DNA of 64,000 bases from Podarcis filfolensis (taxonomy: Eukaryota), in NCBI GenBank assembly GCA_964270895.1, contig OZ185444.1. One strand, given 5' to 3'. Positions 1 to 64,000 of this stretch are shown one piece after another (positions within the stretch are counted from its first letter, which is position 1; every line of letters begins with the position of its first letter). The notes beneath the pieces were generated by a model that saw only the letters and a list, made by a program, of their open reading frames with translations, did not search any database and was not told the DNA's origin. The translations under genes were made by a program, and so were the position numbers.

Positions 1-1358
1 CATCCCCCAAGGTTTGTATGTTTAGACTGCATCACAAGACTCAGTGATGGAACAGAGCCCAAACTTGTAGGCCTTCAACTACTGATTCACAGCTCTTCTG
101 ATTGGCAGCTGCCAAAGCAGCAGTCTGTGATTAGCTATGCTGCTGTGAGGTCCAGAATTAGCAACTGTCATCAGACACATGTCTCTAGCAGGCAACTCAT
201 GACAAAGCGAGAAGTCTACCATTCAGAAGCCTGCAATTCAAACTGGAATTTCTGCACAATATTGTAGGAGCTCAACTGTTTCTCAGGCTGTAGCAAGGTT
301 TATTCTGACATGCAGCTAAACACATTTTGTGCGATGTCAAAAAAAAAAAAAAAGAGCAGTGTGAAATAAATTTGTGCGCAGTTGGGCATTTAGAATCTCA
401 CAAGGAGCTAAGTAGTTTCTAAAAAAGAAATATCTGAGAAAGATAAAAAGTAGAAAATTAGTATGAATATGAACTACTTTCAATTCTTTATAACCTTATA
501 TGAATAGTATATTATAGGACTAATTACTTGATTAGTCGAAGGCATTTATTAACTCCTCTTGAACTTACCCTCCAGCTGAGACATGCGTCTTCTGGGACTG
601 GATTCCTGCACAAGTCATGTGACCTGTGTGAGATTGCGACCCCAAAAGATGCACTTTGAGGGGGCCATGTTCTCACATGAGAGCACAGCAGCCCAAAACA
701 CGTGTTTTGGGTTGCCACACAAAATGGTCACCATACTCTTGCACACACAAAAACTAGATGTCCTTGTTTTACTGGGACAGTTGAGGGGTATGTGATATTA
801 ATAAATTTGTGTCCTAAACCTTATTCCAGACAGCGTTTTAAATAATACATGGTTAGAGGCAGCAACCTTCCATTTTTGAGCAGCCATTTTGTGAAGATAC
901 TCCATTAACACTTAGTATCACATAACTGTAATATTTAGCATGTTTTACAGGGATGATAGCCTGCTGGCTTCTTGTTCAAGAAGGGGCAAAAGCTTATGGG
1001 CTGTAGCACTAAATTATATCTCTCTCACAAATCCTACCTTTCCTCAGAAAGAAGACGTTCCACAGAAGCTCCTTAGCTTCTTTGTGAGTGGGGAGTACTG
1101 GAGACCTGTGGTATTTTCACAATATCTCAGCTTATTTATAAATATACCCGACTGAGCAGATGGGAATCACAAAGGCAATGATAGTCACCAAGCAACATTT
1201 AGTCCAGGGAAGGTTCTGGCAAGCTGCTTTTGCCAGAGAGAGATTTATTAGCAAATTCCCCCTGTTAAATTTCGAATTGAATCTGTGTTTCTCTCTCTTA
1301 TGCCTACATTAAAACAACAAATAAAATTGCAAAAGCTGTTCTCACACACATGCACATG

Positions 1359-1383
1359 TGCACACACACACACACACACACAC
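1359..1383. repeat. (CA)n microsatellite
   Basis: Read directly from the sequence. Confidence 0.85.
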
Positions 1384-3204
1384 CAGAAAAGTAGAGCTTG
1401 GTATGAATGCCAATCCAGTTACATAATGTTTGGGGTCTGCTCCTGCCTCTGTAATAGGGGTGGGGAACAACCAGTCCACAGGTCAAAGTAGATCCCCCAG
1501 GCCTGCAAGGCCATTTCAGTCAAGCCATGCCCAGCTGCCCTACTACTGACATCACATATGGCACCTGGTGTGAGGCAGGTAAAGATGCAGCTGAGCCTGC
1601 AGGAGGTGGGGTTAGAGGTGCTGCCCTTCAGCGGATTGGGACCACTTGTAAAGCCCTGTGCATAAACAGCGGCAAACAGCTTATTGTCTAGGCTTGCAAA
1701 AGCTCTGTGCAGCGTGATCTGCAAGCCTTGGCAAACAGCTCATCATATTGTTATGATTTGTGGGTGCAAGGCACCCTACATTCCAGATCAAACTAGTGTT
1801 AGTATTTAGTTAAGGTTGGTGTGTTAAACCTGTGTGTCACAGGAGCAGCATCCCCCACTCCAGCCCTAGCTTAGGGGCTTGAGCCTGATGTCACCTGCCT
1901 CAGGTTGCCTGCAGGTTCCCCAATGCTTGGCTTGCACTACAAGTCGGTCTTTTACACTGGTTAACTCCCAACAGGTACCCTGGACTGGGAGGGGATTCAA
2001 ACAGCAGGTGAGCAATTGGATCCCTACTAGCTCCTTCCCCTGGAATTCCATGTTAGGTTTTTTAATTAAATGTAGGGAAATGGGGCAGAATGTTGGGAAC
2101 TAGATCTTAGAACAAGAGTGACCCAACAAAGACATGCCGTATTTTCACTTTTGTACAATTACAGTTCCTGTGTCTTTCACTTGGTGCGTCATACAACTAT
2201 TTTATAATAATTAGTGTGGTTGTGGGAATGGAAGATACTTTAATAAGCAGGAGGAAAAGAAATGATAGTAGAAGGTAGAGAGGAATGTGGATTGAATCTG
2301 TATATGTCTACACAACATTGTGCCTCTGGTAGCGCACAATAATTTATCCAGTTATGTGTAAAATGAGAGATTTTGCCTCACTAATAACAAAAATGAACTG
2401 GGAATTTGGTTGCAAACTAAATCAAAAACTCTCTTTCATACCATTTAGAAGGTTCTCCAGGGGATTAAGGCTGCCCTGCTATAAATGGAACTGTAAACAA
2501 AAGTCCAAAACAATTATAAGAAAATTTCCCCAGTTGAAGTGCCAAAGAATGAATGCCCATTCTGCCCACACATCTTGTCTTTTTGGGAATTTGTCTATAT
2601 CTTTCCTTGCTAGGAGCTCTGATATAGTAGGAAGCACAAAGGTGGTTTATTAGACCTGCAAGGGTGCATCTGAACGGCAGAAGATTTACTGCCAAAAATC
2701 TGTCATAGGAAGGAGCCAAATCATTAGCTCTTCCTGCGTGATTGATCTTTCAAATATGACTAGCAGTGGTGTAAGAGCTACTGCTTTGCACTGTCTATGT
2801 CACCCCTGCAGGCAATGTTTGTAAGCTCCCCTTCACATTAATCCTTACCTATTTCAGGGTTACTTCCTCCGCAGTTGTTCCTGCACCAGTCTGGGTCTGT
2901 GTAGTGGATTATACCCACCTGGAGCATAAGAACATAAGAAGCAGTCTGAGACTCACTTGACCATCTGTCCGTCTAAGCCATCAAATTCAGGGTTACTACC
3001 CCCCCCCACCTCATCAGTGTGTTGCCTCATATGCACACGAGACCAGTTTGTAGCAGAATTTCCAGTTCTGGAAGGCTAGCTCTGCTGAGACACCCCTTCC
3101 CACCAGATCCTTCCCACCAGATTCTCCTGCCTCCTGATGCTGTTGGACTACCATCAGGCTCAGCCAGCAGGGACAATGTCCAGGAGATTGAGGGGGGGAG
3201 TTGC

Positions 3205-3350
3205 AGTCTAGCATCCCTGAGCTGCACAGATTGACAGAAGCTCTCAAGAGCTGCAACAGGGATCTTGCCAAACCGTACCTGCAGATTCCTGGGACTGAGC
3301 CAGGATCTTTTAAATACAAATCATGTGCTTTACCACCAAGCTATAGTCCT
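3205..3350 (-). mobile_element. Degenerate tRNA-Ala-derived SINE (Squam2-like)
   Basis: Reverse complement resembles GGGGxxGTAGCTCAGTGGTAGAGCA...GGTTCAATCCC followed by the typical body; heavily diverged. Confidence 0.45.
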
Positions 3351-5382
3351 ATCCTCAAAGATGGCATGCATTTATTCACTTATTACAGGGTTGTATTATA
3401 GGCTTGTATTATAGGGTTGTAGCCCAATCTGTAGCCCAGTTATAGGGTTGTAGCCTTGCACCCCAATCCTATGCATGTTTACTCAGCAAAAGTAAGTCCT
3501 AATTAGTTCAATGATTTTCTGAAATAGGTATGCATTTGGTGCAGCCTAACTTCCTATATCTCACAGCCTTGTTCTTTGGGTGTGATTAGCAAAACACTCA
3601 TCACATCCTGTGTCTGAAAGATACTATGTGCTAATAAGATGTCACTTCCAGCTGATTAGATATACCCAAGTTCTGTTGTTAATGACTACGTTATCTGTCT
3701 GAGAAAGTAAACAGATTCCCGATTAGTGAGATCCAAGATGTGCCACTTTTTCTGTTACTTAATACTGAACTTACAGTGATAACATACTCAAAAGTATCAG
3801 AACACCCCTAAAGCAGAAATCAAATCTATGCCAGACCTTATCACAAGGAGGTGTGCCAATGCCCAATATAACTAAGCACAACCTTGCTGTTATGTTAATA
3901 GCAATGTGCTATTGGATAGATTTGTGTATTAACCTTGAGCAGGAAAGCTTTGAGATCCCATTAGAGATGGTTCTCAGAGCAAGGCAGATGGGGGGCCTAT
4001 GAAAATTACTAAAGTTTGGGAATAATGTCACCCCAGTTGTGTAACTCCCCAGTCTTGATGGGATTTTGTTGCATGAGGAAGACCTTGTTTTCTCATTGTG
4101 TAGATTTTTTTTTTTGTCTTGAGTCTCTTTCTGCATAGTTATTATTTATTTGCTGTTGTATTCATGGTATTTTCACTGTATTTTATTAAATGTTATTGGT
4201 AAAATTATGTGGAAACCTCTTTTGCAGTCATGTGGTGGAATGCAGTATACAGAAGCATAAGATAAAATAAATCAGAGATGTGTCGGTTTCCGCCCTTCCA
4301 ACAGTATCTTCAGTAATGCATTATAAGGATTTTAGTGTGCCAGAAGAACAAGCGATGTCATTGTCAGAATCATGATATTACAAAATTTGTGGGATTCCCT
4401 CAAAGGGAGCAGAATTACTGTGTTTAATGAAGTAAAATATGCTACTCAAGGTCCAAACCTCATTTAGTAACTACAGTTTGGAAATCTAACGTTTAAGAAA
4501 CTGGAAGGAGTAAGACATGAGTAGAAAAGCAACGAAAGTTGAATATTTACAGTGCAAATCTACATCCGAACAAAGACCTACCAACTTCTATGGGTCTACT
4601 AGATAAGTGTTAATATTGTTTTAAGTAGGATGCTCATTTTTATCTAAAAATTGGTCCTTGCAAATATAATATACAGTTGGAAATGCAACCTATGAACCTT
4701 TTAAAAACGTGGTCAACCTGTGGCTCAGGGACCACACCCAGCCCCTGAACTTGTGTGATTTGTTTAATCTTTATTGTTTTTCGCTCTGCTTTGTAAGTCC
4801 AAATAGATGACAGAAAGACATATTAAAAAACAGAGGAAAACATCTCACTCTACAAAAGGGGGACACACACACCATATTTTAAAAAGGAAACAGCCATCCA
4901 CACCGAGTAGTGTTGTAAATGGTGATGTGTTCCTCATGCGTGGTCCATTCTTCCATAACATCAGAGTACATTCTTTTCTGTTTGTTTCATCCCAACTTCT
5001 ATAGTTTTAGAGCTCCCCCCCCCCCTCTTTCTATGTAGCTTCACAACAATTGGACCAGACAGTGTTTTATTGGATTAAAATTGATTTTTTAAACTTGTCT
5101 CTGGTTACATGTCTTGAAGAATAGAGGTTTCTGTCTTCCTACTGTCTGAAAACAAATTGGTAGGGTTTTGGCACACATGTGGGTGTGAGTGTGTGCATGT
5201 GTGCCACACTATAGCTGCATGCAGGCTGCACACATTATTCCTTTAAAACACATTCTTTCCCACATTCTGGACACTGTTATTTACCCCTCACAGAGCTGCA
5301 ATTCTCATCAACTCTTCACAAACTATGGTGTCCAGAATTCTTTGAGGGTGGGAAATGTGCCTCAAAAGTGCTTTTTGCAACA

Positions 5383-5510
5383 CAGGATAGCTGAGTCGGC
5401 AGAGCATGAGGCTCTCAGGGTCCTGGGTTTGAGCCCCATGTTGGGCAAAAGATTCCTGCATTCATTGCAGGGGTTGGACTAGATGACCCCCAGGGTCCCT
5501 TCCAACTCTT
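5383..5510 (+). mobile_element. tRNA-Lys-derived SINE with CR1-type 3' tail
   Basis: GGATAGCTGAGTCGGCAGAGCAT...GGGTTTGAGCCCCATGTTGGGCA (A and B boxes) followed by TTGGACTAGATGACC...CCCTTCCAACTC, the CR1 3' end. Confidence 0.75.
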
Positions 5511-7193
5511 CATAAGATCACAGCATTAGAATTGTAAAGTGTGGTGTGTATACAGCAAAGAAATGTGCTAAATCTGTTATCAAGGGATGTGGTTTTGGAG
5601 TATGGGAAATGCAAGCCACCACTTAATTCAGTTAATAAAATTAAAGAGCTATCATAAATTATGAGCACATAAACCCCTCTGATTGGCAAAATGCCAGTAA
5701 GGCCAGCTTCTTGCTTTGTCTCTCGCATGATTTGTTGCAAGTTGCACTTTACATGTAGACAAAGTGTAAACTTTAAGCGTAACAAGTGTTCCTGAAGACC
5801 ACTGAGGAGACTTCCAGCAAAAGCATCTGAACAGCTTTTGGATCTCTGTTCAACGGAAGGTTTAATAACAAGAAACTTGAGGAAGGGGAAAAGCAGATAT
5901 TATAAATCATTCTGTCCAAGGAAGAGAATCCATGAACAGAATATGTTAGGAGACTCAAAGGCGATGAAATGGATTACGGAATCATGGAATTTGCTTTTTA
6001 AAAAATAAAAGAAAATAAAAAATCCTTCTTCTTTTTTAAGATCACTCTCTAATGTTGCTGTGCATCTTCCCTGGTTTTAACAAAGCTCTTGCTGACAGTT
6101 AAAACGAAGAGAATGGTGGTTTCAGTCCTCTGTCTGCTTATATGTCCAGAAATTCACAGACTGCCTCCCCTCCTCTGTACATTGGCAATGCAGATAGTGG
6201 TCAATGGAAGCTGGAGTTCAAAATATTTGGGGGGCCACAGATTACTGATCCCTGAGTCAGTAGCAGGCACAGAAAGACTTCTGCCTGGCACTTTGGAAAA
6301 CTGTCCGAGTCAACAATACTGGGTTAGATAGTCTACCACTGCAGAAGCTTTGCTCCTTCATTTTGTTCCTCTGTCTGTTTCATTAGCTTTTGGTCTATTA
6401 AAATGTTGCTGCACTATTGATTTTCTTTTCTTGCTCTGCAGTTACCAATAACTTACCATGTATTTACCTATCAGCACACAGAGATTTATGATTTATTTCC
6501 AGGAGGGATACTAGACTGAAACCTCCCTTTAAAGAACAAGGTTGCAGAACCTTGTTTGTACTGAAGGCATCAAATATACAGCTTGGCTATATGAGGTGCT
6601 GGAAATTCTAATCAAAACCAGCTGTGAGTTTGGAACAGGATGTCTTCTTCCTCTTACCTGCCAGGTTTCATAGTAGAGTCCAATGTGGCACGCATATTCA
6701 AACCCAAATGTTTGGCAAAGGAGGGGAGTGCATGAATGATAATAAGATAGCTATGCTAATAAAAAGCATGTGCCACAGACAAGCTGAAAACAAGTCAAAA
6801 GCCAAACTTGCGTCATCAAACAAAACCTCCATTGAAAGCAAAAAAAATACTGCCAACCACATGGTGTTTAAAAATAAAATTAAAAATGCTATATCAGCAT
6901 CAGGCATGCATGTGCTATGTGCCCCCCAGTGGTGAAATCAAGATGCAGCCATAGGAAATTCATTTGTCAGGTTTCAATGGCTGCATTTGACATGGCTAAT
7001 TCCATGATGAGGAGCGGTATAAGGAAGCTGGAGAAAGTTTTGGGATCAAATTGCCTTGGGATGATGGCAAGGAAATGTCACCTTGTGTGGATTTGTGTGG
7101 CCTTGGCACATGTGACAACAGAAATCTGGTTCATTCACTGTTCTCCCATCGAACAGCTCAGTACTCCAAGTCTGTGCTGCCAGCATAAAGTAC

Positions 7194-7790
7194 TGTTATA
7201 GATCAGGGGGAATGCCCCCCCTTAAACCCAAGAAATTAATAAATGGCTGGATCTTGATTATTTGTGGTATTGGAGGGATCATTGGAGGTCATTGGAAAAG
7301 TACAGGCTAAGCTTCCTTTCCAAGCCCATGCCTCACCTGGGATAGAGGCATTAACATGACAAAAGGGGTTGATGGCCCAACTAAGAGGAATCTTGGGCCT
7401 GGGCAGACAGAAGGTTGCCAGGGTAACTGGGTGTGAGGTGACAGAAAAAGAGTGTCTTCTTGAGCAAGTTGTGCTGGGAAGAAGGGAGAGAGAGAGAAAG
7501 ACTGAGATCCATCTTGGGCAGGCTGGCTGAAGGCTGGCTGGGAGAGATGCCTGTAGGACTCCAGGGCTGCACTAAAACCCCTCTTGAAATTACTATGCTG
7601 TAAGATCTGGATTCCCTCTATGCAGACTAAAGGTGTAAATAGAAAATAAACCATATTTCTTGAAGCTACAACAGCTTCCACCATGTTTCAATTCTCCAAA
7701 GTAACACAAACCCTGGGTGAGTGCCTGGGACCCCATGAACTCTTGTTACCACTTGGCAGAGAGAGGGGCAGGAACCCAACTTTTCTAACA
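7194..7790 (+). mobile_element. Solo LTR (Gypsy- or ERV-like), 597 bp
   Basis: Begins TGTTA, ends TAACA; flanked by a 4-bp duplication GTAC (7190-7193 and 7791-7794); AATAAA at 7645-7650. Confidence 0.7.
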
Positions 7791-9106
7791 GTACCATAAG
7801 CAACTGGAGTGGTAAATGTGAAGCAAGTAAGATATATGTATTCCGTGCTGGACGCTATGGTGGAAACAGGAGAATCATGGATAGCAACGGATTCACCATG
7901 AAAATAAAGAGTAGACTAGCCCTTAAGCCTGCTGTAAGATTATATGGCGGAGAGGTGGTCCTTGTTACAAAAGTGTTGTACACTCTGAATGGTCTAAAGC
8001 ACTCATTTCTGATCTGGGGGTTGGCAAGGTGCTGCAGGATCTACATTAATGAAAGCGTAAAATGTAGCAGAGGCAGAGGCATGCCCAAGAAAGGCGACAG
8101 TCACTTGCAGGTCATTGGGAAAAAAGTTGGGAGCAGTTGTGCTGGCTTGGGCAAGATCATTGTCTCTGTGCCTGTTAAGCTTACCAGCTGAAACCAGTGT
8201 GGCCCATGTGATGACCTTTCTGGACGTCAATGTTGTGGCACTGCCTAAAAACAGCCTAGTCTGGCCACCCCGGGCAGTTGCAGTTGTCTTTCCCTGGTCC
8301 TACTTTTGCAATTCCCTATCACCCAGTAAGTTTGCTGGGAGCTGGTGCCTAGGAAGCACTGGGGACCCCAAGGGGGCACCTTTCCAAGGGCTCCTGACAT
8401 CTTTCCACCTGGACATCCTCCTGTACCGATTCACATCAAGGCTGTCTATGCATGTTGGGTTCTTGCTTTAGCCTGCATGCTTTCTCTGACGCATTCAGCC
8501 TACAATGTGTTTCTTTTTCATTTCCATTTAATATTAAATGTTTTGACCCAATTTAGCGTCGGCTATTATCCTGAAAAGATTGTGTAGCACAAAACTGCTC
8601 AGCAATAAACTGGCTGCTTGAAAACATCCCCATTAAAATAAATAGATGAAAATGCGACTGCTGGATATTATTTACTATTTTCACAAACCTGGGGGTTTGT
8701 CTTTGCAAAAGCTTCAGAATTTGAGCATGCATCTTGTTAACGGAAATGTAAGGCCGCTTGCTTATTCAAGGTTCAGTGCAAGCAGCAAATAGCTTATGGA
8801 TGTAAGCTAAATGCTCACGTGAAAATCAATGCCTTTGTGCTTTCATCTGAGCATAGATTTCTTTCAAAAGTTGAGCACTGTAACATTAATCCATAATTCT
8901 CTTTCATACAAAGCTTGGCCTTTAATATGAGTCTTCCTTAATAACAACATCCGAGGTGCTGTATGAATCGAACCACTATCCTAATACCACCATATCTGTC
9001 TTTCCCATTAATGCCTCAAACCTGACTGCATTTACTGAGAACTAGACTAAATGTCTGAAGATGCCCCTAAAAGGAGCTCCCGTGGCACGTTTTCAATACT
9101 TCAGTT

Positions 9107-9297
9107 CAGTGGCGTAGCGTGGGGGGTGCAGGGGGGGCCGGCCGCACCGGGCACAACATCTGGGGGTTAGGGTTAGGGGGCGCAAATCCACGGGTTAGGG
9201 GGCGCAAATCCATGGGTTAGGGGGCGCAAATCCATGGGTTAGGGGGCGAAAATTACTTGCCTTGCCCCGGGTGCTGACAACCCACGCTACGCCCCTG
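9107..9297. mobile_element. hAT-type MITE with internal 22-bp TTAGGG-containing tandem repeats
   Basis: TIRs CAGTGGCGTAGCGTGGG / CCCACGCTACGCCCCTG; perfect 8-bp TSD CTTCAGTT (9099-9106 and 9298-9305). Confidence 0.9.
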
Positions 9298-9342
9298 CTT
9301 CAGTTTAAGCTTTAGTACATAGCCTGTGCAGGTGTTCCTCCT

Positions 9343-9540
9343 GCAGCCTAGTGCCGTGTTTAGAGCATAGGACTAGCACCGGGGGTACCAGGATTCACAT
9401 CCCCCACTCAGCCATGAGGCTCACTGGGTGACATTTGGCCAGTCACCTTCTCTCAGCTAGCCTACCTTGCAGAGGATAAAATGGGAAAGAGAAGACCCAC
9501 TTTGAACTCCTTAGAGTAAAGGTGGGATAGAAATGTAAAT
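9343..9540 (+). mobile_element. tRNA-derived SINE (Squam3-like)
   Basis: tRNA-like head (...GGACTAG...CCAGGATTCACATCCCCACTCAGCCATGAGGCTCACTGGGTGAC) and tail GAGGATAAAATGG...AAAGGTGGGATAGAAATGTAAAT. Confidence 0.7.
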
Positions 9541-9948
9541 GCTACACGTAAACTTCTAAAGCTTCTATGCTCATGGAAGCTTCCTGCGTAATTTGGAACC
9601 CTGCATAATTGGGATTTTAAATCACAATGGGGAATCTCCAGGCATACAGGAGACTTACCACTTCAGAAGTTGGGTGCCCGCAGATTGGATGGTAATGAGA
9701 AGTGGGGGAGAGAGTTTAGTGCCCGCGTTGCCACCCTCCCTGCAGCCTGAACACTTGCATACAGCCAATGGAGGTGGGAGGCATTTTGACCCAGGGCCTT
9801 GAGATCAAAGGGAGACTCAGATTTGGACACTTGCTAATCTTTTGGCATTTGATAAGTTTCCCAAGTGGTTCTTATGCACATCAGATCAAATTGTGACACA
9901 CTCCCCCAGTTTAGAGGTGCAAATTTAAACAAGTACGGGATGTGACTG

Positions 9949-10124
9949 GACAGTGGAATTTGCTGCCAAGGAGTGTGGTGGAGTCTCCTTCTTTGGAGGT
10001 CTTTAAGCAGAGGCTTGACAACCATATGTCAGGAGTGCTCTGATGGTGTTTCCTGCTTGGCAGGGGGTTGGACTCGATGGCCCTTGTGGTCTCTTCCAAC
10101 TCTATGATGATTCTATGATTCTAT
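9949..10124 (+). mobile_element. CR1 LINE, 5'-truncated 3' end (young subfamily)
   Basis: GACAGTGGAATTTGCTGCCAAGGAGTGTGGTGGAG...GGTCTCTTCCAACTCTATGA(TTCTATGA)n, the CR1 terminal octamer tail; nearly identical to 30308-30514. Confidence 0.9.
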
Positions 10125-11147
10125 CCCAGTAGCTGCTGGTGCCCTTCTCTAGGTCATCCTCATCCTGCCAGTCCTGGGGCTCCAACTCCATGTGTCTCCA
10201 TGACACAGGATCATAACTGTGCAGATGGCTGCCATGCAGTCTCCACACACCCCATCCACAGCTTTCTGTTCTGTGGTGGTGACCTACTTGGCAAAATGTT
10301 TACATTGCTCCACATAAGAGAGGTTGGAGGAATTACAGCCATGGGAAATGACAGTTTGGGCAGCACTCAGGTGGCCTGTGTAACGTGTGCCTCATCTCTT
10401 ACTCCCATGGAAATCAGGAGTACTTCCTTCCAAGCAGATGCCTTTAGGGGGGAAACTAGGATTGAGGCAGTAGGGTGGTTCCTATGTGCATAATAATCAC
10501 CTGACTGCAGCATCATGTGGTGGCATAATAGGCATAATTTCATCCTGTAGTTGGAACTCTCCTATTGCCCTCAAACATGATGGTGTCAGTTCATTCTGCT
10601 CCAAGTCAATCAGGGCTGGTTCACACAATGTGCATGTTTATTATCTGATGCAGCCTGAAGTGATGAGCCACATCTATGAACGGGCCACTACAAACAGAAT
10701 TTCCATATCTCATGGCTTCACTTCATCTGCCATGCTTTTTAACTGAAGAGCTCACATGAGAATTAAATTTGTTTAAAAGTACATTGGATCCAACTGGGCG
10801 GTTGTCTTTAGTTGGTTTGAAGTAAGATTTGCTTGCATGAGGTGGGGAGGGATTGGTGGGTCAAGTTAGCCATTTTGCTTTGTATGCTGTCTATTCTGCC
10901 AGCTTTTGAAGATGCACCTGTTTGCACAGGTGTTCTGTTGATCTATTGACCCGAGTCTTCTGTTTTAATTACTATGCTGTTTTAATAGGATTGTTTTATT
11001 GCATAATTTCATTATATATGTTTTTATTTTAATGTTCAATGGGTTGTTGCTTCTTGTATATTGATTAGGGATGCATATATTTTAATGTTTGTATAATTGG
11101 TTTTTATGCTTGTAAACGGCTTAGAAGTCTATTTGGCATTAGGCATA

Positions 11148-11177
<30 letters not shown>
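11148..11177. repeat. (ATG)10 microsatellite, probably the tail of a decayed LINE 3' end
   Basis: Read directly from the sequence. Confidence 0.9.
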
Positions 11178-11179
<2 letters not shown>

Positions 11180-11334
11180 GAAAAATGCTTCTTAGAGGGG
11201 AGAATATGCCTGGCAGGCCCTGTCTTGGCATGAGCACATTCATTAAGCAGTGTATGGAGTCCTTACATGCATAGAGAGTGTACACACCCTGGCTCTGCCT
11301 ATGTAGTCTGCTTGTGTGTGAGCACTAGAAAAAC

Positions 11335-11335
<1 letters not shown>

Positions 11336-11381
<46 letters not shown>

Positions 11382-11390
11382 AGGAAAGAA
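11336..11390. repeat. (GAAA)n microsatellite
   Basis: Read directly from the sequence. Confidence 0.9.
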
Positions 11391-13257
11391 TTTAAATAGA
11401 CAAATGTGCAGGTAGGCAAGAGATGTGTGGCGCCTCACAGGCACTATCAAGCAGGTGCCAGGGACACATGCTACAGTTCAAGGGCAGCTGTTTGAGTGCA
11501 GGGAAGCAGCCATTCGCCCCACGTGACAGTGACTGCTAGGCCAAGGTCACCCGACAGATTCAGCGATCGTGCCATGGTCTCTACGGGCCAGAAAGGCCTA
11601 GAGAGCAGCAAATGCTTCATTTATTTCATATTGGGGGCTTCCTAAGCTAGAAAACCTGTTGCTGCAGCATAGGGCTTCGGTGAGCAGGAGCTGTGAGTTG
11701 GATCCAAGGTTCCCTTCCTCTGCTGGAAGAAACTTCCTCCAGTGCAAGGAGCATTCAAATGACTGAAGAAGCCACCTCCTACTGCAAAAAGCTCTGGGCA
11801 TCGGAGAAATGATACTTTTGAATCTAGCCCTATAACTCAGAGTATCGGGTACTGGGGAGAAACAGGAGGCCTCACTTTTGTGCCTTCTTTAGGAGCTGGC
11901 AAGAGGCATCTGGTGGGCAGCAGAATGCTGAGCTGGAGGGTCCTTTGGTCTTGCTCCCCAGGGAAGTCCTCAAGTTCTACTTATGTTCTACAACACCCAT
12001 GTTCTTCTCATAGTCCAGACTCTTTTGCTATTATTGACTGCCCTCCATGTACTCATTGTCTTGAGGAACACCTATCATTCAACATATGCTGCATGTTCAA
12101 AGTTTTCCCTGTTTTTTCTTGTATAGCGAAAACACAGAGATTGAAAAGCAATATTAATAACTGGTTTACACTTTTTCTACTTTACTTTGCTTTGATCTAC
12201 TCTTACTTTATTGTTGTGCTTTAATATTATTTAACGTTAATATGATTTAAGTGGTGAAAATAAGGAGTGGGAGCGCATTCTATCTGATTAGACATCTCTC
12301 TCAGGACTAGGATTTAATATCAGCTTCAATTGGCACATCATAAAATGCATTTGAAATCAAACTTTCCTTGCATCCAATTTGTTGGGAGACGGCATTCTGT
12401 TAAGGGGAAAACACAGCATGACTCTGGAATGAGGTAAGCCCAACAACCAATAAATCAATTACTTACATTATCTACAAGGGCACACAATAAATACACATTT
12501 TTCATACTTATAAATCAGTTCATAGAAATCAATGGCTTTTCAGTATTGCTCCTCATGTGGAGATCTTCACAGCATTTCTTATTCCTTTCCTTTAAGCCAT
12601 TCTACTTTCTAAATGTCAAAAGAAGAAGGAGGGAATCCTTCCTGCTTAACTTCCAGTAATTATGGAAAGCTTTGTCAAGGAAGGATTAATACAATAGCTT
12701 AGACATTCTTTTCTCTGACCTTTCTGATAAAGAATGGCTTAAAAATAAAATAAAAGTGTATTGTCAAGTTAAATATTTTGGCTTTAGTGTTACAGAGTTA
12801 AATGTTTTCATTTGTCAGTTGCTGAGATGGAAATGGGCACGTTGACAGTTTCAGCTTTGCAGGAGAACCGGCCTCGTTCTGGAACTCTTTGCCCATGTCA
12901 AATTGATGTTGACAGAAAGAAAAAAGAACACAGCTCAGTTAGCAGCCACCATACCTGGCCATTTGCAAAGGCATTTGCAAGGGCTCATGGGCCCCTGGCA
13001 GTACTTCTTCAGACTGCAGCAACCACTGCCCCTCGGCCCACCGTGTGCTCTCTTGCTTGCAAATGGGCTCACTTAGTGATAGCGGCAGTGACCGTGACAT
13101 TGAAAAGGGCTTGGAGCCAAGCCTAGCATAGCATAAGAGGAGGCTGGTGGCTGTTCCAGACTTCCCCCAAACAAGAGGGTGTACCCACCAGTTGCACCTG
13201 CATGAGAGCAATGGGGGTGGCAAGGCTGGGGGCTGCAGAAGTGCCACCACGTTCATA

Positions 13258-13480
13258 AGGCTATCAAGGGCTACTGGCCATGTTGGCTCTGTTCTGCCTT
13301 CACAGTCAGAGGCAGTGATGCTTCTGAATACCAGCTGCTGGAAACTGCAGGAGAGGAGAGGGCTCTTGTGCTCGGTCCTGCTTCCAGACTTCCCATGGGC
13401 ATCTGGTTGGGCACTGTAAGAATAGGATGCTGGACTAAATAGGCCATTGCTCACATCCAGCAGGGCTGTTCTTACGTTCT
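13258..13480 (+). mobile_element. CR1 LINE 3' end (older subfamily)
   Basis: GGCTATCAAGGGCTACTGGCCATG...GGATGCTGGACTAAATAGGCCATTG...CAGCAGGGCTGTTCTTACGTTCT; same family as the minus-strand piece at 48366-48478. Confidence 0.7.
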
Positions 13481-16107
13481 CAATGGATGGAATGATTGAA
13501 GCCTTTCCACCCATCTCAAAGTGACTATGAAGATTCAGATCTTCCCTCTCCTTGCTCACCAGATGATTGATCTTGCAAATGGGAGGACAACATATTGTAT
13601 CCCAATCTTACCAGAGCCCTGCAGGAAGTTATTGCTGAGTAATGCAGAAAAACTCCACAATGACAAAGCGGAAGAGAATCTAATTCAGTTTTTTAAAAAT
13701 GGCAAGAGCCTTCAGATGACATGCACACACACATACAAAGGCTGGATACTACCTGTGGATCATGATACAACCTGGTTACAACCTGCGGTAGTGGTTGGGG
13801 GAGGAATTCAATGAGTTTGCATTCAAAGACAAACTTACCTAATTTGCACTTTCCCAAGCAATACTTAAACTGGATCACCACCATTCTGCAATCTTAATTC
13901 TTCTGTGAATTTTGCAATGCAATTCTTCTGCCAAGTAAATATGAAAAACAAATAAACATACTTGGATAAAGTGCACAGAAAAATGCATACATTCATTAAA
14001 ATAACACTCACAAATGCATTGTATTAAGGAAAACCACTTGCAAAAATGTGCATCTTGGCAAAATTGCATGCAAAAATGTTCTTATTGGTAGAAATAAGAA
14101 CTAAAATACTGGTGAATTTTCATGAAGGCTTTCTTAAAGAAAAAAAATCCAAAAACTGATGTGGAGAACTGAAGAACTGAATTTAGGACTGGAAAAAAGA
14201 GAAACTGAGAGAAACTGATATTGATAGATTCATCTCCGTCTCCAGGGTCTGAAGCAGAGGGTCTTTCACATCTTCAGAACAGCTGAGGTGTTTTCCAGAA
14301 GGTGGGAAAGGAGAAAAGACTGTAATTTCCCCTCCCTCCCTTTCTGAAACTGCCACCCCCCCATCCTTCTTCCACTTCTCAAGGCTTGCTAGAGCCCCAA
14401 ACAAACATGATGAAATCAGAAATGGTGTCCTTGATGAGAACAAGATAGAGACTATTTGATCCCAGCAGGATGGCTGCTTCACTGGTGACATTGGAGCTGG
14501 GATTTATGTGAAATGGTGCACTTCAAAGTCTGGAAACAATGATCCATGCTTAGCTTTCAAGGTACCATGTATGAAGGATGTTCAAATGAACTTGTTTATG
14601 AAATCTATTTTTTGTTGATTACGTAGTTATGTCTGCAATAGGTAACTTTTCCCCCTTTAAAAAAGTCTAGCTTTTCTGTAATACTGTGAAATATTTTCAA
14701 TTCTTTGTCACAACTTTCCTTGTGATCTTTATATAATTGCAGACATTTCAAGTTCCCTTTAATGTAACAGACAGAAATATTTATCTCTAAACTGGGTGGG
14801 GACTAAAATGCACACACCCTTGAATTCTTTGGAGGAAAGGCAAGATATCAATGAAATAGATAAGCAAACTGTCTGGCTCAGAACGTCCTCTAGAAATGGT
14901 GCCTTCAACTGGGAAATGGCACCATCATTCTGATGAATGTCTAAAGTGCTCTGATCCAGAGGGAGCACAGCGGTTGTAACCTCCTCTTTTTCACATACCA
15001 CAAGGTTTAACAAATATATTTCACGTCTGCCTTCCCGCTGCCAATAAACAGGCGCCTCCAGGTGACTCCTTGCATGCCAAGAATTTTTCATTTGTTTGCA
15101 TTAGTATCCTTGCTTGCATTCCTGCACCGAGATGCCTGCACATAATATCAACCGAGTAAACAAGAAAACTGTCTGGCTGGCATTTTTCTCAAAACATCTT
15201 GCAGCAGTTAAAAGTGGAGACTCCTCCAAGCCTTTACCTCCCCTCCCCCATGCTTTTCTCATAAATATGCAGCTTTGACCTCTGTGGTTGTCTAACTAAG
15301 GTTAATGGTTTCTGCTATGTATTTGCTATAGGACTGGGTGAAGACTAGAGAGTCCCCACTCCCACACCTTAAAATAGATCTGTGTCTTTTAGCTACATTG
15401 GGACAGATAGAAATTCAACGGGTTTAGCTTTCCCCATTGGTGTGTTGGTCTGTTGTATTTAGACCTGCCATGCATTGGTAGAATCTTCTGCCAGGGAAAA
15501 CAAAGAAATTCAAGGAAGAAATCAAACTTAAAAAGCAATAAACAGAAACCTGGAACCATCTTCTAAATCAGGCTTGCTCACCTGGTGCCCAACATATGTT
15601 GTGGGAATACAGTCCTCATAATCCCATATTGTTGGCTGGGACTGATGGGAGTTATAAGAAAAGGCATCTGAACTTCCCACATGTACAGTATTATTCAGGG
15701 GTGGGATGAGTGATAGGGTTGCCGTCTTCCAGTCTTCCAAACAGTATGCATGTTGTTTGTTAATTATGCATTTTTTTCCTGGTTCTGTGTGTTTTTTTTG
15801 TGTGTGTTTTTTAAGTATCTAGAAACACATCTGCACACATGTCAGTGGAGCACAAGGCTTCTTCATCCATCTAAGCATTGGATCTGGGCTGTGAGGGGGT
15901 CATAGGGGGCAATGTAACCGGAACAGGGTTGGGGAAATCTTAATCCTAGTATCTAAATGGACATCACTCACTGGCCCTGCTTCACACCCTCCCTGAATGT
16001 TATTGCCTGACTGGAATATGTCCTTGAACTCTGATAATGCCTCATGCTTGCCTGGAAGGGAAAAGCCTGGCCTGCCTGCAATAGGAAGTTAACAACAATT
16101 TACTTTA

Positions 16108-16339
16108 CAGTGGTACCTCGGGTTACAGACGCTTCAGGTTACAGATGCTTCAGGTTACAGACTCCGCTAACCCAGAAATAGTACCTCAGGTTAAGAACTT
16201 TGCTTCAGGATGAGAACAGAAATCGTTCTCATTGGCGGCAGCGGCCCCATTAGCTAAAGTTGTACCTCAGGTTAAGAACAGTTTCAGGTTAAGAACGGAC
16301 CTCCAGAATGAATTAAGTTCTTAACCCAAGGTACCACTG
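16108..16339. mobile_element. Tc1/mariner (Tigger/pogo-like) MITE, 232 bp
   Basis: TIRs CAGTGGTACCTCGGGTTA / TAACCCAAGGTACCACTG; TA on both sides (16106-16107 and 16340-16341); internal CAGGTTA repeats. Confidence 0.9.
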
Positions 16340-16811
16340 TATTTCCATCTGTGCTGGAGGCAGGGACAGCCCAAGCCATTTTGGCACCTGAGGCACATCA
16401 CAAAATAGTGCCCTTCCTCCCTGCCGGGGAAGAAAGGGTGAGTGAAGTTCTACTGTACATCGGAAGCAAGGTGCAGACCAAATCAGCCTTACGTGGCAAA
16501 TGAAGAGGAAATCAGAGGCCATTGCAGGGAGGAAAGGAGCCCCCTCTGAATGACTCTGGGTGGGTGCAGAGCCCAGGAGACCCCCGACGGCAGCCCCCAG
16601 CAACGCCTTCCTATCCGCTGAGAAGCTACTGTAGGGGTGGCATGCAGGGGGAGGGGTGACTGCCTCAGTGACATACTATCATTTCGTTGCAGCTACACGA
16701 AAATATTGGATTCCTTCATTCTTTTCTGTTGCAAGGAAGACCAAAGTGAGCCAGGATGTTCCTTCTTCGGAAATAAGAGGGCATTTAGTTCTGAAGGCAT
16801 TTCCCACCACT

Positions 16812-17395
16812 TGTTGTTGTTTAGTCGTTTAGTCGTGTCCGACTCTTCGTGACCCCATGGACCAGAGCACGCCAGGCACTTCTGTCCTCCACTGCCTCCT
16901 GCAGTTTGATCAAACTCATGCTGGTAGCTTCAAGAACACCATCCAACCATCTCATCCTCTGTCGTATCCTTCCCCTTGTGCCCTCCATCTTTCCCAACAT
17001 CAGGGTCTCTTTTCCAGGGAGTCTTCTCTTCTCATGAGGTGGCCAAAGTATTGGAGCCTCAGCTTCACGATCTGTCCTTCCAGTGAGCACTCAGGGCTGA
17101 TTTCCTTCAAAATGGATACGTTTGATCTTCTTGCAGTCCATGGGACTCTCAAGAGTCTCCTCCAGCACCATAATTCAAAAGCATCAATTCTTCGGCAATC
17201 AGCCTTCTTTATGGTCCAGCTCTCACTTCCATACATCACTACTGGGAAAACCATAGCTTTAACTATACGGACCTTTGTTGGCAAGGTGATGTCTCTACTT
17301 TTTAAGATGCTGTCTAGGTTTGTCATTGCTTTTCTCCCAAGAAGCAGGCGTCTTTTAATTTCGTGACTGCTGTCACCATCTGCAGTGATCATGGA
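16812..17395 (-). mobile_element. Bov-B (RTE clade) LINE, 5'-truncated, RT C-terminus with a frameshift
   Basis: Minus-strand ORFs MITADGDSSHEIKRRLLLGRKAMTNLDSILKSRDITLPTKVRIVKAMVFPVVMYGSESWT... and ...RMRWLDGV...AWRALVHGVTKSRTRLND are characteristic Bov-B ORF ends; (CAA)n tail; 11-bp TSD TTCCCACCACT (16801-16811 and 17396-17406). Confidence 0.95.
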
Positions 17396-17687
17396 TTCCC
17401 ACCACTAGGTGGCTAAAATTGGGAAGCTGATTGCTTTCCTAGAGGATTACAGTAACTTCTGCTGAACTGGATCCAAGGCAAGACTCTGCATTGGTGCAGG
17501 GATAGAAGAGAATATTAAATCCCATGGAGTGTAATTTATTTCTTCCTTCATGTCATACACTTGGTGCCAGCTGGAGGGCTCCCGTGCTAGTTTTCTGAGC
17601 TTTTTTCTTAAAAAAAGCATCATCATCATCATCTAGCACTTATTTAGAGAATCTTCCTGCTTCCTTCATATAAAAAGAGATTTTTCT

Positions 17688-17870
17688 AGAGCTGCACAGT
17701 GTGGTACAGAGGACAGAGCATTAGATCTAAGCTGTGGAGACCTGGGTTCAGAAGCTCACTTGGCCACAAAGATCAAGGAATGTTAGCAAGATAAAATGTT
17801 AGCAAGATGAAACACCACTTTTACCAACTTGAGCTCCTTGGACAAAGGCTAGGATATAAATAAAATAAAG
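17688..17870 (+). mobile_element. Degenerate Squam3-like SINE
   Basis: tRNA-like head (AGTGTGGTACAGAGGACAGAGC...GACCTGGGTTCAGAA) and tail GAGCTCCTTGG...GGATATAAATAAAATAAA. Confidence 0.5.
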
Positions 17871-19950
17871 TGAAAATGCCATCAATAATTTCTGCTGCAT
17901 AGTTGTTTGAGGACATGTGCTTGTGGATAGCTGAATTAGAAACCTCTAAAATATTCAGTAACATTTTAGTAGATATCGAGGCTCCTCTTTATGGATAAAT
18001 CATTTAAAACAATAATTTTTTCATAGTCTGCTTTTTCACTTCATTTATACTAAAAAAAAAATGAAACTGCCGTCTTGGTTGCAAGAGTGATGTCTAACTT
18101 AGCATCAAAAACATTTTAGCATGACAGCTCTGTTAATATTTCTACTCAAAATTCAAGCATTGCCATTCAGGGGTTGTTTTTTTAATGTTATGCGGTTCAT
18201 TCATGGAGCTCTATCCAACAAGGAGCCTCTGAACTGGCAGCTTTCCTAAGGCAGATGAATATGATGAAATATATTATTTAGCAGGATGACACAAAAGGAA
18301 GAGGCAGGAGAAAATTAAATTTTCCAGTGAAAGCTTAATTCTGACCCACTGGACCCCTTAGAATTATCATTACAAAAACAATTCCATGCAGTCTGCTTTC
18401 ACCTTTTCAAATGCTTTGGTCCTAAAACAAATGCTACCATTCCTTTCCTGTCTATGGGGAGAAAGTGTTACAATTTATACACAACTTTTTAAAAAAGAGA
18501 AAGTCACAGTGCGGGGGTGGGGATATTCCACAATCGTAATTGATTGAGGTCATCAAGGCCGTGTACCACAGGATAAAATTAAAATAAAATACAAATAATA
18601 TACATTCTAAAAACAATTAAAACCATTTCTACAGGTGTAAAAGGGAAAGCCTTCGTGAACAAAAGCATCTTCAGAAGGCACCTAAACATCACAGGTGGTA
18701 TTCAACTAAGTTTTACCCATTGTAGACTCATTTATAAACATGACTAAGCCAGGCCCATTAATTTCAGTTGGTCTACTTCACTGACACCCCATGACACAGG
18801 CCACCTGCCAAATTTACCTCAACTCACCAACTCACGTTTGCTTCCACAAGAGTCCTGCCAGCTGGGACAAACACTTTAAAAGTTTTGTTAAATCATTCAG
18901 ACACCAGCTCCTGACTTCATCTCACCTCTTCTCCCCAGCCACCATGGCACTGCTTGAAGAAGGATGCCACAGTGCCCACATAGCAGGGCCAGTCAGGGGC
19001 TGACTGATATGCCCCCAGAGCAGCATGGGAACTTCTTCTGTTTGGTTCAGTCTCAAACTTGCTCCCACACACTCTTATGGATATGTGACTGCCAACCGAT
19101 TTGAAGATATTTAAACTCAGTGGACTGGATAGATAAGGTCCCTTCCCATGACAGAAGGAGATTCAGAAGAGACTTCTTCCTCTAGAGGAGGACCCCTTCC
19201 ATTAGTAGAGCCACATGTCAAGCTCAGATGCCTGCTTGTTCTGGACAATATTAGGAGATGGCCCAAGGCGTTTACTGCCTGAGGTGAAGGACAAGATGGC
19301 AGCCATCCTATCCCACATAGAGAAGTGAACCAGATAGGCAGCTGAACAGCATTGTCCAGCACATCTGAAGACATAGAACAGACACTGGCATGGCACACAA
19401 AGCTCTGTCCTCCAATACCTCACCACCACTGCAGTTGCTGCCTCCCTCTGCCTAATGATAGGGCCAGCCCCAGGGACAAAAATGCTAGCTACTACATTAT
19501 TCTGTGATAGCCACTATTGATTAGGTTTGTTTAGTTGAGCATGGATTGATGCTCCCTCTCCTGCCCTGCTCTCCTAGATCAGTTATTTTCATTCTAAATC
19601 AAGGTTCTCCTTTCAGCCCTCACACAACCTTTGAAGGAAGCAGTTTGGACGGGATTTGCATTTTGTACATAGTTCTTGTTTTTAAATGAAATGTGTGTAT
19701 CTATTTTTACACAGAAGCCTACATGGCTGACACAAGCACAAGGACCATCAAGCATTCACCATCAGTTGGATGCTTACAGACTTCAGTGTCAATGACAAAA
19801 TCTGCATTTTTCATGCAAGATTCCCGTGGATTCTTACATTATAGTTTTGCCACCTGTAGCTAAAATAGCAACTAAATGGCAGAGTTGAGTAAAGTAATAA
19901 AAGAACTAACATGCTATTCTTAAAACTCAAATTTTCTCATGCTCATTAAT

Positions 19951-19974
19951 TGTGTGTGTGTGTGTGTGTGTGTG
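19951..19974. repeat. (TG)n microsatellite
   Basis: Read directly from the sequence. Confidence 0.9.
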
Positions 19975-22197
19975 TATCTATATTTAGTTTTGAAACACAG
20001 CAGGATTCCACTATGAGAAGCTGAAAGATAACAGCTGCATTCGGGCATAGTGCTACACTAGCTATCCCATTGGCATGTAGACTTCTCCCAGCGCAATTGA
20101 ACTTTCTGTATTCTCATACCCCTCCCCCTAATCTGTTTTTTTGTTTTCTCCAACCCTCTAAAGCAGATTTGGGGCATAGCACAGGGAGGTGTCCTTGCAC
20201 TAACAGGATGACTTTGTTGGGTACCCCACAAACCTTGGATTCTTCCTCCTGTGCAACAGGGAGAGGACTTCACCAGTGTTTTGTTTCACTGTCTCCTAAA
20301 CTAAGCTTTTAACTGCGTGTGAATTAGGGACCATCATTTATCACATACTCCAGCCAGTTTCAAAACAGGCTAACTTCAAACCCTCAGTTATGAAGGTGGC
20401 TTGTTCAAGTGACTAGAATTTGTTGTCAATTATGGTCCCTAATGTGAGTGCAATGACAAGCCAGAATTAGGGGGGAGTGAAATGAACAGTACAATCCAAA
20501 CCATGACCACTCAGAAGTAAGTCCTATTGAATTCAGTGGTGCTTATTGCCAGATCAATGGAGTGAGGATTGCCATCCCAATGCTAGTAAAGTCCTCCTCC
20601 CGGTTGCATGAGAGGAGGTGAGGAGAGAAAGAGAGAACTCAAGCCTGAGGCTTTGCTTGGGCTCCTTTCAGCTCCTGCACATCATGCTAAAACATGATTT
20701 GGGATCAGAGGAGAATGTGGTCTGGGGTTGGTTCTTTTCTGCCTGCCCCCTTGCAGTTTGACTATCATTGTCAAAGCAGCAAGGTGACTTTCCTAAGCTT
20801 TGAAGGTAATGAAACTGCTTCCTTCAGAAAAAATCAAAAAGTAACTTTCCATGCAATGCATTAAAATACACAATAGAACAGCTGCCTTTCATATCCCGAT
20901 GCAGATTGCACGTGCCTTGAATTAAAAATTGGTTATCCTCTGACGGTTCCATTTCTTAATTAATATTCTAGAGATTCTGCAAAGATTAGAGTCAGATGGT
21001 GACAATGGGCAAAAAAAATGTGCACTTTCAAAGCAGGGTTTAGGAAAAGGGCTCACCAATGGCCTCTCTCAGCTTCAAGTCATGCCAGTGGCTGAATTCT
21101 GCTGTCAGTGGATGGAGAGCTGGATAAATGCTGAGCTCCTTTTGAAAAACAGAAGACTTTGGGTAGTGTGCTGTTCTTCTTCTAACAGATTGTGACAAAT
21201 TTAATTATCCAAAATTTAATGTGTTTAACCTTTCAGGGAAAGAGGAGTCTTCTTACCTTCTCCCATTACAGACTTCTAGCACTAGACTTTAATTTCAGTA
21301 GCTCTAATGGATCCCCTGCTTATGGCCCTCAACTGTTTAAACCTAAGTGCCAATATAATGCATTAACTGGTGTTTTTTTCTCCAAAGTCTCTCCCTCTGT
21401 AGCTGTTTGTGTGCAATTCTTGGAGACATGTTAATCTAATAGAAAGAAGGAATTATTGAACGCTGATCATCCTTTCGCTTTCAGTCACTCTGTGCCACGC
21501 AGGCTACGGGCACAGCGGTCTTTATGGTGTCACAAGGGTCAAAAGAGTCTGTTAATAATGTGAAACAGGCTTTCCCAGTCTGGCCTCCTCCTCCACATGC
21601 AGCTCCTATCAGCCTCAGCCAATATGCCCAATGATGAGGAATTCTTTTCTACTTAGGAGTTCAAGGTTATATTTGAAGTATGCCAGGTTAAGTGAAGATA
21701 TGTACATAAGCAGCAGTTCTTGTCCAGAGACTGCTGGGGTGGGGGGATAGGATGCAGCATCCCAGACCCAGGAAATCCCTGATTTGAGCACATGTTCTTG
21801 CTGTGAGGGAGCACATGAAATCTCCAGCTGGCTATTGCAACTGGACTGCATGTAATTGCTGGGTGCTTTATTCAAAGGAAAGGAACACTGAACTTCAGGA
21901 TAGCAGCAGTATAGAGAAATGCAGACATTTTGTTTCCATTTATTAACTGATAAATCTGTTATTTATTAAGGGCCTGTAGTGGTAGCTGGTGCCCATCAGG
22001 ACTAGCATGGCATAAGGACAGGGAAGCCAACAGTAGGTGGAGCCAGAGTCAATTATAGGCAGGGCCAACTGCTCTGTTTTTGTCCCCATCCCCCTCCTTG
22101 TTGAGTCCTAGAAGGGCAACACTGAGACCAAGGATGAGGAAGCTGACCATACCCTTCAACATTTCTCCAATGAAAATAGGAATGTCCCATTCCATAA

Positions 22198-22335
22198 CAA
22201 TAATTTTACTATTTATACCTGACACATCTTACTGGGTTGCCCCAGCCACTCTGGACAGCTTCCAAAATATACAAAAACATAATAAAGCATTAAACAATTT
22301 TTTAAAAACTGCCTTCAGACAGCTCGGGGGTCAGA
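22198..22335 (-). mobile_element. L2 LINE 3' end, between two copies of a CATACCCTCCAA-type MITE terminus
   Basis: Reverse complement matches the 3' end of the L2 at 47820-47904 (GGAAGC..CCAGAGTGGCTGGGGCAACCCAG...). CAACATTTCTCCA(A/G)TGAAAATAGG is repeated at ~22158 and ~22351. Confidence 0.6.
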
Positions 22336-22539
22336 TAACTCCATACTCTCCAACATTTCTCCAGTGAAAATAGGGACATCCTATGGAAAAGTGGGACATT
22401 CCAGGATCAAATCAGAAACCAAGGGGACTTCTCTAAATCAGGGATATCCCTGGAAAATAGGGACACTTGGAGGGTCTGCTACTGGCTGTAAATAGGGAGG
22501 CAGGGAGGTAGGGGGTGGCTGAGTAGACTGAAGTTGGAG

Positions 22540-24471
22540 GGGCTGACTTTCTGTTTTGCGGCGAACCAGGCAAGTCATCCTCTTGGAAGCTCCGGTGCCC
22601 AGTAGGGATCCCAGACAGAGATTAATGGGGGGGGTAAAGGGCATGCCTCCCCTAACCCATGGGTCGACAAACTAAGGCCCGTGGGCCAGATCAGGCCCAA
22701 TTGCCTTCTGGATCCAGCCTGCGGACGGTCCGGGAATTGCCGTGTGGTTCACCAGCGTGCATGTTCTTTCCCTCTCGCTCACATGGCGGCAGCGGCACCT
22801 CCTCCCTCCCTCCCTCCCTCCCTCCCTCCTCCTGGCTTCTCCCCGCCCTGCCTAGAGGAGGAAGGGGGCTGGACTTTGTTGGTGACAGCAGCAAGAGCAG
22901 CAGCAGCGCTGGAGTAGCCACCATTTTAAGCAGCCCCTCTCCGGAGCCCTTTCACATGCGGCTCATCATCCCTCCGCTGCTGCAGCTGACTCAAGGTCGT
23001 CCATTAATGTGTTTTTGTGTTGTTGTTTTTTGGCCTGTGAGCAGGGGTGAAAATCCCCATCTCCCAGATGAAAAGGCTTCATCCAAGGACAGCCCCAACA
23101 AGCTACCGTGGTGAGCTGTGGAATACCTTTGAATTCGGACATACCGTATTTAGCAAGCGAAGAGGCACCCCCCTGAAAAGATCCTGATTTATGCTGCAGG
23201 AGAAAATTATCTGTTTGGAAAGGTTTGGAAAGAATGAAAGACACTAATTTCTGCTTTGTTTGAACAGTGGAAGGAGGGGAGGCAATATTTTAAGTCATGG
23301 AGTTTTTTTTTCAGAATCTGCGTTATATATCCTCCCCTAAAGCAATGGAATGTAAAGTTTTCAGGAAGAGTGGACTTTAAAGATACCTCTTTGTGATGGA
23401 TTTATTTTATAACTAAGGACTTTGCCTGAGCCTAACAACCTTGAAGGACTTTTGAGGGATTTTGACCACCCCTTGGAACTTTGTATTGTGAAATTAAAAT
23501 AATAAAGAAAAGATTGGTAACAACTGGATTGACTGTCTGTTAAGCACTCGGAAGACAATAAACTGTGGAGCTGGATGTAAACAGAGGATCGGTAGAATGA
23601 ACTGCAGGAAGATTTATTAGTTTAGGGGGAAGGATGGAGAGGAAACATGGATTTTGTTGAGATTACATCACACACACCCCTTGAAGCTTGAAGCTGGAAA
23701 TGAAAACAGTGAAAGCGACAGGATGGGCCACAGGGTATACCATCTTGATGACTTCTGAGACTTTCAGACAGAGAAGAAGAGAGATGGATTATGTTTCTTT
23801 ATTAATGATTTGTTAATGAGCTGTTTGTATGTAAAATTGAGGATTAAATTTGGCGAAAAGTGAGGGGTGGGTGACGCTGGGAGATTGGCAGTGTGTGAGA
23901 GGGGGAATGTGTATTATATATTTATAGGGAAATTCTAGGGGTTTCATTTTCACCCTCTGCACACAGCACCAGTGAGGCTGGAGCCAGATGTCAGACAGCA
24001 ATGTTCAAGGCCATGTTAGGGAGGAATGTGTGTATGATGTCTGGGAGGAAGCAAGATCTCTCGTTCTCAGGCAAAGTGTTGCTCAAGAGGTATCAGAAGG
24101 AAATGTTTGAAAATTGAGGAATGACTATTATAGATAGATTACAGAGGATTTACTCTACTCAACTATTTTGAGGACAGGTTATAACTATGTATAACAGCCA
24201 TAGGAGAAATTGGTAATTGAACAGGTGATGTGTATGGAGAAGGGGTGAGTGTATTTTGAAATGATAGGGAAGTTATTTTATTGGGAGCAGAAAAGGAGGG
24301 AGGAAAATAGAGGGGACATCTGGGGGTGAGGCGGGAAGTCAGCTTTTAAATTTGCATTAATTTGGTGACAATTTGTTTAAAATATGGGAAATAAATAAAA
24401 ATAATTGGCAAAAAAAGAAAATTCAGAAAAGGAAGAAGAAGAAGAAGAAGAAGAAGAAGAAGAAGAAGAAG

Positions 24472-24497
<26 letters not shown>
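22540..24497 (+). mobile_element. Old non-autonomous L1-like element with a hAT fragment inserted at ~22658-23035
   Basis: Starts GGGGCTGACTTTCTGTTTTGCGGCG (L1-like 5' end); ends AAATAAATAAAAAT... A-rich tail and (GAA)n; flanked by GAAGTTGGAG at 22530-22539 and 24498-24507; no RT-encoding sequence recognisable. Confidence 0.55.
22659..23035 (+). mobile_element. hAT-type element fragment (CATGGGT..CAAACTAAGGCCC family), one end only
   Basis: The first ~80 bp match the MITE at 40342-40594; no second TIR or TSD found; the right boundary is approximate. Confidence 0.55.

Positions 24498-24500
<3 letters not shown>
24432..24500. repeat. (GAA)23 microsatellite
   Basis: Uninterrupted GAA units, 69 bp. 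Confidence 0.95.
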
Positions 24501-24502
<2 letters not shown>

Positions 24503-25152
24503 TGGAGTTTAAACTGTTGGGCTTTTAAAGAAAGGATTTGGTTTCCCTGAGAACAAACCATCATTTCCTCAGAGTGTTCCTCCAAGTAGACAACCCACCC
24601 CCCCCAGCAGTTCAAGAAAGATGAGGAACATTTGTTCCATCTCCAGTAGACATCTGAGCCTCCTGAATATCACAGGGGAGAGCCATGAGTTATATTTTAT
24701 GTTTTACCAGAAGAATGGAAAAGCATGAGTTATTCCTGCTTGTTTTGCTGCTCCTGGCTGTCTGCTCATAACTGAAAGTCCATGATTAATTTGCCCATCA
24801 GACACTTTCACCGTTCTCACCAGTTTGGTTCCTGGGTAGATTATTTCACTCTTTCAAATATATGCTAATGGATTAAAGGAGGTATTAAAGATGGCTTGGT
24901 GGGTAAACAGAGAACAAGTGAATCATACGTATTATCTGAATTAATTAATTTGGATTGGAAGAGTGTCACCTTGATGAATAAGGGTGTAGGTTCTACCAGG
25001 AGGTGAAGTCTTCTTCCTATGAAGGAGCAACAAAGATAGCTGAGTCCAAGTGCTCCTCCTCTAGAATGTGTGCATACTTTCTCACACTTCAAAGTCTTCT
25101 CCCAGAAACATAGCATGCTAGGGATCTTGCCTACTCTTCCTTTGAACTGGAG

Positions 25153-25290
25153 CAGAGAGGGGGGACTATTGTCCCTCCAGATGTTGCTAGACTACAACTC
25201 CCATCATCTCTGACCATTGCCCATGTTGACTGCATCTGATAGGAGTTCTAGTCCAACAATATCCATTGGACCACAATTTCTCTACTCCTG
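25153..25290. mobile_element. hAT-type MITE (GACTACAACTCCCATCAT family), degenerate
   Basis: CCCTCCAGATGTTGCTAGACTACAACTCCCATCAT...GGAGTTCTAGTCCAACAATATC palindromic body; CAG...CTG ends; degenerate 8-bp TSD AACTGGAG/ACCTAGAG (6/8). A related copy is at ~51467-51590. Confidence 0.65.
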
Positions 25291-26625
25291 ACCTAGAGAG
25301 AAATGACAACCACTTATCTCAAGTCAGTGTTACTTTAGGGAAGCCATTCAAAGCGTATGAAAGAGAAAAACTATCTTATGCTGCCACACTAATCAGAAAT
25401 GGGACAGGAGCCAGGACTCTAATCACACACTGGATGGTTTAAGGCTACAGATCAGCCTTGCGTGTTTGTGGGTAAAAGAAAAAGCTTGGATAGTATCGTT
25501 ATGAGGAAGAACTGCAGGAGCCGAGCCACAGTTCTGTTAGCAAGCAAATTAAATTGTTTTTCCTTGAAATGATGCCACAGCTCTTGTTAAGCAATTCACA
25601 GGATATTTACAAAAGCCCCAGTGTGTTTGCTTAGGCAGTCTATTCCTTTGTATGCTTGTTTATATCTCTACAGCCAGTCAGCCCTGGATGGTGATAAAAT
25701 ATTCAACACTTTTTTCTGAGTTAACTGTGGGTAGCCCTTCTTTCGTTTCCAGCTATTGTGCAAGAAGCCAATAATAAAGACACTTTCCCTACATTTGTAT
25801 GTAAATATTTACTCCTTGTAAAAAGAAAAACCAAACATAATTATATGTTGAAGTTTATTCTTCAGTGTTTCAATCTCCCAGAAATATACACTAGCGATCT
25901 AAGCAGAACATTGGGTAGGCAAACATCAATTGTGTTGTAGTAAATGTTACTGCTCGATGGAAGAAGAAGAATTAAAAAAGAAAAGAAGTGTCAATAGCAG
26001 GTCTTAACTGTTTCTTGGAAAATTTCCTCTTAACTGTTTTCAGGGTCTGTGTGACCTGCTAGGAAGATTCAGAAATATCTAAAATAATCTAGAAGTAGAA
26101 GGTGTCTGTTTTGCACAACTTGGGGATTTGGAATCAGGGTTTTTCATTACGTTATGTGAAGTATATGACCCGCAGGCCAGAGGTTTTCTGCCACTTGTGT
26201 AGGAGACAGAAGATTACACAATAAACTGAGCCTGCAATTCTAAACCCACTTAGCTGGGAATAAGCCCCTTTGAACTGTGGGAATTCCTTCTGAATAGCCA
26301 TCAATACGGTTGTGCTATAAACTGCCTGCTGAAAATAAACTGTCTGCACACAGAGATGTCTGAATAAATGTGTGTAGATTGGCAAGGTGCTGGCTGCCAC
26401 CCTCACCCCACAAAGATGTGCATTCAATATCCATAGATATTGAAGAGGGGTTGCTTCACTCCCCACTCCCCCCACTCTCTCTATACTGCACTGTGATGTT
26501 TAGGCACTTCTCCTACATTAAAAGCACTTGTCAGTGATCATGTGGACTGGCCCCATTCACTGCCACCACTAGTCATACCTCTTGGTAGCCATGCATTTGG
26601 CAACCTTGAGAAGGGGATCTACCTA

Positions 26626-26905
26626 CACAGAAGCATAGAATAGTAGAATTGCTGGGAGGTGCCCCAAGGGTCATCTAGTCCAACCCTCTGTAATGCAGGA
26701 ATATCAACTAAAGCATCCATGACAGATAGTCATCCAACCTCTGCTTCAAAACCTCCAAGAAAGGACAGTCCACCACCTCCCAAGGGAGACTGTTCCACAG
26801 TCGAACAGTTCTTACTGTCAGAAAGTCCTTCCTAGTGTTTAGTCAGAATCTCCTTTCTTGTAATTTGAAGCCATTGGTTGGAGTCCTCCCCTCTAGAGCA
26901 GGAGA
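26626..26905 (-). mobile_element. CR1 LINE 3' end
   Basis: CATAGAAT...GGTCATCTAGTCCAACC...CTGTTCCACAGTCGAACAGTTCTTACTGTCAGAAAG...; reverse complement of the CR1 ORF2 end and 3' UTR. Confidence 0.8.
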
Positions 26906-28221
26906 TATTGTTGTATTGCACGCAGAGTATGTGGGTGTATGTTGGCTTCTGCATGTGTTGATTTCTCTGACATTTACAAGCTACCTGTCTTCAGTTGTGG
27001 AACCCAAGGCAACATACATGGGATTCCCAGGCAATTACCCATCCAGATTCAGACCTATTGCTTAACTTGGTACCCATGAATTTGCTCCTAAACTGCAGAG
27101 CACACAGATTTCCAGCAAAGTGTAACAGTGGACTCTTTCTCTTTTTTTAATGTGAGAAACAGGCAAGAGTGATTGCCTCATCCTACAATTCTATCACTTT
27201 CTGATACATTGACAACCAGTTTGTGTTGCTATGGGCCCTTTTTGTTGACAGAGATCATTAGTGGAGAGGGCGGGGCGGGGGGGAGAAGCTTTTGCTGAGT
27301 CAATTGTACCATTTGAAAATAGAAACCAACTTGACTGTGTTCGTAGAATACCATTCTGTGCACAAAACCCAGCCTGTACAATGGCGCAATTGAATCCTCT
27401 TGAATGGTTGCTTGCTTAATTTATTTTTCATCACCGAAAATGAGTACATCACATGGTTTTTGAGCATGTGAATACAAAATCACACAATGCACAATTTGAC
27501 ATTGGGATAAATGGTACCAATCAGCTGAGCTTGCAACAGCATTTGGTGAAGACGTTGGGCCAGCGGGTGTTTAAATCACATTCACTGCTGTGGTATCAGA
27601 GCAAGAAAATTAGAGGTTCAAAATACGTGTTTTGTTGTTCATAGTCTTTTCAACTGAAGAGAACAGATTCACTTTATCGCAAACTGAGGGGCAGAAAACA
27701 AACAACAACCAGGAGAGGGTTAAAATAAAGAACAATGTTGCATATTTAGGCTGTATTCAGACATGGGGTTTATTGGCTTAGTTTTACACCCTCGTGCATT
27801 CAGGAACAAAACTGAACTGAGCTCACAGACCTTCCACACAAAAACCCATTCCTGTTCTGCCCACCAGCTTTCTTCGTTCCAGCAGCACAATGGGGAATGT
27901 TATTTTGTTTTTAAACACTTGGACAGAAAATCCTTGCTGACCTACTTTAAATCACCTGCAGATCTGCCAGTAGATCCTGATCTACCTTCTGCTTACCCCC
28001 AATGCAGAAGACAAGGACAGTGGGTGTGGGAAGCACGTGATGCATGAAAGCTTGGCCACATACTCTCAGGGCAGGAAACCTGAGGCCACTGACCCCGTGT
28101 TCCCTCAAAGGGCAGGTGCAGGGCTAGGAGAGAACAAGCAGACCCACTGACCGCTTCTTCCCTAGAAATGCTATTTTTATTCTCCCCCCACCGCAATGAA
28201 CTCCCTATCTGGAAGTAAGTT

Positions 28222-28390
28222 CACTGACACAGCAAGCATTTAAACTAAAGCACATGATGCCTCCCAAAGAATGCTGGGCACTGTAGTTTGCCCCTTGCAG
28301 CTACAATTCCCAGCGCCCTTAACAAACTACACTTCCCAGTATCCTTTGGGGGTTGTCATATGCTTTAAATTCATGGTATGCATGCAGACT
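28222..28390. mobile_element. Palindromic MITE (possibly PIF/Harbinger-like)
   Basis: Arms AAAGCACATGA..CCCAAAGAATGCTGGGCACTGTAGTTTG and CAAACTACACTTCCCAGTATCCTTTGGGG..TCATATGCTTT are inverted copies. Confidence 0.55.
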
Positions 28391-30307
28391 AAGTCTGGCT
28401 GAGGGACAAGGGGCACTGATCCCTTCTCTCTCCCACCTGCTCATTTTTTCTACAAACACAAGCATACATTTCCCAAAGCCACGTGGAGTTCCGTCTTTCA
28501 GTAGCGCCACACAACAGAAGACTATTAAAAGCGGTAGCTTGCAATCCAGTGCCAAGCTAAGTATGAGTGATATTAAGTTGTGAATGCTTGCTGGTTGGAT
28601 GAACACGCAAGAGAGTGATGTAAGTAGGTGGCACAAAGCTGTAAAATCAGTGTGGTTCATACAGCATAATGTCCCGGAAGCAAGCTCCAGACAGTGACTG
28701 ATAATGGGCAGAGCGTTTCTCAAGGCAGACCAGGTGGATTAAGGTAGCAGCACTGGAGAAGCAAAGGTTATTATATCTTGATCTGATGACTCAATTTGTA
28801 ATAACAAGATGCACAACTTGATGAAAATGTCGCCCTGTTAAACAGTTGCTGTTGAATGTGAATGCTTGATTGACTTGCCCCATATGTGCCCACACAAATG
28901 CTTCCGTCTGCAAAAATGGCATATCTACAAATTTCTGGCCCTTGCAAGGAATGGAGCCTTCGCTGTGGCAGCACCGAGTCTGGAATCCCCTGCCCATTCA
29001 TATCAGGCAGACACCAATATTGTTTCTGGCACCTGCTAATAACTTTTTGCCTTTGGGCAAAACTAGACAAATAAATTTAATGTGTGATCTTATTATATCT
29101 ATTTATTTTTAAAACTACTGGTTTTATTGCATTTTGACAAATTTTATGTCAGCTTGTTTTTAACGTTTTATTTGCCTGGTGTTTCTTTGCCGATTAAGCA
29201 GCACATAAATCCAGTTGAATAAAAATCCATCAATAAATGCTGAATGTAAAGCAATGGCAAACTGTGTTTGGACGTAATACTGGCTGTTAACTATGGCTAG
29301 GAAAATTAGTTTAGATACAAGCTGCATAGCAGGAGGTCACACAGCCCAAGGACTCCCACTCTGCTCCTTTCTTCCTCCGAGTGGGGAAACAAACGATGGA
29401 GTGACTGTGTTAGTACAAAATAGTGTTCATATATGGGAGAAACAAACCATACTTGGCTTCCCAATCATGGGCTGTTTGGGAGAAACAAACTGTAAGTGCT
29501 GCTTTGGATGCAACCCTAAGCCAGCAACTCCACGGTGTGTTTCTCTGCTGGGAGAAAGGGAGACATGAAGCAGGTAGGCTTGGACTGCATGGCCTCGCAT
29601 GAGCTCATGCACAGATTAACTTGCCTAACAATAGCTAATGGTCAGTGTTACATCTGAATGCAGCCAGTGTGTCTTTCTGTGTAATGATATGAAACTAATA
29701 TTGCATGCCCGCCAAGCGCCCCGATTTAAGAGAGACATCACAGATTGACAGAAGCCGCCCCAGATTCTGATCCCAACCCCAGATATCGCATTGTGGCTTG
29801 CGTGCTCAGAGCACAAGACCGTAAGATGGGCATTTTTTGGTTCCTCACTGTGGCACAAGTCAGTTGGCTCACACCAGAGCACGGGACCAAAAAACAGAAG
29901 GAAACCACTGTGTGTCGCCAATCTTCTTGCTCCTTCAATCTGTGGCACCGGAGGAGGAGGAGGAGGAAGTGGAGGCTGTGCAGGGCTCTGTGTAGCATCT
30001 TTATGCTAGGGAAGTGGCTGTGGAGGTGGAAAAATAGATCTGACCCACATGTCAGAATCAGCTGGGTGCCTAGTGTCAAAATATGGGGCTTTGCACACCC
30101 TCCAGCAGGAGAGAGCCCCCCAGCAGTGTTAGAAACACTCTCAGAGTCAACTAGCAGCATAGCATGGAATATAGGTCGTTAAACCCTTTTGCATATCCCA
30201 TTTAATCTGCCTTAAAGCTCTTCCTTCCGCTTTTCTCCTCCTCTGGCAATGGACAGACCACACATTGTTAAGTATGTTTAAAATGCTTTACTTACTAAAT
30301 CCAAAAG

Positions 30308-30514
30308 TCATAGAATCATAGAATCATAGAGTTGGAAGAGACCACAAGGGCCGTCGAGTCCAACCCCCTGCCAAGCAGGAAACACCATCAGAGCACTCCT
30401 GACATATGGTTGTCAAGCCTCTGCTTAAAGACCTCCAAAGAAGGAGACTCCACCACACTCCTTGGCAGCAAATTCCACTGTCGAACAGCTCTTACTGTCA
30501 GCTCTTACTGTCAG
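30308..30514 (-). mobile_element. CR1 LINE, 5'-truncated 3' end (young subfamily)
   Basis: (TCATAGAA)n tail followed by a near-exact reverse complement of 9949-10124; 13-bp tandem duplication CTCTTACTGTCAG at its 5' junction (30489-30514). Confidence 0.9.
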
Positions 30515-32644
30515 TCTGGTTCATGTGTTATTCCTGTGTAGTAATCTACACAGGTAGATTACTATTGGGTGCAAAATACAACATATTATTTCAAAACTGC
30601 AGTCTGAACCAAGTTCAGACATGTCCACCCCAGTGGATTACTTGGTGAGAAGAGAAGGAGAGAAAGGAAGAGAAACAGCACCACTTCCTCCCTCAGAGGA
30701 GGAACAGCCTAGGAACAGAATTCTCTGGTCTTAACCCATTTTGCAACATTAGATCTCTGCTGGGGTTCTCTCACCAAGAGTTCTTGCACAAAACTTGGTT
30801 CTTGGCTTCCAGGAGTCCAACAGAAAAAACAAGTCTGCATTGATTCTAGAATAAAATGTAATGTGTACACAGCCTTTGCTATACTTACTGATGTGGAATA
30901 ATTTGTAATAAAACTATACTAGCCATTTTCTGTGACTACAATTCCATGTGAAAGGAGGGGGGTGCATAGTTGAAAGAATGGAGAGAGTCTGGAACTAAAC
31001 ACCAGTTGTTTTCCTTGTCCCCCACTTCCAGCACCTCCTTCAAACAAGACCTTTAAGGCTACCTGGATAACTCCTGAGGGTAGACACAAGGGAAATCACT
31101 ACTCCTTTTGGTACAAATAAAATAAGGCGAGTGGGCAGAAACTTAAATCTGCTTATTAAGTGCTGAGTAATTATTCATAATTTGAAAAATGGTATAAAAC
31201 CTATTGTTTCTGAGGTTCCATAATGAGTGGATTTTTTTATAGTGGGAGCATCATTTTGTGACAATGTTCAATTCCAAATTTATAAGGCATGAAAAGCCAA
31301 GAGCTTTTTCATGCAGAACATTAAAATGTTCTTTTACATTTTGCATAATTTTATCTACCTGATAGATATTAGTTACTCTACAAACCTCTGGCAGTTCATT
31401 CAGTACAGCATCGTTTACATGTGAAAATGATAAGTGGGGTGTGGGAAAAGCAGAACTTTAAATGATGCTTCAAGTGATTTAAAACTGTTACATTTACAGT
31501 CTATATGCAAAAGGTCTTTGACCAAAATCCACAGAATCGTACAATTAGTTCTGTGTGGCTAAGGGAGCTTTTAGACCAAGAACACGCCCCACCCACGCCA
31601 AATCTGAGACCACCTAGAAGCTAAAAGGGGCTTTCAAAAGTCGTTTGTAAGAAGACGTAAGGAGAGAGGGGTTTAATTTTCAGAGGGAATAAGACTTTTT
31701 AAAAAAATCCAACTAATGCATCCCTTTTGGGTGTATCCCAAGTTGTGGTTAACTTCCTGTTAATTCACAGACTCCATTCAAAGTATTGGGTTTTTTTACT
31801 TTTAAGCATCAACATAATGCCTGTTTTCATATTGTTACATTCTCTATTTTCCATCCAGGCAAGCAATATGCCTTATCAGAGTTGAAGAGCACATTCCAAC
31901 CAGGCAGAAACACTCAGGGAGAGCACATAACAAGGCTAGTGAGGGGATGTGTATTGCTAAAAGAGGTTTGGAAAAGAAATCTTACTCTCTCTTGGCGAAG
32001 TTAGCGCCATCACGATTGCTCCAAGCACATTAAAACTTGGTTAGATTTACATCTACCCTCACCCACCTTTAAATGTTCTCCACAAAAAGGCTTAGGTTAG
32101 AATAAATCACAGATACTTAGCTTTGCAAATAAGTGAAGCTTTTACTCACAGAGTTTTAGAAGTTACAGCAAACATCTGTTGGTAGTAAAATGAAGAAGGA
32201 AAAAGGTTCCAACTAACTTAAAAGGAAAAGAATTTGGCTTCCTTACAAAAGAATAATGCAGCCTTGTGTTAGCAAAATCTGTGTAACAAAAAAGATGGCT
32301 GGCCAAGCAGGCTAGCATTCATAACACTGTACAGTCCAAGCCTCTATCTATATATTTAGCTTTGTAGGACAGCATGTGCACCATTAGCTGGCTGTTCTAT
32401 GTCATTTATGTTGTCCTCTGGTTTGTTTTCTTTAACTCTAATGTAATAGATTTTACTCATATTACATTATCTGTTTTTCTCATTGCAAGTCACTATGACA
32501 GTTCTATTTATGGACAAGTTTGTCTAGAATATACATTTTCAAATAAATGAAGTAATACTTTAAACATCAGCTTTTTAAAAAGTTGTTTGAACTCTCTCAA
32601 TGAAATGTTATAAACCTAAAAATGGTAGTCATAAATCTAGACTC

Positions 32645-33967
32645 ACAGGCAAAAGGAAGACTAGAGAATATTATGGGAATTGAAACAGAAATTATAAAAA
32701 AATAATAATTTGGGGATATGGATATCAGCTAAGAACTTAAACCTTTTCCAGGATAACTATGTTAAAATCTGGAATGAAATCAAAAAAGATTTGGAAAAAT
32801 TGAGTGGAATGAACCTTTCTTTGTTAGGAAGAATATCCACAGTTAAAATGAATGTGTTGCCTAAAATGTTCTTATTTCAAACACTGGCGGTGATAAATAG
32901 CCCAAACTGTTTCAAACAATGAAAAAAAGACATGACAAATTTCATCTGGCAGAGGAAAAACTCCAAATTAATTATAAAAATCTAACCGACGTAAGAGAGT
33001 TTTGCCCTTCCAGACCTCAGACTTTATTATGAGGCAGTGTGCCTCTGCTGGATGAAAGAATGGATGAAGCCAAGGGATACCAACATTTTAAACTGAGAAG
33101 GTTTTGACCTACGCTTTGGATGGCATGCATATCTGCAAATCAAATCCAGGGTGACAAATCCAGGGTGCACAAAGGTTTCCAAAACCATGTCATAAGAAGT
33201 ATATACAGAGTTTGGCAGAGACACAAAGATCTTTTAGAGAGCAAAACCCCAAAATGTATCACCAACGGAGGCAGTCTCAGTGAAAAGGTTGAACATGGTC
33301 AAGAAGTGGACCACTTTTAAAGACCTTATAGAATTTAAAGAAGGAGTTCACCTGAAAAAAGAGAAGAGATTTTGGATACTATAGACTGGTTTCAGTATTT
33401 TCAAGTGAACAAGTTATTTAAAAGAGATAAGGAAAGGGGATCTGTGGAAATGAGTTCAGAATTTGAAAAAATTGCAGTAGGAAAGGATGACGAATTAATC
33501 TCGAAAATTTATAAACTGTTACTGGAGTGAGAGACCAAAGATGAGATGGTAAAGGCAACTATGACAAAATGGGCTATAGATATTGGTTACAACATAGAAT
33601 TGTCTGCATGGGAAAAACTATGAGGGGAAAAACATGAATTTCTCTGCCTGCTATCTTATTAAGGAAAACTTACAAAAGATGATATACCGGTAGTACTTGA
33701 CACCCAGCAAATTAGTGAAAATGTACAAAAAAGGGGCTCATTTATGCTGGAAGTGCCATGAGGTAGAGGGAACTCTTAATTCATATGTGGTGGTTGTGTA
33801 AGTACGCTAGAGAGTTTGGGGAAATGATTCATACAGAATTAAAAAAGATTCTAAAACTCACATTTCCCAAAAGACCAGAGGCCTTTTTATTAGGGATAAT
33901 AGATAATGACATTCCAAAAAAAAAGCACTCAATATCTTTTTGTATGCGACCACTGCAGCTAGAATAG
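32645..33967 (+). mobile_element. Old L1 (LINE-1) ORF2 C-terminal half, decayed, left part
   Basis: Residual frames ...GIWIS...NLSLLGRISTVKMNVLPKM(L)FLFQ... (post-RT L1 motif), FALPDLRLYY, and the Cys-rich CWKC...GT...MWWLC domain; many stops and frameshifts; interrupted at ...ATTAARIV. Confidence 0.85.
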
Positions 33968-34839
33968 TACAGTGGTACCTTGGTTCCCAAACAGCTTAGC
34001 TGTTGAACAAATCGGCTCCCAAACGCTGCAAAGCTGGAAGTAAGTGTTCTGGACTTCTGGGTTGGCGCCTCCGGTAATGGCGGAGCTCCTCCGATCGGGA
34101 GGAACTTGCTCCGTGAAAAGCAGGGTCTAACCGCCACGGCGAAGGCGGAGACCCATAGAAATCACAGGCGGGAGAAGCCTGTGAACTTGAGATTCGGCTG
34201 GCACCTTTTGCGCCTTCCCTACTCGCGGGGAAACCCTGTTTTGGGGATCCGGAGCGACGTGGGGTGAGTGGCGCAGTGCTTTGAATCGACTGCTTCTTTC
34301 ACGGAGTGAAGCCGCATTGCTGCTGCCAGAGAGCGCTGACTTTTTCCTGTGGACAATTGGACCTTAAACAACTACCCGTGAGTAGATTGGAAAATTTGGA
34401 TCTTCAAATATTTTAATTTGGCAACAAAGCGGGAAGGCTCTAAACAGGAAGTCCGCCTTCCGCTTTTGTAAACAGACTGAAGCAAAGACGTTACAAACTA
34501 AAGTCTCTGAAAGTTTTTGATAAAGGATTAAAATTCCATCGGTTAAAAATACAAAACCCCCTTGGAAGCAGGAGAAGAGGGGGGAAGTCGTGAACCTAGT
34601 GGGAACCTGCAGGAGAGAGTGAAAAGCAAACTACCACTGCTCTGAACCTGGGAATGGTCTGCCTGATGACGTTTGGGGAAGGTTCATTGACAGAACGGAT
34701 CTGACAGTTACTTAAAATTGGAAAGATACTGTTTCCACTGATCTCGTCTGAGTTTATCAAAGGGAGGAAAAAAATAACTGAAAATCGAAACTGTTTTTGT
34801 GCTTGAAAGAATTGATACAAGTTGAGACTGTTTCCCTCT

Positions 34840-35928
34840 GGTGGCCACCAGGGGGCGCATTGGAAGATGGCCGACAATAACATCTCTCTGACCCACACGA
34901 GGTAATTTAGGGGCTGCTATGGGAAGTATGCAGCCTTCCCTCCCCACCAGGGTGTGGTGGGGTGCTGCCTGGCCAGCGGTGTTCACAAGGCACCCCCTGA
35001 TCCAAGAGATGGGGGTGCTGAACACTTGGCACGAGCCCTCGGTGAAGTCAGCTCTTCCTGACGCCGATTCCGATTAGCGCGTGCTGGTTGCTTCAGCCCG
35101 GAATTATAATTGGAAACAGATGAATTGGAATTGAGGCTGAAGCACATATATCAAGTAAAGCTCGACGATAAGGCTGCTGAATAATGGATCTCTGCGACCG
35201 AGAGCGACGGACGGATAAGTAAATCTTTTGATGTGTCGTCACCAAGAGACTGTACGTTTGGAACAAAGGGGGGGTGGAGGAAAAACTTTTTCTTTTCCCT
35301 ATATGATGTGACAAAAATAACCCTCCACCCCAGAAAGAAAGAAATAAGATCGTTGCGTCTTTTAAGATTCATAAGCAGAAGTTTAAGAACTGTGTGGGAG
35401 ATGGAAAATAATTGGTGAACGCTGAGGAATTTTTATGACACAGTTAAAAAATGGCGTCTCGCCAAGACAGGCTGCTGGAGAAAAAAAGAGATGGGGGAGG
35501 AGATTCAGGAATGTTGGAGAAGAGAAGGAGTATGGAACTGAAAGCTTGACCTGACAGAGCCCCCTGATCTATTTGATTTATTTGGCTAGCCTGGAAAATA
35601 AAAGGACAATGAAGAACCCACACAGAGAAGCCAGCTTTTAGTCTGCTTGTGAGAATCATCAGAGATCGCAAAGAAAGGAACGTATGATAACAAACAAGAT
35701 GAAGAAAATACAAAGGACTATCTGGATTGAACTGGATAGAACTGATTAATTAATGCAGCAAAATAAGTGATGTCTGGACTTATCCGGAACTTTGGACTCG
35801 TGCGGAGCTTGATATATGGGTACACCCAAAAAATTTAAAATTTGGCTGTATAATTTGGAACCAATGTGATTTGAATAATGTGATGTGATTGGCCTGTTAA
35901 TAAAAATTATTAAAAAAAGAGAGAGAGA
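34840..35928 (+). mobile_element. 1.1-kb non-autonomous L1-like element nested in the previous element
   Basis: Perfect 16-bp TSD GAGACTGTTTCCCTCT (34824-34839 and 35929-35944); 5' GGGGGCGCATTGGAAGATGGCCGA; CpG-rich leader; AATAAA, A-run and (GA)n tail; no long ORF. Confidence 0.85.
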
Positions 35929-36043
35929 GAGACTGTTTCCCTCTAGAGGGAGTATGTGAAACTGTTACAGGAGTGTAACAGGGTAAGCTCCAGCTGCAAG
36001 ATAAAGTTTCTGAGAATCAGAGATTGACCTTGGACTATTCAAA

Positions 36044-36706
36044 ATGCTGATAGGAGAAGGTATTGTGACTGTATTATATAAGATAAACCATTCACTTGAA
36101 CAGCTGCATAAAAAGGCAGATGACATGATTTCCAAAATTGACAGCCGGGAACAGAAAGTGACCAATTTGAATCAAAAAGCAAGCAACAATACAGAAATAA
36201 TTCAGGACTTGGAACAGGAATATACCTTGGTAGGACAAATGGTGGAGGAAAAGGAGAAAGATGCCGTTGCGAAACCTAAGGTAGTTCAAGCAGGATCCTC
36301 AGTTCTACAGAAGCAAATTGAGGATTATAAATTGAGGCCTTGCATGATTGATTCCAGCAAAAGCCAGATTTTGAGGATTGGACCCTGGCTTGGACTGAAG
36401 AACGAAAGTTGGAAAGATCCCTTTATTCAGGGACCAACTGACTTTTGGGACATGGGTTTGGGCCTGGAGGAGCTTGAAGCTTTGGGGGCCTATGGATTTG
36501 GAGGAATCCTGAAATACGTCCTGAAATACCATATGGACCTTAGTTTCAATTATGGAAACTTGGCTGAGCTGTTCAGAAGGAAGAAAAGTTTTGTTTGGTT
36601 GGAGTTTTCCCGAGATTTGCAGCTGAGCATTAAAGAATATGAAGAAGATCTGCAGAAGGGACTTGGAAAAGAATTAAGAGCCTCGGATATAAGATCTCCA
36701 GGTTGA
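36044..36706 (+). CDS. TE-encoded 220-aa ORF, putative L1 ORF1p-like protein with a predicted N-terminal coiled coil
   Basis: Open frame at the ORF1 position of the 34053-37282 element; heptad-like stretch LYKINHSLEQLHKKADDMISKIDSREQKVTNLNQKASNNTEIIQDLEQEY. Homology of the C-terminal half to ORF1p was not verified. Confidence 0.5.
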   Translation: MLIGEGIVTVLYKINHSLEQLHKKADDMISKIDSREQKVTNLNQKASNNTEIIQDLEQEYTLVGQMVEEKEKDAVAKPKVVQAGSSVLQKQIEDYKLRPCMIDSSKSQILRIGPWLGLKNESWKDPFIQGPTDFWDMGLGLEELEALGAYGFGGILKYVLKYHMDLSFNYGNLAELFRRKKSFVWLEFSRDLQLSIKEYEEDLQKGLGKELRASDIRSPG

Positions 36707-37460
36707 TGGACTATATGGATCTGACGGAAAGGACTGGCAGAATCTGAAACCAGGGAGAAGAGACGGTGGAAGAAGATTGGGAAGTTAAAGTTTATATTTA
36801 GAAATTTTGTAAAATTAATGACTGTTAGAAAAACCGTGGAATTATATCATATGGATTTAGTAGAAATGTTAGAAGAAGTTAAGTATAGATAAGTAATTTA
36901 GTCTTAAAGGGAAATAAGGTTAAAAAAATATGTTATTTACAAGATGATAAAAAACAGAGAAAGATGGAAAGGATTTGCTGAAACAATTAGAAGAACTGGA
37001 ATACAAAAAGGGAGGTGTGAGGAAGTCGAGGAACAAGGAAATGAAGGATAGAATATGGAAAAGGAGAGATGTATTTTAAACTGTTTTTGTTTTAATTTAT
37101 GTGTTTAATCTAATGGGTTTGGGTTGGGTTTTATAATATTTGTATACTGTATTGTATTGTGGTGTTTCTTACTTTTTTTTTTGTTTTTTTTCCTTTCTCT
37201 TTCTTTCTTGTCTTTATTTTTCTTTTTTCTTCTTTTTCTGTAACTTTCAAAAGTAATAAATATTTTTTTTTTTTTTAAAAAAGGAAGTTAGTGTTCTGGT
37301 TTGCGAACTTTTTTTGGAAGCCAAACATCCGACGCAGCTTCCACCTGAGTGCAGAAAGCTCCTGCAGCCAATTGGAAGTCACACCTTGGTTTTCAAATGG
37401 TTTTGGGAGTCAAGCAGACTCCCGGAACAGATTAAGTTCAAGAACCAAGGTACCACCGTA

Positions 37461-37855
37461 TATTTAAAAATGGAAAGAAGAGGTACCCACGAAGATTTGG
37501 CAGAACAAATTGATAGAATTCATAGATCTAGCAACCATGGCCATGAAGCTAAGGAATAAGGATGAGTTAAAGAGAAGAGAAGAGTGGAGGTGTTTTGGAA
37601 ATTGTTTTAGAGGGTACAATATACAATTTAATCTAAAAGTAGGAGTTACCATATGAAGAGCAGATAACATCAAAAAGGAAGACTTGACATGATAATGGTG
37701 AAATATCAGGATATGCAGCAGATCAAGATTTCCCTAGAATGCCACAGAAAGATGGATTGGGAAGTCTTTGGAAAAGAGATGAGATGGATACTGTATGATG
37801 TGTGTATAAAAGTCGTTAAAATTGCATAAATAAAAGTTGTTGTTTTTTTAAAAAG
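37461..37855 (+). mobile_element. Old L1 ORF2 C-terminus and 3' UTR, right part (continues 32645-33967)
   Basis: Resumes with ...WKEEVPTKIWQNKLIEFIDLATMAMKLRNK..., the usual L1 ORF2 end, then a 3' UTR with AATAAA at ~37829. Confidence 0.75.
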
Positions 37856-39099
37856 GAAATGTAATAAACATAAATTTATTTTTAAATATACATTGTTAAA
37901 AACAATCTATTTACTCCAGTGCTAATATATAAAATAAATACAAAGCAACGTTGTCCAATATTGGTTTCATTTTATGTTTATTGGTATTGGAATGCATGAA
38001 GTCTTAATTAGGATCAAACTCATATTTAGGAAAATACCTTGTTTGAATACCTTGTTTTTGTCTCTGCAGAGGAGACGGCAGTTTTTGTTGTTACTGTTTT
38101 AATGCCAATTCGTTTAGCTGTCTGTGAGTCTCTTGATTTGCACAGATAGCCTAGGAAATCCAACATATATGTGAAAAGTTAGTATCACCATGGAGATAAA
38201 AAGAAAATACAGACATTGGCCATGGGTGTATGTACTGATCTTTTTCAAATCTTTAAGGTTCAATTTTTACATCTCCAGTTCTATAAATGGACCCTGCATT
38301 GATTCTTCCATTATGGGAGTATGATGTTGGCAAATTCTCCAGGATTCTGAGCCATGCTACTGTAAAAATGCTGAAATCACATTTTTTAAAAAAAATATTT
38401 CATAAAATTCAAACACTTCTTGAATGTTAAAAAACCCTCAAAGCTCATGAAATCACATGAGAAGATTGTGATCGTCACATTGGAAGAATCATACCAAGTA
38501 AAAGTTGTTCTGCCATTTAGGCTTCTGGGAAAGGCATATCTTTTGTTGTTGTTTTTACTTGAACCTTGAGTTTTTGAGTACAATTGGGATCTTTTTCTAG
38601 TGTGTTCAGTTCTCCTGAGATTTCTATGAGGATTCTTGGGGAAAGCTCGGACCTTTTCAAGATTCCTTTCAGAAGGTTGGGCACCAAACACAGGGGAGTC
38701 TGACCTCACCTCTCCACCATTTTCATTTATTGACCTGGATATGCCTGAACATGCTTAGTTGCATGTTCAGGAGTATCATTCCCTATGGTGGTGCATGAGA
38801 TTTTTCAATTGATTGAATTAAGAGCCACAGAGAAGTACAGCTCCTAGTGGGAAATGACAGGAGCACCCAAGCCAAGGAAAACACAATGAGGCTTCTCCTT
38901 CTTTTCAGTGAACTACCCTTTCATCAATTTGCCCACTATTACACAAGGATAACTTTATTTTAAACAGTAAGACAAGGATACATTGGATGGATGTGAGACT
39001 GGCAGGGAAGCAAATTCAAAACCCATTAATAGGCACTCCCCAACTCCTCTGAAGTTAGGCCGGGTTCATAATGGATTTCTGAATTGGAAGAGTTTGTAT

Positions 39100-39220
39100 T
39101 CCAGTTTCAAATCTACCCCCATCATTTGGGATACTTGGAGATCTTCTGCCAGCCCGTGAAAGCAGTACTGGGTTAAATGGACCACTGGGTTGACTCAGTG
39201 TAAGGCAGCTTCATCTGTTC
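39100..39220 (+). mobile_element. Degenerate Squam2-like SINE 3' part
   Basis: CTGCCAGCCCGTGAAAGCAGTACTGGGTTAAATGGACCACTGGGTTGACTCAGTGTAAGGCAGCTTC matches the tail of the SINE at 56394-56556. Confidence 0.5.
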
Positions 39221-40341
39221 ACACACTTTTTAAAAGGGGCCTCCAGGACAACATTTTTTGCTGCTGCCTGCTCCTTTCCTTACTAAGAAAGCGTTTACAA
39301 CTACCTTCAACATAAAGGTTAGTGTCACCTGGCATGATTTTGTAAGCTGGCAAGCATCCAGACCACAGGTGAATGCAGAGCGCTCCTTGCCCCACCTGTT
39401 CCCATCCTCGGTTTAAATAACATGGAACTGATCCAAACAGTTTGACAAGATGATACCAAAGCTAGCTCTGTTCTATATCAAATGGCTTAGAGTTCAAATC
39501 AGAACAGATGTGAACAAGTTTGTGTACTACATAGTGCTTAGAAAACGGGTCACAGGAGTCTACAAAAGCATCAGTATGCAAGCAAGGATTTAAAAGCCCT
39601 TTCACACCAACCGCAACAATTTGGCTCAAATAAGGGTTGCTGTTCTGCCTGCTCTGTTGGTAGCGTAGCATCTAGCACTCGGCAAAAATCAAGTTTTTTT
39701 ATTTTAAAAAATCCTTAGAAATGGGGATATTACCTTTAAAAAGGAGAAGCAAAACAAATGGAAAATAATCTTTTGAAATGTAACCATATGCAACTGTGCT
39801 CTAAGCAGAGGGCAACATTTGAGCAGAAGACAGCAACATAAACTGTGTTCTGCTTTGTTTACTTAAGACACAGTCATACACAAGGTTACCTAAGTGTTTT
39901 CAGGCCACACTACACAAAGTTTTCCTCAAGGTTTTTATTAGCTTTGTTCTTTCAATTCAGATGCAGAGCCTGCAACCAGCCTTGGAAGACATAAACTTTT
40001 TTATTCTTTTCTCTCTATTTTTCTGTGGAAAACCATTTCTTCTCCGTTGCTTGCTCTTTCCCATATTTTCTTCCACAAGGGAAAAGAAGCTTGGAGAAAA
40101 GTGAAAGGAGAAACATCACTGGAAGGGAAAGGGTTATGCCTTCGCCAACAGAAACCTCCCAAGATCAGAATCCTCCCACACAGAACCTTAGTACCCCTCA
40201 GAAGAAGGGATAACAGATTAAACCAGTTTGAGGCTTTAGTCTAGATGCATTGGTGCTGTCAGTAAGAGAGATGCCATATCAAACACTAGCTTTAGAACAA
40301 TGTTCCTGTTCGAAAAAGGAAGCAGATGTGGAGGCTTAGCC

Positions 40342-40594
40342 CATGGGTAGGCAAACTAAGGCCTGGGGGCCAGATCCAGCCCAATCACCTTCTAAATCCA
40401 GCCCGTGGACGGTCCAGGAATCAGCGTGTTTTTACATGAGCAGAATGTGTGCTTTTATTTAAAATGCATCTCTGGGTTATTTGTGGGGCATAGGAATTCG
40501 TTCATATATTTTTTTTCCAAAATCTAGTCTGGCCCCCCACAAGGTCTGAGGGACAGTGGACCGGCCCCCTGCTGAAAAAGTTTGCTGATCCCTG
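40342..40594 (+). mobile_element. hAT-type MITE, 253 bp
   Basis: Imperfect TIRs CATGGGTAGGCAAACT / AGTTTGCTGATCCCTG; perfect 8-bp TSD GCTTAGCC (40334-40341 and 40595-40602). Confidence 0.9.
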
Positions 40595-40717
40595 GCTTAG
40601 CCCTTCAAAAGTTGTCTTCCGCTGTTAACAGAATCACCAGTGATCTTGTTACAGATAGGTAGCCGTGTTGGTCTGCCATAGTCAAAACAAAAAAAATTTT
40701 TTTTCCTTCCAGTAGCA

Positions 40718-41068
40718 CATACCATCTCGGGACTATTTAATTGCTCATCGTCTAACATTGTATATGCCATCAAATGCCAACAGTGTCCTTCAGCTCTCTA
40801 TATTGGACAAACAGGCCAAACCTTACGCCAAAGAATAAACGGACATAAATCGGACATCAAGAATCACAAGACAGAGAAACCAGTAGGAGAACACTTCAAT
40901 CTCCCAGGACATTCTATACAAGATCTCAAAGTAGCTGTATTACTACAAAGGAATTTCAGAAATAGACTGGAAAGAGAAGCTGCTGAATTGCAACTCATTA
41001 CCAAACTTAAAACCATGGAGAGACCTGGTCTGAACAAAGACATTGGATTCTTATCTCATTATACATGA
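40718..41068 (+). CDS. Penelope GIY-YIG endonuclease domain (5'-truncated open frame, 116 aa, no start codon)
   Basis: HTISGLFNCSSSNIVYAIKCQQCPSALYIGQTGQTLRQRINGHKSDIKNHKTEKPVGEHFNLPGHSIQDLKVAVLLQRNFRNRLEREAAELQLITKLKTMERPGLNKDIGFLSHYT*; NIVY...LYIG, CxxC and conserved R, H, E and GLN motifs. Absent from the ORF track. Confidence 0.9.
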   Translation, partial: HTISGLFNCSSSNIVYAIKCQQCPSALYIGQTGQTLRQRINGHKSDIKNHKTEKPVGEHFNLPGHSIQDLKVAVLLQRNFRNRLEREAAELQLITKLKTMERPGLNKDIGFLSHYT

Positions 41069-41248
41069 CAAAGCCATTTTTCACCTTCTCACCCCTTGCT
41101 TTTTCCTGTAAGACCTATTGCAGTCGTTAAGAGTCGTCAACAGGCTCATCACAGCTATCTGCCAATCACCCATTCCCACCACCCTTCTGAGTAATACCCC
41201 TCCCCACCTTCTCACTATATAGAAGGATCTGGCAACTTCTGTTTCAGT

Positions 41249-41286
41249 GTATCTGAAGAAGTGTGCATGCACACGAAAGCTCATAC
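41249..41286 (+). ncRNA. Minimal type I hammerhead ribozyme motif in the PLE pLTR
   Basis: GTAT-CTGAAGA-A-GTGTG(CATG)CACAC-GAAA-GC-TC-ATAC: stem I GTAT/ATAC, core CUGANGA, stem II, GAAA, palindromic AGCU mini stem III, predicted cleavage after C41282. Confidence 0.85.
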
Positions 41287-42346
41287 CAAGAACTAACTAA
41301 GTTGGTCTTTAAGGTGCTACTGGAAGGAAAAAATTTTTTCTTTGTTTTGACCAGTGATCTTGACACTCAAGAACATTGGAACCAATTCTAGGTGTTTGTG
41401 TGACCATATTGACAAGAGCAGCAAGACCCAGGAAAAATCCTATGTATGTGTACTAAAAAAGGGGGGTTGCCCAGGTGTGTCCAGTGGAACACAGGTCACT
41501 TCCAAACAACCTGTTTAATGAACATTCATCCTGATTTGTTTGCACAAAGTTGGCAGGGAGATTATAAGACACAGGCTGTCTATTGAACATGCATTTGTTT
41601 TTGGGGAGGTTAGATGACATTGTGTCAAGCAGTTGTCACCCCACACTTTCCAGCGCATTTCCCCATTAATTTCCTTATTGAAAAGAAGTCATTTTTTTAA
41701 AGGAGTGGGTTTGTTGTGCAAGAGTGCCAAGTCCACTTTCATCTGTGCAAACTTAATTTGCCTGCATGCCACTGAATCTCACCTGCAACATACTGACAGT
41801 CTGGAGGCAACTTTGCAATCAAGGTACCATATTTTTTGCACCATAACACTCACTTTTTTCCTCCTAGAAAGTAAGGGGAAATGTCTGTGCGTGTTATGGA
41901 GGGAATGCCTACGGGTGGCATGCCTACGGATTTTCCTCCTCTAAAAACTACGTGCGTGTTATGGTCGGGTGCGTGTTATAGAGCGAAAAATACGGTAAGT
42001 TAGCACCGAATTGCCGCCTAGCAATGTAATCCTGACCATGTCTACCCAGGTGTAAGTCCCGTTGAATTCAATGAGGCTTCCATGCAAGTAACTGGGGTCA
42101 GGATTGCAACTTAAGGCTCTGGATGCTTTCTTAGAAGTAAGCCCCACTGAACTCAGTGGACCTTACTTTCGAGTAGGCATGCCCAGCACCAGCCTGTAAA
42201 GAGTTTCAAGCACTTGGGTAGTAACCTACTGCATTGTTTCATTTGTGCAAAGATTTACATCTGCACGATGCAACTTTCTCCCGACTCCTACCCTTGCACA
42301 TGCCCCATGCCCTCCCCACATCAGCTCTGGAGGTTTGGGGGGAAAC

Positions 42347-42864
42347 CACAGAACCATAAAATGGTACAGTTGGAAGGGACCATGAGGGTCATCTAGTCCA
42401 ACCCCCTATAATGCAGGAATCCTGACTGGCTGAGATGACTGGCAGAATCCGTGACCAAGGAAAAGAGACGGTGGAAGAAGATTGGAAGAAATTCAAAACT
42501 TATCTTAAGAACTGTTGTAAAATTAATGAGTGCTAAAATGTTATGGGTAATGTAAAACAGAATTGCAGTGACAAATAATTGGGTAAGAGAAAAAGGATTA
42601 AAGAAAGTGAATTATAAGTAATTGAAATTAGGGGTTGCTGGAAAAGTTTAAAACAGGGATGCAGAAAAGGGAGGTATGGGGAAGTCGTTGAAATAAGGTT
42701 TAAGAAAAAGAGGTTATGAATTTATACGTGTTTGTATGTTTGTTTGTTTGTGTATTGTCAGTTGTGTTGTGTTTTGATATATGTTGGAAAATTAATAAAA
42801 AATTTATTTAAAAAATATATATATATATATAATGCAGGAATCCTGTGCCCAACATGGGGCTCAA
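42347..42864 (-). mobile_element. tRNA-Lys/CR1-tail SINE split by an L1 insertion (42347-42424 and 42846-42864)
   Basis: Joining the two halves gives the reverse complement of the SINE at 5383-5510, truncated inside the tRNA head. Confidence 0.75.
42425..42827 (+). mobile_element. L1 3' end (ORF2 last codons, 3' UTR, A/TA tail), 5'-truncated
   Basis: LAEMTGRIRDQGKETVEEDWKKFKTYLKNCCKINEC*, AATAAA at ~42794; 18-bp TSD TATAATGCAGGAATCCTG (42407-42424 and 42828-42845); homologous to 36730-36800. Confidence 0.9.
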
Positions 42865-43950
42865 ATTGCACTAACAGAACAAGCAACACAGCACTACATT
42901 GAATACAACTCTATGAGTGGTATTTAACTCATTTCTGCCCTTTGAAATTAATGTGCCTAAGTTAGTCATGTCTATTCACTTTGATGAGACTCCTCTGATT
43001 AGGACTTTTCTATTTTCCAGATGAATCTTTCAAAACTAGGGTGTTCTCCTGAAATGGCAACACTTAGAAATGCAGAAGCTAATGTTTAAGAATTCACATG
43101 ACATTATCAGAGAGTTTCATGAAATTCAAACAGGACTACTACTCCCCCCCCCTCCCTGTAGCCTCCTCTGCTGTTCAAGAAATTGTGTACTAGAGAATAT
43201 TGTGCTGGCCTACTTAAGCACTCCTGCCTCTGTGTTGCATTGTGGCATTCCTCCATTACATGAAATTATTATTTCCCAATGAACCACCACAGCTCCATAG
43301 TTGCACATCCATCACGCCTTTGACAACAGAATCAAAGGCCTGTAATTATCTAAACGATCATACCTGTTACAAATTAATATTCTATGCAGGCTCAGGTTGT
43401 TGCTGATAGGTTTTTTAATGGAAACACTTTAAAGTGGGAGTAGGCACCATTTAAGAGACAGGATATTCAGCATAATAGTCAGATCAGCAGCAATCATATT
43501 CAAACAAGTACTGAGAACCGCAAATAATCCTGATGAACCAAGCTTGTTTAAGGTAATATAGAAGCTTAAGCACTGGGAAATAAAAGGCATCTTCTTCTAC
43601 TAATTATTAAAGTGATACATAAAGCAGCAAACATACCGTATTGGCCCCCAGTGAGAACTTTCTCCATGAGTTAAGCTAGAGGTGGGATCTCACGGAGCTG
43701 TTTGTGTTGTGGTAAAGCGGATTGTTCAATTAGCTGTTTAATTAATTAACTAAATTAACGAATTAGCAATACTGTAGATGTGCTTTGGAAGGAAGAGTTT
43801 GGGGGAAGGGGGGGAGCACACCATATAACTTTTCTGAGGCAGGTCCAGGGATAAGGGCAGAAAGGTTGATGCTGTTGAAGGCAGTGGCATCCCTCTTGGT
43901 GTCTGAGAATGATGAGCCAAGACCTGGTGGAGCATGACTGTGGACAAAGG

Positions 43951-44139
43951 CAGAGGTGGATTTAGGGCAGCGCAACAGGTTCTGCTGCAATGGGTGCTGA
44001 GCCTAGGGAGTGCAGCAGAGCATCACAACTATGACATGGTGAACTGAGCAGAACGGAAGGTGACAGGTGGGGGGGCAATGCCAAATTTTGGCCTTGCACA
44101 GGGAGCCACTGAAATTTCAAAGTCCAAAGTCTGCCCCTG
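43951..44139. mobile_element. Degenerate hAT-type MITE
   Basis: CAGAGGTGGATTT...AAGTCTGCCCCTG ends; flanks ACAAAGG / ACAAACGG resemble a decayed TSD. Confidence 0.45.
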
Positions 44140-46123
44140 ACAAACGGATAGGGTAGGGTAACACCATAGACTGGGGGCTTTAATGATGACCATGCAGCTT
44201 CCTAACCTTAAAATGGAAGAACACTTTTCTGAATGGCAGGGGAGAACAGATTTTTTGTTTTTAAAGAGATTTCCCCTCCAAACTAGGGACCAGATTTTGG
44301 AATGTAAGTGGGGCCAATATGTTCCTTACTTACATTATTTAAAGCCTGGAGTCCATGTTCAGTTTGGAGGAACAGTGGGAGCGGGGATAAGTTTTGAAAG
44401 CAGCCTGACCCAGTCCATTTCCCTGACTAAGGCAACCCCACTACGGATGCAGATGGCAGGGTGGGAAGCGGGGGAAACATATAACTATGGGGGGGAGGGG
44501 CTGGCAAAAAGACTGGAAACCTTAATAGCCCTCAGTCCCATCAAACTTGGTGGTGCTAAGTAAAAAAACAGTTTTCTCATCTTTTCCACCCAGGAGATGC
44601 ATATCCTCCTGACACAACAGAAACTTGCACATCTCCCAGGTAGAAGAATGTGCAATTTACTTTTTGAGCAAGGCCTAGGAAGGTAAAAACCTGGTGCTTC
44701 TTGTTCCTTCATAATCAGTGTGTAGGAGCATCCCAGACCTTGAGATCTCAGGGCTCAAACCTGAGACCTGGGGGGGGGGGCAGTGATGTCATTAATCACG
44801 GCGTGTCAAGCATTAACCAGAGTTTTTTATCATTCAAAAAAACCCCAAAAAACCAGAAAGACTAACAAATGAGCAAATATGTCGCTGGTTGGACATTAAG
44901 ATAGAAAAGGTATGTTCCCAGGTCCAGCAGAAGTGAGAACATCATTCCTTTCCACATGCTGAGGTAGCCTGAGTAGGGAACATTTACTCTAGCCTACCTG
45001 CTTCTGGGCAGAAGGGTTTAAGTGCCCTCAGGCCAGGCAGCTCATGTGAAGGCTATTGTTCGATGAGGGGAGCCTAGTGTGGTGATTTTAGAGGGGGACA
45101 CTCCCAGACAGGAGGACAGAGAACAGATGCCCTCAAAGGCTGCAATTCAAAACACACTTACTGAGGACTATGAAAATAGAGGCCTTTGCTGTTCTTCTGG
45201 CCCTGTTCCTTGGTATAAATTAATTTCATCCTCAATATTTCTTTAAAAAAAAAATCTTTTCCTTTCCTTTAAGTGTTCTCTATTTGGGTTACAAATCCTA
45301 CAAGCTCCTTCATGAAATTAGACTCTTAACACCTACGTTTCCACCCATGTAGAACGCTGTATCAAAGTGTCTTTGTTCTTTGTTTCCCCTTAAATGTTCC
45401 TGTTCTCATTCATTATTCTCTAAATACACGCCCATCTCACTTGTTACTACAAATCACTCAATGCAACCAGTACACATTCCACACACAAAAATAATTTGAA
45501 GTGCTTAAACTGTAATGAAATTGCTATGACTGCCAATCAATTTCCATATGTCAGCGCAATCCTTAATCTGCTCAGTTCCCATCATTCACTTGTGTCTTCT
45601 CTGCACACGTTGAATGTGCATTCCAGATGGGACGACAGGAGCCCCTTCTCCACTCACTCCACACTGGCAAATTAATGATTTGTTTTTGTAGGGTTAGTAC
45701 TTCAGTGGGAGGAGATGGTGGTTGCGGTATCTGCATTCATTGCATCCCAGACTGTGTTTACTTTGCTGTTTCCATCAGATACATTGCACTTGCACCGTTG
45801 GTGTTTGAAACCAAGTACACATGATGCTGGCCCCAATTGACATGTATCCTGTAGTTTCCTGAGAAACAATGCCGTTCAGTACATTTTCTAATTTGAAAAC
45901 GTAAGCTGAGGTTAAGCTAAGATATGCACACTTCAGAGAGCTGTTGTACATGAGCAGATGACAGCACCATTGAATAGGGGTTCGGAACAGAGAAACAAAT
46001 CAATAAGGGGCATCAGGTGAGGACATCTCCACCCCTCTTTGCTGTGTATAACAAGGTAAAAAAAGAGACTTGAAACCCAGCATGGGAAAAAGATCTCACT
46101 GCCTTTTAAGCCACAAACGTATA

Positions 46124-46626
46124 TGTGCCAGGGACTGCCAGGGCCACCAAAGAGTGTGTGGTAGAGATAGGGGACCAGGGGAGCGACGATCAATCATGCC
46201 ACCCACAAGGCGGGAGGAGGGAGTCAGGGCAGTCCGAGCAAGAGGAAGATGTGCAGGATGTAGCTGAGGAAGAAGGGGCAGTTCAAGCAACGGATGGGTC
46301 AGTAGATCCCCCACCTTCCCCCACCCCAGAGTCTCCTGGAACCAGGAGGGGCATGAAAAAGGCAGAGCAGCAATGACTTCCATGCAGGAAACGTCGCAGG
46401 TGGTGGGAAAGGAGCCCATCGGAGAAGGGTATATAAGCCAAAGGAGCAGAGGGGCTCCACCGTTGCTGCAACTGCTCCATAAGGCCCAGACCTGCGGACC
46501 ACAGGTTCGAAGCAGGCATGTGTCGTGTGAATCTGGAGCACCACAGAAGCTGCTGCAAAGGTTTCTCTTGCCAATAGACTTAAATATCAGATTTGATTAT
46601 TCTTTATCTGGGAGAGGCCATGACCA
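46124..46626 (+). mobile_element. Probable solo LTR (Gypsy-like)
   Basis: TGTG...ATGACCA ends, flanks TATA/TACA (3/4 match), purine-rich U3-like region, TATATAAG at ~46429. Confidence 0.5.
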
Positions 46627-46798
46627 TACATAGCTTCTATAGTCTACTTGGAAATAAGTCCCTTTTCTTGAAAATTTATTATAAAAGATACTTATCAGAG
46701 CACATTTGAGAACATCTTCCTCCTCTTCTTACTGTAACCTTTCCTTCACATTTAAAGCCATCACTTTAAAAACAACAAAAAACAACAATGGTGCCATT

Positions 46799-46947
46799 CA
46801 GTGCTTTTTTTCTGGGGGTACGCAGGGGTACGCATACCCCTAAACATTTTGTGAATCTAAGTTTGGCCTCATTGAAGGGCAGTATTTCAATATGAGAAGG
46901 AAAATGAGAGTATCCCTAAACATTTTTTTTTAAGAAAAAAAGGACTG
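46799..46947. mobile_element. hAT-type MITE, 149 bp
   Basis: TIRs CAGTGCTTTTTTT / AAAAAAAGGACTG; 8-bp TSD GTGCCATT/GTGCCACT (46791-46798 and 46948-46955). Confidence 0.85.
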
Positions 46948-47091
46948 GTGCCACTACATTTTTGTTTCTTTAACAATGGATTCCATTGCAACAATTCAGA
47001 TTTGCAAGACTCTTTAGGAGTGTGGAGGGAGGGATGAGGGAGGAAATAATACTCCCAGGTTCAGCTATGGAAAAAAGAGCAAGGCAGCAAA

Positions 47092-47904
47092 CAGCAGAAG
47101 CCAGTACTGTTTTGGGGGGACAGGGGACAGGCAGGTGTGGAGGACTCCCTGGTCCTGAATCGGGTAACTGTGCCCCTGAAGGACCAGGTACACAGCCTGG
47201 GAGTCATTTTGGACTCACAGCTGTCCATGGAGGCGCAGGTCAATTCTGTATCCAGGGCAGCTGTCTACCAGCTCCATCTGGTACACATGCCCCTGGACCT
47301 GCCTCTGGCCTGTCTTGCCAGAGTGGTGCATGCTCTAGTTATCTCCCGCTTGGACTACTGCAATGCGCTCCACATGGGGCTACCTTTGAAGATGACCCGG
47401 AAACTACAACTAATCCAGAATGCGGCAGCTAGACTGGGGACTAGGAGTGGCCGCCGAGACCACATAACACCAGTCTTGAAAGACCTACATTGGCTCCCAG
47501 TATGTTTCCAAGCACAATTCAAAGTGTTGGTGTTGACCTTTAAAGCCCTAACGGCCTCGGTCCAGTATACCTGAAGGATATACCCCCAACCCCCATCATT
47601 CTGCCCGGACACTGAGGTCCAGCGCCGAGGAACTTCTGGCAGGTTCCACACTGCGAGAAGCAAAGCTACAGGGAACCAGGCAGAGGGCCTTCTCGGTGGT
47701 GGCGGCCACCCTGTGGAACGCCCTCCCATCAGATGTCAAAGAGATAAATAACTACCTGAAATTTAGAAAACATCTGAAGGCAGCCCTATCCAGGAAAGTT
47801 TTTAATGACATTTTGATGTATTTTTAATCTTTGTTGGAAGCCGCCCAGAGTGACTGGGGAAACCCAGCCAAATGGGTGGGGTACAAATAATAAATTATTA
47901 TTAT
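47092..47904 (+). mobile_element. L2 LINE, 5'-truncated (RT C-terminus and 3' UTR)
   Basis: LKDQVHSLGVILDSQLSMEAQV...VHALVISRLDYCNALHMGLP...LQLIQNAAARL...HITPVLKDLHWLPV...FKVLVLTFKAL is a classic L2 ORF2 C-terminus; (TTA)n tail. Confidence 0.92.
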
Positions 47905-48365
47905 CAGTCCACACACACAGAGAGAGTCTATTCAAAGGAAATATGTATGAGTAATGAAGGCAAACTGGCACGTCCATTAATTCCATGCCTACATTCTTGT
48001 AGCTGGAAACATATTTATGAGTTGCCTATGTCTTTTCTCTGATCTCTTTGTATATTTAACCCACACCTGGAGGGCTAAATTAATATATCCTATCCTAGCT
48101 ACTAAAACCCATCCCTTACTTTGTGTTGGACTGGACAGGCAGCAGCAAAAGGTGAGGTTACATGCCATATGAGATTGTGTGAGGTTATGAGATTGCCTCA
48201 CGGCAATGAGGCAATTGAAGCATCTTGGGGGGTGTGGAGGATTCAGAGATCCCAAGTGGTGACCAACCTGTTTTCAGATGCAATGACTGATTTTGACCTG
48301 CAGAAAGGGGAAAGGGAAAAATATAAAGAGTTGGCCTTTGAGCCAACCCCTGCAGAAAACCAGAC

Positions 48366-48478
48366 ATAAGACCTAGTTGGGCATCCTGTTCTCACAGTGG
48401 GGAAACCAGCAAGCAGGATCAGAGCCCAAGAGCAGCCCCCCCCTCCCGGTTTGCAGCAACTGGCAGATCCGAAGCAAT
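48366..48478 (-). mobile_element. CR1 3' fragment
   Basis: CATCCTGTTCTCACAGTGG..AAACCAGCAAGCAGGAT...TTTGCAGCAACTGG; reverse complement of the 13258-13480 family. Confidence 0.55.
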
Positions 48479-48486
48479 GCTGGGGT

Positions 48487-48633
48487 CAGGGGGGCCAACT
48501 TGAATAAAATATGGGAGGGTCTCAGGTACACCTTGGAATGCCAATGCCCATCAACTTTTTTGGGGGGACTGGCCCCCTCAAATATTTTATTGGTGTGTGA
48601 AGGGACTGCGGCCCCTGGGAGTTGGCTCCTATG
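48487..48633. mobile_element. hAT-type MITE abutting the MAGI2 CpG island
   Basis: Ends CAGGGGGGCCAACT / AGTTGGCTCCTATG; 8-bp TSD GCTGGGGT/GCTGGGGC (48479-48486 and 48634-48641). Confidence 0.75.
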
Positions 48634-49306
48634 GCTGGGGCCATCTGCCCCCTTCCGGGATCCTTTGGCCTGGATGGTTCGCCGCAGATGCGCGCCGGCT
48701 CCCTTCAGAATCGCGCCTTTGCGCAGCGCGGGCGCGGGGGCTGCGCGAGGCTGGCTCCGTTTCGTGCGTGTGCGCGCGGCGGGGGGGGGGGGGCGGGCGG
48801 GCTACGTCTCCTTCGCCCAGCGCGCCAAACCTGAGGGAGAGCGAGAGACCGCGAGAGCGCGCGCGCGCCGGAGCCTGAGGCGCCGTTTTCCTCAGCCTGG
48901 CGGCGCTTGGCCGTGCCTGCCTCGGCGGCGGATCCGTCTTCTCTCCTCCCTCCCTCCCCACCCACCCGCCGCTGGCTGCTCCCCGCCTTCTCCCTTCGCT
49001 TCCCTTCCCTCCCTTCCCTGCTGCTTTTGCCAGGCAAGCCAGCCTCCCTCTCGGCCTTCACTACCGGGTCAGAGGCTCCGTCTGAGGAGAGCGAGTGCGC
49101 GAGCCAGGCAGGCAGGCAGGCAGACGCCCCCCCCCCGCACACATCCACGCCGCCGCCGCCTCCTACTACTCCAGCAGCAGCAGCAGCATCCACACGCAGC
49201 CCGCCCTCTCGCTCTCCCCCCTCAGGCTCGCCAGCCAGTTACTGTAAAACTAGTCCGTACTCTCCCTCTCTCTCGCACACGCAGCATCCTGGCTGCCGCA
49301 GCTGCC

Positions 49307-49339
49307 ATGGCCAGCAGCTCCCCGCGCACTCGCAGCTAG
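49307..49339 (+). promoter_or_regulatory. Candidate upstream ORF (MASSSPRTRS*) in the MAGI2 5' leader
   Basis: GCTGCC-ATG-G context at 49307, stop TAG at 49337-49339; the only ATG seen between it and the main ATG. Whether it is in the mRNA depends on the TSS, which is unknown. Confidence 0.5.
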
Positions 49340-49664
49340 AGCGGCAGAGAGGGGGGGGAGCCGCCGCCTCAGCCCCGTCCCTCGCCCCGCTCCATCCTCC
49401 CTGCTCTCCGCCGGCCCAGACGGCAGGCGGGAGTAGCGGCAGCGGCAGGCGAGAGCAGCCCCCTCGCCCGCCCCTCTCGGCAGCCTTCCTCCTCCTCCTC
49501 CTCCTCCTCGCCAGCCCCACACGGGCTAAAGGAAACTCCAAGGACACCCCGAGGCAAAGGAGAGCGAGCGAGCGAGCGAGCGAGCGGGGGAAGGAGCGAG
49601 GAGGGAGGCGGGCAGCAGGCAGGCGGGCGAGGGAGAAGCGCCCATCCCTTTCCCCCTCACGGCA

Positions 49665-49968
49665 ATGTCCAAGGGCTTGAAGAAGAAAAGCCACTGGACG
49701 AGCCGAGTCCATGAGTGTGTCATCGTGAGGAGCCAGGAGGGCGGGCTGGGCTTCGAGCTCAAGGGGGGCGCCGAGAACGGGCAGTTCCCGTACCTGGGGG
49801 AGGTCAAGCCCGGCAAGGTGGTCTACGAGAGCGGAGGCAGCAAGTTGGTGCCCGAGGAGCTGCTGCTGGAGGTGAACGAGACCCCCGTGGCCGGGCTCAC
49901 CATCCGGGATGTGCTGGCCGTGATCAAGCACTGCAAGGACCCCATCCGGCTCAAGTGCGTCAAGCAAG
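49665..49968 (+). CDS. MAGI2: MAGI2 coding exon 1 (N-terminal PDZ0 domain of membrane-associated guanylate kinase inverted 2)
   Basis: Translates MSKGLKKKSHWTSRVHECVIVRSQEGGLGFELKGGAENGQFPYLGEVKPGKVVYESGGSKLVPEELLLEVNETPVAGLTIRDVLAVIKHCKDPIRLKCVKQ-G, which matches the vertebrate MAGI2 N-terminus as I recall it (MSKSLKKKSHWTSKVHE...GGAENGQFPYLGEVKPGKV...KHCKDPLRLKCVKQG). In-frame upstream stop TAA at 49527. Ends at a canonical donor CAAG|GTAAGC (phase 1). The ORF-track extension to 50201 is intron read-through. Confidence 0.96.
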
Positions 49969-50899
49969 GTAAGCGCGGGGCGGGCGGGGGGGGGGAGGGG
50001 GTTGGCGGGCGAAGGGCCCGAAGAAGAAGAAGAAGACGGCGGGGCGCGAGACGCGGCAACTTCTCCGCTTCGGGGCAGTTTGGCCGCCGCCGCCGCCCCC
50101 GACCCCCTTCCTTTGGCTGGGGAAGGGGAGGCAGCCGCGGCGGCGGCGCACAGCCTTCCTGGATCGCGCTGCGTGTCTCGTGTGCCGCACGGCAGAATTA
50201 AATGTGCGTCAGCGGCGGAGTGCCTGGAGAGCCGCGGGGAGCGGAGAAAGTTCGGCCGGGCCCGAAGAGGGAGCAGGCCGGCGGGGAAAGGGCTGGGGAG
50301 CGAGGGGTGCGCAGGACGCAAATGTGCAGAATCTGCCCCCCTCCGCCCAAAAAGCGAGTGCTTCTGAGCAAGTGCAGAGCGCCACCTTTTTGCTCAGGAC
50401 AGATGCAGGGCCATCCACACTTACTTGGGAGTAAGCTCTTTTTCTGTCCTCGGTGCGTGGGACTTGCTTCTGAGTAAACAGAAAGGGAAAAGGCTGTAAG
50501 GCTGCCCGCCGCTGCACCGTTACCTGAAAGTGGATCCCGCTGAGGGCTGGGATCTGGCTCTACGAGGAAGGGCAGCATGGATCCAGGGCAGACTTAAGCC
50601 TCAGCACCGAGACTCTCCTCCCCGCCACACACCCATTTTCAGCCCGGGACGCGAGTAGAAGGAAGGCATTCCAGGGCATCTTCTCCTGGCAAGGGGAGCG
50701 GTGGCACCGATGCATGCCGTGGAAGAAAGAGGGAGGGAGGAAGGAAGGAAGGAGGGGGAGAAGTGGGGCTAAACATTATGACAGCTCTGCAAGAACGCGG
50801 CTTCCCTGGAAAGCATCCCCGGTGACTAACCCTCCCGGGGAGTCGTAGTAGCCGCGCCGGGGACCAGCCTGCGCTAAGGCGCCGCAACGTGCCAAGGCG

Positions 50900-50990
50900 A
50901 GCGTGCCAATCGCTGGGGAGGACGATTGTTATTATTCCGAGTGTGGAGTTTCAGCCAATAGGAGGGCGGGGCGAAAGCCGGGGCGGGACT
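50900..50990. promoter_or_regulatory. CCAAT-box and GC-box cluster in intron 1 (possible secondary or antisense promoter)
   Basis: GCCAAT at 50905-50910, AGCCAATAGG at 50953-50962, GGGCGG at 50964-50969 and 50981-50986. Confidence 0.4.
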
Positions 50991-52793
50991 TAGCTCATCA
51001 GCTGGGTTTCCCCCAAGATCTGCCCAAGGCGCGGGGCGTGTTCCCCTGAAGGCGCTGGCTGGGCTGCTGCGTGCCAAGTCCTTGACCACCACAAGCTTCT
51101 CACCTCTACGAAAATCAGCCGAGGGGTTTCTTGGGTCGAAAACAAGTCCTCTGACATGCTAAAATAGTGTTCCTGTTTTTTTTGTTTTTGCTTTTTTGTT
51201 TAAAGACAGCAGAAAGCCATGTTTAAACCTAGGGGAAATTGGGGTAACGAGAACAGGCTTGAAGGTGCTTCGTTTTTATTTTTAGTGTTGTCATTGATTG
51301 GTAGCTTCAAAGAAAGTGGAGGTTGCAATGCAAGATTGCAACAGAAGGTTTGCAGGGAATGGCTTTGCTGCTCGTGGAGGAGCATTTAAGCAGCCCAACA
51401 TATGAAAGCTTTATTGGAAAGCGAGCTAAAATCCATTGGTTTAGTGCCAATGCTGCAATTATGGGGGAGGGATAGGAAATCTGTGGCCTTCCTTGCACTC
51501 CCATCATCTCTGACTGTGGCCGTCCTCATCAGGGCTCATGGGGTTTGGAGTCCAGCAACACCTGAAGCACCATAGGTTGCCGTCCCTTTTTTAGAGTTGT
51601 ACTGCTATGCTTTGCATTTGAAGGTAGGGTAGTTTGTCAAGGAAGCTAAATCCATGTTAAGAAATACTTAGCGTCGACACAGAAAAGGGTAGGTAAGGTG
51701 TGGAGTCTTCCCTCTCCATTCCAAAACAAATAAATATCAAATATGTAGCGGAAAGCTGCCCTCAAATCTTGGAGTCCTAAATTAATTAAAAACAGATATC
51801 AACAATAGAAGTTATTTACAGTGCATTGAAATAAATATGATAACCCATAACTGCTGAATGAGGAAGACTGGCCACTTCCAGACTCCCACTATTTTGTAAG
51901 TGGCACATTAAGGGCGATTCAGATTGTGCTAGTAGAATGGATTTGGTGTTCTTGTGCAACAAGCCTGCTCTCCTCCCTCCCGTCCCAACTTCTTGCACTA
52001 AGGAAAGTGATGGAGAAATGCACTGGAAAGTGTGAGATAACAGTTGTTTGGTATGATGGTGTATGCCTTCCCTGCAAACAAATAAGAATGAATGTTAAAT
52101 AAAACAGGTCCCCTGGAAGCAACAGTTACATTATACATGTAAACTGGTTTATGCAATATTTAATTGTTACGGCTTTATCTTTGGAACCCTCGTAATTGTA
52201 GCTTAGCGATGTTGTTATGAATTCTCTTAAGAGATCCCCAGGACTTGTTAAAGAATAATTCCTAGGGTCCACAGAGAAAACTCTCGTGGGTTAAACTGCT
52301 TTGAATTTGCAGTGTGGTCATGTTCTCAGAAATACACTGGTAGGACAAGTAATGCTAATCTGTCAAAAGCAATATTCCACTACTACCAATCTGGAATGAT
52401 AAACAGAATATTAATGGCAAAGTGTAACAGATGGCTTTCCTTCTCCAGCTTAATGTCCAGTGGCAAAGTTTAGGTATTCTCTTTGGCTAATTACTTTCAA
52501 TGATTTTTGTGTTTTTGCATGCCTCAGATGATGGATCTGATCCAAAGTTTGAATCAGGCACTTGCAATTTTACTGCTTTGTCTCATCTACTAAAGTCATA
52601 CTGCTAAAACGACCATGTTTTGATTTTTGTGCAGCAAACTGTCACTTGGGTACTTTGTACAGTCCAGAAGGTATGAAGGCATGGAAAACTGTGCATTCAG
52701 TGCTGAGGGCTCAACTCTATGGAACTGAGATTAGACAGGCACCCTCCTTGCTGAACTTCACATGCACGACTTTCCTGTTCCAGCAGGCATTTT

Positions 52794-52863
52794 TAGATAG
52801 TGTTTGGTTTTATTATAGATATAATAATTAGATAGTGTTTGGTTTTATTATAGATATAATAAT
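52794..52863. repeat. Perfect 35-bp tandem duplication
   Basis: TAGATAGTGTTTGGTTTTATTATAGATATAATAAT occurs twice, head to tail. Confidence 0.95.
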
Positions 52864-54797
52864 TTTCCATGGATAGTTTTTTATGAACACTACTTAGAAA
52901 TACAAATAATTAAGCAGTATATAAATGTCGCAGGAAAAAAATAATTTATATGGAAATAAAGGGAAACAAAGTTGAAAAAGTTTTATTTTGTTAAACAAAG
53001 TTGATAAGAACTTGAGATCCCATTACTGCTGTCCTGCACTTTGATTGTTACTGACCTCAGTGGGATTTACATGTATGTGACTACATAGCTGAACTCATCT
53101 TTTTAGATATCTCCTACCGATTGAAAAGGCAGATAATATTATTGACAAATAGGCTAAAACTGATTTTAGCTGCCATTCCTTTTTACCTACATGCAAAATT
53201 ATATAATTATTTTTTAAGATAACTTGCAGTTTTGTCCATAGTTGGAAATGCAATATGATTATATCAGAATCTTATGCCTGTATATGCCTTAATTTATTCC
53301 TTACAGTAACTGGTGCTGTTCTTCAATGTCCTTCAGCTGGCAGCTCCTCCAAAGGGAGTAAGATACATGACTCAGCTTCCTTATAGGGGGGAAAAACAAG
53401 TCTAGTTGATATACACATTATCCTGGTTCACCCCATCGCTCATCGTTAAATTTTATCTGTTTTGGAATTGAAGTCCTTCTTAGGGTAGCAATGCATTCCT
53501 ATCTGTAATATTTAAAACATATGTAGGCCATTGACATTTTATGGGGTTTATTTACACTATGTGCAAATCACATAAAATTGAGAATTTGGGCACCAGTTTC
53601 TATGCAAACTACATTCATAAGACAGTTTCAGTGCAAATGCTCTTAGATTAGGGAACAGCTGGCAACTCCTCTGCAGGGAATTGAATGACTTAGTTTAGCC
53701 TTCTTATAGAAGGAAGCCTTGTCCAGTTTATATATGGCCAAATGGATCTTTAAAAATGCAATCCAATTTAGTTTCTACCCTCCTCCTTATTTGAAGTACA
53801 GAGGCCCTATATTAAAAGTTTGCTCCCAGTGAATTGTTTTCTCCAGTGTACAGAACAAAGAGTCATAGCCAATGAATGATGTCTGTTTTTGTAACTTTGT
53901 TCTTGTTCTGTTCTAAGACATGTCAGATCAAGGTTAATTAAGTCATTATCATAACTTTTGCATACATTTATCAGTGAACCCCTCTATAAAATGTTTCACT
54001 GCAGACAGTTAATTAAAACATCATGACCTTGACTGGGGCCATGTGGCCGTTTTGGCATTTCTCTCTTGGAATTAAGTGCTGTCAGAGTAAAATCACAGTG
54101 TGAGATGCGCAGGTAGGGCATTGACCCTCCTACTATGGTGGTTAAAAGTGTTTGAGCACATATTTTTCTTGAACATTATTACAAATCAGTTGTCAGGTTC
54201 CCTACAGAAACAAAATTACAGAATGTTTAATTTTGTTTTACAGTAACTTGTTGAACTCTTTTAGCACAGACAATTAAAATGGTACATTTTTAATGATTTG
54301 CGGATCTGCTTCACTACTTTCAGTTGCCTAAACAGTAAAAAAACGTTTCTCTGATGTTTTAGCGGCTTACAAAATTGACCTTTGGCCTCTAGCATATTTA
54401 GATTAGAAGAGCCAGCCTGTCAGATCTCTTCCCTTACAACACTCCAGGACTGAGGCTCCTTACTTGGAAGTAAGCCATATAGATTTCCGCAGTGCTTATT
54501 TCCAAGAATTTCATCCTAAGTAAGCAAGCAGGTGTTCTTAATGGGTAGTGTGTTAACTAGGCTGGATTGCTTGAATTATGTGAAGTTGTTTACTCAGCAG
54601 GCATCTTGGTTTTAAAGGCAAGAGGTTAGCCTTGGCCTTTTGGGAGCTATAGATTGAAACTACTGACTAAATGAGTGATCTTAAGTAGCTGTTTGAGTGC
54701 AGTTATGAGGTATGCAAAGTTAGTTATTGCATCTTCCCATGCTTGCTTTGGAGTTTGTAATTGTTCTTGGATATTTAGCAAGTTTATAGTCTGCATT

Positions 54798-54860
54798 TAG
54801 AGCCTGGTGTGCTCTTGTCTATAGGGTCACGAAGAGTCGGACATGACTAAACAACAACAA
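54798..54860 (+). mobile_element. Very short Bov-B 3' tail insertion
   Basis: GCCTGGTGTGCTCTTGTCTATAGGGTCACGAAGAGTCGGACATGACTAAACAACAACAA; flanks AGTCTGCATT / AGCCTGCATT. Confidence 0.8.
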
Positions 54861-55085
54861 GCCTGCATTGCAGAAGGTTGCCTTTGCCAGATAATTCTGA
54901 GAGTTAATATGTGTTGCTGTACCTACATATTGCATAGTATGTATTGGCATAGCTATAGCCTTACCCTTTGCAAGGCGAGTAGATTCCGCCAGGTTGCCTG
55001 TTGATTTTAGTCTTGTTTTAACAGACTATGGTTACAAATCAGGTGTGTCTGCACTGTCATAGATGGCTCCATGACAGCCTAAATT

Positions 55086-55331
55086 TGAGTTGCCATACAT
55101 CCGGGAATTCCTGGACATGGCCTCTTTTGGGGGTCCTACATGCCCATCTAAGGGGAATTCTACATTTTAAAGCAAATGTCCTGGATTTTGTTGTTGTTTT
55201 TTAAATTGTGTGTGGGCGGCTCTGGTTCAGGTTGTGGTTTGGTGGCGGCGGCAGAGCTATCAGGCGATTGTGCTAAAAAAACCTCAACAACTCTTTATAT
55301 CATTTTTACCTCTTGAAATATGGCAACCCTA
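55086..55331. mobile_element. MITE with (TAGG)GTTGCCATA / TATGGCAACCCTA termini
   Basis: Inverted termini visible; TSD not resolved. Confidence 0.55.
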
Positions 55332-55985
55332 AAGTGCATTTTGGGAAGTGTACTCAGAAGCAGTATGACTTGAAAAACCACAGTTATATCTAGAAATATG
55401 CTTAACAGGGCGCCCTTGCATCTCTGTTTATGATGATGATTCTACTGTAGCTCACACTTCTACCGTCAGTTTCTCACTTCTGCTCCATTTGAACCTTTTA
55501 CAAGCTAGCTGTGTGTCAGAGTCTTTTTTTTAGATGTGTTAGCTGTGTTTGTGGATTTTATATAGTTGAAATAGGTAGCAGCATAGCAAGTACTACTATG
55601 CTACTTTAGAGATTTGGAGCAAGTGTGTATTATTTTTTGCATTTGTCAGTGACTCATTTTACCTGATTTAGGTAAACGAAATAATAAAGCAATAAAAATA
55701 GGTTAACTTATTTGATACATTGATGGTGGGACCAGAATGTTCCTTGTTCCTGGGGAGGCTATGTACATAGTGCTAGTTTGTGTAACAATTCAATCTGTTG
55801 GCAAATATTGAGTTCTTGGCCTTAAAAAAAAGGACTTAAATATCAAATATTATATCAGACTAATATAGATAAATAGATAGATAGATAGCATTGAATAAAA
55901 AGTCTGTGCCTCCACTGAAAATTAAGGTAGGTAAAGCAGCCCAACATAATATGTTGAATATTGTGGTCAGTACTGCCACAATGAA

Positions 55986-56308
55986 GGGACGCGGGTGGCG
56001 CTGTGGGTAAAAGCCTCAGCGCCTAGGACTTGCCGATCAAAAGGTCGGCGGCTCCCAGCGCCTGCCAACCTAGCAGTTCGAAAGCACCCCCGGGTGCAAG
56101 TAGATAAATAGGGACCGCTTACTGGCGGGAAGGTAAACGGCGTTTCCGTGTGCTGCGCTGGCTTGCCAGATGCAGCTTCGTCACGCTGGCCACGTGACCC
56201 GGAAGTGTCTCCGGACAGCGCTGGCCCCCGGCCTCTTAAGTGAGATGGGCGCACAACCCTAGATTCGGACACGACTGGCCCGCACGGGCAGGGGTACCTT
56301 TACCTTTT
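55986..56308 (+). mobile_element. Sauria SINE (Squam1/POM type)
   Basis: GGGACGCGGGTGGCGCTGTGG head, Bov-B-related TCGGACACGACTG near the 3' end, (ACCTTT)n tail; 12-bp TSD TACTGCCACAAT (55971-55982 and 56309-56320). Confidence 0.92.
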
Positions 56309-56393
56309 TACTGCCACAATATTGTGGTCATCACTGCCACAATGCAGTGGTGGACCTAAAAAAGATGTTTCTGCCTTAAATGACATAGGTACA

Positions 56394-56556
56394 GGAACAT
56401 AGGAAGCCGCCTTATAGGGAGTCTGACTATTAACCTAGTAGCTTGGTATTTTCTGCAGTTCAGACAGGACTCTTGCCGAGTCTCAGCCCTACTTGACCGT
56501 AGGAATTGAACCTGGGACCTTAAACACAAAGTAATTGCTCAGCCACTGAGTTATAA
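56394..56556 (-). mobile_element. tRNA-Ala-derived SINE with CR1-like tail (Squam2-like)
   Basis: GGAACATAGGAAGCCGCCTTATA...GAATTGAACCTGGGACCTT...CCACTGAGTTAT; B and A boxes on the minus strand. Confidence 0.7.
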
Positions 56557-57020
56557 CAATTCTCCAAGAATTTACTTTCTTACTGTAATTGTATATTTCA
56601 TATGCAAATAGTTTCCTTCTATGACATATAGTCGTCGTCCCCCCCCCCCCCCCGTGAAGTATATGCCTTGTCTTTTGATTTATAGATTTTATATGCCCCA
56701 CTCCAGAGTTTTGACATTCCCATGAAAGCCCAATTTCCTAAATATGCAGTGGCTTTGGCTGTTGATTGAAATTTACCTATTCCTATTGCATATGTACCAC
56801 TGCTTTGATATTGCCCTGAATGGGAAGCCCATGTTCAGTAGGAACTCTATTTGACATCAGAGTTTTTCTGATGCTGTGATTGAGCTGATCTTTTTCTTCT
56901 CAGAGATTGATGTTGTAAAACATCAGAAACCAGCATTCATATCTAGATAATTCATTTTTCCTTGACACATAGCATTCATTGACTTGAGGATTTAGTATTA
57001 TTGTTCACCAGGAGCTAAAT

Positions 57021-57260
57021 CAGGGGTCAGCAAATTTTTTCAGCAGGGGGCCGGTCTGCTGTCCCTCAGACCTTGTCGGGGGCCGGACTATATTTTGGAA
57101 AAAAATACTAACAAATTCCTGTGCCCCACAAATAACCCAGAGACGCATTTTAAATAAAAGGACACATTCTACTCATGTAAAAACATGCTGATTCCTGGAC
57201 TGTCCGCGGGCCGGATTTAGAAGGCGATTGGGCTAGATCCGGCCCCTGGGCCTACCCATG
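57021..57260 (-). mobile_element. hAT-type MITE, same family as 40342-40594
   Basis: Reverse-complement match along its length; perfect 8-bp TSD AGCTAAAT (57013-57020 and 57261-57268); small deletion next to the CCTACCCATG end. Confidence 0.9.
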
Positions 57261-58086
57261 AGCTAAATGAATTTGGATTTTAAATCTGTGGCTTCTTGTT
57301 ATGAGTAATTTTACTTGAGGTTATTGTAGGTTTAGGTAGTCTCTTGATGTAACTTTTAAGTGTCAATTTCTTAGCCACCCCTTCTAAAAGTCTCATGATC
57401 ACCAACCATTTTGAAGAACAAACAATGGATGTAAAACAATCTAAATCTTATTTTAAACAAAACATATGTTAGAATCCCAGCACTTTAGTGACTTTGGTCT
57501 GGCTTCCAAAGCCAAACCATACAGAGAAGACTATAAAAAAACTCAGATTATCTATTGTTAAATCTCTAGGAAAGGGAGTTATCCACAGCTGTTCTGCATA
57601 CCTCTTCACACAGACAGGTACAGATATGTCACCAAGTGCAGAATCTATCCCAAGTACATAACCTACATTTATGCAGTTATAACCTAATATTTTAGCATGT
57701 GTAGATCAGCCTTCCATCATGCATGGCGTTAATCCATTATGCAGATGAATCTTTAAACTAGTATAACTAGCTAACTATGCTTTTGGAGAACAATGAATCA
57801 TCACAGTAATTTAGGGGGGGGCTCACTATTGTAAAAACAAAATTTGCAGAGGGACACAGAAGGAAGTATACAGAAAGGTAAGCGGGTGTCAGAGCTGCTC
57901 TATGGGCTGCTTTAGGAGAAAAAGCAGGAGGTATGTGAGAGAGTCTGCTCCAAGGAACACATCAAAGCACAGATCCAAAAAGACAATATTTGAGTAGGAA
58001 AGTCCCAGCCCATACAAGAAGCATTTTAAAAGTCATTCATGCCCAGTGGCTGACAATATACCTAATCAACAGCAATAACAATATTG

Positions 58087-58310
58087 CAGGGATGTCCAAC
58101 TCCCAAGAGATTGCGATCTATTCCCGCTCTAAAAACACTGGCGGTGATCTACCATTGGGGAGGAATAGTCAAGGCTGTTGAGCTTCTTCTGGGGAGGCTT
58201 CAGAAAAGTTCTTGAGCTTTTCCATTACTTACTTACTTATTTTTGGATCGATCTATCAGGATCACGAGATTGACCAGGAATGCCCTGCAATGATAGATTG
58301 GACATCCCTG
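58087..58310. mobile_element. hAT-type MITE, 224 bp
   Basis: Perfect 13-bp TIR CAGGGATGTCCAA; perfect 8-bp TSD CAATATTG (58079-58086 and 58311-58318). Confidence 0.92.
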
Positions 58311-59429
58311 CAATATTGTATAAAACAGTAAAAATAAACTAATTAATTAGAAACAGAATTAGAAAGAGTGGTAGGCCAAATAAGGGCTCACTACAATTAA
58401 CTTACACACACTGGATGTCAGCCACAATTCTCATTTCTTCCCCCTCACAGCTCTTGCCAGCTTCTCATATCTCAGTTCATTTTCCATTTCTCACCAGGGA
58501 GGTAACAACTTCTACTTCTCGTTTAAACTCTCACAACCATTTATTGCATGGATATTGGTCAATCTCTTTACATCAAACATCCCTTCTTCCAGGATTGTCA
58601 TCTAGACAGCAGGGTTTTTTGAGACTCTGTGGTGGTGCTGGTAGGACAAGGCTGGTGAAAACGCTCATCCCCTTGATGCTGGTCTCTCTAACATGCCTTT
58701 GCTTTACTGCCAAGAAGATGTTTCAAACTGCTGTGCTGATAGTGTAGTATGTAGGGCAGTGGCAAATAGAGCTAAAAGTCTGTGTTTCTAGCCTGGTGGG
58801 GAAATTGACAGACTAACAGCTTGAGCATCTTCATAGTACAGAGATTTTCAGTTGCTTAGGGCCACACTAGACAGGACAGCTCTCTCTCTCTTTGTAACAT
58901 GCCATGCATATAATGCATGATGTGACATCATTACCATTTGCACCTCCTTGCACCAAGTTTACAAAATTGAGATGGAGTAAGTGGGTGAGACATCACATTG
59001 TGTGTTGCTTTTCTAAAATGTTAATGAAGAGAGGGTAAAGAGACACAGTGTTCCCTTTCTTCAGGACTGTCTTAAAGCCAGATGCTCTTATGAGCATGTG
59101 CAGTTTTATGTTTATGTGTTTTTGGTGCCTGCTAAAAGCATTTCTTTTCACCAGGATTTCCCAGATTAATTTTTGTTCATTATGAACACTGCTGGTTACC
59201 TGAAATGTGTGAAATCATTATACTGTGATTTATATTGATTTTGTGTTACGTGTTTTTTCTTTTTTTTGCACACCACATTTTAAATGCTAAGCAGTTTATA
59301 AAGCTTTGCAAGCATATGAATTAATAATACTTTAGTTGCAAGTGGGAAGTTGTAAGCCAGTATCTGTTGAATTATCTTGTAGTGCCAGCCTACTTTGTAG
59401 TGCCTAGCATTCTTGCCAAGAGTGCAATA

Positions 59430-59626
59430 AAGGCAATGACTGATTTGCACGGGGGTTACGTTCCTGACCCCCATATGCATTGGCTCAGCATGCAGAAAGC
59501 CTCTCTGCCCTGCTCCATCCCATTATACCCCCGCCTTGCCCCCTTTCCCAGCCACTTCTGGGTCACCGCAATGTGCGCAATCGTGGTTGCACATCAGTTG
59601 GATGCATGAAAAACGGTTGTTGCCTC
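59430..59626 (+). mobile_element. Tigger-like (Tc1/mariner) MITE, degenerate
   Basis: TA|AAGGCAA...GGGGGTTACGTTCC...GTTGCCTC|TA; a second copy in opposite orientation lies at ~60021-61214. Confidence 0.55.
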
Positions 59627-60020
59627 TACTAGGGTGACCTTGGTCTGATCCAGAGAGGTAGTTCTTAGGCAAGAGTGCATACTGAGGGTCACTCTTAAGA
59701 AAGATCAATTAATGCCTTAATTAAGGTTAATTACTAAGGAATCTTGAACATTCACTCTTTTTTCATAAACTAGTTAAAACACATTAGGAGATGAATAATT
59801 TCTAGTAAAATGACAATAATGTAGATAATGCAGCACTGCAGTTGGTCCATCCATGGTTTAGACTTCATTTTCTGATATTTGCTCTTTTTAAGCAAGTGAA
59901 CATATAGGCATTTGGTGATAATTTTGGTATAAAAATAGTGGAATTGAATGAGCTATCACATATATGAAAACTTTTTTCAAATAAAATATTGTGGTTATAC
60001 AAACAATGCACACACAATAA

Positions 60021-61214
60021 TAGGTCTTCCTTAAATTTATTGACTCTGCATGCACGCATCGCTGTGAACCCAGAAGTGGCAGGAAAAGGGGATGCGGTGG
60101 GCTTATGCTGTCACACGTGATGAGCCAGAACTAGGGCTGGGAGATATATCGTCCAAAACCAGTTTGAAGTTCACATCATGATAATTGTTTCATAATATTT
60201 GAGCTGGCAATATACTGCGAATCACAAAGTGTGTAAGGGCTAGGTGATATGTGGTTTTCAACATCGCAATAACTCACCAGCTAAACACTGCAATGTTATC
60301 AGCAGCTAAACATTGCAATCTACCACAATGTCTGAAATAAGGATGGAACTCTACAGAAGTGAACAGGACAATGTCCTGACAACTGCTACCACTTAGGGGT
60401 CTAAGAAGGATAAATGACAATATTATCAATCATCACACCCTCAGTTTCATCAGCAAACAAAAAAAGTGGCGGCAGTAATAGCAGAAGCCTAAAAGGCCTC
60501 GTGGCAGCAATGGGAGTTGGCGGCAGTAGCGGTGGCAGCCTGCAAGGCCTCACAGTGGCGGCACAAACACTGGTGGCATGTGAAGCCTCGCGGAGAGAGT
60601 GATGGCGGTGGCAGACTGTGAGGCTTTGTGGCAGCAATGGAACAGTAGTAGCCTGCAAGGCCTCACGGCAGTGACAAAGTGGCAGCAGAAGCTGTGGTGG
60701 CCTGTGAGTCCTCGTGGCCAAGGCCTGTGGCCACCACTGCAAGGCCTCACAGACTGCCGCTGCTTCTGCTGCCAGACTGCCATTGCTTCTGCCCCCCTGC
60801 CTTTGTTGATTCTGTCACCACTAGGCTATTGCCGTGTCTGCTGACAGTCTGGCAGTCCAAGGTTATTTGTATTCACTAGGACTCATAACCGTACTTTGGA
60901 TTGTCCTGAATATCACCATTTGGTAGCCAAGCCCAAAATCAAAAGTTTCATTGGGATGCATTTTGGCTTGCCTGCTGATGAAAGTAACCATGAGGTGATT
61001 CATAATATCATCCTTTATCAGTTTTAGATCCTTAAGTAGTAGCAGTTGCCAGGGCATTGTCCTGTTCGCCTCTGCATAGTTCCTTCCTTATTTCAGATAT
61101 TGTGATAAATTGATATATTGTGATGTTTAGCTAGTGATATATTGCGATATTGAAAACCAGTTATCACCCAGCCCTACCCAGAATATAACCCCCATGCAAA
61201 TCCGGAGTTGCCTG
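60021..61214 (-). mobile_element. Tigger-like MITE split by a hAT foldback element (~60021-60131 and 61185-61214)
   Basis: 60051-60091 is an inverted copy of 59539-59579; after the insert it resumes ATAACCCCCATGCAAATCCGGAGTTGCCTG|TA. Confidence 0.6.
60132..61176. mobile_element. hAT-type foldback element with ~200-bp inverted arms and a GC-rich repetitive core
   Basis: TAGGGCTGGG / CCCAGCCCTA ends; arms 60236-60455 and 60973-61175 are imperfect inverted repeats; degenerate 8-bp TSD GCCAGAAC/CCCAGAAT. Confidence 0.75.
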
Positions 61215-61486
61215 TACAGCTTTTGTTTTATTCTGAGGATACTTCTCTTTATTCTGGCCTTTGACACTTGAGTATATTCCATGATCCACTCTAGTCATGA
61301 TTCTAATTTGTTCTAAATTGTTTTTAACGTTATAGTTTACATTGTTGTGAACCGGTCTGGGAACTTGTGGTGAAAGACAGGTAATAAATTTGATAATGGT
61401 GGTAATAAAAATGTACGCAGCAAATGTATGGACACTGTGGCTGTTGTGTGGAGATGTTAGTAACTCCTACTGAGTCTTTTTTTAAA

Positions 61487-62170
61487 AAAAGTTTTTTTAG
61501 GCATATTTACAAACAAACAAACAAACCAATAAGGTACACACACTTAACTACAAAATAAACCAACAAATTAAGAAGAAAAAGTAAGGAGAAAAGGAGCATA
61601 CAATACCACACCCGTGTGACTTCCCTCCACCAGCTTTCGTCATCTTTGAATCATATAAATTCTTTTTTACATTGCATATCATTTACCACTGTAATTACTT
61701 ATTTTATGGTATTATTATAACATTAGGTCATCCTTACAGACTTAGTCTAAACATATCAGCATGTTATCTTTAGAGCAGTGTTTGTTCATGTAATCTTCGA
61801 ACGATAGCCATTGTGCCCTTAATTCCTGTTGAGTCTTTTAGACAAAACAAGTGGTATATAATTGGCAAGACTGTTTTGGAGGAGCAAGCCTGGTTCCAGG
61901 GCATGGCTCTTCATTTCCTCTTATACAGTGATACAGTTGTGGAGAGTTAAATTCTGCACTTTGGAAGGCCATTGCAGTAGGAATACTGTATTCCTCCAGC
62001 TGCCTGAAAGTAGGTGATCTGAACTATTCTCAAAGGAGCATACAGGCATGCATTATTCCTTCTACGTCTGTCTTTCAAATTCTTCCACCCTACAGACCGC
62101 TCTAAAGTTTTTTTCAGCAAATATTATCTAAAATATGTGCGGCATCCCGTCTCAGTAGTTCTGCATAGTT
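61487..62170 (-). mobile_element. Old L1 3' end
   Basis: The minus strand gives an ORF2-end-like KTQQELRAQWLSFEDYMNKHCSKDNMLICLD*, then an L1-type 3' UTR and A/T tail. Confidence 0.55.
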
Positions 62171-64000
62171 GCATCAGTGATAAGGATGGGTTGAGCTAAC
62201 ATATTAAGAGAAGCTTGACCTGCTTTGCTGTCTGGCAGTTACACTCCCACTGCTAGAACTTTACAAGGTCATGATATGCAATAGTTTAGAGATCTGCTGG
62301 AATATTCAGTTCCCCTAAGTTCCTACTTTCAATGCTCAGACTCGAGACCAAGTTGCACATCATGCAGAACTGTGCTTTGATCTTCCAAAGCCATTTTATT
62401 TTATTAAAAGTAGATGTTGGGGCCACCAACTTGGATCAGGGTTATGGCACTGATTAATCACTTATTATGTGGGGGATTAAACACATCCCCAACTAAAACA
62501 CCCCCATAAACTACTGTTAGCATCAAGGTGAGGAAGGAAAGACTGATACACACAGAGTTTGGTAACAAGCATAACAAACAAACAGTCCTCAAAAAATGAG
62601 ATCAGTTGTTTGATTGTTTTCTTCATCAAAACAAATACACTTGGATATTCTTGGTGCCTGGTCTTAGAAGCATTCTTATTATTTCTGCAGCAGAACCATT
62701 GGCCTTTCTGAAGCCTGCAGCGTGATAAAAAAAGAATGAGCAGTGGAACCATGCTGGAGTCAGCAAGATAGTTGGTTTAGTTTTCTCCCTTGTTCAACCC
62801 CAGAGACACATAACACGTCTTCACTTCCCTAATGTTTTGCTGTGCTGACTTGTATTTTATTGGCCTTATGAACTGGCTTTTAACCTTGTGTGTAATTTTA
62901 TAGGCAAGGCCAGGGCTTTTTTTCAGCTGGAACTCAACTTGTCATTCCTCAACTTTTCTGAGAGCAGGCTTCCCTAAAAATATTAATTGCCTATTGCCTA
63001 CTTAAATCCTAGCATTGAGCTCCATCCCCTCCCCCTCCCGCGTGACCTTATATCCATACTTCAAAACTTTCATGAAAAGCTTGGTTGGCATAAGGTTTTC
63101 ATATAAATCTGCCAAGTATTTATTCTGAACATTGTGTGAATGAATCATAAGCTCATTAATTGTGACATATAGCTTAATACAACGTAAAGGCAGTTTGCAG
63201 TCCAAGAAAACATCTTACTAAAAGTGTGTTATTGCAGCTCTAAGATAGTCATCTATTTAAGTGTACATTTTTTAAATAATATGTGATTTGAAAAATGATT
63301 TTCACCCAGCTTTTCTGTACCAAATATGTCAGCCCATCCCCCCCATCCAAATTCTTAAGGCTGTGAGTGCATTAGACCAAATCCATTGGTAAGTTGTGCA
63401 TGGAATGAACAATGCTGTAGAACAGCAGCTACATCATAGTGTTGCTGTGTGGAGTTCCTCAAGTCATTCCTCCCTACCACGACCTGCAAGAAGCTTCCAT
63501 AATAAATAAAAGTATTTTATATGTATTATTTATATAACATAAAAATGAGCAGAGTCAATACTTATTGCTTTAAAGTGCTGTAACTGTTAGTCACAAGGTT
63601 AGCATCTAGGGCAAAATCTTTCACCCAGACGCCACTTCAAGTACTGTATAGTTGTATCTAGAGCGGAAATACACTGCAACTCTTAGCAGTACACAGCAGA
63701 GCTACCTAAGAATTTAGGACTAGGAAGTAAAAAAACACCCTTTTCATTTAAAACTATCAGGGGATTTGGTTAGGCAGAGGGTAATTATCCAGCTAATTAT
63801 CTGCAGAGCCACTACATTAGCCTCCCTAAATCCTTCTTTAAATTCATCTCTGCTGCAACACTTGTAATGGCTACTCATTTGATATGCTGTGGAATTCTGC
63901 AATATTAAGCATACTTATTTCAGTCTTTCCTCCCCCTCTCTGCTCACTACCTATTGTACCTATCTGCTGTGGTTCTTAATGTGTGATAATTCAGTAATGG

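Follow-up and report, generated by a model that had tools for sequence, protein, structure and literature searches.

A HAL1-like element with a putative reduced ORF1p in Podarcis filfolensis, likely a copy of a non-autonomous offshoot of lizard L1

Introduction

To our knowledge, half-L1s are the only L1 parasites that carry a protein of their own, and descriptions of them have so far come from mammals alone. In lizards, many L1 families are active simultaneously. HAL1 is the non-autonomous half-L1 of mammals (Smit 1999; Bao & Jurka 2010, both cited in PMC5753468). Autonomous L1s of lizard clade 1 (Anolis L1_AC, PMC5381506) are ~6 kb long with an ORF1 of 355 to 376 aa in the full form, and their 5' terminal motif is GACTTCYGG...ATGGCG (Boissinot & Sookdeo 2016, PMC5381506). 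Spliced or internally deleted L1 copies (SpIREs), like the chimeric L1 ORFs of which Podarcis raffonei XP_053229072.1 (P0006) is one, lack the L1 interior, so that their 5' end abuts a 3' portion; these are one-off or recurrent dead ends.

We analyzed a 64,000-nucleotide stretch of Podarcis filfolensis DNA (the window) and found that the element at 34053-37282 is a HAL1-like variant. It shares with HAL1 the L1 ends, the loss of ORF2, the retention of ORF1 (here reduced), a presumed use of L1 ORF2p in trans, and, probably, amplification as a family of its own. It differs from HAL1 in its lacertid host and in its parent, a lizard clade-1-type L1, and its origin should therefore be independent of the mammalian HAL1s. 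It also differs in that its ORF appears to encode an incomplete ORF1p, with ~55 N-terminal, ~40 RRM, ~17 CTD, and ~25 C-terminal residues gone, and in that it retains a 42-codon ORF2 relic that is the source of the stop codon. In common with autonomous clade 1 L1s, it has the GACTTCYGG...ATGGCG motif, a long CpG-rich 5' UTR, an ORF1p-type coiled coil, the ORF2 C-terminal tail, the 3' UTR, an A-rich sense strand, and target site duplications (TSDs) of 16 to 17 bp, but it is without an endonuclease or reverse transcriptase, spans 2.1 kb, and has an ORF1 of 220 aa. SpIREs and chimeric ORFs resemble it in their missing interior, but its structure is common to deeply diverged relatives that have conserved motifs of their own, which points to a self-perpetuating lineage. 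In the literature searched, no paper linked HAL1 to lizards or squamates in such a sense. We consider it likely, with a probability of roughly 0.7, that a lizard clade-1-type L1 gave rise to a non-autonomous offshoot without ORF2 and that this element is a full-length copy of that offshoot.

Results

TSDs of 17 bp, matching at 16 of 17 positions, lie at both edges of the element; the left copy (GGAAGTAAGTGTTCTGG, 34036-34052) is inside a SINE-like host repeat, and the right copy (GGAAGTTAGTGTTCTGG) occupies 37283-37299. Copies of this host repeat without the insert were seen in contigs as joints from 34049 to 37309. The element and all parts of it named below read on the + strand, as do the duplications. 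The first part of the 5' UTR (34053-34839) is CpG rich and opens with a clade-1-type L1 5' terminus, and the second part (35945-36043) follows a nested insert and ends at the start codon. Next come an intact ORF of 220 aa (36044-36706 in the ORF list), which seems to specify a shrunken L1 ORF1p, the last 42 codons of L1 ORF2 as a relic (36702-36828), an L1-type 3' UTR (36829-37276) that contains a pyrimidine-rich stretch and an AATAAA (37255-37260), and a short A tail (A6, 37277-37282). Subtracting the nested insert and its 16-bp TSD copy gives an element of 2125 bp, in keeping with the ~2.1 kb and 17-bp TSD of a previous sequence-only reading of this DNA. There was no other long ORF within the 2125 bp and no reverse transcriptase or endonuclease match among the window's ten other long ORFs. 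The duplication, of a length expected for L1-type target-primed reverse transcription (~7 to 20 bp), encloses the 5' end and the polyadenylated 3' end. Because everything from the L1-type 5' terminus through the A tail lies within one TSD, we infer that a short RNA was inserted as a unit, which is what the sequence-only reading had proposed. BLAST found no second copy of the element within the 64-kb window.

Both ends of the element are L1 derived, since the 5' motif corresponds to the lizard L1 consensus and the 3' part aligns with the L1 end at 42425. At the 5' terminus lies GACTTCTGG...ATGGCG (34052-34082), which is the sole such site in the window, where 0 were expected by chance. The first 200 bp of the element have 60% G+C and a CpG o/e of 0.9, and the next 200 bp have a CpG o/e of 0.84; together with the published clade 1 motif, these values bear out the CpG-rich, L1-like 5' end recognized earlier. 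Positions 34019-34613 had high word depth in contigs from four lizard species, where depths are not copy numbers.

From ~36702 onward, the element matched the 5'-truncated L1 3' end at 42425-42830 by BLAST (80% identity over 113 bp). Its 3' UTR aligned along the whole length with the L1 3' UTR at 42538-42830, and the mean column identity of the 3' part with the 42425 L1 end was 73%, flanking TSDs included. ORF2 (EN/RT) is absent except for the 42-codon C-terminal relic, which was delimited by BLAST and alignment against the 42425 L1 and lies in a frame different from that of the 220-aa ORF. The relic contains two in-frame stops (36745-36747 and 36799-36801), while the ordinary L1 end at 42425 has a 36-codon ORF2 tail that is still open. 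An ORF2 tip with 3' UTR and tail had been claimed for this region, and the alignment confirmed it, but the relic comprises 42 codons and not ~30. Among the contigs listed, those of L1 proper from other runs part from the element exactly at 36702/36704, where their upstream sequence is ...CCACCCTGGAAGAATGGCAGATGAA. The stop of the ORF is a TGA made at this deletion junction, where reading passes into the ORF2 relic in a frame other than that of ORF2. We found no contig bridging 36702 among the ~30 listed of ~33,000 contig pieces, and a tblastn search with ORF1p as the query, covering every frame of the element, showed no significant out-of-frame relics of the deleted ORF1p parts.

The 220-aa ORF matched a full-length Podarcis ORF1p (P0014, which bears the UniRef name "L1 transposable element RRM domain-containing") with a BLASTP E value of 2e-19, and profile-profile comparison with Podarcis ORF1p (hhalign) gave a probability of 98.7%. 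The Podarcis ORF1p family profile in turn hit human and mouse ORF1p structures (2ykp, 2yko, and 2ldy; E of ~1e-3). Identity of the ORF to full-length ORF1p is just 27%. The alignment covers ORF1p residues 56-325 and is interrupted by gaps in the RRM (~40 aa) and the CTD (~17 aa); the first ~55 and last ~25 ORF1p residues are missing. Along the ORF, we assigned a coiled coil to aa ~1-95 (36044-36328), an RRM remnant (beta1-alpha1-beta2) to aa ~104-154 (36353-36505), and a CTD remnant to aa ~155-205 (36506-36658), followed by a C-terminal tail (...ELRASDIRSPG) that ends at the junction TGA. An intact ORF with a coiled-coil-like N terminus had been noted before and was recovered at the same place. 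A complete ORF1p, comprising coiled coil, RRM, and CTD, is not encoded here; judged by its sequence, the ORF is a cut-down ORF1p that has kept the coiled coil but little of the RRM core, and whose CTD is incomplete.

The earlier description of an ORF1p-like protein is thus correct as to homology but not as to a normal ORF1p. In Pfam, the 220-aa ORF had no Transposase_22 match at an E value of ≤10, only coiled-coil noise, but hhalign tied it to Podarcis ORF1p. The full-length Podarcis ORF1p sequences were also unmatched by Transposase_22. A phmmer search of the PDB and a word-index protein search, each with the single 220-aa sequence, gave no match. An AlphaFold2 model from a 7-sequence alignment had a mean pLDDT of 45, with some confidence only for a helix at residues 3-73.

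An exhaustive HMMER search identified relatives of the 220-aa ORF, all of them proteins from Logan contigs, at E values down to 1e-29. Six of these (P0001, P0003, P0005, P0010, P0024, and P0004) are 26 to 49% identical to it, are 87 to 215 aa long, and have the same architecture, and all six stop at the residue homologous to its last. The common last residue argues that the ORF1/ORF2 junction is a family trait and no local deletion. P0003 has three more intact, near-identical 215-aa copies on separate contigs, with differences at 1 to 3 residues, and three Logan proteins were recovered when the family alignment was used in a word-index search. The relatives align colinearly with the 220-aa ORF, without the internal gaps seen relative to ORF1p, and the motifs RDL and LRASD.R.PG are conserved within the family. 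ORF-specific sequence was multicopy in four lizard species by contig word depth, which does not give copy numbers, and contigs identical to 36042-36260 had ~10 to 25 times the depth of single-locus contigs in three species, again as word depth and not copy number. When neutral substitution was simulated to 39% amino acid identity, 0.025% of ORFs remained open. We conclude that the ORF evolved as coding sequence in several deeply diverged sublineages; a chance ORF was rejected because relatives exist. A non-autonomous L1 family, as the sequence-only reading had put it, fits the shared deletion end and the multicopy ORF-specific sequence, and a junction unique to this locus is contradicted by the six relatives that end at the junction-made residue. 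The 151-aa ORF at 22659 was not ORF1p-like.

The Podarcis ORF1p coiled coil and the mini-protein, as partner, were modeled as a 2:1 complex. The partner had an ipSAE of 0.68, compared with 0.00 for the best control, at least 80% of contacts agreed between runs, and the partner pLDDT was at least 68. Of 78 solved complexes, 51 reached this mark, as did 2 of 108 mismatched pairs; these counts apply only roughly here. The pass may reflect mere family likeness of the coiled coils in the model.

A nested retroposon of 1089 bp (34840-35928) shares the orientation of the host element and has an AATAAA of its own, together with an A7(GA)n tail. It is bordered by an exact 16-bp duplication (GAGACTGTTTCCCTCT, 34824-34839 and 35929-35944), and its sequence is multicopy by contig word depth. 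This retroposon is a later arrival that stands outside the ORF2-less family. The element would first have landed in the SINE-like repeat, and the 1.1-kb retroposon would then have entered its 5' UTR. Since the poly(A) signal of the nested insert lies upstream of the ORF, the copy at 34053-37282 is probably crippled and no longer a source element.

Discussion

We propose that a single ancestral deletion brought the 3' portion of ORF1 up against the final ~42 codons of ORF2 and left an L1 promoter and 5' UTR, a small ORF, and an L1 3' UTR with a poly(A) signal. Transcription from the L1-type promoter would yield a polyadenylated RNA, which would enter the genome through target-primed reverse transcription, with autonomous L1s supplying ORF2p in trans, as the insertion hallmarks suggest. 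Target-primed reverse transcription by L1 ORF2p in trans would account for the 16- to 17-bp TSD and the tail, and spread by borrowed L1 machinery is the most likely course of events. No RNA run is on record among the listed runs containing the stretch.

The structure could instead have arisen at this locus, by insertion of a full-length L1 whose middle was later lost by local deletion. Internal L1 deletions are common and no second copy is present in the 64-kb window, but relatives on other contigs end at the junction-created residue and ORF-specific sequence is multicopy in four species, so that we find this account hardly credible. It is also quite improbable that active L1s repeatedly yield the same short RNA, by SpIRE-like splicing or template switching, with every copy a dead end. 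Such an origin would suit the junction, which reads CAG followed by GT and, with CCAG next to GTTGATGG, looks like an exon-exon join; it would also suit the 1 to 3 bp of microhomology between the junction and the L1 sequence ...GAAG(G)TTGATGG, as well as the existence in Podarcis of further L1 ORFs with internal deletions, P0006 among them. However, the ORF has diverged to 27% identity with full-length ORF1p and has two further internal deletions, and family-specific motifs are common to colinear relatives lacking those gaps; together these indicate a long independent evolution. The ORF2 relic has also decayed, with two stops, while the 42425 L1 copy keeps its tail open.

The offshoot family might be real and mobilized by L1 while its ORF is dispensable baggage, with the RNA alone (promoter, 3' UTR, and poly(A)) being copied and the frames open only through the youth of the copies. 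The loss of the RRM core along with some of the CTD, the lack of a confident fold beyond one helix, the fast protein evolution (relatives only 26 to 39% identical), and the absent Pfam match all speak for baggage, but we regard it as unlikely given that such diverged relatives retain open frames with a common last residue, that the neutral simulation kept just 0.025% of frames open at 39% identity, and that the family has its own conserved RDL and LRASD.R.PG motifs. The mini-ORF1p could also act as a dominant negative that poisons ORF1p trimers and is kept for limiting L1, which would serve either the host or the parasite in its competition with L1. A retained coiled coil with lost RNA-binding parts and the modeled mixed coiled coil (0.68 against 0.00) would accord with this, but the ORF resides in a mobile, multicopy, TSD-flanked element and not at a fixed host locus, and we hold this role to be highly improbable.

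For the mini-protein of a non-autonomous offshoot, the role that seems most likely is to help its own RNA get to L1 particles or ORF2p, either by coating that RNA or by co-assembling with L1 ORF1p via the shared coiled coil. A tentative and still doubtful form of the second route is that the mini-ORF1p hitchhikes at the protein level, having shed RNA binding and kept a coiled coil that co-trimerizes with the ORF1p of autonomous L1s. Made on its own RNA, it would tether the parasite RNA to L1 particles and so let that RNA reach ORF2p in the face of cis preference. This route would differ both from that of Alu, which docks at the ribosome, and from that of mammalian HAL1, which has a complete ORF1p.

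In the lizard element, only the oligomerization domain of ORF1p is recognizably intact, yet the ORF is open across deep divergence. Nature has in effect run a deletion experiment here that bears on what portion of ORF1p is required for gaining ORF2p in trans, and the element makes L1 cis preference and its bypass testable in a second vertebrate lineage. Elements of this kind and their ORFs are annotated as lizard "uncharacterized proteins."

Structure and ends of the element

The element at 34053-37282 (+) was inserted inside a SINE-like repeat and is bracketed by a 17-bp target-site duplication whose copies, GGAAGTAAGTGTTCTGG (34036-34052) and GGAAGTTAGTGTTCTGG (37283-37299), match at 16 of 17 positions. 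Contigs from copies of the SINE-like repeat that lack the insert jump from ~34049 to ~37309. A later insertion nested at 34840-35928 ends in AATAAA and A7(GA)n and has an exact 16-bp duplication, GAGACTGTTTCCCTCT, on both sides; once this insertion and one of the two duplicated 16-mers are subtracted, the element measures 2125 bp. The coordinates and length arithmetic of the sequence-only reading, including both duplications, were correct.

The first 200 bp of the element have a G+C content of 60% and a CpG observed/expected ratio of 0.9, which falls to 0.84 in the second 200 bp and lower still further downstream. The element starts with GACTTCTGGGTTGGCGCCTCCGGTAATGGCG, and GACTTCCGGTG-N8-ATGGCG is the conserved 5' extremity of the Anolis long-5'-UTR "clade 1" L1s (Boissinot & Sookdeo, PMC5381506). 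The window's single match to GACTTCYGG-N(6-30)-ATGGCG begins exactly with the first base of the element, and 100 shuffles produced none. The 5' end resembles the clade 1 consensus without being identical to it, the spacing being 14 rather than 8. The CpG-rich, L1-like 5' end claimed earlier was borne out by both composition and terminal motif. In each of the four runs examined, word depth over 34019-34613 was several times that over the ORF, which fits a 5' UTR module common to more abundant L1 families.

A 5'-truncated retroposon elsewhere in the window, at 42425-42830, aligns with the element from 36702 on (BLAST, 80% identity over 113 bp). With flanking duplications included, mean column identity is 73% and the alignment extends to the poly(A) signal AATAAA (37255-37260 in the element), after which the element has a T run and then A6. 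The first 36 codons of the 42425 copy, an ORF2 tail, are open and end …LAEMTGRIRDQGKETVEEDWKKFKTYLKNCCKINEC*, and the homologous 42 codons of the element (36702-36828) contain two in-frame stops. The ORF2 tip shared with 42425 was thus rightly recognized as homologous, but its length of about 30 codons was not right, since the relic has 42. Other runs include contigs that follow the element from 36702/36704 on but have …CCACCCTGGAAGAATGGCAGATGAA upstream; joined to the element's letters from 36702, this translates as …PTLEEWQMKLMDYMDL…, which we take to be the segment after the cysteine-rich motif at the C terminus of vertebrate L1 ORF2p (compare human …PTMIDWIKKMW…). No lizard ORF2p lies in the window. 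Word depth at 36637-36755 is ~20-fold above that of the ORF bins, as expected if the tail is common to ordinary L1s.

The ORF encodes a reduced ORF1p

The 220-aa ORF at 36044-36706 had no match in Pfam, in a phmmer search of the PDB, or in a word-index protein search. An exhaustive HMMER search with it returned ten proteins of two kinds. Two of these, from Podarcis raffonei (P0006) and P. lilfordi (P0007), match the N-terminal half of the ORF, and P0007, used in turn as a query, retrieved full-length proteins 355 to 376 aa long, among them P0014, which UniRef names "L1 transposable element RRM domain-containing protein." Pfam did not recognize these full-length lacertid proteins (P0014-P0021), but their profile matched human and mouse L1 ORF1p chains 2ykp, 2yko, and 2ldy over ~165 positions spanning the RRM and CTD (E ~1e-3), which identifies them as the ORF1p of lacertid L1.

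The 220-aa ORF aligns with P0014 at an E value of 2e-19, and the profile of its family matches the ORF1p profile with 98.7% probability. Residue 1 of this mini-ORF1p aligns with Met 56, which is internal in ORF1p. The two proteins are colinear from the coiled coil through the first RRM strand (…NLRIRAVPE… versus …ILRIGPWLG…) and likewise at DFWQQDLGEEEFKIVSAFRLG versus DFWDMGLGLEELEALGAYGFG. The ~40 residues that follow this segment, comprising RRM beta3, alpha2, and beta4, are missing from the mini-ORF1p. The CTD start is kept (HLLDLRFNYGDLVALLR versus YHMDLSFNYGNLAELFR), ~17 further residues after it are missing, the alignment stops at EDLQK, and the last ~25 ORF1p residues are absent. The claim that the element has its own ORF1p-like protein holds as to homology, but the protein is much reduced and has no Pfam match.

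Origin, constraint, and copy number of the family

The ORF ends …TCT CCA GGT TGA. This TGA comes from the TTG ATG of the ORF2 relic, read with a shift of one base, so the ORF owes its stop codon to the deletion junction alone. The HMMER search (P0001, P0003, P0005, P0010, and the fragment P0004) and a word-index search with the family alignment (P0024) identified six relatives of 87 to 215 aa on short Logan contigs. All are 26 to 49% identical to the ORF, are colinear with it without either gap seen against ORF1p, and have a C-terminal motif, …R(D/E)LRASD(L/I/V)R.PG or closely similar, that stops at the homologous last residue. They also have motifs in common with the ORF that are absent from ORF1p, such as RDL in place of PQGLSF. 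The simplest reading of these sequences is a single ancestral deletion, after which the family evolved independently for a long time. A deletion confined to this locus does not account for six relatives that end at the homologous, junction-made residue, and the junction proposed in the sequence-only reading was upheld. P0003 has three more intact 215-aa copies on separate contigs that differ by 1 to 3 residues, and a frameshifted close relative (P0009) is found on five contigs.

When we simulated neutral substitutions in the ORF to 39% amino acid identity, 0.025% of frames were still open, with indels left out of the count. All six relatives end at the same residue, and in the five full-length ones the open frame also begins at a shared alignment column. 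Unless selection maintained an open frame in their source lineages, this is hard to account for. This evidence covers source lineages and not the average copy, since the database holds called ORFs only and broken copies are invisible in it.

Seven organism labels are represented among the runs in which a 31-mer index found parts of the stretch, and contigs from four of these organisms cover every bin at 85% likeness. Contigs identical to 36042-36230/36260/36269 had word depths of 2254, 123.5, and 225.6 in runs of three species (X1, X4, and X6), versus ~80 to 130, 10 to 15, and 20 to 25 for apparent single-locus contigs of the same runs. The ORF-specific sequence is multi-copy; the ratios of ~10 to 25 are of word depths, which are not copy numbers and support no finer count. 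This copy has an intact ORF whose first ~220 bp match multi-copy contigs of three species without a difference, which indicates that the copy is young. The nested retroposon lies in the 5' UTR in the same orientation, with its AATAAA (~35901) upstream of the ORF, and a transcript started at the element's promoter would probably stop short at this signal.

Proposed mechanism and relation to HAL1

The element combines L1-type ends, the absence of ORF2, a constrained mini-ORF1p, hallmarks of target-primed reverse transcription, and multi-copy status. Its ends, its lack of ORF2, and these hallmarks agree with the earlier proposal of an RT-less L1 derivative inserted as a unit. It would be transcribed from the L1-type 5' UTR, polyadenylated at the L1 signal, and reverse transcribed by ORF2p of autonomous L1s.

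One possible reason for the retention of the ORF is an ability of its coiled coil to pack against the L1 ORF1p coiled coil. To examine this, we modeled two copies of P0006 residues 52-185 with mini-ORF1p residues 1-122. The partner ipSAE was 0.68 in three runs versus 0.00 for the best control, with at least 80% of contacts in agreement between runs, partner pLDDT of at least 68, and parallel, in-register contacts over mini-ORF1p residues 3-88. In calibration, this ipSAE mark passed 51 of 78 solved complexes and 2 of 108 mismatched pairs, counts that hold only roughly here; close relatives of a true partner also pass, and a pass may mirror likeness to solved complexes. The model suggests that the coiled coil has stayed similar to that of ORF1p and is compatible with a mixed assembly, no more than that.

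The closest known kind is the mammalian HAL1, a non-autonomous L1 derivative that encodes only ORF1p and has several origins in mammals (PMC5753468). The element probably works like HAL1 but differs in its host and parent lineage, in its much reduced ORF1p, and in an ORF2 relic that provides the stop codon. No account of elements of this kind turned up in the literature searched for HAL1 in lizards or squamates; an uncurated Repbase/Dfam consensus may already exist.

Additional observations

The 42408-42847 interval is an ordinary 5'-truncated L1 3' end (42425-42830) with a 17-bp target-site duplication, ATAATGCAGGAATCCTG, and a tail ending in A6(TA)n. It lacks the ~70-bp pyrimidine-rich, low-complexity tract of the element's 3' UTR (37176-37245), where word depth is near zero, probably through a repeat filter. 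The nested retroposon (1089 bp, same orientation as the element) is multi-copy in four species and has no sense-strand ORF of at least 62 aa; its start, GGTGGCCACCAGGGGGCGCATTGG, is loosely like the lizard clade 2 L1 5' consensus, GGGNGCTGCGCATGC (PMC5381506).

Among PDB entries, the coiled coil of full-length lacertid ORF1p best matches a fragment of a trimeric autotransporter adhesin (2wpq, E = 8.5e-6), the similarity lying in repeated N-T-x-x-I motifs. This may bear on a question posed in PMC5381506, namely how lizard ORF1p trimerizes in the absence of the RhxxhE motif. P0006 (XP_053229072.1, "uncharacterized protein") joins an L1 ORF1 N terminus and coiled coil to a post-RT ORF2 segment, a further case of an internally deleted L1 annotated as a gene. 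Two Podarcis muralis TRIM39-like RING/B-box models (P0022 and P0023, 422 to 454 aa) contain a stretch 67 to 72% identical to L1 ORF1p over ~55% of the query, either an exonized L1 or an annotation artifact.

The 151-aa ORF at 22659-23111, within the "element at 22540," contains a CCCT-repeat stretch and showed no L1 ORF1p similarity (hhalign probability, 0.05%) and no Pfam match. The ORF at 49665-50198, probably a host exon, encodes a PDZ domain (E = 1.9e-6); it lies in G+C-rich sequence where long ORFs of the two strands overlap.

What the first reader, a model, noticed from the sequence alone, without database searches (positions are those of the whole stretch)
34840..35928. 1.1-kb mini-L1 whose 5' end mirrors the human L1HS start (G-run + YY1 site)
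Seen: perfect 16-bp TSD; starts GGGGGCGCATTGGAAGATGGCCGA; CpG-rich leader, a second YY1-like AAAATGGCG at 35447-35455 opening only a ~34-codon stub, AATAAA and A-tail. Known: human L1HS begins GGGGGAGGAGCCAAGATGGCCGA, and that YY1 site positions transcription initiation. Here AAGATGGCC sits at +14 from the G-run, about the same spacing. Inference: a non-coding, promoter-bearing L1-mobilised element (a Pol II SINE-like parasite), showing conserved or convergent YY1-anchored L1 promoter architecture across amniotes. Retained CpGs suggest it is young.
Basis: partly seen in the sequence, partly recalled or inferred. Interest (0 to 1): 0.72.

Follow-up and report, generated by a model that had tools for sequence, protein, structure and literature searches.

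The report
Lizard non-coding retroposon with CTCF/YY1 head
A young 1.1-kb retrocopy with no gene sits inside a lizard L1-type element; its first 35 bases hold a textbook CTCF site followed by a YY1 box, so it looks like a non-autonomous retroposon that could spread insulator sites, though I could not confirm other copies here.

Summary
The insertion is real. It spans window 34840-35928 (1089 nt, + strand), has a perfect 16-bp target-site duplication, AATAAA/ATTAAA, an A7(GA)5 tail and an L1-endonuclease-like target (TT|GAGA).

It has no ORF over 52 codons, no Pfam, Rfam or tRNA match, and six internal T-runs. A Pol II-type, non-coding, polyadenylated RNA was therefore copied by LINE machinery.

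The element begins 11 nt upstream of the G-run, and that run lies inside an exact 17-mer of the CTCF consensus (TGGCCACCAGGGGGCGC, +3 to +19). AAGATGGCCGA (YY1 core GCCAT) follows at +25.

"Mini-L1" is not supported. There is no DNA or translated similarity to any L1 in the window, and the head differs from the published lizard L1 5' consensus, which the host element does carry.

I could not test copy number, the decisive point. The window holds no second copy.

This scan noted the same kind of element on other DNA of this genome, called a wall lizard in a follow-up note: at least five similar 1.1-1.2-kb notes, two naming a CTCF plus YY1 head. These are unchecked leads.

Best reading (0.55): a young full-length member of an undescribed L1-dependent, non-coding retroposon family.

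The parts
34824..34839 (+). 5' copy of the target-site duplication GAGACTGTTTCCCTCT. It is preceded by TT, so the top strand reads TT|GAGA, like the L1 endonuclease site TT|AAAA.
34840..35928 (+). The inserted element, 1089 nt. Non-coding, A-rich on the + strand (A 32%, C 18%), CpG observed/expected 0.61.
34842..34858 (+). Exact 17-mer of the CTCF core consensus TGGCCACCAGGGGGCGC (17 of the 19 consensus positions; core CCACCAGGGGGCGC at 34845-34858). It lies at +3 to +19 of the element.
   Evidence: one exact match in the window; expected 1.3e-6; consensus taken from bioRxiv 10.1101/024620
34864..34874 (+). YY1-type box AAGATGGCCGA (reverse strand GGCCATCTT, core GCCAT), at +25 to +35. It overlaps an ATG in good Kozak context that opens only 12 codons.
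   Evidence: YY1 core GCCAT from PMC11602158; mammalian L1 consensus from PMC5381506
34898..34906 (+). GAG|GTAATT, a splice-donor-like site just after the 12-codon ORF. It is weak evidence, since such matches are common by chance.
35040..35240 (+). The most CpG-dense segment (CpG observed/expected 1.1-1.7).
35448..35456 (+). Second YY1-type box AAAATGGCG (reverse strand CGCCATTTT). Not significant on its own.
35451..35549 (+). 32-codon ORF plus stop, in Kozak context AAAAATGGCG. No homologue and no domain were found for any ORF of the element.
35899..35914 (+). Polyadenylation signals: AATAAA at 35899-35904 and ATTAAA at 35909-35914.
35912..35928 (+). Tail of A7 followed by (GA)5, which runs into the GAGA that starts the TSD.
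35929..35944 (+). 3' copy of the target-site duplication.
34053..37282 (+). Host of the insertion: an RT-less L1 derivative with its own 17-bp TSD (one mismatch, at 34036-34052 and 37283-37299). Its 5' tip, GACTTCTGGGT-N14-ATGGCG, resembles the published lizard L1 consensus. The element lies in its 5'UTR, in the same orientation.
   Evidence: PMC5381506

Best explanation
This is a young, full-length copy of a lizard-specific, non-coding, non-autonomous retroposon.

Proposed mechanism: a roughly 1.07-kb RNA is made by RNA polymerase II and cleaved and polyadenylated after its own AATAAA/ATTAAA. It is then reverse-transcribed into a nicked TT|GAGA target by the proteins of an active LINE, most likely L1, acting in trans.

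Its first 35 nt carry a consensus CTCF site and then a YY1 box. Both lie downstream of the start point, so they travel with every full-length copy. By analogy with the YY1 box of mammalian L1, they could fix initiation at the first base and so let daughter copies be transcribed again.

Each full-length insertion also plants an oriented CTCF motif.

Shown here: the insertion, its hallmarks, its lack of coding capacity, its lack of similarity to L1, and the motifs.

Inferred: Pol II transcription from +1, use of L1 proteins, factor binding, and family status.
For: - Insertion hallmarks: a perfect 16-bp TSD, target TT|GAGA, AATAAA/ATTAAA 13 and 3 nt before an A7(GA)5 tail.
- Not Pol III-type: six runs of 4 or more T on the sense strand, no tRNA and no Rfam match.
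- Non-coding: no ORF over 52 codons, no Pfam hit, and no homologue for two ORFs tried.
- Not L1-like: no nucleotide or translated similarity to the L1 sequences of the window.
- Head motifs: the exact CTCF 17-mer at +3, expected 1.3e-6 per window, and AAGATGGCSG at +25, expected 0.13 per window.
- Young: CpG observed/expected 0.61 against 0.29 for the window.
- Literature: YY1 at the L1 5' tip dictates where transcription starts (PMC11602158, PMC5381506).
- Leads only, not tested: at least five first-reader notes on other pieces of the same genome describe complete non-coding retroposons noted as 1.1-1.2 kb; several mention TSDs and two name a CTCF plus YY1 head. A sixth note reports a near-perfect CTCF site at the tip of an inserted element.
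Against: - No second copy was seen by me. There is none in the 64-kb window, and no tool gave access to the rest of the genome.
- A family is therefore supported only by unchecked notes, whose sequences I could not compare with this one.
- Factor binding, the transcription start and the identity of the mobilising LINE are inferred.
- The tail is short and partly (GA)n, which poly(A) polymerase does not make.
- A donor-like GAG|GTAATT right after a Kozak ATG could mean the head is a cellular first exon.
Confidence: 0.55

Rival explanations
1. It is a processed retrocopy of a cellular Pol II transcript: a lncRNA, or an intron-retaining, prematurely polyadenylated isoform of a protein-coding gene. 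The source gene has a CTCF site and a YY1 box just downstream of its start site. Copies, whether one or several, all come from that source gene. The element is not a self-propagating family.
For: - YY1 boxes that overlap a Kozak ATG just downstream of the start site are typical of cellular promoters (my own knowledge).
- Here AAGATGGCC opens a 12-codon ORF that ends at a donor-like GAG|GTAATT, as an unspliced first exon plus intron would.
- The CpG-rich first 400 nt resemble a promoter-proximal CpG island.
- No second copy lies in the window.
Against: - Several unchecked notes describe complete copies of about the same size elsewhere in the genome, two with the same kind of head. That many copies would be unusual for a retained-intron isoform.
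- No ORF of the element has any homologue or domain.
- The donor-like site is a weak, common pattern.
Confidence: 0.27
2. It is an internally deleted L1, a true 'mini-L1': the 5'UTR and 3'UTR of an L1 lineage that happens not to be represented in this window, joined by a deletion that removed both ORFs.
For: - A-rich sense strand, CpG-rich 5' part, AATAAA plus tail.
- GGGGGC at +12 resembles the first six bases of the published lizard clade-2 L1 tip GGGNGCTGCGCATGC (PMC5381506).
- RT-less L1 derivatives clearly do move in this genome: the host element here, and HAL1-like notes elsewhere.
Against: - No similarity to any L1 5'UTR, ORF or 3'UTR in the window at DNA or translated level.
- The head does not match the clade-1 consensus, and it matches the clade-2 consensus only over six bases, which do not lie at the element's tip.
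- There is no pyrimidine-rich 3'UTR tract of the kind PMC5381506 describes for lizard L1 and the host shows.
Confidence: 0.13
3. The motifs are chance matches or an assembly artefact, and the region has no biological meaning as a unit.
For: Short YY1 patterns are common: GCCATNTT occurs 19 times in the window.
Against: An exact 17-mer CTCF consensus is expected 1.3e-6 times per window. It sits 2 nt from the boundary of a TSD-flanked, tailed insertion. The boundaries are clean, and the host sequence continues across them.
Confidence: 0.03

Closest known systems
SVA elements of hominids (PMC3287187)
   Same: Non-coding, about 1-3 kb, Pol II-type with their own poly(A) signal, no Pol III head, flanked by L1-type TSDs, moved in trans by L1 proteins.
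   Different: No sequence relation. No hexamer, Alu-like, VNTR or SINE-R modules. This element is unitary, has a CTCF plus YY1 head, and is in a squamate. Trans-mobilisation is shown for SVA but only inferred here.
CTCF-site-bearing SINEs of mammals, such as rodent B2 (Schmidt et al. 2012, PMC3368268)
   Same: A retroposon whose sequence contains a CTCF motif, so each insertion adds a potential oriented CTCF site.
   Different: Those are short Pol III SINEs with the motif inside the body. Here the element is a 1.1-kb Pol II-type RNA with the motif at its very 5' tip, so 5'-truncated copies would lose it. My paper search found no report for reptiles.
5' terminus of mammalian L1 (G2-6(A/C)GGAGNCAAGATGGCGGA; YY1 box; PMC5381506, PMC11602158)
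   Same: A G-run, then AAGATGGC(C/G)GA at nearly the same distance. The YY1 core GCCAT is in the same orientation close to the 5' end.
   Different: In L1 the G-run is the first base of the element. Here 11 more bases precede it, and the run is the core of a CTCF motif. The rest of the element shows no similarity to the lizard L1 sequences of this window.
5' terminus of lizard L1 clade 1 (GACTTCCGGTG-N8-ATGGCG; PMC5381506)
   Same: An ATGGC(G/C) box lies 20-30 nt from the 5' end.
   Different: The tip GACTTCCGGTG is absent from the element, but it is present, as GACTTCTGGGT, in the host L1 derivative 800 nt upstream.
HAL1 / half-L1 and the RT-less L1 derivative that hosts this insertion
   Same: A non-autonomous passenger of L1 with L1-type ends.
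   Different: Those keep an ORF1-type ORF and L1 UTRs. This element has no ORF and no L1 similarity.
Processed pseudogenes / retrocopies of Pol II transcripts
   Same: All structural hallmarks: TSD, poly(A) signal, tail, and a start at a defined 5' end.
   Different: No coding homology and no known parent gene. Apparent recurrence as same-sized copies rests on leads only.

Membership tests
LINE-1 (internally deleted 'mini-L1') | Sequence homology of its ends to the 5'UTR and 3'UTR of an autonomous L1 | tested here: not met
   blastn (word 7) and tblastx against the rest of the window, which holds three L1-type pieces, gave nothing below E = 0.1. L1 lineages absent from the window could not be tested.
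LINE-1 (internally deleted 'mini-L1') | Lizard L1 5' tip consensus: GACTTCCGGTG-N8-ATGGCG (clade 1) or GGGNGCTGCGCATGC (clade 2), both from PMC5381506 | tested here: not met
   The element starts GGTGGCCACCAGGGGGCGCATTGG. Only GGGGGC at +12 matches the first six bases of the clade-2 tip. The host element does carry the clade-1-like tip.
LINE-1 (internally deleted 'mini-L1') | Remnants of ORF1 or ORF2 | tested here: not met
   No ORF over 52 codons. Pfam was empty for the two ORFs scanned (52 and 89 codons). tblastx against L1 ORF pieces in the window was empty.
L1-mobilised non-autonomous retroposon (SVA-like, Pol II type) | TSD of about 7-20 bp, a poly(A) signal and tail, and an endonuclease target resembling TT|AAAA | tested here: met
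   16-bp perfect TSD, AATAAA/ATTAAA, A7(GA)5 tail, target TT|GAGA.
L1-mobilised non-autonomous retroposon (SVA-like, Pol II type) | No reverse transcriptase or endonuclease of its own | tested here: met
L1-mobilised non-autonomous retroposon (SVA-like, Pol II type) | Many dispersed copies with the same 5' and 3' ends and different TSDs | not testable with these tools
Protein-based look-ups were empty. The only support is unchecked notes of similar elements elsewhere in the genome.
SINE (Pol III) | A tRNA-, 7SL- or 5S-derived head with an internal promoter, and no internal T4+ terminators | tested here: not met
   No tRNA, no Rfam match at E up to 1, and six T4-5 runs on the sense strand.
CTCF binding site | Match to the core consensus TGGCCACCAGGGGGCGCTA | tested here: met
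   17 of 19 positions as an exact 17-mer.
CTCF binding site | Occupancy by CTCF in lizard chromatin | not testable with these tools
   No ChIP or other binding data were available.
YY1-positioned internal promoter (as in human L1) | A YY1 core GCCAT with CTT flank near the 5' end, on the same strand as in L1 | tested here: met
   GGCCATCTT on the reverse strand at +25 to +35.
YY1-positioned internal promoter (as in human L1) | Transcription initiating at the element's first base and dependent on the box | not testable with these tools
   No RNA or CAGE data could be reached.
Processed pseudogene of a protein-coding gene | Recognisable, possibly decayed coding homology to a parent gene | tested here: not met
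   The ORF pieces tried found no homologue and no domain. A non-coding parent cannot be excluded.

The most novel reading that the evidence does not exclude
A squamate genome harbours an active or recently active family of Pol II-transcribed, non-coding retroposons whose portable 35-nt head pairs a consensus CTCF site with a YY1 box. L1 would then be scattering oriented CTCF/YY1 modules, which are potential insulators, loop anchors or promoters, through a lizard genome. That would be a non-mammalian and mechanistically different counterpart (Pol II, motif at the 5' tip) of the SINE-driven CTCF expansions of mammals.
Probability: 0.35. Interest if true: 0.7.

Novelty: new variant of a known kind. 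Interest (0 to 1): 0.5.

Why it matters
Retroposon-borne CTCF sites are known from mammals, where Pol III SINEs reshaped CTCF binding (PMC3368268). My paper search found no reptile counterpart.

A Pol II-type, L1-dependent passenger with a CTCF consensus and a YY1 box in its first 35 nt would matter for three reasons:
- It would be a squamate analogue of SVA.
- It would show an internal, downstream-of-start promoter solution like that of L1, reached with unrelated sequence.
- It would supply young, datable, oriented CTCF motifs with which to test how genome folding evolves outside mammals.

If it is only a retrocopy of one cellular transcript, it is ordinary.

Tried and rejected
- **Other copies in the window.** blastn with word size 7 and tblastx against the window with the element masked found nothing.
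- **Public reads.** I did not try again, so read laying could not be used. No depth, polymorphism or RNA evidence was obtained.
- **Protein tools as a proxy for DNA.** Five exact-product look-ups of element ORFs were empty. So were two homology searches with element ORFs and one with the host's 220-aa ORF. The collection seems not to hold such lizard ORFs.
- **The search of earlier findings by sequence.** Blank.
- **Small-RNA head.** Rfam at gathering score for the whole window and at E up to 1 for the region, plus ARAGORN, found nothing. A Pol III SINE is rejected.
- **Internal repeats or VNTR.** Only short chance-level repeats. An SVA-like composite structure is rejected.
- **Bacterial-type promoter and terminator scan.** Irrelevant and at chance level.
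- **Scan of metagenome or genome contigs for the head.** Considered and not run.
- **Fetching the sibling copy said to lie next to NDUFS3/KBTBD4.** Not possible.

Full report
**What is in the sequence**

Window 34840-35928 (+) is a 1089-nt block bounded by a perfect 16-bp direct repeat, GAGACTGTTTCCCTCT, at 34824-34839 and 35929-35944.
- The block ends with AATAAA (35899), ATTAAA (35909), seven A and (GA)5.
- The upstream repeat copy is preceded by TT, so the target on the top strand reads TT|GAGA. On the bottom strand this is TCTC/AA, a pyrimidine-run/AA version of the L1 endonuclease site TTTT/AA (established knowledge of L1 target-primed reverse transcription).
- The (GA)n of the tail can pair with that primer.
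- These are the hallmarks of a LINE-mediated retrocopy of a polyadenylated RNA.
- The host sequence continues cleanly across the insertion.

**What it does not contain**
- The longest ORF is 52 codons.
- The two ORFs scanned (52 and 89 codons) have no Pfam domain. The two searched found no homologue.
- There is no tRNA and no Rfam match even at E up to 1.
- There is no VNTR or other meaningful internal repeat.
- Six runs of four or five T on the sense strand argue against Pol III transcription. With the canonical poly(A) signals, this points to a Pol II product.
- The sense strand is A-rich (A 32%, C 18%).

**The 5' head**

It actually starts 11 nt earlier, at GGTGGCCACCAG, and the G-run begins at +12.
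- **CTCF site.** Bases +3 to +19 are TGGCCACCAGGGGGCGC. This is an exact 17-mer of the CTCF core consensus 5'-TGGCCACCAGGGGGCGCTA-3', as quoted in bioRxiv 10.1101/024620. It is the only match in the window even when three mismatches are allowed. From base composition, an exact match is expected 1.3e-6 times per window.
- **YY1 box.** Five bases further on, at +25 to +35, lies AAGATGGCCGA. On the reverse strand this reads GGCCATCTT, with the YY1 core GCCAT (PMC11602158). The 10-mer AAGATGGCSG is expected 0.13 times per window and occurs once.
- **Comparison with mammalian L1.** Published mammalian L1s begin G2-6(A/C)GGAGNCAAGATGGCGGA, with CAAGATGGC as the YY1 site (PMC5381506). However, it depends on anchoring at an internal G-run. 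From the true 5' end the box is at +25.
- **Second box.** It opens 32 codons, not 34. The short pattern GCCATNTT occurs 19 times in the window, so this box carries no weight alone.

**Is it an L1?**

I found no evidence that it is.
- blastn (word 7) and tblastx of the element against the rest of the window found nothing. The window holds an older L1 (ORF2 end and 3'UTR, about 32645-37855) and an RT-less L1 derivative (34053-37282).
- Boissinot and Sookdeo (PMC5381506) report that lizard clade-1 L1s begin GACTTCCGGTG-N8-ATGGCG and clade-2 L1s begin GGGNGCTGCGCATGC.
- The element has neither at its tip. Only GGGGGC at +12 matches six bases of the clade-2 tip.
- The host element, into whose 5'UTR this insertion went, begins GACTTCTGGGT-N14-ATGGCG (34052-34082). 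That is the lizard L1 tip with a YY1-core CGCCAT at about +26.
- So "a YY1-type box near the 5' end of lizard L1s" is visible in this window, but in the host. It is also already implicit in the published consensus.
- The element lacks the pyrimidine-rich 3'UTR tract that the paper describes for lizard L1 and that the host shows.

**Age**
- The TSD is perfect.
- CpG observed/expected is 0.61 for the element, 0.71 in its first 421 nt and 1.1-1.7 in 35040-35240.
- This compares with 0.29 for the window and 0.25-0.29 for the older L1 parts.
- The host's 5'UTR is at 0.78, so it is young too.
- High CpG could also reflect lack of methylation rather than youth.

**Is it a family?**

This is the decisive point, and I could not test it.
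- The window has no second copy.
I did not try further and could not use read laying.
- The other public collections are microbial, or hold no lizard ORFs of this kind.
- The scan's notebook shows that first readers noted the same kind of thing on other pieces of this genome, which a follow-up note calls a wall lizard.
- Five notes describe complete non-coding retroposons of about the same size (noted stretches of 1145-1190 letters): s1-279413, s1-307128, s1-287812, s1-287843 and s1-302390. Several mention TSDs. Two name a CTCF plus YY1 head and one a 5' YY1 motif.
- A sixth, s1-302418, reports a near-perfect CTCF site at the 5' tip of an inserted element.
- These are unchecked AI notes, and I could not see their sequences. 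They are leads, not evidence.
- If they are the same element, six or seven sightings in about 624 windows (about 40 Mb at 64 kb each) would suggest a few hundred full-length copies per genome. That is a rough extrapolation of my own.

**Most likely mechanism (confidence 0.55)**

A non-autonomous, non-coding retroposon family whose RNA is made by Pol II and polyadenylated at its own signal. It is then copied into TT|purine-run targets by L1 proteins in trans, as shown experimentally for SVA (PMC3287187).
- The CTCF and YY1 sites lie downstream of the start point, so they are carried in the RNA.
- They could act as an internal promoter module that fixes initiation at base 1, as YY1 does in human L1 (PMC11602158, PMC5381506).
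- The short, well-contexted ORFs (12 and 32 codons) might bring the RNA to ribosomes where L1 ORF2p is made. That is speculation.
- Every full-length insertion adds an oriented CTCF motif.

**Rivals**
- **Retrocopy of a cellular transcript (0.27).** The AAGATGGCC box doubles as a Kozak ATG whose 12-codon ORF ends at a donor-like GAG|GTAATT. This would fit an unspliced first exon plus intron. The match is weak, and the apparent recurrence argues against it.
- **A true internally deleted L1 from a lineage not in this window (0.13).** RT-less L1 derivatives clearly move in this genome.
- **Chance or artefact (0.03).**

**Comparison with known systems**
- It works like SVA (Pol II-type, non-coding, L1-dependent) and like CTCF-bearing SINEs such as B2 (PMC3368268).
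- It shares no sequence or modular structure with either.
- The motif sits at the extreme 5' tip of a Pol II-type element, and the host is a squamate.
- My paper searches found no description of such an element, nor of retroposon-borne CTCF sites in reptiles. The library has limited coverage, and Dfam/Repbase could not be consulted.

**Verdict**
- The "mini-L1 mirroring L1HS" reading is only partly supported.
- I rate it a new variant of a known kind, interest 0.5, pending the simple genome-wide copy search that I could not run.

Noticed in passing
window 34036-37299: The host of the insertion is an RT-less L1 derivative (34053-37282) with a 17-bp TSD carrying one mismatch (GGAAGT[A/T]AGTGTTCTGG). 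Its 5' tip GACTTCTGGGT-N14-ATGGCG resembles the published Anolis clade-1 L1 tip GACTTCCGGTG-N8-ATGGCG, and CGCCAT there is a YY1 core. Its intact 220-aa ORF (36044-36706) has no Transposase_22 or other Pfam domain (only weak, sub-threshold hits to unrelated families such as ATG16) and no homologue in the protein collection.
   Followed up: partly
window 33968-34052 and 37283-37461: The L1 derivative sits inside a short element with terminal inverted repeats (TACAGTGGTACCTTGGTT ... AACCAAGGTACCACCGTAT). This looks like a MITE-type DNA transposon, itself inside the ORF2 end and 3'UTR of an older L1. The result is a four-level nest.
   Followed up: partly
window 9170-9253: A 22-bp unit GGGTTAGGGGGCGCAAATCCAC repeated about four times in tandem. 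It contains GGGGGCGC, but not the CTCF core spacing.
   Followed up: no
window 9949-10108 and 30323-30482: Two 160-nt stretches that are 99% complementary and 20 kb apart. They are probably two very young copies of a SINE in opposite orientation. Related, more diverged pieces lie at 26653, 42371 and 5471.
   Followed up: no
window 24394-24504: Another retroposon 3' end: AATAAA, a short A-run, then a long (AAG)n microsatellite. Short A-runs followed by purine microsatellites may be the usual tail of LINE-type insertions in this genome.
   Followed up: no
window 48400-50300: A strong CpG island (GC 69%, CpG observed/expected 0.76) with long spurious ORFs on both strands. It is probably a gene promoter or first exon.
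   Followed up: no
window 16824-16880 and 54799-54855: Inverted copies (88% complementary) of a stretch containing GTCCGACTCTTCGTGACCCCATGGAC, which resembles a BovB/Sauria-SINE-type sequence. That resemblance is from my own knowledge and was not tested.
   Followed up: no
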